Of a stretch of DNA of 64,000 bases, positions 1 to 64,000 are shown in pieces. Position 1 is the stretch's first letter. Every line of letters starts with the position of its first letter. Below the pieces are notes generated by a model. It did no database searches. It worked only from the letters and a program-made list of their open reading frames with translations, and was not told the DNA's origin. The position numbers and the translations under genes are program-made. The stretch comes from an uncultured delta proteobacterium (GTDB lineage: Bacteria; Myxococcota_A; Polyangia; Haliangiales; Haliangiaceae): assembly GCA_963848295.1 (NCBI GenBank), contig CAWKDB010000010.1:3968001-4032000 (forward strand), written 5' to 3'.

Positions 1-467
1 CCGCTGAGGTCGTGACCGAGATGCGTCATGCACGTCCAGATCACGCGAGCGCCCGACTCGGGATCGACGATCGCGCCCTCGCGACAGACGGCTTCGGTCT
101 GCGCGATGAATGCGTTGCCGCTGTTGCTGCGCAACGTGGCTCGCACGACGAGCGATGCCGACAGGCGCGAGTGGCGATACCGCGCGTCGCCGGCGATCAG
201 CTCGACGGTGAGCACGCTGTCGTGGCGCGGCTTGACGACGCGCAAGATCGCTTGGGTCAGCGCGGTCGCGAGATCGGAGTACTCGACGTCGGCACCGGAT
301 ACCGGCAGCGGATCGCGAATCCCCGCGACGTGCGCGGTCACCGCGAAGCTCGGATCGGTCGCCGCGGTCGAGCTCGCGTTCCCCGCGCCATCGGGGACGA
401 CGCGGACCAGCTTGCCTCCGCACGCACTGCACGCGACCGCGAGAACAATGATGGCAACCCTCGGCAT
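1..467 (-). CDS. Putative lipoprotein, partial (runs off the left edge)
   Basis: Read manually on the minus strand: MPRVAIIVLAVACSACGGK... has a signal peptide and lipobox Cys, and the frame is open to position 1. Confidence 0.6.
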   Translation of the reverse strand, partial: MPRVAIIVLAVACSACGGKLVRVVPDGAGNASSTAATDPSFAVTAHVAGIRDPLPVSGADVEYSDLATALTQAILRVVKPRHDSVLTVELIAGDARYRHSRLSASLVVRATLRSNSGNAFIAQTEAVCREGAIVDPESGARVIWTCMTHLGHDLS

Positions 468-689
468 CACGCTCTCAGTTACCAGCGGCGCCGTAGTCGA
501 TCGTATGAAGCTTGCGTTGCCGAGCCGCGCCCAGCGTGAAGGTTGTGTTAGGGGCCGTGCCCTTCCTACGTCGCCCGCGAGGTCGCGACAGCGATGTCGT
601 GAAACCTGGTCGGCGCGCCGGCACAGCTCGCGTAACGCCGCGCCGCACCGATCGACGCGCTCGGCACAGTCGATGAACTAGTCGCGGGC

Positions 690-1088
690 ATGTCGAAGTT
701 ATCCTTGCTGGCTGTTGTTGCCCTCGCGGTTCCGTTCACATCGGGTTGCGGTGGTTGTCCGTGGACCAAGCTGAGCGACCTCGCGATCACGCCCGAGACG
801 CCGTGCCTCGATCTCCAGCTCGCGAGCTCGTCGGGCAACGCGCCGAGCACCGGGTGCGTCGACCCGGTGGTGTACGGTCAGAACAACTGCACCGACGCGC
901 TCGTCGTGCCGGCGCAGTTCACGACCACCGGCGTCGACCAGACGTTCCAACCGGGCGACAACATCGTGCTCGAGGTCCCGCTCGAGAGCTCGACGCCAGA
1001 TCATGGCGATGACTTCGCGATCGCCGCGATGCTCGGCGCCGATCCCGTCACGATCAGCTTTCACGCGAGCGGCGGCATTGATAACTAG
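690..1088 (+). CDS. Small Cys-containing lipoprotein of unknown function
   Basis: MSKLSLLAVVALAVPFTSGC signal peptide with lipobox; GC3-rich codon usage. Confidence 0.7.
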   Translation: MSKLSLLAVVALAVPFTSGCGGCPWTKLSDLAITPETPCLDLQLASSSGNAPSTGCVDPVVYGQNNCTDALVVPAQFTTTGVDQTFQPGDNIVLEVPLESSTPDHGDDFAIAAMLGADPVTISFHASGGIDN

Positions 1089-1093
1089 CGCGA

Positions 1094-1109
1094 CTGAACA
1101 TTGGTACAG
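1094..1109. promoter_or_regulatory. LexA (SOS) box upstream of imuB
   Basis: CTGAACATTGGTACAG (CTG-N10-CAG). Its reverse complement ends GTTCAG, as in the Myxococcus LexA consensus. It abuts a -10-like TATCAT (1110-1115), and a near-identical copy precedes dnaE2. Confidence 0.8.
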
Positions 1110-1127
1110 TATCATCGTTCTTGTTCG

Positions 1128-2633
1128 ATGAGGGTCGCGTGTCTCGATCTTCCGGCATTCCCGCTCCAGCTCGCGTGGCGAAAGGAGCCCGAGCTGCGCG
1201 GGCATCCGGTCGTCGTGATCGACGACGATCGACCGCAAGGCACGGTGTTGTGGGCGTGCGAACGCGCGCGTGCCGCGGCGGTATTGCCGGGTCAGCGCTA
1301 CGCGCACGCGCTCGGATTGTGTCGCGAGCTCCGTGCGCGGGTCGTGCCCGAAGAAGCGATCGCGGCGGCGACCGACGAGCTCGCCGGTGCGCTGCACGTG
1401 CTGTCGCCGCGAGTCGAGCCCGGGCCACCCGGAACGTTCTGGCTCGATGGCGATGGTCTCTCGCGCGTGTTCGCGAGTGCGACGGCATGGGGCGAAGCGA
1501 TCCGCGCGGCGATCGGCGAACGCGAGCTCGCGGGCGCGGTTGTCGTCGGGTTCTCGCGGTTCGCGACGTACGCGATCGCGCGTGCCATGAGCGGAGCTGT
1601 CCACGATGGCTTGCGGGTGCTGCGCGCCGATGCCGATGAACGCGCGCTGGCGTCGGCGGTGCCGCTCGCTCGGCTCGAGATCGATCCGAAGTTGCGCGAT
1701 GCGCTCGGCCGGCTCGGCGTCGCGACGCTCGGTCAGCTCGTGCGCTTGCCGGGCGGCGGGATCCTCGAGCGGTTCGGCCGCGACGCGCATCGGCTGTATC
1801 AGCTCGCGGCGGGTGAGCGCTGGGATCCGATCGTGCCGTCGCCACCGCCGGAAGCGCCGGACGAGCGCGTCGTGCTCGACGACGATCTCGAGAATGTCGA
1901 GCAGCTCGTGTTCGTGCTCAAGCACGCGATCGATCGGCTGCTCGATCGGCTCGCCGCGCGCGGGCGCGCGTTGGTCGCGTTGCACGTCGAGCTGACGCTG
2001 CGGTTCGCCGTCGGTCGCACCGAGCTCCGCGCCGATTGCATCAAGCCGGCCGGGCCGACCCTCGACGGGCGCTCGCTACTTCGACTGGTCCACCTGCGGA
2101 TGACCGGGATGCCGCCGGTCGCACCGGTCAACGCCGCGCGGGTGTGGGCCGAAGACACGCCGGCGACCCGAGAGCAGCTCGCGTTGTTTGCACAGAAGCC
2201 ACGTCGCGATCTGCGCGCCGCCGATGAAGCGATCGCGAGGTTGCGCGCCGAGCTCGGCGACGACGCGGTCGTTCACGCCGTGCTGCGCGAAGGTCATCTG
2301 CCCGAAGCGAGCTTCGCCTGGCAACGCCTCGGTCGCGTCGCGCACGCCGAACCGCAGCCGAAGCTGATCCAGCCGCTCGTCCGCCGGATGAACACGACGC
2401 CGCAACAGCTACCACCGCAAGCGCGTCAGGTCCGCGACGATGGTTGGTTACTATCGGGGCTCGAGCACGGCGCGGTCGTGCGGATCGTCGGGCCGTACGT
2501 CGTGTCCGGTGGATGGTGGGCACACGAGCAGCACCGCGAGTATCACTTCGCCGAGCTGCGCCACGGCGATTGCTTGTGGGTCTACTACGATCGGCAGCGG
2601 CGGCGTTGGTTCTGGCAGGGCGCGGTCGAGTAA
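1128..2633 (+). CDS. imuB: ImuB, inactive Y-family polymerase mutasome subunit
   Basis: N-terminus MRVACLDLPAFPLQ; SPRVE...FWLD; LGRLGVATLGQL HhH-like region; QLALF clamp-binding motif; C-terminal GGWW..HREY..LWVYYD..WFWQG typical of ImuB; LexA box upstream and dnaE2 nearby. Confidence 0.85.
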   Translation: MRVACLDLPAFPLQLAWRKEPELRGHPVVVIDDDRPQGTVLWACERARAAAVLPGQRYAHALGLCRELRARVVPEEAIAAATDELAGALHVLSPRVEPGPPGTFWLDGDGLSRVFASATAWGEAIRAAIGERELAGAVVVGFSRFATYAIARAMSGAVHDGLRVLRADADERALASAVPLARLEIDPKLRDALGRLGVATLGQLVRLPGGGILERFGRDAHRLYQLAAGERWDPIVPSPPPEAPDERVVLDDDLENVEQLVFVLKHAIDRLLDRLAARGRALVALHVELTLRFAVGRTELRADCIKPAGPTLDGRSLLRLVHLRMTGMPPVAPVNAARVWAEDTPATREQLALFAQKPRRDLRAADEAIARLRAELGDDAVVHAVLREGHLPEASFAWQRLGRVAHAEPQPKLIQPLVRRMNTTPQQLPPQARQVRDDGWLLSGLEHGAVVRIVGPYVVSGGWWAHEQHREYHFAELRHGDCLWVYYDRQRRRWFWQGAVE

Positions 2634-2642
2634 CATCGCAGG

Positions 2643-3461
2643 GTGACCGACAAGACCTATGGTACGGCCGATCACGATGCGCCGGTCACTCGCTCCGAGC
2701 TCGAGCGCGCGGTGCGTTCGCTCAACCTCAGCGATCTCGAGTTGCGCGATGCGGTGTTGCAGCTCGCGGCGCGCGTCGTCGCGTTGACCGACGAAGTGAC
2801 GCGCCGGATCGACGGCGTCGAGCCCGAGCCCGCGCCACCGGGCACGCCCGCAGCGCGCGGCGAAGGCACGATCGAGCAGCGCGTGGTCGCCGCGCTGCCC
2901 GAGACGCTCGCGGCGATCCGCACAGGCGATGCCGGCCAGCCGACGCGCGTCTCGCTCGATCTCGGCCCCGATAAGTACACGGTGACGCCCTCGACGCCAC
3001 CGTGCGACGAGCTCATCCCGCTGTGCAAGGCGCGCTGTTGCCGCCTGACGTTCTCGCTCTCGACCGCGGATCTCGACGAGGGCGTCGTGCGCTGGGACAT
3101 CGGCCAGCCGTATCTGATCCGGCAGCGCGCGAGCGATGGCTACTGCGTGCACAACGATCCCGATTCGCGCGGCTGCACGGTGCACGCTCAAAGGCCGCGT
3201 GTCTGTCGCGTCTACGACTGCCGCAAGGACTCGCGGGTGTGGACCGACTACGACAACCGTGTCCCGGCGCCTCACTTCGAGGGCGCCTTCGATGACCGGC
3301 CGTACAGCGATACCGTCGATCTCGTCGCGCGCTCGCGCGCGCGCGCGAAGGCGTTGCTCGACGAGAAGCACGCGATCAACGAGTCCTATGCCGACGACAA
3401 GCCCGCGATCGGTCCGGTCGTCACTCCGCGTATGCCCACGTCACCGCGGTCGAAGGCGTGA
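2643..3461 (+). CDS. YkgJ-family cysteine cluster (putative Zn/Fe-S) protein
   Basis: C..CKARCC, GYCVHN, GCTVHAQRPRVCRVYDC motifs. Confidence 0.75.
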   Translation: MTDKTYGTADHDAPVTRSELERAVRSLNLSDLELRDAVLQLAARVVALTDEVTRRIDGVEPEPAPPGTPAARGEGTIEQRVVAALPETLAAIRTGDAGQPTRVSLDLGPDKYTVTPSTPPCDELIPLCKARCCRLTFSLSTADLDEGVVRWDIGQPYLIRQRASDGYCVHNDPDSRGCTVHAQRPRVCRVYDCRKDSRVWTDYDNRVPAPHFEGAFDDRPYSDTVDLVARSRARAKALLDEKHAINESYADDKPAIGPVVTPRMPTSPRSKA

Positions 3462-3501
3462 CGTGGAACAACCTCGACTAGCGCCGCGTTAGCTCCTGAC
3501 C

Positions 3502-4128
3502 ATGCGCACGGTGACGATGCTCGTGTTGTGCGCCGCGACCACGACCCGGGCCGCGCCGTCGATCGCGCCGCAATACGCGTCGCTGTTCGACAAGGGCCGG
3601 AGCTGGACGTACGCGGTCACGACCACCGCCTTCGATCATGTCGATCCGAAACACGACAACATCCTGCTGCCCGAGAAGAATCCGCCGCACAGCTCGGTCA
3701 CGTGTCGAGTCACCCACGTCGTCACGTTCAAGACCGCGACGGTCTCGAGGATCGAGTGCGACAAACAGATCGATGACGATTATCTGGTCCGAGTCGACGG
3801 CGAGTGGGTCGCGACCAAGGAGGGCCTCAGCCGAGGCGTCGACGTCGATCTACCGAAGACCGAAGCCGAGCTCTCGATCGGAGTGAAGGTGATCGCGATG
3901 AGCCCGAGTGTCGCTCGCAAGACGACCAAGACATTCAACGGCCCGGTCGTGACCGCGGTGACGAATCCTGCGCGCGGCACGTGGTGCACGACGACCGATT
4001 CGAGGGGCCAGGGCGATGGTGCGATCGAGACGCTGTGCTTTGCCGCGGGCGTCGGCATCACGCACGGCAAGCTCGACTACTACGGCGGCTGGCCGCGGAG
4101 TGTCGAGTACACCGTGGCGAAACCCTAG
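3502..4128 (+). CDS. Exported hypothetical protein
   Basis: N-terminal signal peptide; beta-rich body; typical codon usage. Confidence 0.65.
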   Translation: MRTVTMLVLCAATTTRAAPSIAPQYASLFDKGRSWTYAVTTTAFDHVDPKHDNILLPEKNPPHSSVTCRVTHVVTFKTATVSRIECDKQIDDDYLVRVDGEWVATKEGLSRGVDVDLPKTEAELSIGVKVIAMSPSVARKTTKTFNGPVVTAVTNPARGTWCTTTDSRGQGDGAIETLCFAAGVGITHGKLDYYGGWPRSVEYTVAKP

Positions 4129-5324
4129 CGCTCGCGCCGCAGACGCTCGATCTCGCTCGGCGCGGGATGGACGAGCACGACGCCGCGATCGCCATCGACC
4201 GCGAGCAGATCGCCGGCGCGCGCCCAACCGAAGATGCCGGCGACCTCGACGACGAGCGGTAACTTCGCGGCGCGCGCGATCGCGATCGCGGTGGGCGATG
4301 CTTGCGCGCACGTCACGATCGCAGCCGCTCCACGCGCGACCGCTCCGATCGCGACGACGGCGCCGACGCGGTCCGCGATCCACACCGCGCCGGGCTTCGC
4401 CGAGCTGCGCTCGTCGGCGACGATGCCGATCAGCGCGCACAGCTCCTCGATCGCATCGACGTGCGCGGTGTCGCCGAGGACACCGAGCTTGTATGGAGCG
4501 CGCGCGTAGTCTTTGACGACGGCGCGCAGGTTACCCGCGGCCGCGATGAGCCGTTCGCGCAGCCGTTGATCGCAGAGCGAGAGCGCGAGTCGATCGAGTG
4601 CACCGCCGACTTGCGGGTCGTCGGTGTCGGCGAGCCGGCGGACCGCGCGGCCGAGGTCATCGCGCAATCTGCCGAGCGCGCGATCGACATCGAGAGTCGT
4701 CGCGGGCAACGAGGTCGTCGTCGGCACGACACCGGCGCGCCCGAGCACGACGCCGCTGGCGAGTGCGGTGCCGACGAGTCGCGCGGCGCGCACGGCAGAT
4801 GCGCGGCGGCGCTCCAGAGCGAGCGTGATCGGAGCGGCGAGCGCGGTGGCAAGCGTGACCTCGGCGGCGGTCATCGCGCGCTTGCGACGTTGCACGACGA
4901 GGACGCCGGCGACCGCGCCGCCGGAGATCAGCGGCACGCCGGCGAACACCGGGAACTCCTCTTCTCCGATCCCGGGCACGTACTTGTATGAGGCTTCGCC
5001 GGCAGCGCGCGCTGCCGACACGGGGCGCATGCACTCCGCGACGAGGCCGGTGATCCCTTCGCCGATCGCGAGCGAGGTGCCGATCGCAGCAGCCGCCAGC
5101 CCGACGTTGCCGCGCATCACGAGTGCGTCACCATCGCGCACGTAGATGCTCGCGACCTCGACGCCGATGATCGCGGCGATCTCGGCGCACATCGCGGTGA
5201 GCGCGACCTCGATCGGTCCGTCGTGGCCGGCGAGCTCGATCAGCTTCAAGATGCCGTCGACGCCGCGATCACCGCGGTGGTGGACGTGGATGCTCGACGG
5301 TCGAGACGTTGTCGAGCGAGCCAT
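4125..5324 (-). CDS. GAF + PEP-utilising mobile-domain protein (truncated PtsP/EI-Ntr-like)
   Basis: GAF similar to PtsP (GEGITGLVA..YKYVPGIGEE..FAGVPL..GVLVVQ); EIN-like LVGTALASGVVLG; swivel domain (AIARAAKLP..GDLLAVDGDRGVVLVHP); no C-terminal PEP-binding barrel. Confidence 0.75.
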   Translation of the reverse strand: MARSTTSRPSSIHVHHRGDRGVDGILKLIELAGHDGPIEVALTAMCAEIAAIIGVEVASIYVRDGDALVMRGNVGLAAAAIGTSLAIGEGITGLVAECMRPVSAARAAGEASYKYVPGIGEEEFPVFAGVPLISGGAVAGVLVVQRRKRAMTAAEVTLATALAAPITLALERRRASAVRAARLVGTALASGVVLGRAGVVPTTTSLPATTLDVDRALGRLRDDLGRAVRRLADTDDPQVGGALDRLALSLCDQRLRERLIAAAGNLRAVVKDYARAPYKLGVLGDTAHVDAIEELCALIGIVADERSSAKPGAVWIADRVGAVVAIGAVARGAAAIVTCAQASPTAIAIARAAKLPLVVEVAGIFGWARAGDLLAVDGDRGVVLVHPAPSEIERLRRER

Positions 5325-5375
5325 GCATCCAGCCTGACATGGGAGATGTTTCCGCGGCGTTTCCGCGCTGGGAAA

Positions 5376-6692
5376 TCACGGCGTCTCGAGCAGCACAGGC
5401 ACCGCGCCGATCGCGATCGGTCCGGTGATCAGCTGCGTGCCGCGGGCGAGGTCCCGCAGCGACGTGAACCGTTCATCGGGGCTGTAGCTCGAGGTCTGGC
5501 ACGTGCCGTTCGCGCAGTGCTTCGAGGCGTCCCACACGACGAGGCCGTCGTAGCCGCCCGGGCGGGTCAGCTCGCATGTCCACACCGTGCCGGTGGCGCT
5601 ACATAGCGTCGCGAGCGTCGCGCCGACCAGCCAATCTTGAGTCACGCCGTACGCCACCCCGGGCGACAGCAAGCCATCGGTCGTGTCCCACAGCGTGCCG
5701 AATTGCGTCGGATCGTATGCGCCTTGGCCGTAACCGTACCACAGCAGGCGATCGACCCCGGCCGTCGCATGCATCAAGTAGAACCGCGCCACGAACCCGC
5801 GCTCTTCGTCGAAGTCGGGCAGGCCGGAGTTCGCGCCCCAGCTCGCTTCGGTGTCCCACAACCGCTTGGCCGACACGCCGTTCGCCGCCATCGCAGTGCG
5901 GATCGATTGCGCTTGGACGAGCAGCTTCTCCGGAACCTGCGTGTAGCCGTGGAACGCGATGATGTCGGCGTACTGACCGCCGCCGTTCGCGAGGTAGTCC
6001 TGGATGAACGCCGGCGCGGTCGCCGACGCCGCGCCCGGGCTCAAGATCTGCGCGGTCGGATCGACGGCCTTGATCTGCGCCGCGAGATCCGCGCTCATCC
6101 GCACGAGCTGCGGGGTCGTGCCGTGCCACATCGTTCCGCTCGTCAGGTTCGGTTCGTTCCACGTCTCGAAGTAGTGGATCTTGCCGGCGACGTGGACCGC
6201 GAGATCGTGCGCGAACGTGATCAGGTGCTGATCGGTGCCGGTGCCATCGGCGGCGAGATCCACGGGCGCATCGCAACCGCCGGGAGGCATGAAGCTCGCG
6301 CAGGTCGCGTCGCTCGGCGTCGACGAAGCCCACGTCGGCGTGCCGTTGAGCGTGAACACGACGTCCAGCCCGTATTGCTCGGCGTCCGCGACGAACGCAT
6401 CTACGTATGTCCAGTCGTACACGCCGTCCGCGGTCTCGATGTGACCCCACGTGCCTTGCGCCGGGCCGAGCGTGCGCGTCGTCGCGAATGTGAGCGTCGG
6501 CCATGGATTCTGGTTGTAGCGAACGCTGAGCCCGAACAGGGTCGGTGGAATGCCGTTCGCCGCAGAGCTCGCATCGAGCGAGGCGTCGACCGCGCCATCG
6601 TACGCGCTATCGGTCGCGCCATCGCTAGCGCCGGTATTGCTCGCGTGATCGCACGCGCAGGTCATCACGGCGATCGCGATCGCAATCCTCAT
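5376..6692 (-). CDS. Secreted or lipoprotein glycoside hydrolase, clan GH-A (GH39/GH5-like)
   Basis: WNEPN acid/base motif, FHGY, WDTE nucleophile, and GVYDW; lipoprotein-like signal. Confidence 0.75.
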   Translation of the reverse strand: MRIAIAIAVMTCACDHASNTGASDGATDSAYDGAVDASLDASSAANGIPPTLFGLSVRYNQNPWPTLTFATTRTLGPAQGTWGHIETADGVYDWTYVDAFVADAEQYGLDVVFTLNGTPTWASSTPSDATCASFMPPGGCDAPVDLAADGTGTDQHLITFAHDLAVHVAGKIHYFETWNEPNLTSGTMWHGTTPQLVRMSADLAAQIKAVDPTAQILSPGAASATAPAFIQDYLANGGGQYADIIAFHGYTQVPEKLLVQAQSIRTAMAANGVSAKRLWDTEASWGANSGLPDFDEERGFVARFYLMHATAGVDRLLWYGYGQGAYDPTQFGTLWDTTDGLLSPGVAYGVTQDWLVGATLATLCSATGTVWTCELTRPGGYDGLVVWDASKHCANGTCQTSSYSPDERFTSLRDLARGTQLITGPIAIGAVPVLLETP

Positions 6693-6705
6693 GTGCGTCG
6701 CTCAG

Positions 6706-6721
6706 TGCAAAGCGACGACCA
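6706..6721 (-). promoter_or_regulatory. Putative sigma-54 (-24/-12) promoter of the glycoside hydrolase
   Basis: TGGTCGTCGCTTTGCA with correct GG-N10-GC spacing, 14 nt from the ATG. Confidence 0.5.
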
Positions 6722-6853
6722 TGGCGAGACGCACGGGATCGCGACGTCGTGGAACCTCGACAGTCCCCTGGGCGCGATCATCGAAAGCGCAACGGCACCT
6801 CGAAGTGCCGAGCGCGTTTGGGTCTCGAGTTCTCTTGCCAGGCTAGCCGAGAT

Positions 6854-6869
6854 CTGAACACTTGTACAG
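6854..6869. promoter_or_regulatory. LexA (SOS) box upstream of dnaE2
   Basis: CTGAACACTTGTACAG, 14/16 identical to the imuB box, ending 3 nt before the GTG start. Confidence 0.8.
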
Positions 6870-6872
6870 GTC

Positions 6873-9800
6873 GTGTATTCGCCGCTGTGGTGCAAATCGA
6901 CGTTCTCGTTTCTCGAGGGTGCGAGCCATCCCGAGGAGCTGGTCGAGGAGGCGCATCGCTTCGGTCTGACATCGATCGCGCTCGCGGATCGCGATGGCGT
7001 CTACGGCATGGTTCGCGCGCACATGAAAGCGCGCGAGCTCGGCGTCAAGCTGCTGTGCGGCGCGACGCTCACCGTCGCGGCACATGGCGTGAGGCTCGCG
7101 GCATCGCCGGTAGGGATCGATCACGAAGGTCGTGGGCCAGGGTGGGGCCGAGAGACCGACGATTTGCCGTCGGCGATTCCGATCACCGGCAGACGGGGGC
7201 GCACGAAGCGAGCGCAGCCGCGCCAAGTCGCGCTCGAGCTCGCAGCGCCAGCGACCTCCCCGATCGCGCTCTACGCGATCGATCGCGCGGGCTGGGCGAG
7301 CATCGTGCGGCTGATCACCGCGGGGCGGCGGCGCTGCGACAAGGGCGAGTCGCTCGTCGGTTGGGATGAGGTGTGCACGCACGCGACCGGCGTGGTCGCG
7401 GTGTGGCACGACGCGCTCGCCGGCGAGCTCGCCCCACCGCCCGCGCTGCTCGACGAGCTGCGCGCAGCCTTTGGCGATCGGCTCTATGCGATGGTCTCGC
7501 GCCATCGCCGCGCCGACGACGTCGCGCGTGAAGCTCGCGTCCGAGCTCGCGCGAAAGCGGCGTGCATTCCGATCGTCGCCTCGAACGAGGTGCTCTATCA
7601 CACGCGCGCGCGCCGGCCTCTACAAGATATGCTGACGTGCATCCGCCACGGCGTCACGCTGACGACTGCGGGCCGCAAGATCCGTGGCAACGACGAGCAC
7701 GATCTGCGCACGCCGCACGCGTTCGCGAAGCTGTTCGCCGACGATCCGGCGTCGGTCGCACGCACGCTCGAGGTCGCCGCGCGCTGCACGTTTTCGCTCG
7801 CCGAGCTGCGCTATCGCTATCCGTCGGAGCGGCTGCCCGACGGCTCGACCTCGGCCGACTACTTGCGCCGGTTGACGTTCAGCGGCGCCGCCGAACGTTA
7901 TCGACATCTGGCCGCCGGCGTCCCGCCGCAAGTGACTCACCAGCTCGAGGCCGAGCTGTCGGTGATCGAGGATCTCGACTACCCCGGCTACTTCCTGACC
8001 ATGTACGAGATCGTCGCGTACTGCCGGCGGCGCGACATCATGTGCCAAGGCCGCGGCTCGGCGGCGAACTCGGCGGTGTGTTTCTGCCTCGGCATCACCG
8101 CGATCGATCCGACGCGCTCGAAGCTGTTGTTCGAGCGGTTCTTGTCGCGCGAGCGCGCCGAGCCGCCGGACATCGACCTCGACATCGAGCACGAGCGGCG
8201 CGAAGAGGTGATCCAGCACGTCTACTCGGTCTACGGCCGCGATCACGCGGCGATGGTGTGCAACATCATCCGCTATCGCCCGCGCTCGGCGGTGCGCGAC
8301 GTCGGCAAGGCGCTCGGCATTCCGGAGACCGCGCTCGATCGCGCCGCGAAGCACTTGTCGATGTACGGTGGGGTCGAAGAGTCGGCGCTCGTCGCGAGTG
8401 GCATCGCGCAAGACGCCGGCCATGCCTCGGCGTTCTCTCATCTATCGCGGTTGGCTGACGAGATCCTCGAGGTGCCGCGCCATCTGTCGGTGCACCCTGG
8501 CGGGTTCCTGCTCGGCCACGATCCGGTGCACGACATCGTGCCGATCGAGAACGCGGCGATGCCGGGTCGCACCGTGATCCAATGGGACAAGGACGATCTC
8601 GAAGATCTCGGCCTGTTCAAGGTCGACTTGCTCGGCCTCGGCGCGCTGCATCAGCTCCATCTCGGCTTCGATTTACTGCGCGCGCATCGCGGCCTCGACC
8701 TCACGATGGCGACGATCCCCGCCGAGGATCCAGCGACCTACGAGATGATGTGCACCGCCGACACCGTCGGCACGTTTCAGATCGAGAGTCGCGCGCAGAT
8801 GTCGATGCTGCCGCGGCTCAAGCCGCGCGAGTTCTACGACCTGGTGATCCAGATCAGCATCGTGCGACCGGGCCCGATCTCCGGCGGCATGGTGCATCCG
8901 TACTTGCGTCGGCGCGCCGGGCTCGAACAAGTCGAGTATCCGCATCCCTGCCTCGAAGAAGTGCTCGAACGAAGACCTCGGCGTGCCGCTGTTTCAGGAG
9001 CAGGTCATGCGCCTTGCGGTCGTCGCCGCCGACTACACGCCGGGCGAAGCCGACCAGCTGCGCCGCGACATGGCCGCGTGGCGCCGCTCGGGCCGGATCG
9101 AAAAGCATCGCGAGCGGCTGATCTCGCGCGATGGAGGCCAAAGGTATCGCCCGCGAGTTCGGCGAGCGCGTGTTCGAGCAGATCCGCGGCTTCGGCGAAT
9201 ATGGATTTCCGGAGTCTCACGCGACCAGCTTCGCATTGATCGCGTATGCGACGACGTGGATGCGCAAACACTACATGCCGGAGTTCACGTGCTCGTTGCT
9301 CAACGCACAGCCGATGGGGTTCTATGCGCCGGCGACGATCGTCGGCGATGCGCAGCGCCACGGGCTCGAGATCCGGCCGATCGACGTGACCCGCAGCATC
9401 TGGGATTGCACGCTCGAGCCGACCGACGACGACTTTCGCTTCGCGGTGCGGATGGGCCTGCGGTGGGTGCGCGGCATGCAGATCGCCGACGGCGAGCGCA
9501 TCGTCGCGGCGCGGCGCGAGCGGCCGTTCGAATCGGCGGGCGACTTCGTATTGCGCACGCGCGTGGCGACGCGGGTCCATTCAGCGCTCGCCGAGGCCGG
9601 CGCGCTCGGCAAGCTCGAGCCCGCGGTCGCGCACCGCCGCGATGCGATCTGGCAGGTGCTCGGCTGGGTCGCGCGCCAAGACGATCCGATCGAGCTCGGC
9701 GACGCCCACGGCCAGGCGACGTTCGCGCAGCTCGGCGCTCTCGACGAGATCGTTTGGGACTATCGCTCGAGCTCGCACTCGACGCGCGGTCATCCGCTCG

Positions 9801-10153
9801 CGCCGCTGCGCAGCGAGCTCCGCGCCAATCGTTGGCCTGACGCGCGCACGGTGGCACGCGGCCGCGACGGTGCGCGCATCGAGTACGTCGGCATCGTGAT
9901 CTGCCGGCAGCGTCCGGGCACCGCGTCGGGCGTGACGTTCATGACGCTCGAAGACGAGACCGGGTTCGTCAACCTCGTGATCTGGTCGCAGACGTTCGAG
10001 CGCTTCGCGCACGTCGGCCGCACCGCGTCGCTGCTCGGCGTGACCGGCGTGCTGCAAGTGCAAGAGGGCATCGTCCACCTGATCGCGGACGAGCTGTGGA
10101 TTCCCGAGCTGACCCGGCCGATCGCCGACGTCGATAGCCGCGACTTCCACTAG
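6873..10153 (+). CDS. dnaE2: Error-prone DNA polymerase DnaE2 (ImuC), with two +1 frameshifts (~8975, ~9130)
   Basis: [40 protein letters not shown] and QRPGTASG motifs, ending SRDFH; pieces 6873-~8975, ~8976-9130 and 9131-10153. Confidence 0.93.
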
Positions 10154-10182
10154 CCGGCGTGGGCGAGCGAGCTGATGGCCGA

Positions 10183-10224
10183 CTACTACGCGACCGCGCG
10201 CGGCTACTACGCGACCGCGCGCGG
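10183..10224 (+). repeat. Perfect tandem repeat, 2 x 21 bp (CTACTACGCGACCGCGCGCGG)
   Basis: Read directly; followed by CTA, the start of a third unit. Confidence 0.9.
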
Positions 10225-10269
10225 CTAGCGCGCGGGGCAGGCGGCCGCCGCGATCGCTTCGCGACTGAC

Positions 10270-10307
10270 GTAACTCCGGCGTCACCGCGTTGTGGTACTC
10301 CTGTCAC
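10270..10307 (+). promoter_or_regulatory. 11-bp-periodic GT(C/A)AC direct repeats, OmpR/PhoB (Pho-box)-like
   Basis: GTAAC at 10270, GTCAC at 10281, degenerate GTGGT at 10292 and CTGTCAC with GTCAC at 10303; lies upstream of the 10331 operon. Confidence 0.4.
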
Positions 10308-10330
10308 ACGAATTGTGGTGACCTCCGCGC

Positions 10331-11712
10331 GTGCGCGGCTTCCCACTCGTCTTGCTCGCGGCGTGTGCCGACGTCGGCAACCTGGGGCCACGCGAGCAGC
10401 TCGTGATCTCGACGCTCGCCGACGACAATTACGTATGGGCGCAGCGCGATCCCGACATCGTCGCCGACAAGCTCGTCAAGATGCAGCGCAGCCCCTACAT
10501 CTGGCTGCGAGGCACGGCCGCGGTGTTCTGGCGCGACATCATGGATCCGGGTGAGGCGAGGCCGGCGACCGCGTTCGGCAGCCCGGCGTCGTCGCGGGTC
10601 CTGCTCGTTGCAGATCCACACCCCGAGAACGCGGGCACGTTCCAGGCGGCCGACGGCACGATGGTGATCGACTGGAACGACTTCGACAGCGCGGGCTACG
10701 GGCCGTACGAGGGCGATCTGCGGCGGATGATCGCCGGGTTGATCATCGCCGCGGATGATCCGACCATCACCGACGACATCGCGCGCAACGCCGCGACCGG
10801 TTACGCGCAGCAGATCGCCGCGCTCGCCGCCGGCAAGCCGGTCGTGCCGGTCGGGGTCGGCGCCGAGCCGTACTTCGACAAGATCATCGCGAAGGCGCAA
10901 GCGAACGCGGCGGCGGGCAAGACGATCGACGAGATCGCTCCGGTCGTCGCCGATGGCGTCCGCGCGATCGCGTTCGGCGACGTCGAGCCGGTCGCGGCCG
11001 ACGGCGTGATCGAGAACCGACTCGCGCCGGTCGGCGCCGACGCGGCGGTGTGGATCGACGAAGCGATCGCCGCGTGGCGGACGCATGTGCCCGGCGAGCT
11101 CGGCGCGGTGAAGCTGCGCGCGCGGCAGTACGGCTCGGGCGTCGAGAGCTATCCGACGCTGCGCTACGAGGTCGTGCTCGAGGGGCCGACCGCGGCGATC
11201 GACGACGATCTCGTCGTCGAGCTCAAGGAAGAGCGCGAGGGCCTCGTGATCGCGAACGTGCCGATCCTCGACGTCGCGCCGTGGAGCTCGCCGGCGGCGC
11301 GTGACGTCGATGCCGCGCATCACTTGCAGGCGCTCCCCGAGGAAGACCTGCTGCTCGGCGTCGGCGACGTCGCGCCACTCAGCATCGTCGTCCACCACGA
11401 GACCGACTATCAGAAGGGCGTCAATGCCGACGACCTCGCCGCGCTCGCCGCCGGCAGCGACGCGAAGCGAGATCAGCTGCGCGCGCTCGCCACGAGGTTC
11501 GGCCAGATGCTCGCGACCTCGCACGGCAAGGCGCCGACCGCCGACGGCGTGCCCGGGTGGTCGGTGATCGCGCCGCTGATCGCGGGCCAGACCGACGCGT
11601 TCGTCGCCGAGGTCATGGCGCTGTCCGAGGCCGATGCCGCGCAGGTCGCCGCCGACTTCGCGAGCCTCCAGGGCGTCGACCTAGCGCCGCTCGTGCTGCC
11701 GCAGGTGGCGCG

Positions 11713-11716
<4 letters not shown>
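10331..11716 (+). CDS. DUF2252-family (kinase-like fold) lipoprotein
   Basis: KMQRSPYIWLRGTA, DPHPENAG, DWNDFDSA..GPYEGDLRR, GSG and ELKE motifs; lipobox LLAAC at residues 8-12. Confidence 0.75.
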
Positions 11717-12924
<1,208 letters not shown>

Positions 12925-12932
12925 GAGCCTCC

Positions 12933-13463
12933 ATGCGCGCCATCGCCCTCGCTCTGCTCGCCGCCTGTAGCAACGCCGCGGATCCCGCACCCGACGTGCT
13001 GCCGCACTACGATGGTCACGAATCGGTGACCGGCGACGCGCCGCTCGCGATCGACGCGCCACCGGCCGGTCCACTCCACGTGTTGATCGTCAACGAGGTC
13101 GTCGCCGCGGGCGATCCCGATTGGTTCGAGGTGGTGAACGCGACCTTCGATCCGGTCGAGCTGTCCGACTACATCTACGTCGACAAGGCGAACGACTTCA
13201 CGAAGGCCGTGGCGTTCCCCGCGATGACGCTGGCCCCCGGCGCGTACTATGCGCAAGACGTCGACACCGCGACCTCGGGGTTCTCGCTCGGGAGCGACGA
13301 GGAGTTGTGGGTCTACCGCAAGAGCGACGACGTGCTGTCTGACGGCGTCGACTGGGCCGACGGAGATTCGCCGAGTGGCGGCAGCTTCGCGCGGATCCCC
13401 GACATCTTCGGTCCGTTCGTGACGTCGACCCACCCGACGAAGGGCGCGCCGAACCAGCCGTGA
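12933..13463 (+). CDS. Lamin-tail-domain (LTD) lipoprotein
   Basis: AGGAG RBS; LLAAC lipobox; LIVNEV..DWFEVVN..VELS..SFARIPD..PTKGAPN LTD signature. Confidence 0.8.
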   Translation: MRAIALALLAACSNAADPAPDVLPHYDGHESVTGDAPLAIDAPPAGPLHVLIVNEVVAAGDPDWFEVVNATFDPVELSDYIYVDKANDFTKAVAFPAMTLAPGAYYAQDVDTATSGFSLGSDEELWVYRKSDDVLSDGVDWADGDSPSGGSFARIPDIFGPFVTSTHPTKGAPNQP

Positions 13464-13530
13464 CCGCCGCCTACTTCTCGTCGGCGAGCGGATCGCCACC
13501 ACGCCGGTTGCCAGCAAATAGTTCGCGCCT

Positions 13531-14472
13531 TCAGTGGCGGAGCGCGATCAACGCGAGCAGCTCCCACGCGAGGTTCGCCGCGAGGTGCGACGTGATGTCG
13601 GCATGGTCGAGCGGCGGGCAGACCTCGACGACATCGCCGCCGCGGACGTCGAGGCCGGCGAGCCCGCGGATCAGCGCCAACGCCTCGCGCGCGCTCAGTC
13701 CGCCGGGGACCGGCGTGCCGGTGCCGGGCGCGAACGCCGGATCGATCGCATCGACGTCGAACGTCACGTAGACCGGGCGCGCGCCGATGCGCTCGCGCAG
13801 CTCGGCACACACGTGGCTCACGCCACGCTCGTCGATCTGATCCGGCGACAACACGCTGTGGCCTTGGGTTCGCGCGATCACGTCGTCGCTCGCGCTGCCG
13901 CGCGGGCCGCGCACGCCGATCTGATAGAGCTGACCGGGCTCGACGAGGCCTTCGTCGATGATGTGGCGAATCGGCGTGCCGTGATGGAACTCGTCGCCCC
14001 ACACGTTCGGTCCGCTGAGGTCGAGGTGCGCATCGAAGTGGACGACCGCGAGCGGGCCGAGTCGCTTGGCGAGCGCGCGCACGACCGGCAACGAGATCGA
14101 GTGATCGCCGCCGATCACGATCGGCGCGATGTCGGCGGTCACGAGCTGGCGAACCTCGACCTCGACTGCCGAGCGCATCGCGGCGCGATCGAACGGCGGG
14201 AACACGACGTTGCCGGCGTCGACACAGCGCAGGCGCGCGAACACGTCGACCCGGTGCACCGGGTGATGCCCCTGGACGAGCGCGGAGACGCGGCGCACGT
14301 GATACGGCGCGAGCCGCGCGCCCGGCTGGTACGTCGTGCCGGCGTCGTGCGGGACGCCGAGCACCGCCGCCTCGGCGCTAGCCAGCTCGGCGGCGGGATG
14401 GAGATGGGCGAGCGGTAGCCGAAAGAACGGCGTTTGACCGTGGCGGAGATAGTCGAGCGCTGGGCTTTGCAT
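13531..14472 (-). CDS. speB: Agmatinase (ureohydrolase family)
   Basis: GVPHDAGTTYQPGARLAP, GGDHSIS, HFDAHLD, HHGTP and DVDAIDPAFAPGTGTP motifs; the exact substrate cannot be proven from sequence. Confidence 0.8.
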   Translation of the reverse strand: MQSPALDYLRHGQTPFFRLPLAHLHPAAELASAEAAVLGVPHDAGTTYQPGARLAPYHVRRVSALVQGHHPVHRVDVFARLRCVDAGNVVFPPFDRAAMRSAVEVEVRQLVTADIAPIVIGGDHSISLPVVRALAKRLGPLAVVHFDAHLDLSGPNVWGDEFHHGTPIRHIIDEGLVEPGQLYQIGVRGPRGSASDDVIARTQGHSVLSPDQIDERGVSHVCAELRERIGARPVYVTFDVDAIDPAFAPGTGTPVPGGLSAREALALIRGLAGLDVRGGDVVEVCPPLDHADITSHLAANLAWELLALIALRH

Positions 14473-15199
14473 CGTCGCTCCTGTCGAGCAACCGCGCGAT
14501 CGCGTGGCGGGCGCGCGCGGCCATGTCTTCCGCGAGCTCGCCGGTGCGCGGCAGCATCGCCGCGCCAAACGAGATCGTGACGTCGATGCGCGCCCGTCCG
14601 GCGGTGCGCAGATAGTGCGGCAAGAACGTCGCCTGGTCGCACCAGGCGAGCTCTGGATCGCGATAGCGGATCGCGAGCGGCACGACCGGCACGTCGAGGC
14701 GTTGGGCGATGCCGAACGTACCCCGCCAGAACGGCGCGACCTTGTCGCCGCGGGTCGTCGTGCCTTCGGGGAAGTTGAGCACCGGCGCACCGGCGGCGAG
14801 CAGATCGTGAAGGTGGCGCAGCACGCGAGCTCGCGCGAATGGATCGTCGCGGCGCACGAACGTGACGCCGAGCGCCGAGCCGATCGAGCCGACGATCGGC
14901 CAGCTCGCGACCTCGCCCTTCGCGACCGGGATCGCCGGGCACACCGGCAGGATCGCGAGCGGATCGAGATAGCTGACGTGGTTCGACACGAGCAAGGCCG
15001 TGCCGCGCGGGATCTCGCCGCGCGTCGTGACGTGCAGCGCATGGGCGCGGCCGATCGCACCGAGCGCCGCGGCGAGCCGATGGGCCGCTTCCCGTGGATC
15101 GCGCGGCGGCGTCATCCGAGCCGATCCGAGCTCGGCGAGCGCATCGAACAGCCCGCGGCCCATGTGGCGCGTCGCACGCAGCAGCGGCAAGCCGATCAC
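14378..15199 (-). CDS. PlsC-family lysophospholipid acyltransferase
   Basis: NHVSYLD (HX4D), VAKGEV and FPEGT motifs; GTG start overlaps the GNAT stop. Confidence 0.85.
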
Positions 15200-15786
15200 G
15201 CCGCCTCTCGAGCGGGCTCGCGGCGCGGGATGAGCCCCAGCCGCTCGTACTTCGACCGCAGCCGCTCGAACGAGGCGCGGTCGATGCGCGACACGATGCG
15301 CTCGTCCCCGGGCCCGTAGAAGTCGTGCAACAGGCCGACCTCGGTCGCGCCGAGCATCGCGTGCAGCGCGCGCGCTGGCGCGTTGTCGGGCTTGACCGTG
15401 AACCAGCACGTCTCGATCGCGTCGCGCTCGCCGGCCGGGACCTGCGCCCGGCCGGCAGCACTGCCGAATGGCAGTGCGGTTGGATCAATGATCTTCTTGA
15501 CGAACGCGGCGAGTAGCAGCGGCGTGATCCGCGTGCGCTGGTACGCCGGCAAGACCGCGAGCGTCGTACAGTACGCCTCGCGATCGCGGATGAAGCACAG
15601 CAAGTAAGCCGCGGGCTTGCCATCGGCGAATGCGATGAAGCAGCTATCCGCGAAGAACTCGGTGCACAGCCGCAGGTAATACGGGCACAACACGTCCTCG
15701 CCGGCAGCCCCGAACACGTCGGTCTCGAGCTGGCGCAACGCCGCAAAGTCGTCGCTGCATAGGGAGCGCACTTGGTAGCGCGTCAT
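15196..15786 (-). CDS. GNAT-family N-acyltransferase
   Basis: [12 protein letters not shown] (motif A) and N.PARALH (motif B); strong GAGGAGG RBS; ~21-aa in-frame insertion. Confidence 0.8.
15430..15477. repeat. Double-hairpin palindromic insert within the GNAT CDS
   Basis: GCCGGCCGGG-ACCTGCG-CCCGGCCGGC (10-bp stem), then GCACTGCC-GAAT-GGCAGTGC (8-bp stem). Confidence 0.8.
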
Positions 15787-15988
15787 GAGGTCCCTCCTCG
15801 TGGTTTGGCCCAACTTAGCGACCGTCGATGACGCGACGCCAAAGCCCGCGAAACTTCGTCGCAGCGGGAGCGTGACAATTTCAATGTGACAGCTCGGTCG
15901 CGGCCCGGTGACCGGATCCCCTACCTCGCGTCACCGATTGGTTGCCCTCCGGAGGCGGTGCGGTCACGGCCAGTTTCTAGCGTGAACC

Positions 15989-16708
15989 GTGGAGTTGTCG
16001 TTGAGCAGCCCAGATTCAACGTCGTCGGACGTCGCGCCGCCGCATGTCGCGGTCGTGGCGATCACATCGACGCCAGCGGTCGAGGCACTGGTGTCCGAGC
16101 TGCGTCGCGATGCCATGCGAGTCGACGTCGGTGATCTCGAGTTGCTGCGCTCGCCGCCGACTGCGCCCGTCTACCTGTGCGTGCTCGGGGCCGCGATCGG
16201 CACGATGCTCGCCGAGCAGGTCGTCGCGTGGGCGCAGAGCTCGGACCTGCGGCCCGGCTTGATCGGGTTGATCGAAGACGGTGGTTCGACCGAGCGCGAG
16301 GCGTTGCTCGCCGCTGGTTATGACGACGTCGTCGCGGGCCCGATCAGCTCGCGCGAGCTGTCCGCGCGCGTCCGAGCGGTGCATCGCCGTGTCCACTGGA
16401 AGGGCGTGCGCCATGGTCGCCTGCGGTTCGGCGCGCTGACGCTCGATGTCGACGGTCATGCGCTGTGGGTCGACGGCAAGACGATCTCGCTGACGCTGAT
16501 CGAGCTCGCCGTCTTGCGCGAGCTGATGAAAGCGCGCGGCCGGCCGCTGTCGCGCGCCGAGCTGCTGGATGCCGCGTGGGGCTCCGCCGACCTCGAAGTC
16601 TCCGAGCGTGCGGTCGACAACGTGATCCTACGGATTCGCCGCAAGCTGCCACGCCCCGATCTGATCGAGACGGTGCGCAGCGTCGGATTCCGGCTAGCAC
16701 CCAGGTAG
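15989..16708 (+). CDS. OmpR-family winged-helix regulator with an atypical receiver domain
   Basis: LTLIE..VL..L..GRPLSRAELL..WG..RAVDNVILRIRRKL..IETVRSVGFRL; the receiver lacks a clear acidic pocket and phospho-Asp. Confidence 0.85.
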   Translation: MELSLSSPDSTSSDVAPPHVAVVAITSTPAVEALVSELRRDAMRVDVGDLELLRSPPTAPVYLCVLGAAIGTMLAEQVVAWAQSSDLRPGLIGLIEDGGSTEREALLAAGYDDVVAGPISSRELSARVRAVHRRVHWKGVRHGRLRFGALTLDVDGHALWVDGKTISLTLIELAVLRELMKARGRPLSRAELLDAAWGSADLEVSERAVDNVILRIRRKLPRPDLIETVRSVGFRLAPR

Positions 16709-16724
16709 GCTAAGCTCGCCGGCC

Positions 16725-17162
16725 ATGGCGAGTTACGAGAAGCGAACCTGGTGGACGCGTCACGGTTTGACCGATCGGCTGCAAGACGAAGAGTTCTTGG
16801 AGGCGGTGATCAGCACTGCGTTTCTCGTATCGGCGTCGGACGGCGCCGCGAGCGATGTCGAGTACGACGCGTTGCTCGATCGCCTCGAGATCCTCGGCGG
16901 TATCGACCGTGATCGCATCGACCAGCTGTTGACGATCGCGTCGAACGACGTCGAGGCCAATGGCTTCGAGCCGCGGATCGCTCGGATCGCGCAGCTCGTC
17001 GTCAACGACGCGGCGGCCGAGGCTGCGCTCATGGTCGGGATGGCGGTCGCGCTCGCCGACGACGTCGTGACCCCCGAGGAACGCGAGACCGCGCAGAAGA
17101 TCGCGACCGCGCTCGGCGTCAAGGTCGATCTCGACGCGATGCTCGCCGAGATCCGCGGCTAG
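16725..17162 (+). CDS. TerB-like (tellurite resistance/DjlA-N) protein
   Basis: Paired SASDG...E and ALADDVVTPEE..IATALG motifs. Confidence 0.7.
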   Translation: MASYEKRTWWTRHGLTDRLQDEEFLEAVISTAFLVSASDGAASDVEYDALLDRLEILGGIDRDRIDQLLTIASNDVEANGFEPRIARIAQLVVNDAAAEAALMVGMAVALADDVVTPEERETAQKIATALGVKVDLDAMLAEIRG

Positions 17163-17246
17163 CGCGATCGCGACAGCGCAGTCTCGGTGCGCAGGGCATT
17201 CCCCGGCAGAGCTACGCGACGCTGGCGTGGTGTCGCGCACTTGCCC

Positions 17247-17262
17247 TGGTACACGACCTGCA
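17247..17262 (+). promoter_or_regulatory. Putative sigma-54 promoter
   Basis: TGGTACACGACCTGCA, 13 nt from the ATG at 17275. Confidence 0.5.
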
Positions 17263-17274
17263 AAGTTCCGCGCG

Positions 17275-17717
17275 ATGACTCGATTCCATCGCGCCTGCGT
17301 TTGCCTGGCGGGCACGCTCGTCGTTTCGTTCGGGCTCGTCCGGTCGTCTCGTGCCGAGGGCATCGGCGTGTCGCGCTTCGCGGTCGCGGTCGACACGCCG
17401 GTCAGCTGGGCGAATGGCTCGTTCGCCGCGTCGGCGTACTACGCGCCGACGCAACATCAGGTGCTGCGGCTCAACGTCGCCGCGTACTCGGCCGCGCCGC
17501 CGATCGCCGTGCAGTATCTGGCGCTCGACGCGGGTGGTGACGTCCCGGACACCAGCGGTTATACGAGCGACGTAAGCGTGGGGTGGTCGTACTTCACGCG
17601 CCGCGCGTTCGACGGCTTGTTCATCGAGCTCGCAGGCCTCGGCAGGCTACGCCGCACGAGTGATGACTCGAGCGGCGAGTCCCCGTACCAAGCGCTTCAC
17701 ACGCAGACGCAGGTGCT
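17275..17717 (+). pseudogene. Exported beta-barrel-like protein, 5' part, interrupted by the IS256 element
   Basis: Signal peptide; the frame rejoins 20970-21182 exactly after removing the element and one TSD copy (215 aa in total). Confidence 0.85.
17710..17717. repeat. Left 8-bp target-site duplication CAGGTGCT
   Basis: Identical to 20970-20977. Confidence 0.92.
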
Positions 17718-17807
17718 GGCGTAGTCCCGATCCCTGTTGACATTGAGGTGGCGGTCCAACCGACCCCGAGAGAATTCTCGGGGCTCAAAAACCGGAAGGA
17801 ACCGCCG

Positions 17808-19115
17808 ATGAAGAAGATTGCCAGGAACAGACGCCCCGCGGAAGCCACTCGCCCTCAGCTCCGGACCGTTCTCGGAGAAGTCGCTCGCGACGCGGAGCTC
17901 GCCCTCGGGCTCAGGAACCTCGTGCGCGAGAACCTGCGAGAGTTCGTGATCGGCGCTGGGACCGCCGCGCTGGCCGCAATGCTCGAAGAGGAGCGCACTC
18001 AGATCGTCGGGCCGCGGTACGCGCATCTGCCGACGCGTGAAGCTCGACGATCGGGATCGGCTCCGGGTGAGCTGGTGATGGGAGGTCGACGCGTGCAGGT
18101 CCGACGACCGCGTGCACGTACGCTCGACGGTCAGGAGGTGCAATTGCCCTCGTGGACGGCGTTCGGCGTCGAGGATCCGCTGCGCGAGCGGGCTGTCGAG
18201 CAGATGCTCGTCGGCGTCACGACACGTCGCTACGCTCGATCGCTGGAGCCGCTGCCGGCGGACCTGCCGTCGCGTGGCACGAGCCGTAGTGCGGTGAGCC
18301 GTCGCTTCGTCGCTGCCACCGAGCGGCAGATGGCCGAGTGGCTCGGTCGCGATCTCGGCGCGCTCGATCTCGGCGTGCTCATGATCGACGGCGTGCACAT
18401 CGACGAGCACGTGCTGCTCGTCGCGCTCGGCATCGACGCCGACGGCAAGAAGCACGTGCTCGGTGTTCGCGAGGGCGCAACCGAGAACGCTGCCGCGTGC
18501 ACGGCGCTGCTCGCCGATCTGCGCGATCGTGGTCTCCGCACCGACCGTCCGACCCTCGTCGTGATCGACGGGTCGAAGGCACTCGCGAAGGCGGTGCGCA
18601 ACGTATTCGGTGACCGCGCGATCGTCCAGCGCTGCCAGGCGCACAAGACTCGCAACGTTCTCGACCAGCTTCCCGACGAGATAAAGCCGTCGGTGCGGCA
18701 GGCTTTGCGCGACGCGTACGCCGCGAGCGACGCCGATCGTGCACGTTCGACGCTGACGAACCTCGTGCGTCGTCTCCGGAACGATCATCCTGGTGCGGCG
18801 GCGTCCCTCGAAGAAGGGCTCGACGAGACGCTCGCCGTGAAGCGCCTCGGCCTCCCGAAACAGCTCGAACGGCAGCTCTCAACGACGAACGCGATCGAGA
18901 ACCTCATGGGCTCGGTCCGTCAGCTCTCACGCCGCGTGAAGCGCTGGCGTGGCGGCAAGATGATCTTGCGGTGGACGGTGACAGCTGTCGCCGATGCCGC
19001 AACGCGCTTCCGCAGGATCACAGGTGCGCGCGATGGCATGACCCAGCTGATGCGCGCGCTCGCGCATCACGAGAACTCCATCGCACCCGTTGCATCGCGA
19101 ACGAAGGCCGCGTAG
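17808..19115 (+). CDS. IS256-family (Mutator-like DDE) transposase
   Basis: GVTTRRY, SRSAVSR, LMIDG, VIDGSKAL, QRCQAHKTRN and STTNAIE motifs; intact frame; GGAAGG RBS. Confidence 0.95.
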   Translation: MKKIARNRRPAEATRPQLRTVLGEVARDAELALGLRNLVRENLREFVIGAGTAALAAMLEEERTQIVGPRYAHLPTREARRSGSAPGELVMGGRRVQVRRPRARTLDGQEVQLPSWTAFGVEDPLRERAVEQMLVGVTTRRYARSLEPLPADLPSRGTSRSAVSRRFVAATERQMAEWLGRDLGALDLGVLMIDGVHIDEHVLLVALGIDADGKKHVLGVREGATENAAACTALLADLRDRGLRTDRPTLVVIDGSKALAKAVRNVFGDRAIVQRCQAHKTRNVLDQLPDEIKPSVRQALRDAYAASDADRARSTLTNLVRRLRNDHPGAAASLEEGLDETLAVKRLGLPKQLERQLSTTNAIENLMGSVRQLSRRVKRWRGGKMILRWTVTAVADAATRFRRITGARDGMTQLMRALAHHENSIAPVASRTKAA

Positions 19116-19119
19116 CGAT
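19082..19119 (+). repeat. Direct repeat copy 1 (transposase 3' end)
   Basis: CGCACCCGTTGCATCGCGAACGAAGGCCGCGTAGCGAT, 34/38 identical to 20885-20922. Confidence 0.9.
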
Positions 19120-19159
19120 GCGATGACGACCGCGTCGGAGCCGTGCTACTTCACATGGC

Positions 19160-20860
19160 GTGAGTATCTTCGACCGGTTTCGTAAGACAAAGCAGACCGC
19201 TGCGCCACTGCCGGTCACGACCGCGCCCGAAGTGCCGGTTCGCGCGACGATCGCGACATTCTTGGTCGCCGATGCGGTCGGGACGCTCGCGCTTGAGAGC
19301 GGCGAGGGACTTCGGTTCGGTCGATCGGCGTGTAAAGGCTTCGAACCCGTCGTCGGTGCGTCGGTGATCGTCGAGGAGATCGCTTCCGACCCGCGCGGCT
19401 GGAAGGCTCGGGTCGTGAAGCTCGCTCCAGCCGACGCGAACTACGATGCGTTGCTGTCAGCGCGCGACGCGCAGCAAGGGCTTCCTAGCCGCACCCAGCC
19501 GCCCGCGCAGGCTGCTGCGACGGCGCGCCAACTTGGGATCATCACCGTGTTGCTGGGCGAGCCGTTGCCGACGGGCCACCAGGCTGTGCGTACATGGGCT
19601 GCGGCGCGCGGGTTCCCGCGCGATGGCTTCGACGTGAAAGTCGAGCGCGACCTGGAGTTCGCGATGCCGGGAGGCAACGTGTTGACATACGCGGGGCGCG
19701 CGACGTTCCCGAAAGATGGGCTCGATGCGCGCAACGTGGCCGAGGATTTCGACCTCGGTCGCTCGTTTATCGGCCTCGGCATGGGCCTGCCCGGCGGCGA
19801 GCGTCAGGCTCGAGCGATCCTCGCCAACACGCGCGACTGCTGGGCGCCCGACGGCTCGATGCGCCAGCTCAGCCGACTCGTTTGCATGCTCGCGGACTCG
19901 GCGACGGGCGTCGTGCTGCATCGTGCAGGTGATCTCGTCGTACCGATCGACGAGTTCGTGCGCGCACTCGGCGAACTCGACGATCCTGAGTGTCGGCCGT
20001 TCGCGGCCTGGCTCGATGTCGCGATCACGCGACGCGACGGCGAGGCGAGGTACGCGACGTTCGGCATGGACGTATTCGGCCTGCCCGACGTGCTTGCGGC
20101 GGTGAATGCCGATGATCGCTGGAGTCGGTCGCGCCGCCACGAGGCCGTGCTCTACGCGTGCTATCGGATGATCCGCGACAATCGCGAATTTCAAGCGGGC
20201 GATACGATCTCTGTGCCGGTGCGACTCTCCATCGGAGCGTGGCCACTTGAGATCGACGACCGTGGTGCGGCGACGACCTACGCAGTCACTGATCTCGACG
20301 GCAACCTCGAGCTCGTTGCAAGAGGCGAACTCTCCGTCGACGGCGACATCGCGGTGAACCTCTACCAGGCGCTATTCGATCGCGGCCTCGCCGAGCTCGT
20401 ACCGAGTCACATCGTTCGTGACGTCCCTGCAAACAGCCGGCAACCGCTGGAGCACAACGTCGAGGTGCGCGCACGCGAAGACGGTCGCGGGTTCCTTGTC
20501 GTCACGAACGGGTTTGGCCGCAAGGCGCGGTTTGAAGTCGCTGCGTGGGTCCCCCTCGAGACGCTTGAGCTCGTGAAGCTCGTCGGCGTGCTGGCCTCGT
20601 TCGCGCTCGAAGCGCCAACCGGTTGGAAGGTCGGCGATACGGTCGCTGCACCGATCGAGGAACTGAGGATCGGTGGCTTCGTGATCGCCGACGGCGGCAC
20701 AGTCGCAATGGGCACCGCGCAAAGCGTTCGCATCTTGCTGCTTGTTCCACTCGCCGAGACCGACTACGCGCGCGTGCGCGGCGGTGGTGCCGAGGCGTGG
20801 CTCGCACGCAATCCGCCGACTGAGGCCGCGTGGGATACGTTCATCGCAGCGCCCGACTGA
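19160..20860 (+). CDS. IS passenger protein with CSD/OB-like N-terminus, DUF4261-like middle and SUFU-like C-terminus
   Basis: 566-aa ORF; TFGMDVFGLPDV..GDTI (DUF4261-like); LVVTNGFG..RFEV..GDTV..LLLVPLAETDY (SUFU-like). Domain calls are by eye. Confidence 0.6.
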   Translation: MSIFDRFRKTKQTAAPLPVTTAPEVPVRATIATFLVADAVGTLALESGEGLRFGRSACKGFEPVVGASVIVEEIASDPRGWKARVVKLAPADANYDALLSARDAQQGLPSRTQPPAQAAATARQLGIITVLLGEPLPTGHQAVRTWAAARGFPRDGFDVKVERDLEFAMPGGNVLTYAGRATFPKDGLDARNVAEDFDLGRSFIGLGMGLPGGERQARAILANTRDCWAPDGSMRQLSRLVCMLADSATGVVLHRAGDLVVPIDEFVRALGELDDPECRPFAAWLDVAITRRDGEARYATFGMDVFGLPDVLAAVNADDRWSRSRRHEAVLYACYRMIRDNREFQAGDTISVPVRLSIGAWPLEIDDRGAATTYAVTDLDGNLELVARGELSVDGDIAVNLYQALFDRGLAELVPSHIVRDVPANSRQPLEHNVEVRAREDGRGFLVVTNGFGRKARFEVAAWVPLETLELVKLVGVLASFALEAPTGWKVGDTVAAPIEELRIGGFVIADGGTVAMGTAQSVRILLLVPLAETDYARVRGGGAEAWLARNPPTEAAWDTFIAAPD

Positions 20861-20884
20861 CCGCGCTCATTCACGAAACACGAA

Positions 20885-20922
20885 CGCACCCGTTGCAACG
20901 TGAACGAAGGCCCCGTAGTGAT
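20885..20922 (+). repeat. Direct repeat copy 2 (diverged transposase 3' end before the IRR)
   Basis: CGCACCCGTTGCAACGTGAACGAAGGCCCCGTAGTGAT. Confidence 0.9.
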
Positions 20923-20969
20923 CACCACCGCAACCGTCACCAAGATTCAACAACAGACGGGACATCGCC

Positions 20970-21182
20970 CAGGTGCTCGGCGCGCGCGCGTTGGTCGGCT
21001 GGAGCTGGATGGTGTTTCATCGCGGCTTCATTGCGGTCGCCGCCGGTGCATCGGGCGGCTACGAATGGGGCGCCACGAATCTCTACGGCGACCCGATGTA
21101 TCCGGCCGTGACGTCGCGGATCAGCCGCTTCGACCCCGAATTCGAGTGCTTCATGCGGCTCGGCGCGACGTTCGATCGCTAG
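20970..21182 (+). pseudogene. 3' part of the IS-interrupted exported protein (begins with the right TSD)
   Basis: QVLGARALVGWSW...MRLGATFDR* continues the 17275 frame. Confidence 0.85.
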
Positions 21183-21676
21183 TGATTCATCGCGGGCGGC
21201 GCGGTGAGCGCGCGCATGCGCAGACGCCGCGCACGCCTGCGAGCGGTCTGGTTCTTCACCGTGCTGCGACGCGGCGGCACGAGCGGCTCGGCGCCGTAGA
21301 GCATCGTCATGTGCTCGCGCTGGGTTCTTTCGTTGACGATCGCCTCGGGGATCGGCTCCATCTCGATCGTCGCACTCGCTTTGCGTTCGTGGACGAGGCG
21401 ATCGAGGATGGCGCTGCTCGCCGGCGCGATCTTGCGATAGCCGAGCCGCACGCCACTGTTCGCGACTTCGATGACCTCGAACAAGCCTTCGATCATCGGC
21501 GCGCCGTCGGCGAGTCGGATCGACACGCCGATCATCGAGCCGATCGGCAGACCCTTCGCCGACGGGATGAAGCACGAGTGCTCGTCGCCGAGCTGAGAGA
21601 ACAAGGAGACGAACTCGTCGATCGTCGTGGCCTTCGTCGTGATCGCCATCGCGGAGATGCGGCGCATATTTGCCAT
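21179..21676 (-). CDS. Hypothetical protein with a PilZ-like (myxobacterial TIGR02266-like) N-domain
   Basis: TIDEFV..CFIPS..LPIGS.I.VSIRLADG..IEG..EV pattern; start may be 21667. Confidence 0.5.
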   Translation of the reverse strand: MANMRRISAMAITTKATTIDEFVSLFSQLGDEHSCFIPSAKGLPIGSMIGVSIRLADGAPMIEGLFEVIEVANSGVRLGYRKIAPASSAILDRLVHERKASATIEMEPIPEAIVNERTQREHMTMLYGAEPLVPPRRSTVKNQTARRRARRLRMRALTAPPAMNH

Positions 21677-21865
21677 CGTATGAAATTCGCATGCGGCTCG
21701 GCCACGGAGGTCTCGCGCGGTCGGTGTGCGTCGCGTACATACGCGTCAGCTGGCTCACACGCGTGCGTGCGATAGATCGGCGCGAGCGCATGCGAGTCGA
21801 GGTAGTTGCGCGCGCGCTGCGATGGCCTAGCCGTGAGCTAACGGTCGACGGAGACCGATCTCACG

Positions 21866-22333
21866 CTACTTCACGAGCGCCTTCGCAGCGGCGACGACCT
21901 CGTCGATATGGCCTTTGACGCTCACCTTTGGCCAATGTTGGGCCACCTTGCCGGCCTTATCGATCAGCACGGTCGAGCGGATGATGCCCTTCATCTTCTT
22001 GCCGTACATCACCTTGTCGCCCCACGCGCCGTAGGCTTCGAGCGTGGTGCCGTCCGGATCGCTGAGCAGCGGAAAGCTGAGCTTGTAGCGATCGCGAAAC
22101 TTGCAGTGCGAGGCGATCGAATCCTTGCTGACGCCGACGACCGTGACGCCGAGCTTCTTGAGCTGCGGCACGGCATCGCGAAAGTCTTGGGCCTCGACGG
22201 TGCAGCCCGGGGTGTTGTCGCGCGGGTAGAAGTACACGACGACCGGCTTGCCGACGAGATCCGCGAGCTTGAGCGTGCCGCCTTCCGACGATTCGAGTGC
22301 AAACGCTGGGGCTTTCTTACCGACCTCGACCAT
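21866..22333 (-). CDS. bcp: Thioredoxin-dependent peroxiredoxin Bcp
   Basis: YFYPRDNTPGCTVEA, GVSKDS and IIRSTVLID motifs. Confidence 0.93.
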   Translation of the reverse strand: MVEVGKKAPAFALESSEGGTLKLADLVGKPVVVYFYPRDNTPGCTVEAQDFRDAVPQLKKLGVTVVGVSKDSIASHCKFRDRYKLSFPLLSDPDGTTLEAYGAWGDKVMYGKKMKGIIRSTVLIDKAGKVAQHWPKVSVKGHIDEVVAAAKALVK

Positions 22334-22378
22334 GAGGCGAAGCTACCAACTCGGCGGCGCGGCTGCTACGCTTCGGAG

Positions 22379-22705
22379 ATGCGCATCGCGTCGGTTGTCG
22401 TTGCCGCCTTGTTATTCGGTGGCTGCGGCGCCGGCGGGCGAGGCGGCGTGGCGTGGCCCAAATCGAGCGCGTCGACCGATAGCGCGGACGACGGGGGCGA
22501 GAGTCTCGCCCCGCATCAGGCTCATGCCGCAGCGTCGGCGATCGAAGTCGACGACACGGTCATGCCGGCGCTCGCCGGCCCGGCGCCAGCACCGATGGTC
22601 GCGCCGCCGGCTGATCCGCCGAGCGCGCCGAGCGTCGCGCCACCGACCGCAGAGGGCGACGATCCGCTCATGACCGAAGACATCGTGATCGAAGTCGACG
22701 ACTAA
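22379..22705 (+). CDS. Pro/acidic low-complexity lipoprotein
   Basis: MRIASVVVAALLFGGC lipobox. Confidence 0.55.
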   Translation: MRIASVVVAALLFGGCGAGGRGGVAWPKSSASTDSADDGGESLAPHQAHAAASAIEVDDTVMPALAGPAPAPMVAPPADPPSAPSVAPPTAEGDDPLMTEDIVIEVDD

Positions 22706-22727
22706 CCCGGGCCGCCGTTAACGGCCG

Positions 22728-23729
22728 CTACAACGGGAAGCAGGTGCCGCCCTGTACGAAGCCGAACTTCGGCGCGGTCGCGGGGAAGTAGTAGCCGGTC
22801 GCCATGCACATCTCGTTGGTCTGCGCGCTCTGACCGGCGTCGACCTCGTTGTTCGCGTTGTCGCCGGTGTTCGAGTAGGTGCAGTTCCACGTCAGGTCGG
22901 TCGACGTGAATGTATAGAACGGGTTCGAGTCCCAGGTCGTCACCGTCGGGTGCTGCCAATCGTCGCTCTGGACGATCGGGGTCGTGCCGTCCATCACCTC
23001 GGTGGTCATCGACTGCTTGTGCGAGTGCGTCGACATCGACCAGAACTTCGCGCCAGCAGGCAGCGGGCACGATGCCGTCCACGACGTACCAGCCGCTGGC
23101 GGCACCGCATGCGCGGGGATCGCGATGTCGTTGTTGTACGTGATGTACGCCTCGGTCTCGGTGTACGCGGTCCCAGCCGGCAACGCATACGCCGACAGCT
23201 CGACGTGCACGACGACCGGGGAGTCGGTCTCGTTCAAGTAATGCATCTGGAAGTAGCCCGCGGTGTTCGCCGGGATGTTCTGCGCGACCGGTTTGCCGGT
23301 GCCATCATCGGCCGGCAGATCCTCTTCTTGATCCGGGGTCTGGGTCGCGTACGTCCACACCGGGATGTTGGTGCCGCCGCCGCTGCCGCCGAGGCCACAG
23401 TTCTCGTCGATCGTTCCGTCCGCCGGCTGCGAGCCGTCCGGGTTGAGGAACATGATCATGTGGTGGCTGCCCGGGGTCAGGTGGGAGACCCACTTGTTGA
23501 CCGCGACCGTCTCGGTATTGCCGGTGTGGAAGTAGAAGCACTTCGTCGTCTCGTTGTTCGGAGAGACGTCGATCGTCAGGTCGGTGCTCTGGATCTGGAA
23601 CGCCGGCGTACCGAGAGCCGAGGGTGCGTCGGCGCCGCCTCCTCCGCCGCCGCCGCCCCCGCCGCCCCCGCCAGGACCCTTGCCGCACGCTGCGACGACC
23701 ACGAAAGCGAGACCGAAACAGATGCGCAT
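22728..23729 (-). CDS. Copper type II (PHM/DBH-like) monooxygenase-domain lipoprotein
   Basis: Lipobox VAAC and poly-Gly linker; SHHM, QMHY, HSH and NEMC copper-ligand motifs. Confidence 0.75.
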   Translation of the reverse strand: MRICFGLAFVVVAACGKGPGGGGGGGGGGGGGADAPSALGTPAFQIQSTDLTIDVSPNNETTKCFYFHTGNTETVAVNKWVSHLTPGSHHMIMFLNPDGSQPADGTIDENCGLGGSGGGTNIPVWTYATQTPDQEEDLPADDGTGKPVAQNIPANTAGYFQMHYLNETDSPVVVHVELSAYALPAGTAYTETEAYITYNNDIAIPAHAVPPAAGTSWTASCPLPAGAKFWSMSTHSHKQSMTTEVMDGTTPIVQSDDWQHPTVTTWDSNPFYTFTSTDLTWNCTYSNTGDNANNEVDAGQSAQTNEMCMATGYYFPATAPKFGFVQGGTCFPL

Positions 23730-23861
23730 GGAAAGCCCCCTTAGTGAGGCCGAGGGTATCAACCTGGACATCGCTGTCCAGCGCTTTATTGAACTCGAGT
23801 TCCAGCGAGCACTGACACGAAGTGAGGCGCGGTCGCCCCATGCACCGTATGCTGCGCTGCG

Positions 23862-25207
23862 ATGTACGACGTCGATCTGTTCGTGATCGGGGGCGGCTCC
23901 GGGGGTGTCCGCGCGGCGCGGATCGCGGCGGAGCACGGGGCAAAAGTAGCCATCGCCGAGGCGTATCGCTGGGGCGGCACGTGCGTGATCCGCGGCTGCG
24001 TGCCCAAGAAGCTGCTCGTGTACGCGAGCGAGGTCAGCCGCACCCTCGATGACGCGCGCGGTCAAGGTTGGACCATCGCGCCGGCGACGTTCGATTGGCC
24101 GACGCTGATCGCCGCGAAGGATCGCGAGATCGCCCGGCTGTCGGCGGCGTATCAGGACCGGCTGCGCAAAGCGGGAGCGCGCGTGATCGATGGCCGCGCG
24201 ACGATCGCCGATCTCCACACGATCGAGGTCAACGGAGAGCGGATCACGACGGCGAACATCGTCGTCGCGACCGGCGGCACGCCGCGGATCCCCGGGGTCG
24301 GCGAGTGGATCACGTCGAACGAGGCCTTTCACTTGCCAGCGCTGCCCAAGAGGATCGCGATCGCGGGCGGCGGTTATATCGGAGTCGAGTTCGCGCACAT
24401 CTTCGCGGGCTTCGGCGTCGAGGTGACGCTCGTGCATCGCGACAGCCGGCTATTGCGCGGGTTCGATCCGGATCTCGAGGCAGAAGTCGCGCTCGGGCTG
24501 ACCGCGCATGGCGTGCGGGTCGTGCTCGAGGCCGAGGTCACGCGGTCCGAGCGAACCGCGACAGGCGGGCACAAGATCGCGCTGAAGACGCGCGACCCCG
24601 AGAAGCCGGTGCCGTCGCCGATCGAATGTGATCTCGCGATGGCGGCGACCGGGCGCGCGCCGAACAGCGCAGGTCTCGGGGTTGCCGAGCTCGGCGTCAA
24701 CCTCGATGGGCGCGGTGGGATCATCGTCGACGAGTACTCGCGCACGAACATCCCGCACGTGTTCGCGATCGGCGACGTCAACGGCCGACTCGCGCTGACG
24801 CCGACCGCGATCCGCGAAGGCCACGCGCTCGCCGACACCCTGTTCGGCGGCAAGCCGACCGCGATCGATCACCGGCTGATTCCCACCGCGGTGTTCGGCC
24901 AACCGTCGGCCGCGGCGGTCGGTCTGACCGAGCCCGCTGCGATCGCCGCCGGTCACGACGTCAAGATCTTCCGCGCGCGGTTCCGGCCGATGAAGTACGC
25001 CCTGTCCGGTCGCGACGAGCACGTGATGATGAAGCTCGTCGTCGATCGCGCGACCGATCGCGTGCTCGGCCTGCACGTCGTGGGGATCGACGCCGCCGAG
25101 ATCGTCCAGGCCGCCGCGATCGCGATCACGCTGGGCGCGACGAAGGCCGACTTCGATCGCACGGTCGCGCTGCACCCGACGACCGCCGAAGAGCTCGTGC
25201 TGTTGCG

Positions 25208-25211
<4 letters not shown>
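23862..25211 (+). CDS. gor: Glutathione reductase
   Basis: IGGGSGG, GGTCVIRGCVPKK, GGGYIGVEFA and HPTTAEE motifs. Confidence 0.92.
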
Positions 25212-26373
<1,162 letters not shown>

Positions 26374-26377
<4 letters not shown>

Positions 26378-27559
26378 CGCTCTTCGACGTGCCAGGGCAG
26401 GCCGCGCTTGGCGACGTCCGCGAGGAACGGATCGGGATCGAGCTGCTCCATGTTCCACACGCCGGCGCCCTTCCACGCGCCGGTCACCATCATCACGGCG
26501 CCGGTGACCGCGGGCACGCCGGTCGTGTACGAGATCGCCTGGGCGCGGACCTCTTTGTAGGTCTCCGCGTGGTCGGAGATGTTGTAGATGAAGTAGCGCT
26601 TCGGCTTCCCGTTCTTCGTGCCTTCGCACAGGCAGCCGATCGACGTCTTGCCGGTGTAGCCGGGCGCGAGCGACGCCGGATCGGGCAGCAACGCGCGCAG
26701 CAGCTTGATCGGGACGAGCTTGTGACCGTCGAAGTCGATCTCGTCGATCCGCGTCATGCCGACGTTCTGCAGCACCTCGAGGTGCTTCAGGTACGCCTCG
26801 CCGAACGTCATCCAGAACCGGATGCGCTTGAGGCCCTTGAGGTTGCGAACGAGCGACTCGAGCTCCTCGTGGTAGAGCAAGAAGCTCTTCTTCTCGCCGA
26901 CGCCAGGGTAGTCGAAGATCCGCGACACGCTCAGCGGATCGGTGTCGCGCCACTCGCCGTGCTCCCAGTAGCGACCGCGCGCCGTGATCTCGCGGATGTT
27001 GATCTCGGGGTTGAAGTTCGTCGCGAACGCCTTGCCGTGCGAGCCCGCATTGCAGTCGACGATGTCGACGTTATGGATCTCGTCGAGCAGGTGCTTGCCG
27101 CACGTACGCGCAGAACACGTTCGTCATGCCGGGATCGAAGCCCGAGCCGAGCAGGGCCATCCGGCCCGCGCTCTTGAACTTGTCCTGATACGCCCACTGC
27201 CACTTGTATTCGAACTTCGCGAGCTCGGGCGGCTCGTAGTTCGCGGTGTCGAGGTAGTCGACGCCGGCCTCGAGGCACGCGTCCATGATGTGAAGGTCCT
27301 GGTACGGCAGCGCGACGTTGATGACGACCGCGGGCTGCTCCGCGCGCAGCAGCTTCGTCAGCTGGGGCACGTCGTCGGCATCGACCTGGGCCGTACGGAT
27401 GTTCTTGCCGTGCAGCTCGTGGATCTCGGCCGCGATCTTGTCGCAGCGTGCGAGCGTCCGACTCGCGAGCAACACCTCGCTGAAGCGAGGCTCGAGCGCG
27501 GACTTGTGAGCGACCACTCCGCCGACGCCACCCGCGCCGATGATGAGGACCTTCGACAT
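26374..27559 (-). CDS. Carboxy(nor)spermidine dehydrogenase (saccharopine dehydrogenase family), one +1 frameshift near 27100
   Basis: IIGAGGVG, NVALPYQDL, DTANYE, GSGFDPG, FATNFNPEINIRE, YHEELES and SYTTGVP motifs; directly upstream of nspC. Confidence 0.9.
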
Positions 27560-27614
27560 GGCCGTGTAGTTAGCACGGGCCCGATCGGGCTACCGCTGCG
27601 ATTCGGGCGAAATG

Positions 27615-28613
27615 CTACGCGACGGCTTGATCGTCGTCGGGCTCGGTCGGCGCTAGATCGCGACGGATCGCCTTGGCGAGCCGCTTGGCGAACTTCCGCG
27701 GGCGGGCCTCGAACGCGCCGCGGCTGGCCTTGCGCGCGGCCTTCATCAGGTCGGCGAGCTGGGCGTCGATCGCCATCAGCAAGTTGTCGAGCGCCTCGGG
27801 CGCGATGCCCTGGCTGTACGTGCGAACGAAGTCGCGGACCATGACGAGGTCGACCGCGGGGCTCTGGACGTCGGTGACCGCTTCGATCTCGTTGTGGAGC
27901 TGGGCGACCTGCGGACCGGCGAAGCCGCCGATCACTTCGAGCTGATATGCCAGCTCTTTGCTGCGGCGGCGCCACGAGTGGAACGACCGCTTGCCGCCCT
28001 TCGCGGCTTTGCGGGCGCGCCGCGCGTCGTCGTAGACACCGCGGATGCCCTTCGTGATGCTGCGTGTCGATAGGCCGGTCGGCAATGCGGCTTCGAGTGC
28101 CTCGACCTGGGCCGCGGCGCGCGCGGCGCCTTCGGCGAGCAGTTGCTTGATCTCGGCGAGCGGCGGCACCGCTTCACCGGCCAGCTTGACGATCGCGTTC
28201 GCCGTCGCGCGATCTTCTTCGCCGAGCGGTAGCTGCGCGAGCGCGTCGGGCGCGACCGCGTGATCGCGAGCCGTCGACAACGCGCGGCGCGCTTCCTGAA
28301 GCGCTCGACGGACCGCACGACGCTCGCTTTTCGGCAGCGCATCGGCGACGAGCGCGAGCACGGCGCGAGCACGGCGCAGCGCCTTGCGATAGTCGTGGAC
28401 GGCGGTGGCCGCACCGCGTTCCGCCGCGGCGGCCGCATCGCGCGCGGTCTCGGCAGTCGCTAGGAACTCGGCGACCAGCGCCTGGCGCAGCTCGATCTCG
28501 TGATCGAGCACGGACGCTTTGCCGCCGAACGGACCGAGCTTGTCGGCTTCGGCGTAGGACATCGGATCCAACTTTGCTTTCTCGGGGGTATCGATCGTCG
28601 TCGTCGTGGCCAT
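27615..28613 (-). CDS. CHAD-domain (polyphosphate-binding) protein
   Basis: AVHDYRKALRRARA, ARDH and FHSWRRRSKELAYQLE motifs. Confidence 0.85.
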   Translation of the reverse strand: MATTTTIDTPEKAKLDPMSYAEADKLGPFGGKASVLDHEIELRQALVAEFLATAETARDAAAAAERGAATAVHDYRKALRRARAVLALVADALPKSERRAVRRALQEARRALSTARDHAVAPDALAQLPLGEEDRATANAIVKLAGEAVPPLAEIKQLLAEGAARAAAQVEALEAALPTGLSTRSITKGIRGVYDDARRARKAAKGGKRSFHSWRRRSKELAYQLEVIGGFAGPQVAQLHNEIEAVTDVQSPAVDLVMVRDFVRTYSQGIAPEALDNLLMAIDAQLADLMKAARKASRGAFEARPRKFAKRLAKAIRRDLAPTEPDDDQAVA

Positions 28614-28723
28614 AGCGCGTCTGTATACAATGAGGCGTCCGGATTACCGCACCGACATCACAGATTCGTGCGGATCTGCCGAACTTGTCACAGAGCGCGT
28701 TTTGTCCGGATTAAGGTATCCGC

Positions 28724-29626
28724 GTGCCGCATTCGATTCTGTTCGACCCGGTCGAGAGTCCGTATCTCGTTCCGTACGACGACTCGTTCAAGATCAGCAA
28801 GGCCGCGACCGAGCCCCCATCGGACGCGGCGTCCAAGAAAGACAACATCGCGGCACTCGCCGAGTCGGTCGCGCGCCTCGAGAAGTTGCAGAAGCGGTTG
28901 TACGCCGACGATCGCTACGCGGTGTTACTCGTGTTCCAGGGCGTCGACGCCGCGGGCAAGGACGGCACGATACGCGCGGTGCTCAGCGGCGTGAATCCAC
29001 AAGGCTGTCAGGTCTATTCGTTCAAGCAGCCATCGCAAGAGGATCTCGATCACGACTTCATGTGGCGCGTCCAGCGCGCGCTGCCCGAGCGCGGTCGGAT
29101 CGGCGTGTTCAACCGCAGCCACTACGAAGAAGTGCTGGTCGTGCGCGTTCATCCCGAGCTGCTGCACCGTCAACAGCTGCCCTACGTCCCCGCGCAGCTC
29201 GACGATCTATGGGATCAACGCTACGAGTCGATCAACGCGGCAGAGAAGCATTGGGCCCGTAGCGGCACGGTCGTGTTGAAGTTCTATTTGAATGTCTCCA
29301 AGGAAGAGCAGAACCGGCGGTTCCTCGATCGCGTGCGAGATCCAGCCGACAACTGGAAGTTCACGGCGAGCGATTGGAGCGAGGCCGCCAAGCGCGACGC
29401 CTATCTCGACGCTTATCAAGCCGCGTTGCGCGCGACGAGCAAGCCGTGGGCCCCCTGGTACTGCATCCCGGCCGACTCGAAGAGCTACATGCGGCGCGCG
29501 GTCTCCGAGATCATCGTGAACACGATGACCCGGCTGCCGCTCGCGTTCCCGACGCCATCGGAGGCCGATAAGGCGATGATGGCGAAGGTCCGGCATGCGC
29601 TCGAGGCTGAAGTGCGCAAGTCGTGA
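28724..29626 (+). CDS. ppk2: Polyphosphate kinase 2 family phosphotransferase (class III-like)
   Basis: QGVDAAGKDG, SFKQPS, LPERGRIGVFNRSHYEEVLVVRVH and APWY.IPAD motifs. Confidence 0.92.
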   Translation: MPHSILFDPVESPYLVPYDDSFKISKAATEPPSDAASKKDNIAALAESVARLEKLQKRLYADDRYAVLLVFQGVDAAGKDGTIRAVLSGVNPQGCQVYSFKQPSQEDLDHDFMWRVQRALPERGRIGVFNRSHYEEVLVVRVHPELLHRQQLPYVPAQLDDLWDQRYESINAAEKHWARSGTVVLKFYLNVSKEEQNRRFLDRVRDPADNWKFTASDWSEAAKRDAYLDAYQAALRATSKPWAPWYCIPADSKSYMRRAVSEIIVNTMTRLPLAFPTPSEADKAMMAKVRHALEAEVRKS

Positions 29627-29636
29627 ACCGACCCCG

Positions 29637-30200
29637 TCAGAACGAGCCGCCGACCATCACGCCTGGTACCGGGCCGATCGAGGTCGGATAAGCCGCGGGC
29701 GTGATCATCAGTCTCGCGCGTTGCCGGTCGTTGTGCTTTCGCGCTGCGGCGGGCGCATGCACGATGTCGTAGATCATCCCGGCGCCGTAGCCGATCGCGC
29801 CGAGCGCGAACAGCGCCTCGCCCGAGCTCTGGTCCTTGCCTTGGCAATCGTCGAAACAAAATGCCTCGGCGATGCCGACGAGCGCGATGCTCGCCGACGC
29901 GGCGCGAATGCCCATGCCCCACGTCAGGTACTCGCCCGCGTACCACTCTCCGATCGACGGCGTCAGCGCCGAGCTCAGTAACCCGGCGGTGACGAGCTGA
30001 TCCGAGTTGGTCTTCGCGCCGATCGCGAACATGCCGACCGAGAGCGCGGCCCCGCCCAGTGACAAGCCGAGCGCGACGGTGGGATCCTTGTCATCCGCGG
30101 CGGCCGGCGGCGGTGGCGCGCTGACCGGCGTCATCCCGGGCGGATCTGCGGACGCGATGTGCGTAAGCGCGACGAGCACGATGACCGGGGTGAACCGCAT
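29637..30200 (-). CDS. Exported or membrane hypothetical protein
   Basis: Signal peptide, PPGMT linker, hydrophobic helices, PSIGEWYAG, ending GGSF. Confidence 0.65.
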   Translation of the reverse strand: MRFTPVIVLVALTHIASADPPGMTPVSAPPPPAAADDKDPTVALGLSLGGAALSVGMFAIGAKTNSDQLVTAGLLSSALTPSIGEWYAGEYLTWGMGIRAASASIALVGIAEAFCFDDCQGKDQSSGEALFALGAIGYGAGMIYDIVHAPAAARKHNDRQRARLMITPAAYPTSIGPVPGVMVGGSF

Positions 30201-30213
30201 TGGACGCGGACAT

Positions 30214-30229
30214 TGCAGCCCATGATCCA
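30214..30229 (-). promoter_or_regulatory. Putative sigma-54 promoter
   Basis: TGGATCATGGGCTGCA, 14 nt from the ATG at 30200. Confidence 0.45.
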
Positions 30230-30381
30230 ACCGCTATCCACCTGTGATCGCGGCAGCCCGCGGCAGGAATCCACCACTGGACTGTCAGAACGAACCGCGG
30301 ACCATCATGACGAGCGCGGTGCCGTGCTCGATGAACCCGACTGCTCGCAATCGTCGATGCACAGGCTCGCGGCGGCGCCCG

Positions 30382-31452
30382 CTAGTGACGGTCGATGCAG
30401 CCCGCGCTCACGGCCGCGATCGCATCGGCTTGCGCGGCCTTGTCGGCGAACACCGCTTCGCCCGAGCACGTCGAGGTGTCGCCGGCATAGCAGTGGATCG
30501 AAACATCGTTGCCCGCGACTGCGTGGACCGCGTCGTAGTAGAACGCGCCGCCACCGGTCGACCCGTTCGTATTGTTGTTGCCGCAGAACCAGAAGCTCAT
30601 CGTCGTGTGCGGATACGCGTAGGTCGCGCCGTCGGTGACGATGCTGTCGGCGTGCCACGCGGTCTTGTCGGCCGGCAGCACGCAATCCGGCGTGGTGCAA
30701 CTGCACGTCGTCGTCGATTCGATGCCGTCGATCGCGCCCGCCGGCAGCGGGTCGATCGGCTGCGGAATTTCCGGACAGAACGCCGGCGCCGGGCCGGTGT
30801 AGTCGGGCACATCGCAGCCGACGTCCATCTTCGACACCGCGGGACCGCTGACGATCATCGCGTAGTCGAACAGCGAGCCGAGCCCGTACGCGGCGAGCGA
30901 GTAGCCGATCGAAGCGCCGCCGCCGCTGGTGCCGCCGCCGCAGAAGCCTCCGCTCGTGTGGACGTTGTCGTGGATCCATTTGTAGGCGGTCGCCGGCAGG
31001 CAGCCGGAGTGCAGCGCGCCGACGCCGTGGATCTGCCAGTCGGCCGTCCACTTGAGCTGGACGACGCGCAGGTTCTTCGCGAGAAAGCCCTCGACCAGGT
31101 CGCCCGGGCCGGTCCCCCAATACGCGGTGCCGGCGCCGCCGTTGTGGAGCGTCATCGTGCCGACGGGGGCGGTCGCCGGCGTCGAGATCGCGATCTCGAC
31201 GGTGTCGGTATCGAGGCCGCCGCAATCGACGGCGAGCGACTGGCAGGTCGCGCCGGGCTCGGCGCCTGCGGTGCACGTCGTCGCCCGGGCGGTCACCGTA
31301 CCCAGCGGCAACGCGGTCGTGCCGCCGCTATCCGGCATCGTGTTGCCGTCGGGGGCGTCGGTCAGCACGTCGCCGGTCGTGCCGCCATCGACCGCGCCGG
31401 TTCCACCGTGGTTACAGGCAACGAGCAGCGAAGCTAGGATGTAAGTGCGCAT
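30382..31452 (-). CDS. Cys-rich alpha/beta-hydrolase-like lipoprotein
   Basis: LLVAC lipobox; HNGGAG oxyanion-like motif and GTSGG nucleophile elbow. Confidence 0.6.
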   Translation of the reverse strand: MRTYILASLLVACNHGGTGAVDGGTTGDVLTDAPDGNTMPDSGGTTALPLGTVTARATTCTAGAEPGATCQSLAVDCGGLDTDTVEIAISTPATAPVGTMTLHNGGAGTAYWGTGPGDLVEGFLAKNLRVVQLKWTADWQIHGVGALHSGCLPATAYKWIHDNVHTSGGFCGGGTSGGGASIGYSLAAYGLGSLFDYAMIVSGPAVSKMDVGCDVPDYTGPAPAFCPEIPQPIDPLPAGAIDGIESTTTCSCTTPDCVLPADKTAWHADSIVTDGATYAYPHTTMSFWFCGNNNTNGSTGGGAFYYDAVHAVAGNDVSIHCYAGDTSTCSGEAVFADKAAQADAIAAVSAGCIDRH

Positions 31453-31464
31453 CCCCAGCGATGA

Positions 31465-31480
31465 TGCAAACGGGCGGCCA
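31465..31480 (-). promoter_or_regulatory. Putative sigma-54 promoter
   Basis: TGGCCGCCCGTTTGCA, 13 nt from the ATG at 31452. Confidence 0.5.
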
Positions 31481-31523
31481 CGCCAAGTCCGCGCGAGCGA
31501 TAGACCGGCGGTACGTCGAGAGA

Positions 31524-33071
31524 TCAGTGGTCCCGCGGCGGCAGCGGCGGCTCGTCGCGATAGATCGGACCGTCGACCGCATCGTCGACCGCGTCATCGA
31601 GCTGGTCGATCGGCGCCGACGGTTCGAGCTCGTGGATCGGGGCGGCGGGTGCATCCGGTACGCCGGTGTCACGCGATGGCGTTCGCGCGACGAGGAATTC
31701 GGTCACTATCGACCCGGCGACGACCGCGGTCACGACCCATGCCAGCGCTTCGTCCTTCGCGAGCGCGTCGGTGCTGATCACGAGCGCGATCGACAAGCCC
31801 GACAGCGGCGTGATGAGCTGCCGTTGACCCGCGAACGAGCTCGGCAGCGAGGCACCGACCGCGGTCTTCGCGGCGACCACACCCGCCCACTTGCCGATCG
31901 CGCGGCCCGCGACGAACAACGGCACGAGCACCCAGCCGCGCCAGTCGCGGACATCCCACACCGCGCCGACGATGATCAGGAACAGCAAGTGCACCGGTCG
32001 CTCGAGCTGCGCGAGGATGCGATAGACGTTGTCGCGCTGCTCGTTCGGGAAGTTCGTGATCAACGAGCCGGCCAAGAAGCACACGACGATCGGCGACAAG
32101 TGTAGATATCCGGCGAGGCCGGACGCGAACGCGATGCCACCGAGCATCAGCGCGAGAAATTCGGGATCCGATTGCGGCACGCGCAGCATCGCGAAGATCA
32201 GCACGCCGACCGCGAGCCCCAAGCCGAGCGAGATGAAGATCCAGACGGTGTCCGGCAGCTGCCATGCGGTCGAGGCGTCGTCGCGGAAGTACGCGGTGAT
32301 GAACAGCAGGCCGACGACGCCGACGAGCTCGTCGAGCTGCGCGAGCAACACATCCACGCCGCGGCCCTCGTGCCACGTGCGGTTCGCGAAGCCGCGGAAC
32401 TTGCGCGGCGCGGTCATCGCCGCGGCGGTGCCGAGCAGCACGACGTCGCGCCACACGGCGGGCTGATCCCACGATTGGCCGAACGCCAGGATCACCGCGC
32501 CGCAGCCGGCCGCGGTGACCGCGAACGGGCCGAGCGCCTCGACGAGGATCAGGTACGCGGTGCCTTTCGGGACGCGATCGAGCACGCGGATGTCGAGCTG
32601 GGCGCCGATGATGAAGCCGAGCCAGCCCAGGCCGAAGTGGAGCACCGGGCGCAGCTTGCCGAGGACGTCGCCGGACAAGATGCCGATGTTCGGCAGCGCC
32701 GCGATCATCCCGAGCGCGACGAACGGAAAGCCGGCCGTGATCACGCCGCTGATCCCGAGCCGCTCCTGGAACCGCACGACCCGGCGGTTGCCGCCGAGGA
32801 ACGCGAGCACGAGCAGGGCGATCAGTCCGCCGATGACCTTGATCGCGAAGAGCGAGTCTTCGGTCGTCGTATGCGCCGGCTCGTCACGCGCGCTTGCCCC
32901 GGTCGGGCCCGCGATCGGCACGTTGATGAGCTTCGATGCGGTGACCGCCCGCGGACGCAACGGTAACGGCAGCGCGCTTGCCGGCGCCGGAGCGACCGCC
33001 GAGCCCGATCCCGGCTGGGCCGACGCGACGCCGGCGCCGATCAACACCAGCACGAGGATCACGCGCTTCAC
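31524..33071 (-). CDS. Cation:proton antiporter family membrane protein
   Basis: About 12 TM segments; GLGWLGFIIGAQLD, LSPIVVCFLAG and GRAIGK motifs; N-terminal signal and linker. Confidence 0.7.
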   Translation of the reverse strand: MKRVILVLVLIGAGVASAQPGSGSAVAPAPASALPLPLRPRAVTASKLINVPIAGPTGASARDEPAHTTTEDSLFAIKVIGGLIALLVLAFLGGNRRVVRFQERLGISGVITAGFPFVALGMIAALPNIGILSGDVLGKLRPVLHFGLGWLGFIIGAQLDIRVLDRVPKGTAYLILVEALGPFAVTAAGCGAVILAFGQSWDQPAVWRDVVLLGTAAAMTAPRKFRGFANRTWHEGRGVDVLLAQLDELVGVVGLLFITAYFRDDASTAWQLPDTVWIFISLGLGLAVGVLIFAMLRVPQSDPEFLALMLGGIAFASGLAGYLHLSPIVVCFLAGSLITNFPNEQRDNVYRILAQLERPVHLLFLIIVGAVWDVRDWRGWVLVPLFVAGRAIGKWAGVVAAKTAVGASLPSSFAGQRQLITPLSGLSIALVISTDALAKDEALAWVVTAVVAGSIVTEFLVARTPSRDTGVPDAPAAPIHELEPSAPIDQLDDAVDDAVDGPIYRDEPPLPPRDH

Positions 33072-33529
33072 GGCGGCTCTCCCTCGAGGCGGTCGAACGC
33101 CTTCGCGAACGCCGCGTCTCGCGCGCACGTGCTCAACAGCGGCGCGACCGAGATCGCTTTGGCCGCGGCGTCGAGGTCGGCGTCGTGTGGGGCGAGCGCC
33201 GCGCGGAGTTGCGCGATCTTGTCGTGGCCGGCATGCAGGACTTGCGCGTTCGCGGTGATGACGTCGCCGAACGCGTCGGCGAGCGCGTCGAGGGCGACCG
33301 TCGCCGCCGCACAATCGGCGCTGCTCTCGAGCGCGTGCTGGAGCTGGTGGTAGAGATCGACGGCGCGATTCGCGAGGCGCGGCAGGTCGTCGACGAGCGC
33401 GGGCGGAGGTGCATCGGGGACCGCGGCGTCGACCGGGCTCGGTGGACGCGACGACGTGATCGACGTCGGATGTGCGGCGGGGTGGCCGCAGCCGAGGGCG
33501 ACGATCGCGGCCCAAGCCCTGCGCGACAT
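33068..33529 (-). CDS. Helical lipoprotein
   Basis: VALGC lipobox; stop overlaps the antiporter start. Confidence 0.6.
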   Translation of the reverse strand: MSRRAWAAIVALGCGHPAAHPTSITSSRPPSPVDAAVPDAPPPALVDDLPRLANRAVDLYHQLQHALESSADCAAATVALDALADAFGDVITANAQVLHAGHDKIAQLRAALAPHDADLDAAAKAISVAPLLSTCARDAAFAKAFDRLEGEPP

Positions 33530-33561
33530 CGGGTCATCGTGCCACGCCTAGCCGTGCGGCG

Positions 33562-35454
33562 TCACTGGCACTGGACGTCCGTCACGAGCGCACCGTTCGC
33601 GGCGGGAACGCCGAGAGGAATGGCGAGCACACCACCGGTCACCGTGGTTACCGAGCTCGGCGTCGAGCCGAGGACGATGACGTCATCGATCCCGTCGTTA
33701 TTGATGTCCGCGGTAGCGAGATCGACGAGATCGATCGGGATCGGCGCCGACGCGAGGGTCTCGAGCGGCTGACCGAGGACGGTGCGCGCGTACGACAGCT
33801 CGAGCAGCGTTCCGGCCTTGAGCTTCATCCCCCAGATCGCGTCGGCGGACTGGTCGGTGTCGAACTGGCCGACCGCGATCTTCTCCGGCGCGGTGAACGC
33901 GGGCTCGCTCGCGAGCGGGAGCAGCTCGTCCATGTTGTCGATCGAAGCGATCAAAGACGTGTCGAGCTCGGCGCCTGCAGCGGTCACGTTCGTGACGATC
34001 ATCTCCGAGTCGTCGCCGCCGGTGAAGCCGAGCGTCGCGCCCGCGACCGGCAGCAACAGCGAGCACACCCCGGAGCCGGTCGCGCACGGGTAGAACGCAT
34101 GCGAGGACACCGGCGTGTCCTGGAGGCCCGAGACGAAGTCGACCTCGAACACCGGATCGACCGACGTCGACCCGAGCGAAGGGTCGATCCGCGTCGCGCA
34201 GCCGCCGCCGTCGAGCAGGTTGCTGCCCGCCGGGATCGGGACCTGCGTCACGGTGTCGTCGGTCGCGGCCATCGAGTAGACGCCGGTACCGATGCCATGG
34301 AACACGAGCATCGGCGCCGATGTCCTGCACGCCGGGATGACGATCGCGTCATCGAACACGTTGAACCCGCACGCCGGCTTCTTCGAACATCCCATCAGTT
34401 TGGAGGTGCCGAGCAGCCTCGTCGCGAGGCCATTCTGGTCGACGGCGTAGAGATCGATGTCGGTGCCGGACGTCGGATAGGCCAACGCTGCGACCGGGTG
34501 GGTCGGACCCGTCGCCGCCAGCTTCGCGACGGGATTGCCCGGCGCCGCGGTGATGTTGCCGTCCGGCGCGACGGTGTAGAGGTTGAGATCGTCGAACCCG
34601 GGGTCGGTGTCGGTCTCGATACAGCCGAGCATCGACGTCGTGTCGGTCCGGCCGACCGCGCAGAACCGCGTGACACCGGCGGGCGGCGAGAACGTCGACG
34701 GTGTCGAGTGCGCGTAAGGCGTGATCGCGGTGTACAGCGGCAGCGACTGCGCGGCCCACGCGACTCGAACCTGGACGGCGTAACCGGCGACCGTGGCCGG
34801 CGGGACCGGATGGATCGTCGCGATGCCGTTGCACGTCAGCGTCGGCTCCGTCGGTTGCCAGGCGCCGTCGACGACCTCACCGTCGATCGTCGAGGTCACG
34901 GCGTCGCCGCCGGTCGCCGCGGTCGTGCCGGCCGGGCCGTAGACCGTCCACGTCACCGCGCGTTGATCGATCGAGTCGCCGTTCGCATCGATCGTCGTGA
35001 CGTATCGGCCGAGCGGGTCGGCGGTGCCCGTGCCGGTGTCGATCGGCGCGATCGAGACGGTCGCGGCGGGCAACGTCGTGATCGTGATCTGCGTGTCGCC
35101 CGACACGACATCTTGTTCGGCGCAACCGATCGACACGAGCGCGGTGCCGTTGAAGCCGCGCGCGACGATCACCTTGTGATCCGTGCGAGACAGACCATCG
35201 AGCGAGCCGGTGTTCGGCGCCGGCGGCGAGAGCGTCTCTTCGGCCACCTGGATCGCCGCGAGCTGGGCGGCGTCGAGGTCAGCGAACTCGATGTTCTCGC
35301 AGGTCAGGGTCGCCGATTGGTACACCGAGAGCTCGGTGCTCGACACGACGAGGCTCGCGGGGTGGTCGACCGTGATGCGGAGGGTCGGGTCGGACGCGCA
35401 GGCCGCGAGCACCAGCACCGGGCACCATCTCATCCACAAGATCGTATCACTCAT
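33562..35454 (-). CDS. Large lipoprotein with C-terminal FG-GAP-like repeats
   Basis: LAAC lipobox; GQFDTDQSADA and ADINNDGIDDVIV repeats; start at 35433 or 35454. Confidence 0.65.
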   Translation of the reverse strand: MSDTILWMRWCPVLVLAACASDPTLRITVDHPASLVVSSTELSVYQSATLTCENIEFADLDAAQLAAIQVAEETLSPPAPNTGSLDGLSRTDHKVIVARGFNGTALVSIGCAEQDVVSGDTQITITTLPAATVSIAPIDTGTGTADPLGRYVTTIDANGDSIDQRAVTWTVYGPAGTTAATGGDAVTSTIDGEVVDGAWQPTEPTLTCNGIATIHPVPPATVAGYAVQVRVAWAAQSLPLYTAITPYAHSTPSTFSPPAGVTRFCAVGRTDTTSMLGCIETDTDPGFDDLNLYTVAPDGNITAAPGNPVAKLAATGPTHPVAALAYPTSGTDIDLYAVDQNGLATRLLGTSKLMGCSKKPACGFNVFDDAIVIPACRTSAPMLVFHGIGTGVYSMAATDDTVTQVPIPAGSNLLDGGGCATRIDPSLGSTSVDPVFEVDFVSGLQDTPVSSHAFYPCATGSGVCSLLLPVAGATLGFTGGDDSEMIVTNVTAAGAELDTSLIASIDNMDELLPLASEPAFTAPEKIAVGQFDTDQSADAIWGMKLKAGTLLELSYARTVLGQPLETLASAPIPIDLVDLATADINNDGIDDVIVLGSTPSSVTTVTGGVLAIPLGVPAANGALVTDVQCQ

Positions 35455-35504
35455 CGTTGAGCGCTTCGCTGTGCGCCGGTTCACGTGTCGGTTATTCTCG
35501 CGCG

Positions 35505-36883
35505 GTGACATTCGATCGGCGGACGCTGATCCAGACCGGCTTGGCGATGACGGCCACCCGAGGCCGGACCGCGCCACGCTCTTACAATCTACAAGTCCTG
35601 GGCCAGGACGGAGCGCGCGTCGCGCTCGGCGCACGGCACGATCGTCGTCGGAGCAGGTTCGCGACTTGCGATCTCGTGCTCACCGATCCGCAGGTGTCGC
35701 GGCGTCACGCCGAGCTCGTCCATCACGCCGGATGGAATCAAGCATCAAGGATCTCGGTTCGACGAACGGCACGTGGTGGCAGGGCACGAGGGTCGGCGAG
35801 GTGGTGGTCCCTCCAGGTGCCACCATCAAGTTCGGCGAGACGCCGGTGCGCATCGCTGCTTCCGATGCGCCGTCTCTCCCACCTAGCGACCGCGATCACT
35901 TCGGAGATGTAGCGGGGCAAAGTGTCGCGATGCGCGAGCTGTTCGCGGTGCTCGAGATGGCGGGCCCGTCGGACGCGACCGTGCTGATCGAAGGCGAGTC
36001 CGGCACCGGCAAGGAGCTCGCGTCGCCAACGCGATCCACGACCTCGTCTGCGCGCGCGGCCGGCGCGTTCGTCGTCGTCGATTGCAGCGCGATCGCAGAG
36101 AGCCTGATCGATTCGCACTTGTTCGGTCACGTCCGCGGCGCGTTCACCGGCGCGGATCGCGATCGCAAGGGCGCGTTCGTCGAGGCATCGGGCGGCACGC
36201 TGTTCCTCGACGAGCTCGGCGAGCTGCCGCTGTCGGCCCAGGCCAAGCTCTTACGCGTGCTCGAAGCGCAGACCGTGCAGCCGGTCGGCGCGGATCGCCC
36301 GGTCAAGGTCGATACGCGCGTGGTCGCGGCGACGCATCGCAACCTCGTCGCGGATGGTCGCGGACAAGGAGTTCCGCTTCGACTTGTTCTACCGGCTCGC
36401 GGTGGTGCACGTCGCGCTGCCGCCGCTGCGCGATCGGCTCGAGGACCTGCCGCACCTGGTCGCGACGTTCTATCACCGGCGTGGCCTCGAGCCCGGACCG
36501 ATCGATGGCGACAACCTCGACAAGCTGCGGCGCTACGCGTGGCCGGGCAACGTCCGCGAGCTGCGCAACGCGCTCGAGCGCGCGTGGGCGATGTCGGGGC
36601 CGGGCGCGACATTTCGAGATCTGCAGGATGTGGCTCGATCACGTCGGCGGCGGCACCGCAGATGTCGGAGGTCGTCGACACCTCGCTGCCGTTCAAGGAT
36701 GCGAAGGAGCGCTGGAACGATCAGTTCGAGAGGCGCTACGTCGCGCTGGTGTTTGCGTCGAACGCCAGCAACGTGACCCACGCGGCCGAGCACGCCGGCC
36801 TGTCCCGCCGACACTTTCGCGAGCTGTTGTACAAGCACGGCATCATCGAACGCCCGACCGACGGCAGCGACGCCGAGGGCTGA
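35505..36883 (+). CDS. FHA-domain sigma-54-dependent transcriptional activator (multiple frameshifts)
   Basis: DPQVSRRHA and DLGSTNGT (FHA), GESGTGKE, GAFTGA, LFLDE, FRFDLFYRL, WPGNVREL and a Fis HTH, spread over several frames. Confidence 0.85.
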
Positions 36884-38526
36884 TGATCGCTCGGTTCGGC
36901 GCGTACGAGATCCTGTTCGAGCTCAAGTCCGGCGGCATGGGCGCGGTGTTGCTCGGCCGCCGTCGCGGTCCCGGTGCGTTCGAGCAGCTCGTCGCGATCA
37001 AGACGATCCGCCAAGAGTACGCGAAGGCCGAGGCGGTGCGCGCGATGTTCCTCGACGAGGCGGCGATCCTCGCGCGGCTCGGCCACCCCGGCGTCGCGAC
37101 GGTGCACGACTTCGGCGAGGAGAACGGCGCCTTGTACATGGTGATGGAGTACGTCGCCGGCATTCCGTTCCGCGAGCTGGTCGATATGCGCCCGCCGCCC
37201 GAAGTGTCCGCGCGCGCGATCGCCGAGGCATGTCGCGGCCTGAACGCGGCGCACGAGCTGCGCGATCTCGCCGGCCACGAGCTCGGGCTCGTGCATCGCG
37301 ATATCAGCCCGGACAACTTGATGTTCGGCTTCGACGGCCACGTCAAGGTGATCGACTTCGGCATCGCGCTGGTCAAGAACCGGCAGGCGCCGGTCACCGA
37401 GTTCGGCACGGTCAAGGGCAAGCCGCCGTACATGTCGCCCGAGCAGGTCAAGAACGAGGCGATGGATCGGCGCAGCGACGTGTTCTCGCTCGGGACGGTC
37501 GCGTGGGAGCTGCTCACCGGCCGCGGCTTGTTCGAAGGCGAGACGCTCTACGCGATCGCCTACGCGGTCGACAACCAAGGAGATCGTGCCGCCGTCGCAG
37601 CTCGCCGGCGCACTGCCGAGCGGGCTCGACGCCGCGGTGCTGCACGCGCTCGACCGCGATCCCGGCAAGCGCACGCCGACCGCCGCGGCGTTCGCCGAGG
37701 AGCTCGAGGTCGTGCTCAACGCGCTCGCCGGCGAGACCCTCGAGTCGTGGGCGGATCGCGAGCTCAAGGTCGTGCGCGAGGCGCATCGCGAGTGGCTCGC
37801 GAGCGTCGCGTCCGGTGGGGTGAAGCCGCGGCCGGGGCGGGCGACCGGCTCGCACACCGAGATGGCGCCGATCGGGCTCGCACAGACGGAAGGGCAGGTC
37901 GTCAAGGCAACACCGATCAAACCGGGAGACGTCGACGGTCTCGGCGCGACCGCGCCGCAGACCTCGATCGGCGCAGGCGATGGCGACCTCGATGAATTCG
38001 TACCTCGCCGTCGCCTGGCGCTGCCGCTCGTGCTCGCGCTGTTCGTGTTGCTCGCGGTCGGCGGTGGCATCGCGCTGATGATGCGCGGCAACGACAAGCA
38101 CTCGGTCGTGGACGCCGCCGCCATCGTCGAACGCGCAGCCGATGCGGGCAAGCTCGTCATGCTCGAGAAGGACGCGAGCCCCCCGGTCGATGCCGCGATC
38201 GATGCCGAGGTGGCGCCGGTCGACGCGGTGATCGCGATCGATGCTGGCCACAAGCACCCGCCGAGCCATCGCGATGCGAGCGTGGTCAGGGTCGACGCGG
38301 GTGAGCCGCAAGCGATGGGCAGCGGGTTCCTGTCGATCGTCCCGCGCGATCCTGAGAACGTCGACGACGCGATGCTCGACGGCGAGCTCGTCCGGTTGCC
38401 GTACTACAAGCAGAAGGTGCGCGCCGGTAAGCACGTCGTCAAGTTCGTGCAGCGCGGCGGCGGCCACGTGGTCGACACGCAGAAGGTGACGATCGAAGAC
38501 GGCGCGTCACTCGAGGTCCGCGAGCA

Positions 38527-38530
<4 letters not shown>
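36883..38530 (+). CDS. Membrane Ser/Thr protein kinase (+1 frameshift near 37578)
   Basis: [20 protein letters not shown] and GKPPYMSPE motifs; TM and PEGA-like C-terminus in the second frame; TGATG coupling to the activator. Confidence 0.88.
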
Positions 38531-39390
<860 letters not shown>

Positions 39391-39426
39391 GACCTCCGCT
39401 TACCACGGCGGTGTAGACTGCGCTGT

Positions 39427-41139
39427 ATGAAGCGGGTCCTCTTGGTTTGTGCGATCGCAGCCTGTGCAAACCATCATCCGTCCGGCGACGACACCGCCGG
39501 CGAGACCCTCACGATCAATCCGCCGACGAGCGAGCTGATGATCTTGAACGGCGCCGCCGCGACCGAGGACTTCACCGCGACGTTGACCCACGCTGACGGC
39601 ACGACCGAGGACGTCACCGCGAACACGACGTTCGCGATCGATGCGACCTACGGCGCGTTCTCGGCCGCGACGCTGTCGATGAATGTCGCCGGCAAAGCGC
39701 AAGTCACCGCGACCGCGCAAGGCGTGACCGGGACGGCCGAGGTCATCGCGCGCCTCAAGTCGGTGCGGTTCGGCAGCGGGGTCGATCCCAACGCGCCGAG
39801 CTGGTTCTCGATGCCTGAAGATTCGAGCCACGCGCCGTCGATCGCGTATCCGCCGGTCGGCGTGATCGTGCCGCGCAACCTCGGCGATCTCGATGTCCAC
39901 TGGATCGATGCGTCGAGCGATGACACGTTCGAGATCTCGCTCGTCAGCGAGTTCGCCGATGTCCGCGCGTACGTCCACGGCGGCAACGGCTTGCCGGATG
40001 CGACCGCGTCGTGGATCGAGCTGACCGCGCAAGAGTGGACCGACGCGGCGGGCGCCGACTCCGCGATCACGATCGACGTCCGCGGCGTCAACAGCGCGAA
40101 TCCGGTGACCGTCGGCAGTGCGCCGGCGCAGACGATCACGCTGTCGAACGAGCCGATGCTCGGCGGGCTGTACTACTGGTCGACCGCATCGGCGAGCGGC
40201 GTCTACGGGATCTTTCGCCACGACATGAGCCTGCCGGGGCAGCCGGCGCAGGAATACATGACGACCGATCAGACCGCGGGCCGCTGCGTCGCCTGCCACG
40301 TGCTGTCGAGCGACGGCAAGGAGATGGCGGTGACGTTCGACGGTGGCGGCCAGCCCGCGACGATGGTCGACGTCGCGACCACGACGCAACAGCCGGTCAG
40401 CGCGTCGTGGAACTTCGGCACGTTCACGCCGGACGGCACGCAGTTCCTCTCGGTCGAGGCCGGCGTGCTCGTCGTGCGCGACTACGCGACCCAAGCGGTG
40501 ATCGTGACCGCGGCCTCCGACGGTTGGATCACGCATCCCGACCTGTCGCCCGACGGCACCGAGCTCGTGTACGTCCGCCCGACCGTGACGAACTGCGATT
40601 GGGCGTTCGGCGGCGGCCAGATCTACACGCGCAGCTACGATCAGACGACGCACGCGTTCGGCGTCGAGAATCTGCTCGTCGCCGACGCGAGCAACAACTA
40701 CTACCCGTCGTGGTCGCCCGATGGCCAATGGATCGTGTTCAACAAGTCGAGCGACAACTCGGGGAACGGCGCGTACAACAACCCGAGCGCATCGCTGTGG
40801 GTGATCGCCGCGAACGGGCAGTCGCCCGCGATCGAGCTCGCCGCCGCGAACTCGGCGGGGGCGAACCTGACGAACTCGTGGGGCCGGTGGGCGCCGTTCG
40901 CGCAGACCGTCGGCGCCGGCAGCGAGCCGATCTACTGGATCACGACGTCGTCGAAGCGCGACTTCGGCACGCGGCTCGTCGGCGCCCAGATCCCGCAGAT
41001 CTGGATGACCCCGTTCTTCCCCGGCCGCGCCGCCGCCGGTCAAGATCCGAGCGCGCCGGCGTTCTGGCTGCCGTTCCAGGCGATCGATAGCCGCAACCAC
41101 ATCGCGCAGTGGACGCAGCACGTCGTGACCGTCGAGTAG
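39427..41139 (+). CDS. TolB-like/PD40 beta-propeller lipoprotein with a CxxCH motif
   Basis: IAAC lipobox; CVACH; HPDLSPDG and YPSWSPDG repeats. Confidence 0.75.
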   Translation: MKRVLLVCAIAACANHHPSGDDTAGETLTINPPTSELMILNGAAATEDFTATLTHADGTTEDVTANTTFAIDATYGAFSAATLSMNVAGKAQVTATAQGVTGTAEVIARLKSVRFGSGVDPNAPSWFSMPEDSSHAPSIAYPPVGVIVPRNLGDLDVHWIDASSDDTFEISLVSEFADVRAYVHGGNGLPDATASWIELTAQEWTDAAGADSAITIDVRGVNSANPVTVGSAPAQTITLSNEPMLGGLYYWSTASASGVYGIFRHDMSLPGQPAQEYMTTDQTAGRCVACHVLSSDGKEMAVTFDGGGQPATMVDVATTTQQPVSASWNFGTFTPDGTQFLSVEAGVLVVRDYATQAVIVTAASDGWITHPDLSPDGTELVYVRPTVTNCDWAFGGGQIYTRSYDQTTHAFGVENLLVADASNNYYPSWSPDGQWIVFNKSSDNSGNGAYNNPSASLWVIAANGQSPAIELAAANSAGANLTNSWGRWAPFAQTVGAGSEPIYWITTSSKRDFGTRLVGAQIPQIWMTPFFPGRAAAGQDPSAPAFWLPFQAIDSRNHIAQWTQHVVTVE

Positions 41140-41140
41140 C

Positions 41141-42028
41141 TTACTTCCTGCCGACCGTAGCGCTCGCGTTGAAGGTGTCGGGCGGAGCGAGCGTGGTCTC
41201 GTAGACGGTGACGCCGGTCGCGGCCGCGACGACGCTGCCGGCGATCGCGATCACCCACCACTTGCGATACCACGGCGCCGGCGGATCGTAGCGCAGGGGA
41301 ATCTCGCGCGGCCGATCCGGGTCGGCCCACGCGAGCACTTCGTTGCCGCCGGTGTCGTACGCGCGGAGGTAGACCTCGAGCGATGTCGGCTTCGTGCCGG
41401 TGACCGGCGGCAACACGATGCGCGCCTCGCTACCGGGTGGCTTGAGCAGCACGTCGGCGGCGCGCCACGCGTGGTCGCCCCGCGCGCGCACGAACAGCGT
41501 CGCCCGGCGCAGAAAGTCTTTCGGATCGGCGATGACCCCGACGTCGAGCGGGACCGGATCACCGACGCGTTGGCCGCGTGGCCAGGTGACGTCGAGCGAT
41601 GGCACGATCCGGCTCTTGGCCTCGCGCACCTCCTGGAACACGTCGGTCGCCTTCGCCGACATCTTGTACGACAACAGATGCCCCGGATCGAGCGCGAGCA
41701 TCATGTCGAACGCGGTGCGCGCGTCGGCGGGCTCGTCGACGTACGCGTGGCGGATGCCCTGCTGCTCCCACAGCGTGACGTTCGCGTCGTGATCGAGTGG
41801 GCCGCCGTGCGCCGCGGCATCGAGCTCGGCCTTCGCCTCGTCGTACTTGAAGTCGTCGAGGGCTTTCTTGCCGGCCGCGATCTTCGCGGCGCCGTCTCCG
41901 CGCGGCTTGCACGCGGTCGCCTCCCAGAATTGTCCGGCGGGGCAGGCCGGTCGCAGCGTGACGAGCCGCCCGCCGGTCGCCGCCGCACCACCACAGGCGG
42001 CGAGCAGGACCAACGAGAGCGCTCTCAC
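41141..42028 (-). CDS. TPR-like lipoprotein with a C-terminal anchor
   Basis: LLAAC lipobox; helical repeat; PWYRKWW followed by a TM segment. Confidence 0.65.
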   Translation of the reverse strand: MRALSLVLLAACGGAAATGGRLVTLRPACPAGQFWEATACKPRGDGAAKIAAGKKALDDFKYDEAKAELDAAAHGGPLDHDANVTLWEQQGIRHAYVDEPADARTAFDMMLALDPGHLLSYKMSAKATDVFQEVREAKSRIVPSLDVTWPRGQRVGDPVPLDVGVIADPKDFLRRATLFVRARGDHAWRAADVLLKPPGSEARIVLPPVTGTKPTSLEVYLRAYDTGGNEVLAWADPDRPREIPLRYDPPAPWYRKWWVIAIAGSVVAAATGVTVYETTLAPPDTFNASATVGRK

Positions 42029-42041
42029 CGGGCCGATCGTA

Positions 42042-42774
42042 TCACCGCGGGCACGGGCTCGCGACGATGTTCCAGGTGAACGCGACCGAGCGCAGGACCT
42101 TGACCTGGTCGAGGATCGCCTTGTCGGTATCCGCGGTCCGCGCGCCGAACGGATACGCGAACGCGTTGACCGGGAAGCCCTCGTCGCGCAGCGCGGTGAT
42201 CGACGGCGTGACCTCGTCGTCCATGTAGGCATCGAGACCGTGATCTTCGACATACTCCGGGCCGCGCAGGTGCATCACGGTGTGCGCCTCGATCGCGTGG
42301 CCGGCGTCGGCGAGCGTGTGGAGCTCGGCGTGCTGCGCGTCGGACAGGTCGCGATAGCGGCTAACGAAGAACGTGACGTGCGCACCGTACTGCTCGAACA
42401 GCGGCAGCGTCGCGACCCAGTCGTCGACCGACGTGTCGTCGAATGACAGCGCGAGCCCGGGGCCGGGCTGGGTCGTCGGATCGGCGAGCTGCTCGTAGGT
42501 GTAGAACGACAGCCCGCGCTGCTGCGCGCCGGCGAGCACGTACTCGATCCTCGAATCGGGGATCGTGACGGTCGGATGGTGAGCGTAGAGCTCGGCGACC
42601 TCGCCGTGATCGGCGGCGCGATCGAGCGCGGAGTCGATGCTGGCGTTGCTGTTGTCGGCGTCGGAATCGAGCTCGACGCTGCAGTGCACGGTCCGGTGGT
42701 CCCAGTCGTAAAACGCCCCGTCGACCTGGCCGATGTCGAGCTGACAACCGGTCGCGATCACGACCAGCGCGCAT
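42042..42774 (-). CDS. Polysaccharide deacetylase family protein (start uncertain)
   Basis: LSFDD, TFFV, HTVMH and FAYPFG motifs; in-frame GTG at 42761; the ATG at 42774 is out of frame (possible indel). Confidence 0.75.
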
Positions 42775-42788
42775 GCTAGGGTCGCGCC

Positions 42789-43589
42789 GTGCGATCGGCG
42801 ATCGGAGCCGCGATGTTGCTCGCGGCGAGCGTCGCGCGTACCGCCAGCGCGGGCCCGGCGGACGACGTCGTCAGCCGGCCGCTCACGCTCGAGGCCGGCG
42901 AGCTCGAGGCTCAGCTCGCGCTCGAAGCCGAGCTCGCCGTGCCGCTGTTCCAGCCGCTCGCGATCGCGCCGGACGTGTGGTTCGGCGTTACGCGGCGGCT
43001 GACGCTCGGCATCATCCATAGCGATCCCAGCCTAAACCGAATCCAGGCGAGCGCGAGCTTTTGCGTGAGGCAGAGTGCCCTCGAGTGTGACCGGTTCTAC
43101 GAGGGCAGCGGCGTCGATGCTCGCTACCTCGTGCTCGACGACGGCGCCTTCTCGATCGCGCCGCGCGTCCGCGCGTACGTCCGTGGCATCGATCCGGTCA
43201 AGCCGTCGGCGACGTTCGGCGCGACGCTCAAGTACCACCACCGCCAGTTCGCGATCGAGAGCGATCCGTATCTGCGGTTCTCGCTCGCGAACGCGCAGCT
43301 CGGCAACCGCGGCGGCATCGTCGTTCCGCTGTACCTCGAGTGGCAGCCGGCCTCGTGCTGGCTCGTATTCGCCCAGACCGGCTGGGATGCGGACTACGCG
43401 GTCATCTCCGACGGCTGGCACATTCCGTTCGGGCTCGGCGTGACCTGGCGCGCGACCCGGCAGCTCGATGTCGGCGCGGAGTTCGGGCTCACGACCGCGC
43501 TCGGGCCGCAGAACGACGCGAAGCAGCGCGTCGCGTTCGTCACGGTGGCGTGGCGATCGCGAGCCGGCGCCGCCGGCTCGGGCCGGTAG
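42789..43589 (+). CDS. Exported beta-barrel-like hypothetical protein
   Basis: Signal peptide, RPLTL motif and alternating beta strands. Confidence 0.6.
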   Translation: MRSAIGAAMLLAASVARTASAGPADDVVSRPLTLEAGELEAQLALEAELAVPLFQPLAIAPDVWFGVTRRLTLGIIHSDPSLNRIQASASFCVRQSALECDRFYEGSGVDARYLVLDDGAFSIAPRVRAYVRGIDPVKPSATFGATLKYHHRQFAIESDPYLRFSLANAQLGNRGGIVVPLYLEWQPASCWLVFAQTGWDADYAVISDGWHIPFGLGVTWRATRQLDVGAEFGLTTALGPQNDAKQRVAFVTVAWRSRAGAAGSGR

Positions 43590-44739
43590 CGAGATACAGC
43601 GCGGCGACGCCGATCGACAACCCGAAGCATCCTCCCCACAGCACGCCGTGGCCGGCGTACTCCCAGATCCACGTGCCGAGCTTCGGCGCCGCGATCTGCG
43701 CGAGCCCCCACGCGAACACCATCGACGCCTGATAGCGGCCGCGCGCGTGCGTCGGCGCGAGCCCGGCCAGCACCGCGGACTTCGTCGGCGAGTCGAGGAT
43801 CTCGCCGGTCGTCCAGATCGCGACGGCCCCGAGGTGAGCGAGCGCGATCGGCGCGAGCCCGTGCGCGAGCATGCCCACGCCGTATAACAGCGACGCTCCG
43901 GCGAGCACGCGCGACGCGTCATGGCGCGCACTCCAGCGCGACAGCCGGGGCTGGAGCAGCACGATCAGCACGCCGTTACCGGCCATCACGAAGCCGTACG
44001 TCGACGGCGCGAAGCCCTGCCACGTCATGTGAGCCGACAGCGTCGCGCCGATCTGCAACATGATGAACGCGGTCGCGAAGCCGAGCAGCACGAGCAGCAA
44101 CAGCTGGGGATCGCGCAGCGGCGATTCGGCCGCCTCGACCTCCGGATCGCGCGCGGGTGGTGCGGCCGGGCGAGTCTCGGGCACGGAGAACGCGACGATC
44201 AGGCCGTACGCGGCGGTGGTCGCGGCGTCGAGATAGAACAATAGCTGGAAGTCGTGGTCCGCGACCAGGCCGCCGACCGCGGCTGCGGCGGCGAAGCCGA
44301 GGTTGACCGCCCAGTACAAGTACCCGAACGCGACCTGGCGCTGCGCCGGCTCGACGACGTCCGCGACGATCGCGGCGACCGCCGGCCGGTAGATCTCGCC
44401 GATGAAGCCCACCGCGATCACGAGCAGCCGGATCGCGAGCAGATCGCGCGCTTGCCCGAGCGCGACCATCGCGATCGAGCCGCCGAACAACGAGATCAGC
44501 AGCGCGGTGCGCCGGCCGACGCGATCCGCGAGTTGGCCCCCGACGATCGAGGCCGCGACCTGGCCGATGCCGAACCCCATCGCGACGCCGCCGGCTTCGG
44601 CCGCGTCGAGTCCGCGCTGCTTCATCAGATAGATGGTGAGCAGCGGCACGATGAAGCCGCCGAGCCGATTGACGAGCGTGCCCCACCACACCAGCCAATA
44701 CGTGCGCGGCAACCTCGCTGCGCGCAGCTCGCCGAGCAC
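43540..44739 (-). CDS. MFS transporter
   Basis: GGQLADRVGRR motif A; about 12 TMs; APTHARGRY. Confidence 0.85.
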   Translation of the reverse strand: MLGELRAARLPRTYWLVWWGTLVNRLGGFIVPLLTIYLMKQRGLDAAEAGGVAMGFGIGQVAASIVGGQLADRVGRRTALLISLFGGSIAMVALGQARDLLAIRLLVIAVGFIGEIYRPAVAAIVADVVEPAQRQVAFGYLYWAVNLGFAAAAAVGGLVADHDFQLLFYLDAATTAAYGLIVAFSVPETRPAAPPARDPEVEAAESPLRDPQLLLLVLLGFATAFIMLQIGATLSAHMTWQGFAPSTYGFVMAGNGVLIVLLQPRLSRWSARHDASRVLAGASLLYGVGMLAHGLAPIALAHLGAVAIWTTGEILDSPTKSAVLAGLAPTHARGRYQASMVFAWGLAQIAAPKLGTWIWEYAGHGVLWGGCFGLSIGVAALYLATGPSRRRRLAIATPP

Positions 44740-44741
44740 GG

Positions 44742-46353
<1,612 letters not shown>

Positions 46354-46407
46354 GACGGCGGAATCTACGGAATGCGCATCGACGACGCAACCCTGCTATG
46401 GTGAGGC

Positions 46408-46713
46408 GTGGCGAAACGGTTCGCGAGATGGTCGACGTTCGACCGCGCGGTCGCGGATCAGGTACGCGCGTCGCTATCATTGACGATCGCGGAGCGGCTG
46501 AGCAACGTGCAGAAGCTGCGTGAGGCACACTGGGGGCTATTTGGTGGAGCTCCAGTCGGAATGGAAAGAGTTTCTAGGTTTGCTGTCGCGCCATGGCGTC
46601 CGCTACGTGATCGTAGGCGGATTGGCGGTCGGAGCACACGGACGCGAACGCTACACGAAGGAGCTCGACGTTTTCGTCGCGTCGACCGAAGCGAACGCAC
46701 GTCGCATCGGTAA
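46408..46713 (+). CDS. Small hypothetical protein overlapping the nucleotidyltransferase (possible partner)
   Basis: SLTIAERL-type small protein directly upstream; -10-like TGCTATGGT. Confidence 0.35.
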   Translation: MAKRFARWSTFDRAVADQVRASLSLTIAERLSNVQKLREAHWGLFGGAPVGMERVSRFAVAPWRPLRDRRRIGGRSTRTRTLHEGARRFRRVDRSERTSHR

Positions 46714-47029
46714 GGTACTCGTCGACTTCGGGTTCCGAGCCACCTCGCGGGCATGGCGGCGGTTCACGAAGCCTTATCAGATTCTTATTCTTGGACGCGA
46801 ACCCAATCGGATCGACATCCTGACGAGCATCGCAGGCGTGACGTTCCCCGAGGTCTGGAAGCGCCGCAGGAGCGTGACCACCGAGATCGGAACGCTTCAG
46901 ATCATCGGACTGGATGACCTTCGCCGGAACAAGGCAGCGACCGGCCGGCCGATCGACCTCGCTGATCTTGCGCTTCTCGACGAGCTCCTGCTCGCTAGGC
47001 GTGCGAAGCCGCGCCCGAAGGCGAAGTGA
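46544..47029 (+). CDS. Pol-beta-superfamily nucleotidyltransferase (AbiEii/DUF6036-like)
   Basis: YVIVGGLAV..HG..RYTKELDV, RIDIL and NKAATGRPIDLADL motifs. Confidence 0.8.
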   Translation: MELQSEWKEFLGLLSRHGVRYVIVGGLAVGAHGRERYTKELDVFVASTEANARRIGKVLVDFGFRATSRAWRRFTKPYQILILGREPNRIDILTSIAGVTFPEVWKRRRSVTTEIGTLQIIGLDDLRRNKAATGRPIDLADLALLDELLLARRAKPRPKAK

Positions 47030-47130
47030 CGGGCCGCTACGGCGTCGGGTGCGCGCGCTCGTAGCGGGCGCGCGAGCAATGCCACACTTGCCGATGGCAC
47101 GGGCCCGAGCTTGGGTTACGTTCTCACCGC

Positions 47131-47709
47131 ATGCCACCGCGTCTCGGGACGAGCAAGCTGGTGACGCGCTGGATCGTCGTGACGATCGCCGCCTCGATCA
47201 TCGCGGCGGTCGACGGCGGTTGGCTCGCGAGCTGGGCCGCGCTCGCGCCGACTCGGATCTGGCACGGCGAGGTGTGGCGGCTGGTGACGTGGCCGTTCGT
47301 CGAGCCCGGGCCGATGTCGCTCGTCTTGACCTGCGCCGCGATCTACAAGTTCGGCGGCGAGCTCGCGGTGCGCTGGGGCGATCGCCGATTGCGGCGGTTC
47401 GCGACTCAGATCATCGTCGGCGCGGCGCTCGCGACCTCGGTCGGCGCGCTCGTGTTCCGCGGCGGCTACGTGATGCGGCTCGGTGGCTGGGCGGTCGGCG
47501 ACATGCTCGTGATCGCGTGGGCTCGGCAGTTTCCGCAAGCCGCGCTCCAGCTCTACGGCATGGTGACGTTGCGCGGTCGGGATCTCGTCGCGATCACGGT
47601 CGGCACCGCGGTGCTGTTCGCGATCTTCTATGGACCGATCGCGATGGCGCCCGAGCTCGTCGCGTGCGTTGCCGCAGCCCTCTACCCGACGACGCTGTTG
47701 CGGGGGTAG
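47131..47709 (+). CDS. Rhomboid-like/DUF1751 membrane protein
   Basis: GEVWRLVTWPF and FGGELA.RWG motifs; multiple TMs; no GxS catalytic motif. Confidence 0.7.
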   Translation: MPPRLGTSKLVTRWIVVTIAASIIAAVDGGWLASWAALAPTRIWHGEVWRLVTWPFVEPGPMSLVLTCAAIYKFGGELAVRWGDRRLRRFATQIIVGAALATSVGALVFRGGYVMRLGGWAVGDMLVIAWARQFPQAALQLYGMVTLRGRDLVAITVGTAVLFAIFYGPIAMAPELVACVAAALYPTTLLRG

Positions 47710-47726
47710 ACGCGCCGTGCAGGCGC

Positions 47727-49493
<1,767 letters not shown>

Positions 49494-49499
49494 GACAAG

Positions 49500-51149
49500 C
49501 TACCCGCGTCGACCCGACTTGGGCACCGTTCGTCCTCGAGTGTACACGAAGTAGGCATCGGATCCGGGTCCAAAGTCGAACAGGATCGGGTCCGCGCAGT
49601 CGTCGATACCGACCGCGACCGCCTCGCTGCCGACGGCAAACGCGATGTGGCCGGTCGCCTGGGTACCGTTGTTGATACGAACGTGGGCGATTTCTTGCGC
49701 GCGGGGCGTCACCAAGGCGACGTCGCTCGCGCGATCGATCTGCACCGCAGGCGAGGGTCGACCGCCGAGCGGCGCGACGAAACAGGTGAGGCCTTTGACA
49801 TGAACGACGCGCGCGCCGCCCGGACCCGCGATCAGCGTGATCCGCAGCTTCGTGCCGTGCGGGCCGACCAGATCGATCGTGTTGTTCGCGATCATCGCGA
49901 AGTGGACGCGGCGATCGCCGATCTGCTGCGGGCCCTCCCCGAGCGCGAGTCGGCGCGGCGTCATGCCTCCGAGGATCGGCGCGGCGGTCGTCATCCACGG
50001 CTGGGTAGCGGGCGCCTTGTAGATCGGCGGCGCGGAATCGGGGATCACCGGCGGCGTCGGCGCTGTCGCGGCCGCGACCGCAGGCGGCACGTCGTAGACC
50101 CGCGCGTGGTGGCTCGCGGGCGGCAGCGATGCGACCGGATTCGTCGGCGTCAATGGAGTCAGCTCGGACTCGTGCCGCTTCATCACCGGCGACGTCAGCA
50201 GCTCGGCTTGCTCGTCGGTCGACGGCTCGATCCCCGCCGCCAGCTCCGCGGCGAGCTCGTCGATCCGCGCGAGTCGCTTCTTCGGATCGAACGCGAGCGC
50301 GCGGATCAGCGCATCGACGACGATCTTCGGCACCCCGATCGGGTTGAGCGTCTCGCGCACGAGCTCGTCGGCGTGACGCCGCTTCTTGTAGCCGGCGTAG
50401 ACGTCCTCGTCGGCGAAGATCGCCCTGCTCGACAACATGTAGATCGCGACGCACGCGAGCGAATAGATGTCGGTCGCCGGGCTGACCGGCTGACCTGCGA
50501 GCTGTTCGGGCGCGGCCCAGCTCGGCGAATACATCGCGAGCTTCTGACCGGCGACGATCGCGGTGTCCTCGGCGCGCTGGCCGGAGTCCTCGGTGTCGGC
50601 GCTCCACTTCGCGATGCCGAAGTCGGCGAGCTTCGGCAGCCGGTTGCCGCCGACCGCGCCGAACAAGATGTTCTGCGGCTTGATATCGCGATGGACGATG
50701 CCGAGCGCATGGGCTTCGGCGAGCGCCGAGCACATCGCGCCGATCACGCGCACCGTCTCCTGCAGCGGCTGCTTGCCCTGCTCGCGGATCACGTTCGACA
50801 GCGTGCCGCCGTTCATGAACTCGCACACCTGGAGCGGCATGCCGTCGGCGTCCTTGAGGCCGATGTGGCCGAAGTCGTAGATCCGCAGCGTGTTCGGATG
50901 GGTCAGCCGCGACAGCGCGAACGCCTCCTGCACGAAGTGCTCGTAGCTCGTGCGGCCTACGCCGGAGCCGCCGCCGAGCCCACTGAACACCTTGATGCAC
51001 ACCGGCCGCGACAATCGCTCGTCGTTGCCCTTGTAGACGACGCTGTGGCCACCGGATCCGATCTGTTCGACCACGCGATAGCGATCGAGGACGATGTCCC
51101 CGAGCTTGATTTCCGGGGCCTTTCCCGGCGCCTTGGGCGCGCTGGCCAT
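49500..51149 (-). CDS. Cytoplasmic Ser/Thr kinase with a beta-rich C-domain
   Basis: GSGGHS, CIK, HRDIKPQN, DFG, WAAPE and TDIYSL motifs. Confidence 0.88.
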   Translation of the reverse strand: MASAPKAPGKAPEIKLGDIVLDRYRVVEQIGSGGHSVVYKGNDERLSRPVCIKVFSGLGGGSGVGRTSYEHFVQEAFALSRLTHPNTLRIYDFGHIGLKDADGMPLQVCEFMNGGTLSNVIREQGKQPLQETVRVIGAMCSALAEAHALGIVHRDIKPQNILFGAVGGNRLPKLADFGIAKWSADTEDSGQRAEDTAIVAGQKLAMYSPSWAAPEQLAGQPVSPATDIYSLACVAIYMLSSRAIFADEDVYAGYKKRRHADELVRETLNPIGVPKIVVDALIRALAFDPKKRLARIDELAAELAAGIEPSTDEQAELLTSPVMKRHESELTPLTPTNPVASLPPASHHARVYDVPPAVAAATAPTPPVIPDSAPPIYKAPATQPWMTTAAPILGGMTPRRLALGEGPQQIGDRRVHFAMIANNTIDLVGPHGTKLRITLIAGPGGARVVHVKGLTCFVAPLGGRPSPAVQIDRASDVALVTPRAQEIAHVRINNGTQATGHIAFAVGSEAVAVGIDDCADPILFDFGPGSDAYFVYTRGRTVPKSGRRG

Positions 51150-51166
51150 CGCGGCATCGTAGCACC

Positions 51167-53857
51167 CTACTGCGGTGTCAGTAGCTGCGACGACCCGGGC
51201 GTGACTTGCGCCGGCTCGTCGAAGCCGAGCTGGGACGCGGTCGCGCCGGCATAGTCCTCGACGCCGATCGTCGCATCGCCACCGGTGTCGGTCTGACTCG
51301 CATCCCACACGAGCTCGATCGTGCCGGTCGCCGCGGTGAGGATCGCTTGCGCCGCGACGATCGCGCCGGTCGTCGCCTGCGTGCCGCGCCATTGCACGAC
51401 GATCTTGCCGCCGCCGGTCTTCGTGCAGACCTGGACGTTCGCGAGATCGGTCCACAACGGCGCGACGATCGCACGCGGTGGTGATGCGGTGGGCAGCGCG
51501 GCGTTCGCGCGCTGCGCGAGCTGGATCGACGTGTCGAACGTCAGGAACCCGTTCGTCGAGATCACGAACGCGCCGGCGTTATCGCCGTAGTACGGAAAGC
51601 CCGCCGGCACGTTGATCGGATTCGACAGGCCTTCGTCGTCGGGCGAGCCGGACGGACCGGCGTCCGCGTGCATCGCGATGATCGAGCCGCCGGCGCCGCA
51701 CGCGTCGACAAACGGCGTGGCACCGGCCTCTGCGAAGTACGAGCCGGCGACCGTAGGCATCACGGTCAGCGCATAGTCGCCGGACGTCGTCGCATTCGCG
51801 CCCGTGACCTCGAACGCGGTCCACCCGGTGTGGCGCGCCGCGAACGTGCCGGTCTCGGCCCCGCCGGTGCCGGCTTTGTCGAGCGTGACTTGCGCGGTCT
51901 CGTCGGCGTTGAGGTTGACGAGCTCGACGTCGGCGGTGGCTGGCGTCGCGGTCGTGATCACTCGATCGCCGTCGGCCGAGTGCGCCAGGTAGCGGTTCTT
52001 GCCGCCGGCCGCGAGCGTCTCGGTGCCGAGCGTCACGGTCGTGTCGGTGTCGATCGCGCCGAGGTCGGTATAGGTCTGTGGTGCGAAGTCGAGCTCGAGC
52101 GCGCGTCCTGCGACCCCGGCACGGGTGTTGACCTTGACGAGATAGCTCGTCGTCGAGTCGTCGAGCACGATCCGGCCGCGTGGGCCGCCGGTCTCCGCGA
52201 ACGTGTCGACGAAGATCGCCAGCGGATCGGCGGCGACGAGCGCGTTGGTCGCGCCGCCGATCGCGGCTTCGTCGACCGTGAGCGAATCGAGCCGCCCGTA
52301 CGCGGTGGCGGGATCGAAGAACGTCGCGATCAGCGCGAGCGTGTTCGAGCCGGTCGCGTCGAACAGCTGCCATGGCGCGCCGCTCGCGTCGTAGGTGTAG
52401 GGATTCGAGGAGTACACGTTCGTCACATCGTCGAGCGGTACCCCGCTCGTGATGGTCAGCGCCGCGACGGGCGCGAGCCGCGACGTCACGCGATACGTCG
52501 AGACGCCCGCGGTCCCGGCCGGATCGTACGCGACCACGTAGTAGCGACCGGGCGCGGCGAATCGCAGCAACCCGTGATACGAGCGCGCGGTGTCGCCGAC
52601 CGGCGAGCCGTCGTGCCACGTGAACGCGCTCACGACCGCGAACCGGCCGTCGACGATCGCGAAGTCGATGCCGCGATCGAACGCGAGCGCGAGACCATCG
52701 ATCTCGTCGGCCGCGGCGACGTCGAAGTACAGCGGCGTGAAGTCGCTGATCGCGGTCGGGCTCGTGCTCGAGTCGGTGATCGTGACCGAGCTTCCGTCAG
52801 TCGGCAGCGCGAGCGCGTCGTGCGACGTCAGGGTCAGCGTGAACTGGCCCGGGTCGTACGCGGTGCTGACCTCGACATCGACGACGACGACCGGCGTGCT
52901 CGCCGGAGACACGCCACCGAACGTCGCCGTTGCGGGCGAGCCATTCGCGACCGCCTCGAGCACATTGTCGTTCATCGCGATCACCGACGGGGTCACGGTG
53001 CCGGGCTCGGCGGTCACCGCGATGTCGTCGAACCCCGAGCCGAGCGCGGTCGTGTAGAACTGCACCATCGACGTCGAGCCCGCGGTCGCGGCGACCCCGC
53101 CCGATACTGCGAGCTGGATCGGCGCCGGAATCGCGAGCTGGCTGATCGCGACGTAGTACTCGGCGGCTTGGCCGTCGTCGCCCGACACGACCGGGAACCC
53201 GGTGCCACCGGTGACGATCGGCAACAGCGTGCGCGACGCGGTGACCGCGAGCACGTACGTCCCCGCCTCGGGCACGAACAGCTGGCGCGTCGAGGTATCG
53301 CCGCCGAGATTGATCCCGAACCGGTGCCACGACGCGACCGGATCGCCCGCTGCCGAGGTCTGCACGAACGACACGAACCCGGCATCGAGCCCGTGCAAGC
53401 CGACCGCCGAGATCGACAACAACGTCGGGCTCGTGATCGTCACGAGATACGAGTCGACGTCCGGATCGATCTGGCCATCGCCGTCGGCGTCTTCGAACGG
53501 CACGATCGTGCCGTGCAACACGAACGCGTTGCCGATCGGCTTCAACGCGACCAGCCCCGCTGGATTCGCGCTCGGTTCGATCACGCCGAGCCCGTTCGGT
53601 TCCGGGCCCTCCTCGTCATCGATCGGCATCGAGGTCGGCACCACGCACTGGTCGCCGATCAACATCGTGCCATCCTGGCAAACGCTCGGATCGGGCATGC
53701 AGGTGTTGGTCAGCATGTCGAGCACGGTGCCGCTGCCGCACGTCGTCGCCGGCAAGCACTCACCGTCGGTGTCGATCGTGCCCGGGCCGCACGCTTCGGA
53801 GTTGTCGCCGCAACCGACCGCGACCAACGCCAGGACTCCAAGCAGGGGCTTTCGCAT
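51167..53857 (-). CDS. Large surface lipoprotein (Cys-rich N-terminus, PPC-like and NIDO-like regions)
   Basis: AVGC lipobox; CGPGT repeats; FPYYG..STNGFLTF..VAPLWTDL C-domain. Confidence 0.7.
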   Translation of the reverse strand: MRKPLLGVLALVAVGCGDNSEACGPGTIDTDGECLPATTCGSGTVLDMLTNTCMPDPSVCQDGTMLIGDQCVVPTSMPIDDEEGPEPNGLGVIEPSANPAGLVALKPIGNAFVLHGTIVPFEDADGDGQIDPDVDSYLVTITSPTLLSISAVGLHGLDAGFVSFVQTSAAGDPVASWHRFGINLGGDTSTRQLFVPEAGTYVLAVTASRTLLPIVTGGTGFPVVSGDDGQAAEYYVAISQLAIPAPIQLAVSGGVAATAGSTSMVQFYTTALGSGFDDIAVTAEPGTVTPSVIAMNDNVLEAVANGSPATATFGGVSPASTPVVVVDVEVSTAYDPGQFTLTLTSHDALALPTDGSSVTITDSSTSPTAISDFTPLYFDVAAADEIDGLALAFDRGIDFAIVDGRFAVVSAFTWHDGSPVGDTARSYHGLLRFAAPGRYYVVAYDPAGTAGVSTYRVTSRLAPVAALTITSGVPLDDVTNVYSSNPYTYDASGAPWQLFDATGSNTLALIATFFDPATAYGRLDSLTVDEAAIGGATNALVAADPLAIFVDTFAETGGPRGRIVLDDSTTSYLVKVNTRAGVAGRALELDFAPQTYTDLGAIDTDTTVTLGTETLAAGGKNRYLAHSADGDRVITTATPATADVELVNLNADETAQVTLDKAGTGGAETGTFAARHTGWTAFEVTGANATTSGDYALTVMPTVAGSYFAEAGATPFVDACGAGGSIIAMHADAGPSGSPDDEGLSNPINVPAGFPYYGDNAGAFVISTNGFLTFDTSIQLAQRANAALPTASPPRAIVAPLWTDLANVQVCTKTGGGKIVVQWRGTQATTGAIVAAQAILTAATGTIELVWDASQTDTGGDATIGVEDYAGATASQLGFDEPAQVTPGSSQLLTPQ

Positions 53858-53934
53858 CCAGCGTAATGATCGGCGCGCGCATGCGACCGGGTCAAGCTTG
53901 GTCGGGCGGGGAGCGCCGTGCTATTTCACTAAGT

Positions 53935-54492
53935 GTGAGCCGCAGCCACCTCATCCTCGTCGCCGTCGCGGTCGGCGTCCTGGGGTTCGGCATGTATCTG
54001 CTCCATGCCGTGCGCGCATCGCCCGCAGCCGTGACCGCCGTCACCGGGGACCAGCCGCCGCCGCGGCCGGCCGTGCGCGACACGGCGCCGAAAATGCCCG
54101 ATTCCGCTCGCCCGACCATCGGCGCTCACTCCGGCGGGTTGACCGGCAGCCGGAGCCCGATGGCGCCGCGCCCTGCGGACCCCGAGCATCCCCCGCTGCA
54201 TCCGACGGTCGATCCGACGAAGCCCCACCCGAACCTCGAAGCGATGATGGACGAGGCGAACAAGCAATACGACGCGCAGGAGTACGACCAGGCCACGGCG
54301 TTGGCCAACAAGGTGCTCGAGTCGTTGCCCGGCAACGTGCGGATGATGCGGATCTTGGTGTCGTCGTACTGCGCCGATAGCGACCAAGAGAAGGCACAAG
54401 CGATCTACGTCCAGCTGCCGAAGCGCGACCGCGAGCAGATGAAGGTTCGCTGCGAGCGCTCCGGCGTCAGCTTTACCGACCCCCCGGAGTAG
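53935..54492 (+). CDS. Membrane-anchored TPR-like hypothetical protein
   Basis: N-terminal TM, Pro linker and helical C-domain with two Cys. Confidence 0.6.
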   Translation: MSRSHLILVAVAVGVLGFGMYLLHAVRASPAAVTAVTGDQPPPRPAVRDTAPKMPDSARPTIGAHSGGLTGSRSPMAPRPADPEHPPLHPTVDPTKPHPNLEAMMDEANKQYDAQEYDQATALANKVLESLPGNVRMMRILVSSYCADSDQEKAQAIYVQLPKRDREQMKVRCERSGVSFTDPPE

Positions 54493-54517
54493 TCGGCGTG
54501 TGGTACAGGACACTGCG

Positions 54518-54955
54518 ATGTCGCTTACCCTAGTCGATCAGTTAGCGAAGGAACCGAAGCGCCCGGTGGTCGTCGGCGAGTGTGTCGATCTGATCGACGC
54601 GCAGGTGAAGCAAAAGGGCTTCATGGTCAAGAGCGCCTATGCCACGGTCAAGGCGCTCAAGAAGAAGTTCGTCCCCGAGGTCGTCGACGCCCTGCTCGAT
54701 GAATGGCTCGGCAAGATCCAGCCGCACTACGAGAAGTGGGAAGGTCAGAAGACGAGCACGTTCTCGGACTACATCATCGCGCGATCAGACGATGTCGCCG
54801 AGGATCTGCTGTCGGTCACCGACGGGCGCGCCGAGAAGACGACGCACACGACCGCGAAGAAGGTCTACCTGCGGATGCGCGACTCGGCGAAGCGCAACGT
54901 GGTCGAGGCGATTCCCGACTTAGCGCGGATGATCGAGAAGCACCTGACCGCGTAG
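54518..54955 (+). CDS. DUF6918-like helical protein
   Basis: VKSAYATVK, LLSVTDGRAE and YLRMRDSAKRNVVEAIP pattern. Confidence 0.6.
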   Translation: MSLTLVDQLAKEPKRPVVVGECVDLIDAQVKQKGFMVKSAYATVKALKKKFVPEVVDALLDEWLGKIQPHYEKWEGQKTSTFSDYIIARSDDVAEDLLSVTDGRAEKTTHTTAKKVYLRMRDSAKRNVVEAIPDLARMIEKHLTA

Positions 54956-54957
54956 CG

Positions 54958-56583
54958 TCACTTATCGGGCTGGATGCCGGTGCGTTGGGCGTTGCCGCCC
55001 CACATCGACCAGCCGGTGAGCGACGGGTCGCCGGTGTTGACCGCGACGAGCCGGCCGTCATCGGTGCCGACGTAGATCCAACCGTCGGCAACCACCGGCT
55101 GCGAGCGCAGCGTGCCGCCGACCTCCCACTTGTTCTCGACCGCGCCGGTCGTCGGGTCGATCTCGAGCAGGGTGCCGTGGAGCGTCGCGACGATCAGGTG
55201 ACTGCCGGCCGCGATCGGAGGCGCGGCGAGAGCGCCGCCTTCCTTCGCGATGTCGCCGTCGAGCTTGTGCGACCACAGCTGCTTGCCGTCGTCGGGGTTC
55301 GTCGCGACCACCTCGTCGCCCATCGTGTTCACGTTCTCGTTCGACAGGTGGAGGATGCGAGAGCCCTGGAATTGCTGGATCGTCGCGACGTTGGATTGAC
55401 CGACTTGCGCGTTCGCGATGTCGGGGGCGGCGGACACAGGCGCGCCACCCGCGAAGCCGTTGCTGGCGTCGGAGCTCATCGCCCTGTCCTTCATCGCGGC
55501 GTGCGCCTGCACCTTGTGATCGAGATACGCGGCCGACTTCGCCGCGGTCGAGTACCTCTCGACCGGCTCGTTGTGATCGGTGCGCACGATCTGCTCGCTC
55601 GGCGCGGGCGCGGCTGCGTCGCCCTTCGCCATGGTACGACCGGCCGGGGTCGCCGCCGGGCGCGCCGCGATCATCTGATCGGCGCGGCGCGTGTAGTACA
55701 TCGACTCGAGGCCGGCGACGAACTGCACGACCGGCGCCGAGGTCGCGTGCGCCTTGCTCGCGTAGCGAATCTTGCCGGTGGCTTGTTCGAGCTTGATGAC
55801 GGTGCCGTTGAACGTCGACACGTAGAGGAACTCGCCGACCGCGACCGGCGCCGAGATCACATCGGCGTCGAGCCAGTCTTGCCACAGGACCTTGCCGGTC
55901 TTGAGATCGAACGCAGCGAGCACGTGGGTCGAATTCGGCGGACGCGGCTTCTTGCCCTCGACGCCGCCCGCCGGGTACGACGTGAACACGACGCCGTTCG
56001 CGATCGTGGGCGAGCTGGTCTGCGGGTCACCGAGGAACCATGCCCACCTGCGCTTGCCGGTCTCGGCATCGACCGCGAACACCGTGCAAGACTCGGTGTT
56101 GAACACGCACTCGCCGTCTTCGCACGCGCTCGACGACGGACCGTCGTCGCTGAGATCGAGGCCGAACGCTTGCTTGCCGGTCGTCGCCTCGTACGCGAAG
56201 AACTCGCGCGAGTTGAATCCGCCCGAGGTGTAGACCTTGCCCTTGTAGACCGCCGGCGTCGATACCGCCGAGCCGTTGCCGAACTTCACTTCATAGCCGG
56301 TCTTCGTCTTCGTCGCGGTTGGACCGCGTCGCGCCGACACCGTGCCGGCGTTGAACTTCGCGCTCGGCTTGCCGAACGCGTCGCCGTTCATCTTCTGCAG
56401 ATCGCGAGTGATGCTCTGGCTCTCTTTGTCGGTCGGCGCCTCGGGCGGCTTCGGCTTGGCCGTCGCTTGCGGCACCGGCGCGGTCTTCGCACCGTGCGGC
56501 GGCGGCGGTGGAGCGGCCGGGGTGGCGTGCGAGGAGTTACAAGCAGCTGCGAGCGCGAGAACGAGGGTCTGCCAGCGCGTCAT
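54958..56583 (-). CDS. PQQ-like (BamB-type) beta-propeller lipoprotein
   Basis: LAAAC lipobox; repeated AVDAETGKRRW and AFDLKTGKVLW blades; WSMWGGNAQRTG. Confidence 0.8.
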   Translation of the reverse strand: MTRWQTLVLALAAACNSSHATPAAPPPPPHGAKTAPVPQATAKPKPPEAPTDKESQSITRDLQKMNGDAFGKPSAKFNAGTVSARRGPTATKTKTGYEVKFGNGSAVSTPAVYKGKVYTSGGFNSREFFAYEATTGKQAFGLDLSDDGPSSSACEDGECVFNTESCTVFAVDAETGKRRWAWFLGDPQTSSPTIANGVVFTSYPAGGVEGKKPRPPNSTHVLAAFDLKTGKVLWQDWLDADVISAPVAVGEFLYVSTFNGTVIKLEQATGKIRYASKAHATSAPVVQFVAGLESMYYTRRADQMIAARPAATPAGRTMAKGDAAAPAPSEQIVRTDHNEPVERYSTAAKSAAYLDHKVQAHAAMKDRAMSSDASNGFAGGAPVSAAPDIANAQVGQSNVATIQQFQGSRILHLSNENVNTMGDEVVATNPDDGKQLWSHKLDGDIAKEGGALAAPPIAAGSHLIVATLHGTLLEIDPTTGAVENKWEVGGTLRSQPVVADGWIYVGTDDGRLVAVNTGDPSLTGWSMWGGNAQRTGIQPDK

Positions 56584-56646
56584 GCGCGTTCAACGCGCGG
56601 TGCGGCGCCGCGATCTACGCGCCTTGGAAATCCGTTACCGACGGGG

Positions 56647-57732
56647 CTACTGCTGGTCGAGCAGGTAGACCATCAAGTAGCCCTCCGCCGTGCGGCGGGG
56701 GCCCGGGGCGCCGGCCATCAACCGGAAGTCGGCGGCGAGCTGGCGGCGCTGATAGCTGCGGTACAGCGCCATCGGATCGACCTCGTGCGAGTGCTCGAGG
56801 TCCTCGATCTGACGGCCGAGGATCTCGGCGGCCCACGCGGGGCTCGCCGCGCCGATGCCGTGTTGTTGCATCGCGCGGCGCAGGATCGTGAGCTCTTCGC
56901 TCGTCATGTTGAACAGGAACTCTTCGAACGCGGCGCTCTCGTCGATGCTCATCCCGTCGCGGCCGAAGAAATCCAAGACCTCGGGGCTGCAGTCCTCGGT
57001 GACAAGGCGGAACGTCTCGGTCGCTCCGAGCAGCGTGCCGTACGCGCTGTTGATCCGGTTGCGCGCATGCCACGCCGACTCGAGCAACGGCGCGAAGTCG
57101 TCGATCTCGAGCGCGGCGTCGTCCCAGATCGTGATCAGCTGATCGGCGGCGCGCTGCTTCGTCCGGCGCGTGACGTCGGGCTTGCGCAGCAGCGCGAGCA
57201 GCAGCTCCTCGGCGAGCAGCGTGTAGATCGATTGCGCGACCTCTTCGCGCAGCTCGTGGGTCATCCGCACCGCGGTCGGCACATCGGAGAGCGCGGCGGT
57301 CGCTTTGACGAAGCCGCGCAGGAAGTTGATCTTCGTCAACAAGTGAGTGCGCGACAACGTCGCCTTGAGCGGCAGCGCGAGGTCGCCGGACAGACCGTCG
57401 ATCGTGCACAGGTGATCGATCAGGGTCTGCTCGTCGCGCGGCTCGCCGCCGAGCGCGGTCGGCCGGCGCAGGGGACGCTGGCGATCGAGCAGCTCGGACG
57501 TCGCGCGCAGCTCGCCGATCAGCGCCTGCAGGATCGCGGCATCGCTCGGCGATCGCACCGCGACCGTAGACATCGCCTCTTCGACCAGCTCCGATTCATG
57601 GCGGTCGAGGACGCTCACGGCAAAGGCTTGCGCCGACATCGCCATGCCGGATGAAGCTAGCACGGGACCCGGCGATCCGGCGGTGGGACCGGTTTGCGGC
57701 GGCTTCGTTGGGCTACGACTGGGGTACGACAT
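56647..57732 (-). CDS. Helical cytoplasmic hypothetical protein
   Basis: Long ORF with strong codon bias; no family recognised with confidence. Confidence 0.75.
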   Translation of the reverse strand: MSYPSRSPTKPPQTGPTAGSPGPVLASSGMAMSAQAFAVSVLDRHESELVEEAMSTVAVRSPSDAAILQALIGELRATSELLDRQRPLRRPTALGGEPRDEQTLIDHLCTIDGLSGDLALPLKATLSRTHLLTKINFLRGFVKATAALSDVPTAVRMTHELREEVAQSIYTLLAEELLLALLRKPDVTRRTKQRAADQLITIWDDAALEIDDFAPLLESAWHARNRINSAYGTLLGATETFRLVTEDCSPEVLDFFGRDGMSIDESAAFEEFLFNMTSEELTILRRAMQQHGIGAASPAWAAEILGRQIEDLEHSHEVDPMALYRSYQRRQLAADFRLMAGAPGPRRTAEGYLMVYLLDQQ

Positions 57733-57743
57733 CGTGCGCTCTG

Positions 57744-58382
57744 CTAGTCAGTAGGACTCTGAGTCGCCGCCACCCGCTCGCGCCGCCGACGTACCACGAA
57801 ACGAAACGCGAGGGCGGCGAGGGCCAAAATAATCACGATGCCGACGATCACGTCGACCCGCTTCAGGGTCTCGGCGACGTCGTCCCACCGGGCGCCGAGC
57901 TCGTAGCCGATGAAGATCAGGGTCGTCCCCCAGAGCGTCGAGCCGATGAACGTCTGAGTAAAGAACGGCACGAGCGGCATCCGCGCGATACCGGCCGGAA
58001 TCGAGATGATGTGGCGGATGACCGGTAGGAACCGGCCGATCAGGATCGTCGCCTTGCCGTGCTTGGAAAAGAACGTCTCGGTCTTCTCGAGATCCTTCGC
58101 GCGGATCAGCACGTACCTGCCGTACTTCACGAGCAGTGGCTTGCCGCCGGCAGCTCCCAGCCAGTAGCACAGGCCGGATCCGATCAGCGCGGCGGTGCTG
58201 TTGATCACGATGATGACCGGCAGCGAGAAGTCGCCCCGCGAGGCCATGTAGCCGGCAAACGGCATCACGAGCTCCGACGGGATCGGGATCAACGTGCTCT
58301 CGAGGAGGATCAGCATGAACAGCCCGGGATAGCCGAGGTTGGCGACGATCCCCTGGACGTAATGCGCGAACTGCTCGAGCAC
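57744..58382 (-). CDS. DedA family membrane protein
   Basis: LES..IPIPSELVMPFAG and GRFLPVIRHIISIPAG motifs. Confidence 0.9.
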   Translation of the reverse strand: MLEQFAHYVQGIVANLGYPGLFMLILLESTLIPIPSELVMPFAGYMASRGDFSLPVIIVINSTAALIGSGLCYWLGAAGGKPLLVKYGRYVLIRAKDLEKTETFFSKHGKATILIGRFLPVIRHIISIPAGIARMPLVPFFTQTFIGSTLWGTTLIFIGYELGARWDDVAETLKRVDVIVGIVIILALAALAFRFVVRRRRERVAATQSPTD

Positions 58383-58452
58383 GAAGCCGTGTTCTAGACG
58401 AGTCTTGAGCCCCTGGCTACAACTCAGCTCGAAAACCACGTCCCCGCGACGG

Positions 58453-59226
58453 TCAGCGTGTCTGGTTCCTCACCAGCGCTCGGCACTTCTTGTCCGCGCC
58501 CGGCTGCATGCCCCGCGTGTTCATCTTGTCCACGAGCTCGCTGCAGAAGTGGTCGCGGTTGGTCCCGCTGGGAAGCGACGGGCGCGAGCAAGCGGCACGG
58601 ACATAGTCAGCGCACGGCTTCGGCAGCGCGAGCGACAGGCGAGTCACCGGATCGGCGTCGGCTATGGCCTTGGGTTTGGCCGCCGGAGCCGGAGCGGTCG
58701 AGACGGCGGGGGGCGATGACGAGTCGCCCGGTCGGACGTGGGCGTGCACGCCGCCCTTGACGGTCGCGAGCGCGCTGCACAGCACCTCGTCGCCGATCGG
58801 GTCGTCGCCGTTCACCGGCGTCATGCCCATGATCTCGGGTTCGCCGTAGCGTCCGCCGCCGAGGTGCTCGCGGGCGAGGCGCACGTCGTAGGGCGGTGAC
58901 GCGCGCGGGCTCAAGAAGCACTTGTTCTGCGCCGGCATATAGAAGACGTACAGCAGACTGACGGCCTTGCGGATCGGCTCGCCGGTCGGGCCGCGCTCGA
59001 TCCCGTACGACGCGCCGCGGACGCCGGCCCAGCGCAACTGGACCTTCCCGTTGTATTCGGCGAAGTACGCGTCGCTGTGGTCGACCGCGATCTGGAGATC
59101 GCTGTCGAGGGGCGAAGTCCAATCGTCGTCGATCGTCTGGACGACCACGGGGCGAAATAGTGCGCAGCCGGAACTGGGTGTCATGGCGAGCACGGCGAGG
59201 ATGAACGGGATCAGCGTGCGATTCAT
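58453..59226 (-). CDS. Lipoprotein of unknown function
   Basis: MNRTLIPFILAVLAMTPSSGC lipobox; C-terminal Cys-containing helical domain. Confidence 0.6.
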   Translation of the reverse strand: MNRTLIPFILAVLAMTPSSGCALFRPVVVQTIDDDWTSPLDSDLQIAVDHSDAYFAEYNGKVQLRWAGVRGASYGIERGPTGEPIRKAVSLLYVFYMPAQNKCFLSPRASPPYDVRLAREHLGGGRYGEPEIMGMTPVNGDDPIGDEVLCSALATVKGGVHAHVRPGDSSSPPAVSTAPAPAAKPKAIADADPVTRLSLALPKPCADYVRAACSRPSLPSGTNRDHFCSELVDKMNTRGMQPGADKKCRALVRNQTR

Positions 59227-59345
59227 GAGCGGACGAGCCGCGAGCTCCACCGCGGTCGCACGACTCGTGCGGGGGGCGACGTTACATTCGTGTGCCGCCG
59301 CGCTTATTACGTCGAGCGCCGCCGGTGCATAGTAATAACTCCGTC

Positions 59346-62126
59346 GTGCAGTGCCCGGCGCCGGAACGCTTGTTCGTCCTGGATCACGAGCTCGAGCAGC
59401 ACATCGATGGCTGCGGAGAGTGCAGAGCCGCGGTGTCAGCGCTCGCGATGGGGGAGGCACCGGCAGCCACGTTCGGACGCTATCGAGTCGAAGCCGTGCT
59501 CGGGTCGGGTGGGATGGGGATCGTCTACGGCGGCTGGGATCCCCTGCTCGAGCGCGCGGTCGCGATCAAAGTGGTCCGCAACACCGACGACGAGGCGGGG
59601 CGAGCGCGCTTGGTTCGCGAAGCCCAGAGCCTCGCGCGACTATCGCATCGCAACGTCTGTCAGGTCTACGACGCGGGCAGCGATGGCGACGAGGTCTGGG
59701 TTGCGATGGAGCGCATCGATGGCGTCACGCTGCGCGAATACGGTCGGCGCGGTGGGACGTTGATCCCGGCCTTACTCGATGCCGCCGATGGCCTCGCGGC
59801 CGCACACGCCGCGGGCATCGTGCACCGCGACGTCAAGCCCGAGAACGTGCTCGTCGCGCGCGACGGTCGTGGCGTCGTCACCGACTTCGGGCTCGCTCGC
59901 GTGGCGCCGGCCGGGGAGCTACCGAGTCATGGCGAACCGACCGCGAGCACGCTCGGTGGCACGCCGGCGTACCTCGCGCCCGAGCAACTCGCGGGGGCGC
60001 CGGCCGATGCGCGCTCGGATCAGTACGCGTGGGCGGTCACCGCGTGGGAGCTGCTCGTGGGCGAGCGGCCGGTCCCGGGCGTCGCGTCGCCTCCGCGAGC
60101 GATGTCGCGCCACCTCGCGTCGGCGCTGCGTCGTGCGCTGTCGCAGGATCCAGAGTCGCGATTCTCGTCGATGAACGCGTTGACCTCGGCGATCCGCCCT
60201 CGCAAGCGTCGGTGGCTGATCGCGCTCGCTGCTTCCGCGGCACTCGCAACGCTAGGGGCCTGGATGCTGGGGAAGCCCGATGCGCTCGATCCGGTCGCGA
60301 CGTGCGAGCTTGCAGCAGATCGGGTGGACGCGGTGTGGAACGCCGGCCGGGCCGCCGAGCTGCGGCGCGCGTTCGTCGCGACGAACCAGGGTTTTGCAGC
60401 GGAAAGCGCGGATCGCGTCGCAGCCGTGCTCGATCGCTACGCGATCCGGTTTCGCCGCGACACGGTCGAGGCGTGCCAGTCGACGTTTGTTCACCGCGAA
60501 GCTTCGGAGCGCGCGTTCGATCTCCAAAGCGAGTGTCTCGCTCACGGGCTCGCTCGCGTCGATCAATTGATCGAGCAGCTGAGCCACCCCGATCGCGAGA
60601 CGATCGTCCACGCGATCGATGCGGCACACTCGGCGACCTCGCCGGGCTCGTGTCGCGACGTGCCGCTGTTACTAGCGCGAGAGGAAGAGCCGACCGACCC
60701 GCGCACGAGAGCGGCGATCGCCGGCGCGCGGGCGAAGCTCGATCAGGCGGCCGCGCTCGACGAGGTCGGGCGGCCCGAGCAGAGCCTCGCGGTCGCGAAC
60801 GATGCGGCCGCGGTGGCCGAAACGACGAGCTACAACCCGCTCCGGGCTGAAGCTGCGTACCGCGTCGGCGTCGAGCTCCGCGCGCTCGGCGATATCAAGC
60901 GCGCCGAGCCGACTTTCCAGCGGGCGGCGGTCGACGCCGAAGCCGGGCGCGACGATCGACTTGCCGCTTCCGCGTGGACCCGTTTGATGTCGGTCGCGGG
61001 CGCGCGCGCGGACTACGACGAAGCCCTTCGGCGCGGCGAGCAAGCCGCGGCCAAGCTCCAGCGGATCGGGAATCCACCGGATGCGCTCGGCTATTTCTAC
61101 GCCGTGCGCGGGAGTGTCGAGAGCGCGCGTGGTGATCTCGCCGGTGCGCGGACCGACCTCGAACGCGCCCTGTCCGTGCTCGAGCCGCTCGGCGTGGACC
61201 GGCCTCGCGTGGTGTCGACGCTCGGCTCGCTGGCGCGGGTCTACGGCGAGCTCGGGCGTCACGATCTCGCACTCGTCACCGCCGAGCGCGCGGCGCGCCT
61301 CGCGGAAGAGGTGATGGGGCCGGACCACCCGAGTCTCGCGGCTCCGCTGCAAGGGCTCGCCTTCGAACAGGGCCATGCCGGTCGACATCAGATGGCGATC
61401 GCCACGCTCGAACGGGTGCTCGCGATCCGGTCGCATGCGTTCGGCGATGATGCGGCGCTCCTCGCCGGACCCCTCAACGATCTCGCTGGTGAGCTCGTCG
61501 CGATCGGCGATACGGCCACGGCCGAGGCCAGGCTCGAGCGCGCGCTCGCGATCGACATGAAGGCCCTCGGCCAGGACCATCCGGCCACGGTCGGCGTCGA
61601 GATCAACCTCGCGAGCCTCGAGATCTCGCAACGTCCACGCGACGCGATCGCGCACCTCGAGCACGCGCTCGCGGTCCGCATCGCGAAGGATCCCGAGAGC
61701 ACCGGCGTGGCGCTCGCGCTGACCCGACTGGCTGACGCGGAGCGAGTGGTCGGAGAGCGAACCGCGGCGCGCAAAGGCTACGCGCGCGCGATCGCGCTGT
61801 TCGGGGCGAAGCTCGGCGCCGATCATCCGCACGTCGCGATGGTATGGCACGCGGTCGCGCAGCTCGAGCTCGAGGCCGGGAACCGCACGGCCGCAGTCGC
61901 TGCGCTCGAACACGCGGTTGCGATCGACGATCGCGGACAGCGCGAACCAGACGAAGCTGCCGACGATCGGTTCTTGCTCGCGCAACAGCTGGGGCGGCAA
62001 GACCCGGTCCGGGCCCGCGCTCTCGCGGTCGCCGCACGCGATGGGCTGGTCGGGATCGACGGCGGCGATGACTCGCGCCGCGCGATCGAAGCCTGGCTCG
62101 CGGCGCACCCGCTCGCGTCGCGCTGA
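59346..62126 (+). CDS. Membrane Ser/Thr kinase with N-terminal HxxxCxxC and C-terminal TPRs
   Basis: HIDGCGEC, GSGGMG, HRDVKPEN, DFG and GTPAYLAPE motifs; TM; GPDHP-type TPR repeats. Confidence 0.9.
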   Translation: MQCPAPERLFVLDHELEQHIDGCGECRAAVSALAMGEAPAATFGRYRVEAVLGSGGMGIVYGGWDPLLERAVAIKVVRNTDDEAGRARLVREAQSLARLSHRNVCQVYDAGSDGDEVWVAMERIDGVTLREYGRRGGTLIPALLDAADGLAAAHAAGIVHRDVKPENVLVARDGRGVVTDFGLARVAPAGELPSHGEPTASTLGGTPAYLAPEQLAGAPADARSDQYAWAVTAWELLVGERPVPGVASPPRAMSRHLASALRRALSQDPESRFSSMNALTSAIRPRKRRWLIALAASAALATLGAWMLGKPDALDPVATCELAADRVDAVWNAGRAAELRRAFVATNQGFAAESADRVAAVLDRYAIRFRRDTVEACQSTFVHREASERAFDLQSECLAHGLARVDQLIEQLSHPDRETIVHAIDAAHSATSPGSCRDVPLLLAREEEPTDPRTRAAIAGARAKLDQAAALDEVGRPEQSLAVANDAAAVAETTSYNPLRAEAAYRVGVELRALGDIKRAEPTFQRAAVDAEAGRDDRLAASAWTRLMSVAGARADYDEALRRGEQAAAKLQRIGNPPDALGYFYAVRGSVESARGDLAGARTDLERALSVLEPLGVDRPRVVSTLGSLARVYGELGRHDLALVTAERAARLAEEVMGPDHPSLAAPLQGLAFEQGHAGRHQMAIATLERVLAIRSHAFGDDAALLAGPLNDLAGELVAIGDTATAEARLERALAIDMKALGQDHPATVGVEINLASLEISQRPRDAIAHLEHALAVRIAKDPESTGVALALTRLADAERVVGERTAARKGYARAIALFGAKLGADHPHVAMVWHAVAQLELEAGNRTAAVAALEHAVAIDDRGQREPDEAADDRFLLAQQLGRQDPVRARALAVAARDGLVGIDGGDDSRRAIEAWLAAHPLASR

Positions 62127-62197
62127 CACTCAGGCGTTACATCGCGAGCGTCGATTGTGCGCGACCAGGAGCTGGCGACGGGCTCGACCTCTCAACC

Positions 62198-62764
62198 ATG
62201 CCCACGTCAAAGCACGTCTCGTACTCGTTCCTTCGACCCACGCTTGTGCTCGCCGCGTTACTCGCGTTCGGCGCGTGCACCGAGGAGCGCCGTACCTACT
62301 CGACTCCCGACGCCGAACGCCCGGATAGCACCGAGACGCCACCGCCTGACGCGGGCGCTGGGCCCGAGGCGTTCGTGAAGCACGGCGATGACGGCCTCGT
62401 GAGCTGCGCGACGTACTGTGCCGGCGCGGAGTGGGGGCGAGTCGGCTCCTGCCTCGGCACCGCGGCGCTTAGCTTCCCGTGCGACCAGGCCATGGGGCTG
62501 CTCACGAACGGCGTCGAGCAACGCTGCACGTGCGACGCGGGCGGCACGTTCATCAAGGACGGCGACAATGGCACCGCGTCGTGCGATGTGTTCTGTGGCG
62601 GTTCGCAGTGGGGCAAGGTCGGAAGCTGCGTCGACTCCGAGTTGCAAACGAACGCGAGCGCGACCATCGCGGGCCAGGCCGTCGCCTACGATGCCGACTG
62701 CTCGGTCACCCCGGGGCTCATTCGCAATGGCGCCGAGCTGACGTGTATCTGCGCCGCCGACTGA
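62198..62764 (+). CDS. Cys-rich lipoprotein with two internal repeats
   Basis: FGAC lipobox; FVKHGDDGLVSCATYCAGAEWGRVGSC and FIKDGDNGTASCDVFCGGSQWGKVGSC. Confidence 0.7.
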   Translation: MPTSKHVSYSFLRPTLVLAALLAFGACTEERRTYSTPDAERPDSTETPPPDAGAGPEAFVKHGDDGLVSCATYCAGAEWGRVGSCLGTAALSFPCDQAMGLLTNGVEQRCTCDAGGTFIKDGDNGTASCDVFCGGSQWGKVGSCVDSELQTNASATIAGQAVAYDADCSVTPGLIRNGAELTCICAAD

Positions 62765-62825
62765 CCGTCACCGTCGCAACGCTGTAACGCGCGTTCGCGC
62801 CGGGCCGTGTCAGGATGCGCGCGAG

Positions 62826-63689
62826 ATGCGCGAGCTAGCCTCCACGTCGTGGACACCCGATCCCAGCCTCGATCGAATTGCTGCGGCGGTAGGGCGGATC
62901 GGTGCGGCCGGACGTGCGTCGTTTCCCGCGATCGTCCTTGCCGATTCCGCGATCGCGCAACGCCTCGCGCGGATGCTTCACGAGGATCCAGGGGCGCAGC
63001 TCGAAGCACTGCACGATGCCGACGTCTACCTCGCCATCGCGCTCGCCGCGGGAATCCCGGAGGCGCTGTGCACGTTCGAGGACACCCTCGTGCCTCAGAT
63101 GACGCTCGCGCTCCGGCGGCTGCGCATCCCCAACGGCGTGGCGGACGACGTGAAGCAGGCGTTGCGCGTCGAGCTCCTCGTCGACGGTCCGTCGCCGGGC
63201 TCGGGCGCGAGGATCGCGGACTACGCAGGACGCGGCGAGCTCGCGGCCTGGCTACGCGTCACCGCGACTCGCAAAGCGCTCAAGCTCGCCCGGCGGGCGC
63301 AACGCGACGAGGAGCTCGACGAGCTCGCGCTCGATCAATGGCCAGGCGCAACGCCCGATCCAGAACGCACGCACATTCGCAACCACTACGCCGACGAGCT
63401 CAAGCGAGCGCTCGCCGAGGCGTTTGCCGCTCTCGATGTTCGCCAACGCAACCTGCTCCGGCAGCACGTCATCGACGACCTCACGATCGACGACCTCGCG
63501 CGGCTCTACCAGGTTCACCGCGCGACCTGTGCTCGCTGGCTTGCCGACGCGCGCGCCGAGCTCGGCCGCGGCACGCGCAAGCGACTCGTCGCAACGCTCC
63601 GGGCGCCCGCCGTCGAGGTCGACAGCTTGCTGCGCTTCCTCGACAGCGACATCGAGCTGTCGATCTCGCGGATCATGCACACCCGCTAG
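62826..63689 (+). CDS. Myxococcal-type ECF sigma-70 factor (TIGR03001-like)
   Basis: LHDADVYLA, YAGRGELAAWLRV, RNLLRQH..LTIDDLARLYQVHRAT.ARW and LSISR motifs. Confidence 0.85.
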   Translation: MRELASTSWTPDPSLDRIAAAVGRIGAAGRASFPAIVLADSAIAQRLARMLHEDPGAQLEALHDADVYLAIALAAGIPEALCTFEDTLVPQMTLALRRLRIPNGVADDVKQALRVELLVDGPSPGSGARIADYAGRGELAAWLRVTATRKALKLARRAQRDEELDELALDQWPGATPDPERTHIRNHYADELKRALAEAFAALDVRQRNLLRQHVIDDLTIDDLARLYQVHRATCARWLADARAELGRGTRKRLVATLRAPAVEVDSLLRFLDSDIELSISRIMHTR

Positions 63690-64000
63690 ATGCCCTTGCC
63701 GCCGGTGCGATTGCGGTAGACGAGCGCGGCGCAGAATCCGGCGGCCATCGCGGCCGAGCCGAGCAGCAGCACGAAGATCACGAGCAGGCTGTCGTGCTGC
63801 GGGTCGTAGACGCGCGAGATCACCAGCTCCTGGACGATCGATCCCAGGCTGCCGAACCCCGAGATCACGGCGGCGGCGAAGGTCGCGGCGCGGCGACCGC
63901 CGATGTCCATGGCGCCGGCGCCGGTGAGCAGTGCGTCCGGGCCGTAGACCGAGAACCCGACCAGCGCGAGCACCGGGACAAACAGCGCGAGGCTCGCGTC
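63686..64000 (-). CDS. MFS transporter (GlpT/UhpC-like), partial 3' end
   Basis: YGPDALLTGAGAMD..AAAVISGFGSLG motif. Confidence 0.75.
   Translation of the reverse strand, partial: DASLALFVPVLALVGFSVYGPDALLTGAGAMDIGGRRAATFAAAVISGFGSLGSIVQELVISRVYDPQHDSLLVIFVLLLGSAAMAAGFCAALVYRNRTGGKGI

Follow-up and report, generated by a model that had tools for sequence, protein, structure and literature searches.

A 3252-bp IS256-family element with a 566-aa gene inside its ends: a very likely transporter insertion sequence

The window, by which we mean the whole 64,000-nucleotide stretch of DNA that was analysed, contains a gene that is split by a 3252-bp element. The element occupies positions 17718-20969, and the whole insertion, including the target-site duplications, spans 17710-20977. 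The features at this locus are as follows (coordinates, strand, description).

17275..17717, plus strand: 5' part of the target gene, 51% identity to residues 7-138 of L076:534-1157
17710..17717, no strand: left copy of the 8-bp target-site duplication, CAGGTGCT, with the same 8-mer at the right side
17718..17755, plus strand: left terminal inverted repeat (IRL), about 38 bp, imperfect; its first 23 bases are GGCGTAGTCCCGATCCCTGTTGA
17808..19115, plus strand: IS256-family DDE transposase, 435 aa (PF00872, NF033543)
19074..19119, plus strand: proximal copy of segment S, made up of the last transposase codons, the TAG stop and 4 nt (repeat family D6, 85% over 46 nt, spacing 1803)
19160..20860, plus strand: passenger (cargo) gene, 566 aa, with a start that is conserved in homologues
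20864..20922, plus strand: distal copy of segment S, a relic of the transposase 3' end (in-frame TGA at 20901-20903, TAG at 20916-20918)
20923..20969, minus strand: working right end, with the tip of the right inverted repeat (IRR) at 20947-20969; matches the right ends of cargo-free relatives
20970..20977, no strand: right copy of the target-site duplication, 8 bp, CAGGTGCT, an exact match to the left copy
20978..21182, plus strand: 3' part of the target gene, 69% identity to residues 141-207 of an uninterrupted homologue

The product of the target gene looks secreted, is about 207-215 aa long, and has no family. If the element and one duplicate are excised in silico, an open frame of 215 aa results from the ATG at 17275 (or 231 aa from the alternative start, GTG at 17227), which bears out the claim of an earlier reading of the letters alone (the sequence-only reading) that excision restores the gene in frame. 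That reading had also proposed a search for empty alleles. A genome of the same genus carries, at locus L076 and in conserved synteny, an uninterrupted 207-aa homologue of the target gene. This locus has neither the cargo nor the transposase, and we found no relative in which the cargo sits at the locus without the transposase and the ends.

The two copies of the 8-bp duplication (17710-17717 and 20970-20977) are exact and surround the whole 3252 bp, as had been claimed. The termini are imperfect inverted repeats: 16 of the 23 terminal bases are identical, the blocks GGCG..GTCCCG.....TGTTGA are common to both ends, and the match extends to about 38 bp with one gap. The IRL terminus is also present in relatives of the element. 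Searched with zero mismatches, the terminus pattern GGCGWWGTCCCGNNNNNTGTTGA has exactly six matches in the 7.78-Mb genome, which are the two ends of each of three copies; the reversed pattern, our control, has none.

The transposase matches PF00872 from Pfam across profile positions 29-376 of 379 (E = 8.8e-44; 150.4 bits with a cut-off of 21) and NF033543 from NCBIfam (229.1 bits with a cut-off of 150). Its ATG at 17808 is preceded by GGAAGGA. The candidate catalytic residues are D194 (in MIDG), D254 (in VIDG), and E364 (in NAIEN), with the spacing D-60-D-110-E; these motifs are assigned as catalytic from the IS256-family signature. Relatives of the transposase are 85-90% identical to it. In the plasmid collection, the closest annotated transposases belong to the IS256 family and have at most 47.5% identity; named ones are ISMyo1 and ISNha10, at about 44%. 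Target duplications of 8-9 bp are typical of this family. With 3252 bp and two ORFs, the element departs from the simple organisation of one ORF in about 1.2-1.5 kb, but that organisation describes only the typical member and the family is assigned by the transposase, so the element still belongs to the IS256 family.

Cargo-free relatives have the simple organisation, with a single ORF in 1416-1453 bp; those in the same genus are 1445-1453 bp long. The homology of the element to cargo-free relatives ends at 19119. According to the sequence-only reading, there is no right inverted repeat after the transposase stop, and the matching repeat lies beyond the 566-aa ORF. Both statements stand. When positions 19120-19180 were compared with the distal right end, 914 of 2000 shuffles reached the score, and the right inverted repeat lies 1.8 kb further on, past the cargo. 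After the cargo, the distal copy of S (about 50 bp of the transposase 3' end, 85%) adjoins the working right end. Over 78-107 bp that take in transposase 3' sequence, this distal end matches the right ends of the cargo-free relatives at 81-87%. On its left the cargo is bounded by the transposase stop, and on its right by a duplicated right-end module.

Relatives of the element also have target duplications (8 bp at L022, L085, and L095; 9 bp at L092), and at four other loci, three other kinds of insert are found at the same place as the cargo. At L095, a 2217-bp relative with its 8-bp duplication has a 204-aa secreted passenger. At L026, a small lipoprotein gene lies between a degenerate proximal right end, whose score is reached by none of 2000 shuffles, and a distal right end. 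The remaining two (L024 and L103) have non-coding tandem-repeat filler in this slot. The right-end modules of the inserts are of similar lengths, about 95-125 bp. We can explain this similarity only by survivorship: a right-end duplication would persist only if short, since recombination between longer direct repeats would remove the cargo.

Our account of how the cargo was captured is a reconstruction and not an observation. Capture probably began with the gene flanked on its upstream side by an IS copy and on its downstream side by about 110 bp of right end left over from a related copy. Later loss of the proximal IRR would have fixed the transposase and the cargo as one unit. The repetition of S, the 2217-bp relative at L095, and L026, with both right ends around the lipoprotein gene, count in favor of this two-right-end route. 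The cargo may instead have been inserted directly into the IS, as the window has no remnant of a proximal IRR.

Another route is suggested by Pack-MULEs. These Mutator-like elements of plants pick up fragments of host genes, supposedly by template switching or filler capture. The cargo could have entered an intact IS in this way during replication or repair, with never a second IS copy downstream. We give this explanation perhaps one chance in four. It would account for the duplication of S on both sides of the insert, which is what overlapping synthesis tracts joined via filler DNA would leave, and it sits well with four different inserts at one slot, including the non-coding filler. IS256 is also the prokaryotic relative of Mutator in the excerpts of PMC3942029 that we draw on, but the same excerpts report that IS256 moves through circles and not by excision with gap repair (PMC3942029). 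Further, L026 keeps a whole second right end together with its degenerate proximal IRR, and this agrees better with two right ends than with filler capture. No intermediate was observed.

As for movement, the element probably uses the copy-out-paste-in route of its family, with the left end and the distal right end as its termini. The transposase would bind the IRL together with the distal IRR, and we propose that loss of the proximal IRR has made the cargo obligatory in every transposition.

The passenger gene starts 44 bp past the transposase stop on the same strand. Its 566-aa product matches no family in Pfam (including SUFU) or NCBIfam. PADLOC gave nothing past noise (E = 0.038), and sequence-profile comparison with the PDB gave nothing meaningful (best E = 0.052). 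The one match of the protein in the ESM Atlas (at 0.84) is a Myxococcota cluster labelled “hypothetical protein”, and all of its 38 homologues are annotated as “hypothetical”. Weak matches to Pfam SUFU (PF05076) were found in 18 of 29 homologues, with a best E of 1.3e-4, and none in the window's own protein. Among 27 neighbouring ORFs in 13 loci of homologues, there was no conserved neighbour, toxin genes included. At one of the homologues' loci (L065), a neighbour has a polymorphic-toxin-type phosphatase domain. A ClpX-like gene lies upstream of a 65% homologue, in only one arrangement.

The AF2 model of the passenger (pLDDT 89.7) suggests what kinds of domains it has. Residues 22-90 are predicted to form an N-terminal cold-shock/OB fold (Z about 10). 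Residues 392-565 or so are predicted to have a SUFU fold, with Z = 15.3 to 3k5j (157 aligned, rmsd 2.9) and Z = 15.4 to 4bla_C (162 aligned, rmsd 2.6); Foldseek also finds SUFU for this domain (E = 2.8e-6). These modelled matches indicate the fold only. The middle region, of about 300 residues, had a pLDDT of 87.5 when folded alone, and Foldseek found no match for it at E <= 0.001. With VIA-align, its best hits were the SUFU homologue 3k5j (Z = 6.6) and a CdiI immunity complex (Z = 5.8), both below the level that can be trusted. When the profile of the middle region was compared with that of the C-terminal domain, the probability was 2.5%.

Could the 566-aa protein be an accessory transposition or regulatory protein, such as a helper that binds nucleic acids via its OB fold, instead of a passenger? 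We consider this highly improbable, at about one chance in twenty. The gene does follow the transposase closely with no terminator-like site between them, it encodes a cold-shock/OB-type domain at its N terminus, and it is intact in all three copies. But for homologues with 23-87% identity, all 36 other loci examined lack an IS256 transposase (15 of these have the full 4 kb upstream), closely related ISs (84-86% at the nucleotide level) that lack the 566-aa gene still show 8-bp duplications, and other relatives have unrelated inserts in its place. A scan for sigma-70 promoters (0 sites) and terminators (four terminator-like sites, inside ORFs or in the flank, versus 1.5 ± 1.2 expected) was not informative.

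We turn to the passenger as a passenger. In the excerpts of PMC3482391, members of the SuFu superfamily are presented as immunity proteins whose genes often have no toxin gene nearby, and Table 3 of that paper gives the conserved motifs of Imm-SuFu as GxS, E, E, and DxxR. Our tentative prediction, which we would expect to fail more often than it succeeds, is that the passenger is a toxin-binding, immunity-type protein of this superfamily and would thereby pay for the element's spread. As orphan immunity genes are described in those excerpts (PMC3482391), the missing toxin neighbour weakens the immunity reading but does not exclude it.

At three different sites, the source genome has copies of the element that share 100% identity across all 3252 bp. 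The copy described above is flanked by CAGGTGCT (8 bp). The two further copies, which the sequence-only reading had suggested looking for, have target duplications of their own, GATTAAGAC and CTGGGTCTG (9 bp each). All three keep the cargo gene intact, and their flanks have no homology beyond the termini. The same reading had suggested a search for cargo-free copies, which turned up none in the source genome, where the transposase and the cargo each match only the same three places and there is no solo cargo gene; the cargo-free forms are those of relatives in the genus.

Contigs from public sequencing runs agree with these boundaries. In an independent assembly (run X1), short-read contigs break exactly at 17718 and at 20969/20970, and the depth is 8.3 for the element versus 3.4-3.9 for the flanks. 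In run X2, from another study, two overlapping contigs (18981-19150 and 19144-19310), each 100% identical, together span the junction of transposase and cargo. In run X3, from a third study, a variant of the cargo and right end with about 95% identity stops at 20969 and continues into a different flank. A joint in run X3 from 19416 to 21187 was taken as spurious (one side has 21 letters). No contig of these runs has a join of 17717 to 20978 (the empty site) or an IRR-IRL junction, and rare forms are beyond the contigs' reach.

Because the three identical copies have different 8-9-bp duplications, the transposase and the passenger moved as one 3252-bp unit. Together with the contig breaks, this supports the claim of the sequence-only reading that the two moved jointly and recently. 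We are confident, if short of certain, that the element is a transporter IS: an autonomous member of the IS256 family whose ends enclose a passenger gene and which moved as one unit. That the copies arose instead by segmental duplication, recombination, or misassembly has almost no chance of being correct, even though one contig carries two of them, in the same orientation and separated by only 47 kb: such an origin would need homology past the termini, which is absent, the flanks differ from copy to copy, an exact 8-9-bp direct duplication of its own adjoins the same termini in each copy, the independent assembly breaks at precisely those termini, the variant from run X3 has other flanks, and a relative has the uninterrupted target gene.

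IS256 elements are regarded as simple one-gene ISs, and here a whole host gene was fixed inside the ends and amplified to three copies. The scars (the duplicated transposase 3' end and the lost proximal repeat), together with relatives at intermediate stages, outline a route from an IS to a gene-carrying transposon. A broader interpretation, to which we give somewhat less than one chance in three, is that the IS256 elements of one clade, from a soil Myxococcota genus, share a cargo slot that has repeatedly been filled with different host DNA (the 566-aa SuFu-type gene, the 204-aa secreted protein, a 135-aa lipoprotein, and kilobase tandem repeats). The clade would then be an autonomous bacterial counterpart of Pack-MULEs, and the window's element would be spreading an orphan polymorphic-toxin immunity gene through the genome and between strains. 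The recurring slot lends itself to the study of how Mutator-superfamily transposases capture genes in bacteria. An immunity function of the passenger, if borne out, would make the element a vehicle by which protection from toxins, secreted or contact-dependent, spreads among predatory soil bacteria. Such units would be overlooked by annotation pipelines in which an IS256 copy stops at the transposase.

The element resembles canonical IS256 ISs in its transposase family, its imperfect terminal inverted repeats, and its target duplications of 8-9 bp. It differs in having a second, unrelated gene inside the ends, and hence a length of 3252 bp, and in its displaced right inverted repeat with the duplicated piece of transposase 3' end. 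In the excerpts of a survey of 109 IS256-family elements, all have the plain IS organisation (PMC3942029), and our literature search, which did not extend to ISfinder, found no description of an IS256-family transporter IS. As far as checked, then, the element is unusual for its family, as the sequence-only reading had claimed.

Transporter ISs, which have passenger genes, are described for IS1595, IS1202, and other families in excerpts of PMC3129680, PMC9330008, and PMC10132070. Like them, the element has one transposase and a passenger unrelated to transposition within one pair of inverted repeats, a duplication that flanks the whole unit, and several copies. Unlike them, it is from the IS256 family, its passenger is long, and its duplicated right-end module shows how the passenger was fixed. 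A composite transposon has two complete IS copies; here there is one transposase gene, and only about 110 bp of right end lies 3' of the cargo.

ISEcp1 and ISPme1 provide the background for one-ended mobilisation. In transposable modules, as described in excerpts of PMC9330008, one IS mobilises the DNA next to it through a surrogate right end. The likeness is that a single transposase mobilises downstream DNA, with the IRL paired with a more distant right end. However, the surrogate end in ISEcp1-type mobilisation is unrelated to the IS, whereas the distal end here is a true right end from the same IS clade that has homology to S and keeps the conserved terminus, and not a chance look-alike. 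Also, because the proximal end was lost, the cargo here is fixed and not sporadic.

The passenger resembles the Imm-SuFu proteins of Zhang et al. 2012 (excerpts of PMC3482391) in the predicted SUFU fold of its C-terminal domain (Z = 15), and it resembles the polyimmunity proteins of that paper in having multiple domains and no toxin gene beside it. It differs in its extra OB-fold domain, in the approximately 300 residues without a fold match, and in having no significant match to Pfam SUFU. Finally, the element shares with Pack-MULEs the transposase superfamily, the capture of host DNA between the ends, and the recurrence of different captures in one lineage. In contrast to Pack-MULEs, it is bacterial and autonomous, having kept its transposase, and what it captured is a whole intact gene.

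An element of 3252 bp lies in the window between exact direct repeats. It has two genes on the same strand:

17718-20969, plus strand: element, 3252 bp
17710-17717 and 20970-20977, no strand: target-site duplication CAGGTGCT, 8 bp, exact copies
17808-19115, plus strand: transposase ORF, 435 aa, with GGAAGGA just upstream
19160-20860, plus strand: passenger (cargo) ORF, 566 aa, separated from the transposase by a 44-bp spacer

The exact 8-bp duplication around 3252 bp that was read from the sequence alone is thus present. The termini are imperfect inverted repeats with the blocks GGCG..GTCCCG.....TGTTGA; 16 of 23 terminal bases are identical, and the repeats reach about 38 bp with one gap. With no mismatch allowed, the terminus pattern matches the 7.78-Mb genome exactly six times, at the outer ends of three copies of the element (the reversed pattern, used as a control, gave 0 matches in the same genome). 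Judged by its matches to PF00872 (Pfam, E 8.8e-44) and NF033543 (NCBIfam, 229 bits with a cut-off of 150), the ORF at 17808-19115 is an IS256-family transposase. It has candidate catalytic residues at D194, D254, and E364 (spacing 60 and 110), which we take to be the DDE triad. Because the closest transposases are at most 47.5% identical (annotated, in a plasmid collection) and 89% identical (in a metagenome protein collection), this is a new IS.

The three copies are 100% identical across all 3252 bases, in a genome of 11 contigs that is 85% complete by marker genes:

Copy 1, in the window, 17718-20969, plus strand: duplication CAGGTGCT, 8 bp
Copy 2, outside the window, on the same contig (C10) at 3938590-3941841, 47 kb upstream of copy 1, plus strand: duplication GATTAAGAC, 9 bp
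Copy 3, C10 at 413649-416900, minus strand: duplication CTGGGTCTG, 9 bp

The flanks of the three copies are all different, and each copy has a separate direct duplication. The whole unit, and not the transposase alone, was copied to new sites. The sequence-only reading had proposed that transposase and cargo moved together as one recent unit, and had suggested a search for other copies with different duplications; the two that we found, with 9 bp each, strengthen the proposal. Copies 2 and 3 sit a short way upstream of genes, in DNA that looks intergenic. Within this genome, neither the transposase nor the cargo matches anything outside these three places, so the genome contains no cargo-free copy and no free passenger gene. 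Copy 2 (locus L002, C10:3937090-3943341) is 29 kb before the window's start and has the same orientation as the window copy; as a pair, these two could delete or mobilise the intervening 44 kb.

Assembled contigs from three public sequencing runs give independent support for the unit. X1 is possibly the source sample itself; one of its contigs begins precisely at 17718 and a second precisely at 20970, and the element contig has a depth of 8.3 versus 3.4-3.9 for the flanks. In X2, from another study, two 100% identical contigs (18981-19150 and 19144-19310) jointly span the transposase-cargo junction. A third study supplied X3, where a contig of about 95% identity covers 20316-20969 and continues into 160 letters of different flank, and a second contig enters 17718 from 56 other letters. 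Nine of the 15 listed differences in the cargo part of X3 are at third codon positions (counted from the listing).

Removing the element and one duplicate in silico gives an open frame that starts at ATG 17275 (215 aa) or at GTG 17227 (231 aa), so the restored 215-aa gene of the earlier reading is borne out. An uninterrupted 207-aa homologue is found at locus L076 of another genome from the genus (G113). Its residues 7-138 correspond to the left part of the target gene (51% identity) and residues 141-207 to the right part (69%), and the surrounding genes are the same neighbours as in the window. From this comparison, the L076 locus is an empty site; neither cargo nor transposase is present there. 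The search for empty alleles in relatives was therefore answered by this homologue, and a relative with the cargo at the locus and no transposase was not found. The interrupted gene (17275-17717 with 20978-21182; homologues at L076-L084) belongs to a family whose proteins are about 200-250 aa long, begin with what resembles a signal peptide, and match nothing in Pfam or NCBIfam. The family is present in 35 of the 91 genomes of the genus, at times in tandem (e.g., three copies in G003:C365).

As had been noted, no right repeat follows the transposase stop: the best alignment of 19120-19180 to the distal right end was no better than random (score reached by 914 of 2000 shuffles). The matching repeat is past the 566-aa ORF, as claimed, with the element's end at 20969. 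Similarity to cargo-free relatives ends at 19119, 4 bases past the TAG stop. The segment that ends there, which we call S, recurs after the cargo:

19074-19119, plus strand: proximal S, the final transposase codons, the stop, and 4 bases
20877-20922, plus strand: distal S, with an in-frame TGA at 20901-20903

Identity between them is 85% across 46 nt, or 84.9% across 53 nt if one gap is admitted, and the in-frame TGA indicates that distal S is a relic. Excising 19120-20922 on paper leaves a 1449-bp element.

Searches over 91 genomes gave 11 resolved right ends in the genus, with the window element counted once; L025, L086, L102, L104, L028, L029, and L030-L038, which are shorter fragments, were left out as unresolvable. 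No conclusion drawn here depends on G010, a genome marked as unpublished, alone. Five relatives (L022, L023, L040, L027, and L085) are 1445-1453 bp long, with 77-86% DNA identity across the transposase part, and another (L093) is truncated at its left end. All six of these cargo-free relatives have their right end immediately after the transposase stop. Cargo-free copies, which the sequence-only reading had suggested looking for, are thus absent from the window's genome and present in its genus. There are 8-bp duplications at L022 and L085, and L092, found in a different family of the class, has 1416 bp and a 9-bp duplication. At the other 5 of the 11 right ends, extra DNA separates the transposase from the terminal repeat, with four different inserts:

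Window element: 566-aa passenger; present three times, with duplications of 8, 9, and 9 bp
L095:631-2847, minus strand (G018:C912): 204-aa secreted-looking passenger; 2217 bp, duplication GTTCGGTG, 8 bp, single copy
L026:846-1530, minus strand (G028:C7): 135-aa lipoprotein gene; the element's left part is absent
L024:1906-2947, minus strand (G016): 1.0 kb of GC-rich tandem-repeat filler
L103:662-1290, minus strand (G110): 0.6 kb of GC-rich tandem-repeat filler

L095, whose passenger has no Pfam family, is a second transporter IS (tIS) of the same clade. L024 and L103 have their filler at this same slot and share junction sequence; no target duplication and no convincing ORF in the filler were seen for either. 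The distal right-end modules begin about 95-125 bp from the tip. The only explanation that we can offer for this narrow range is survivorship: a working end must remain, and longer direct repeats would recombine and delete the cargo. At L025:1787-3274 (G018:C1124), the transposase is 72% identical and the left end is intact. The right repeat is absent from the 1.49 kb after the transposase, where there is a convergent AAA-ATPase gene; L025 may have a larger cargo, or its right end may have been lost at a contig break.

According to PMC3942029, IS256 moves via circles in which 6-10 bp separate the ends. By analogy with the family, the transposase would pair the left repeat with the distal right repeat, the 3252-bp unit would be copied out as a circle, and it would be pasted in with a staggered cut of 8-9 bp. 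On this model, the cargo cannot be left behind because the proximal right repeat is gone. As for the origin, most likely an IS copy lay upstream of the gene and a leftover right end from a related copy lay downstream, with the proximal repeat lost afterwards. L026 has an arrangement of this kind, with two right ends around a gene: the transposase stop, a degenerate right end (significant, with its score reached by 0 of 2000 shuffles), the lipoprotein gene, and a second module of transposase 3' end and repeat, whose intact right end is about 560 bp beyond the first. Filler capture through template switching has been proposed for Pack-MULEs, and we consider it rather unlikely that the cargo arose in that way.

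No family in Pfam, NCBIfam, or PADLOC matches the passenger. Its 38 homologues in a large protein collection are all unnamed or "hypothetical," and are from Myxococcota wherever the organism is named. Three of the 90 other genomes of the genus have a homologue (65%, 64%, and 32% identity). An IS256 transposase was found at none of 36 homologue loci (19 from genomes, 14 from metagenomes, and L014-L016; the full 4 kb upstream was available for 15). Among 27 ORFs adjoining the homologue at 13 loci, no neighbour is conserved. At L041:2645-5605, the 65% homologue stands between a gene for a ClpX-like AAA ATPase with zinc-finger and AAA_2 domains, which ends 6 bp before it, and a VanY-like gene, an order that was not seen at the other homologue loci. 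At L065:6146-7900 (minus strand), a 585-aa protein with an ADP-ribosylglycohydrolase domain and a phosphatase domain of polymorphic-toxin-named type adjoins the homologue.

In the AlphaFold model (pLDDT 89.7), residues 22-90 are predicted to form a cold-shock/OB barrel (Z about 10) and residues ~392-565 a SUFU-like domain (Z 15.3 against 3k5j, a SUFU homologue from Neisseria, and 15.4 against human SUFU). Of 29 homologues, 18 have weak scores to Pfam SUFU, which does not match the window's protein. When the middle 300 residues were modelled on their own (pLDDT 87.5), the only matches were sub-threshold (SUFU, Z 6.6; CdiI immunity protein, Z 5.8). The motif xGDTxxxPxxxxRIGG/A occurs twice, once in the middle region and once within the SUFU-like domain (residues ~341-364 and ~487-510; window 19405-19445 region and 20640-20700). 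This may point to an internal duplication, but comparing the profiles of the two parts gave no significant result (probability 2.5%). According to Zhang et al. 2012 (PMC3482391), the SuFu superfamily is the second most versatile immunity-protein class in polymorphic toxin systems, and multi-domain "polyimmunity" proteins usually have no toxin gene nearby. Tentatively, the predicted folds suggest a possible toxin-binding, immunity-type role.

Transporter ISs are an established category (PMC3129680, PMC9330008, and PMC10132070). In a survey of 109 IS256-family elements (PMC3942029), all have the plain IS organisation, and we found no IS256-family member with a passenger described in the openly searchable full-text literature; an earlier description elsewhere is possible. 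Both results support the earlier view that this form is unusual for the family. Overall, the element is a new, recently active tIS variant: such forms were not found described for IS256, this one carries a readable capture scar, and its relatives stand at other stages.
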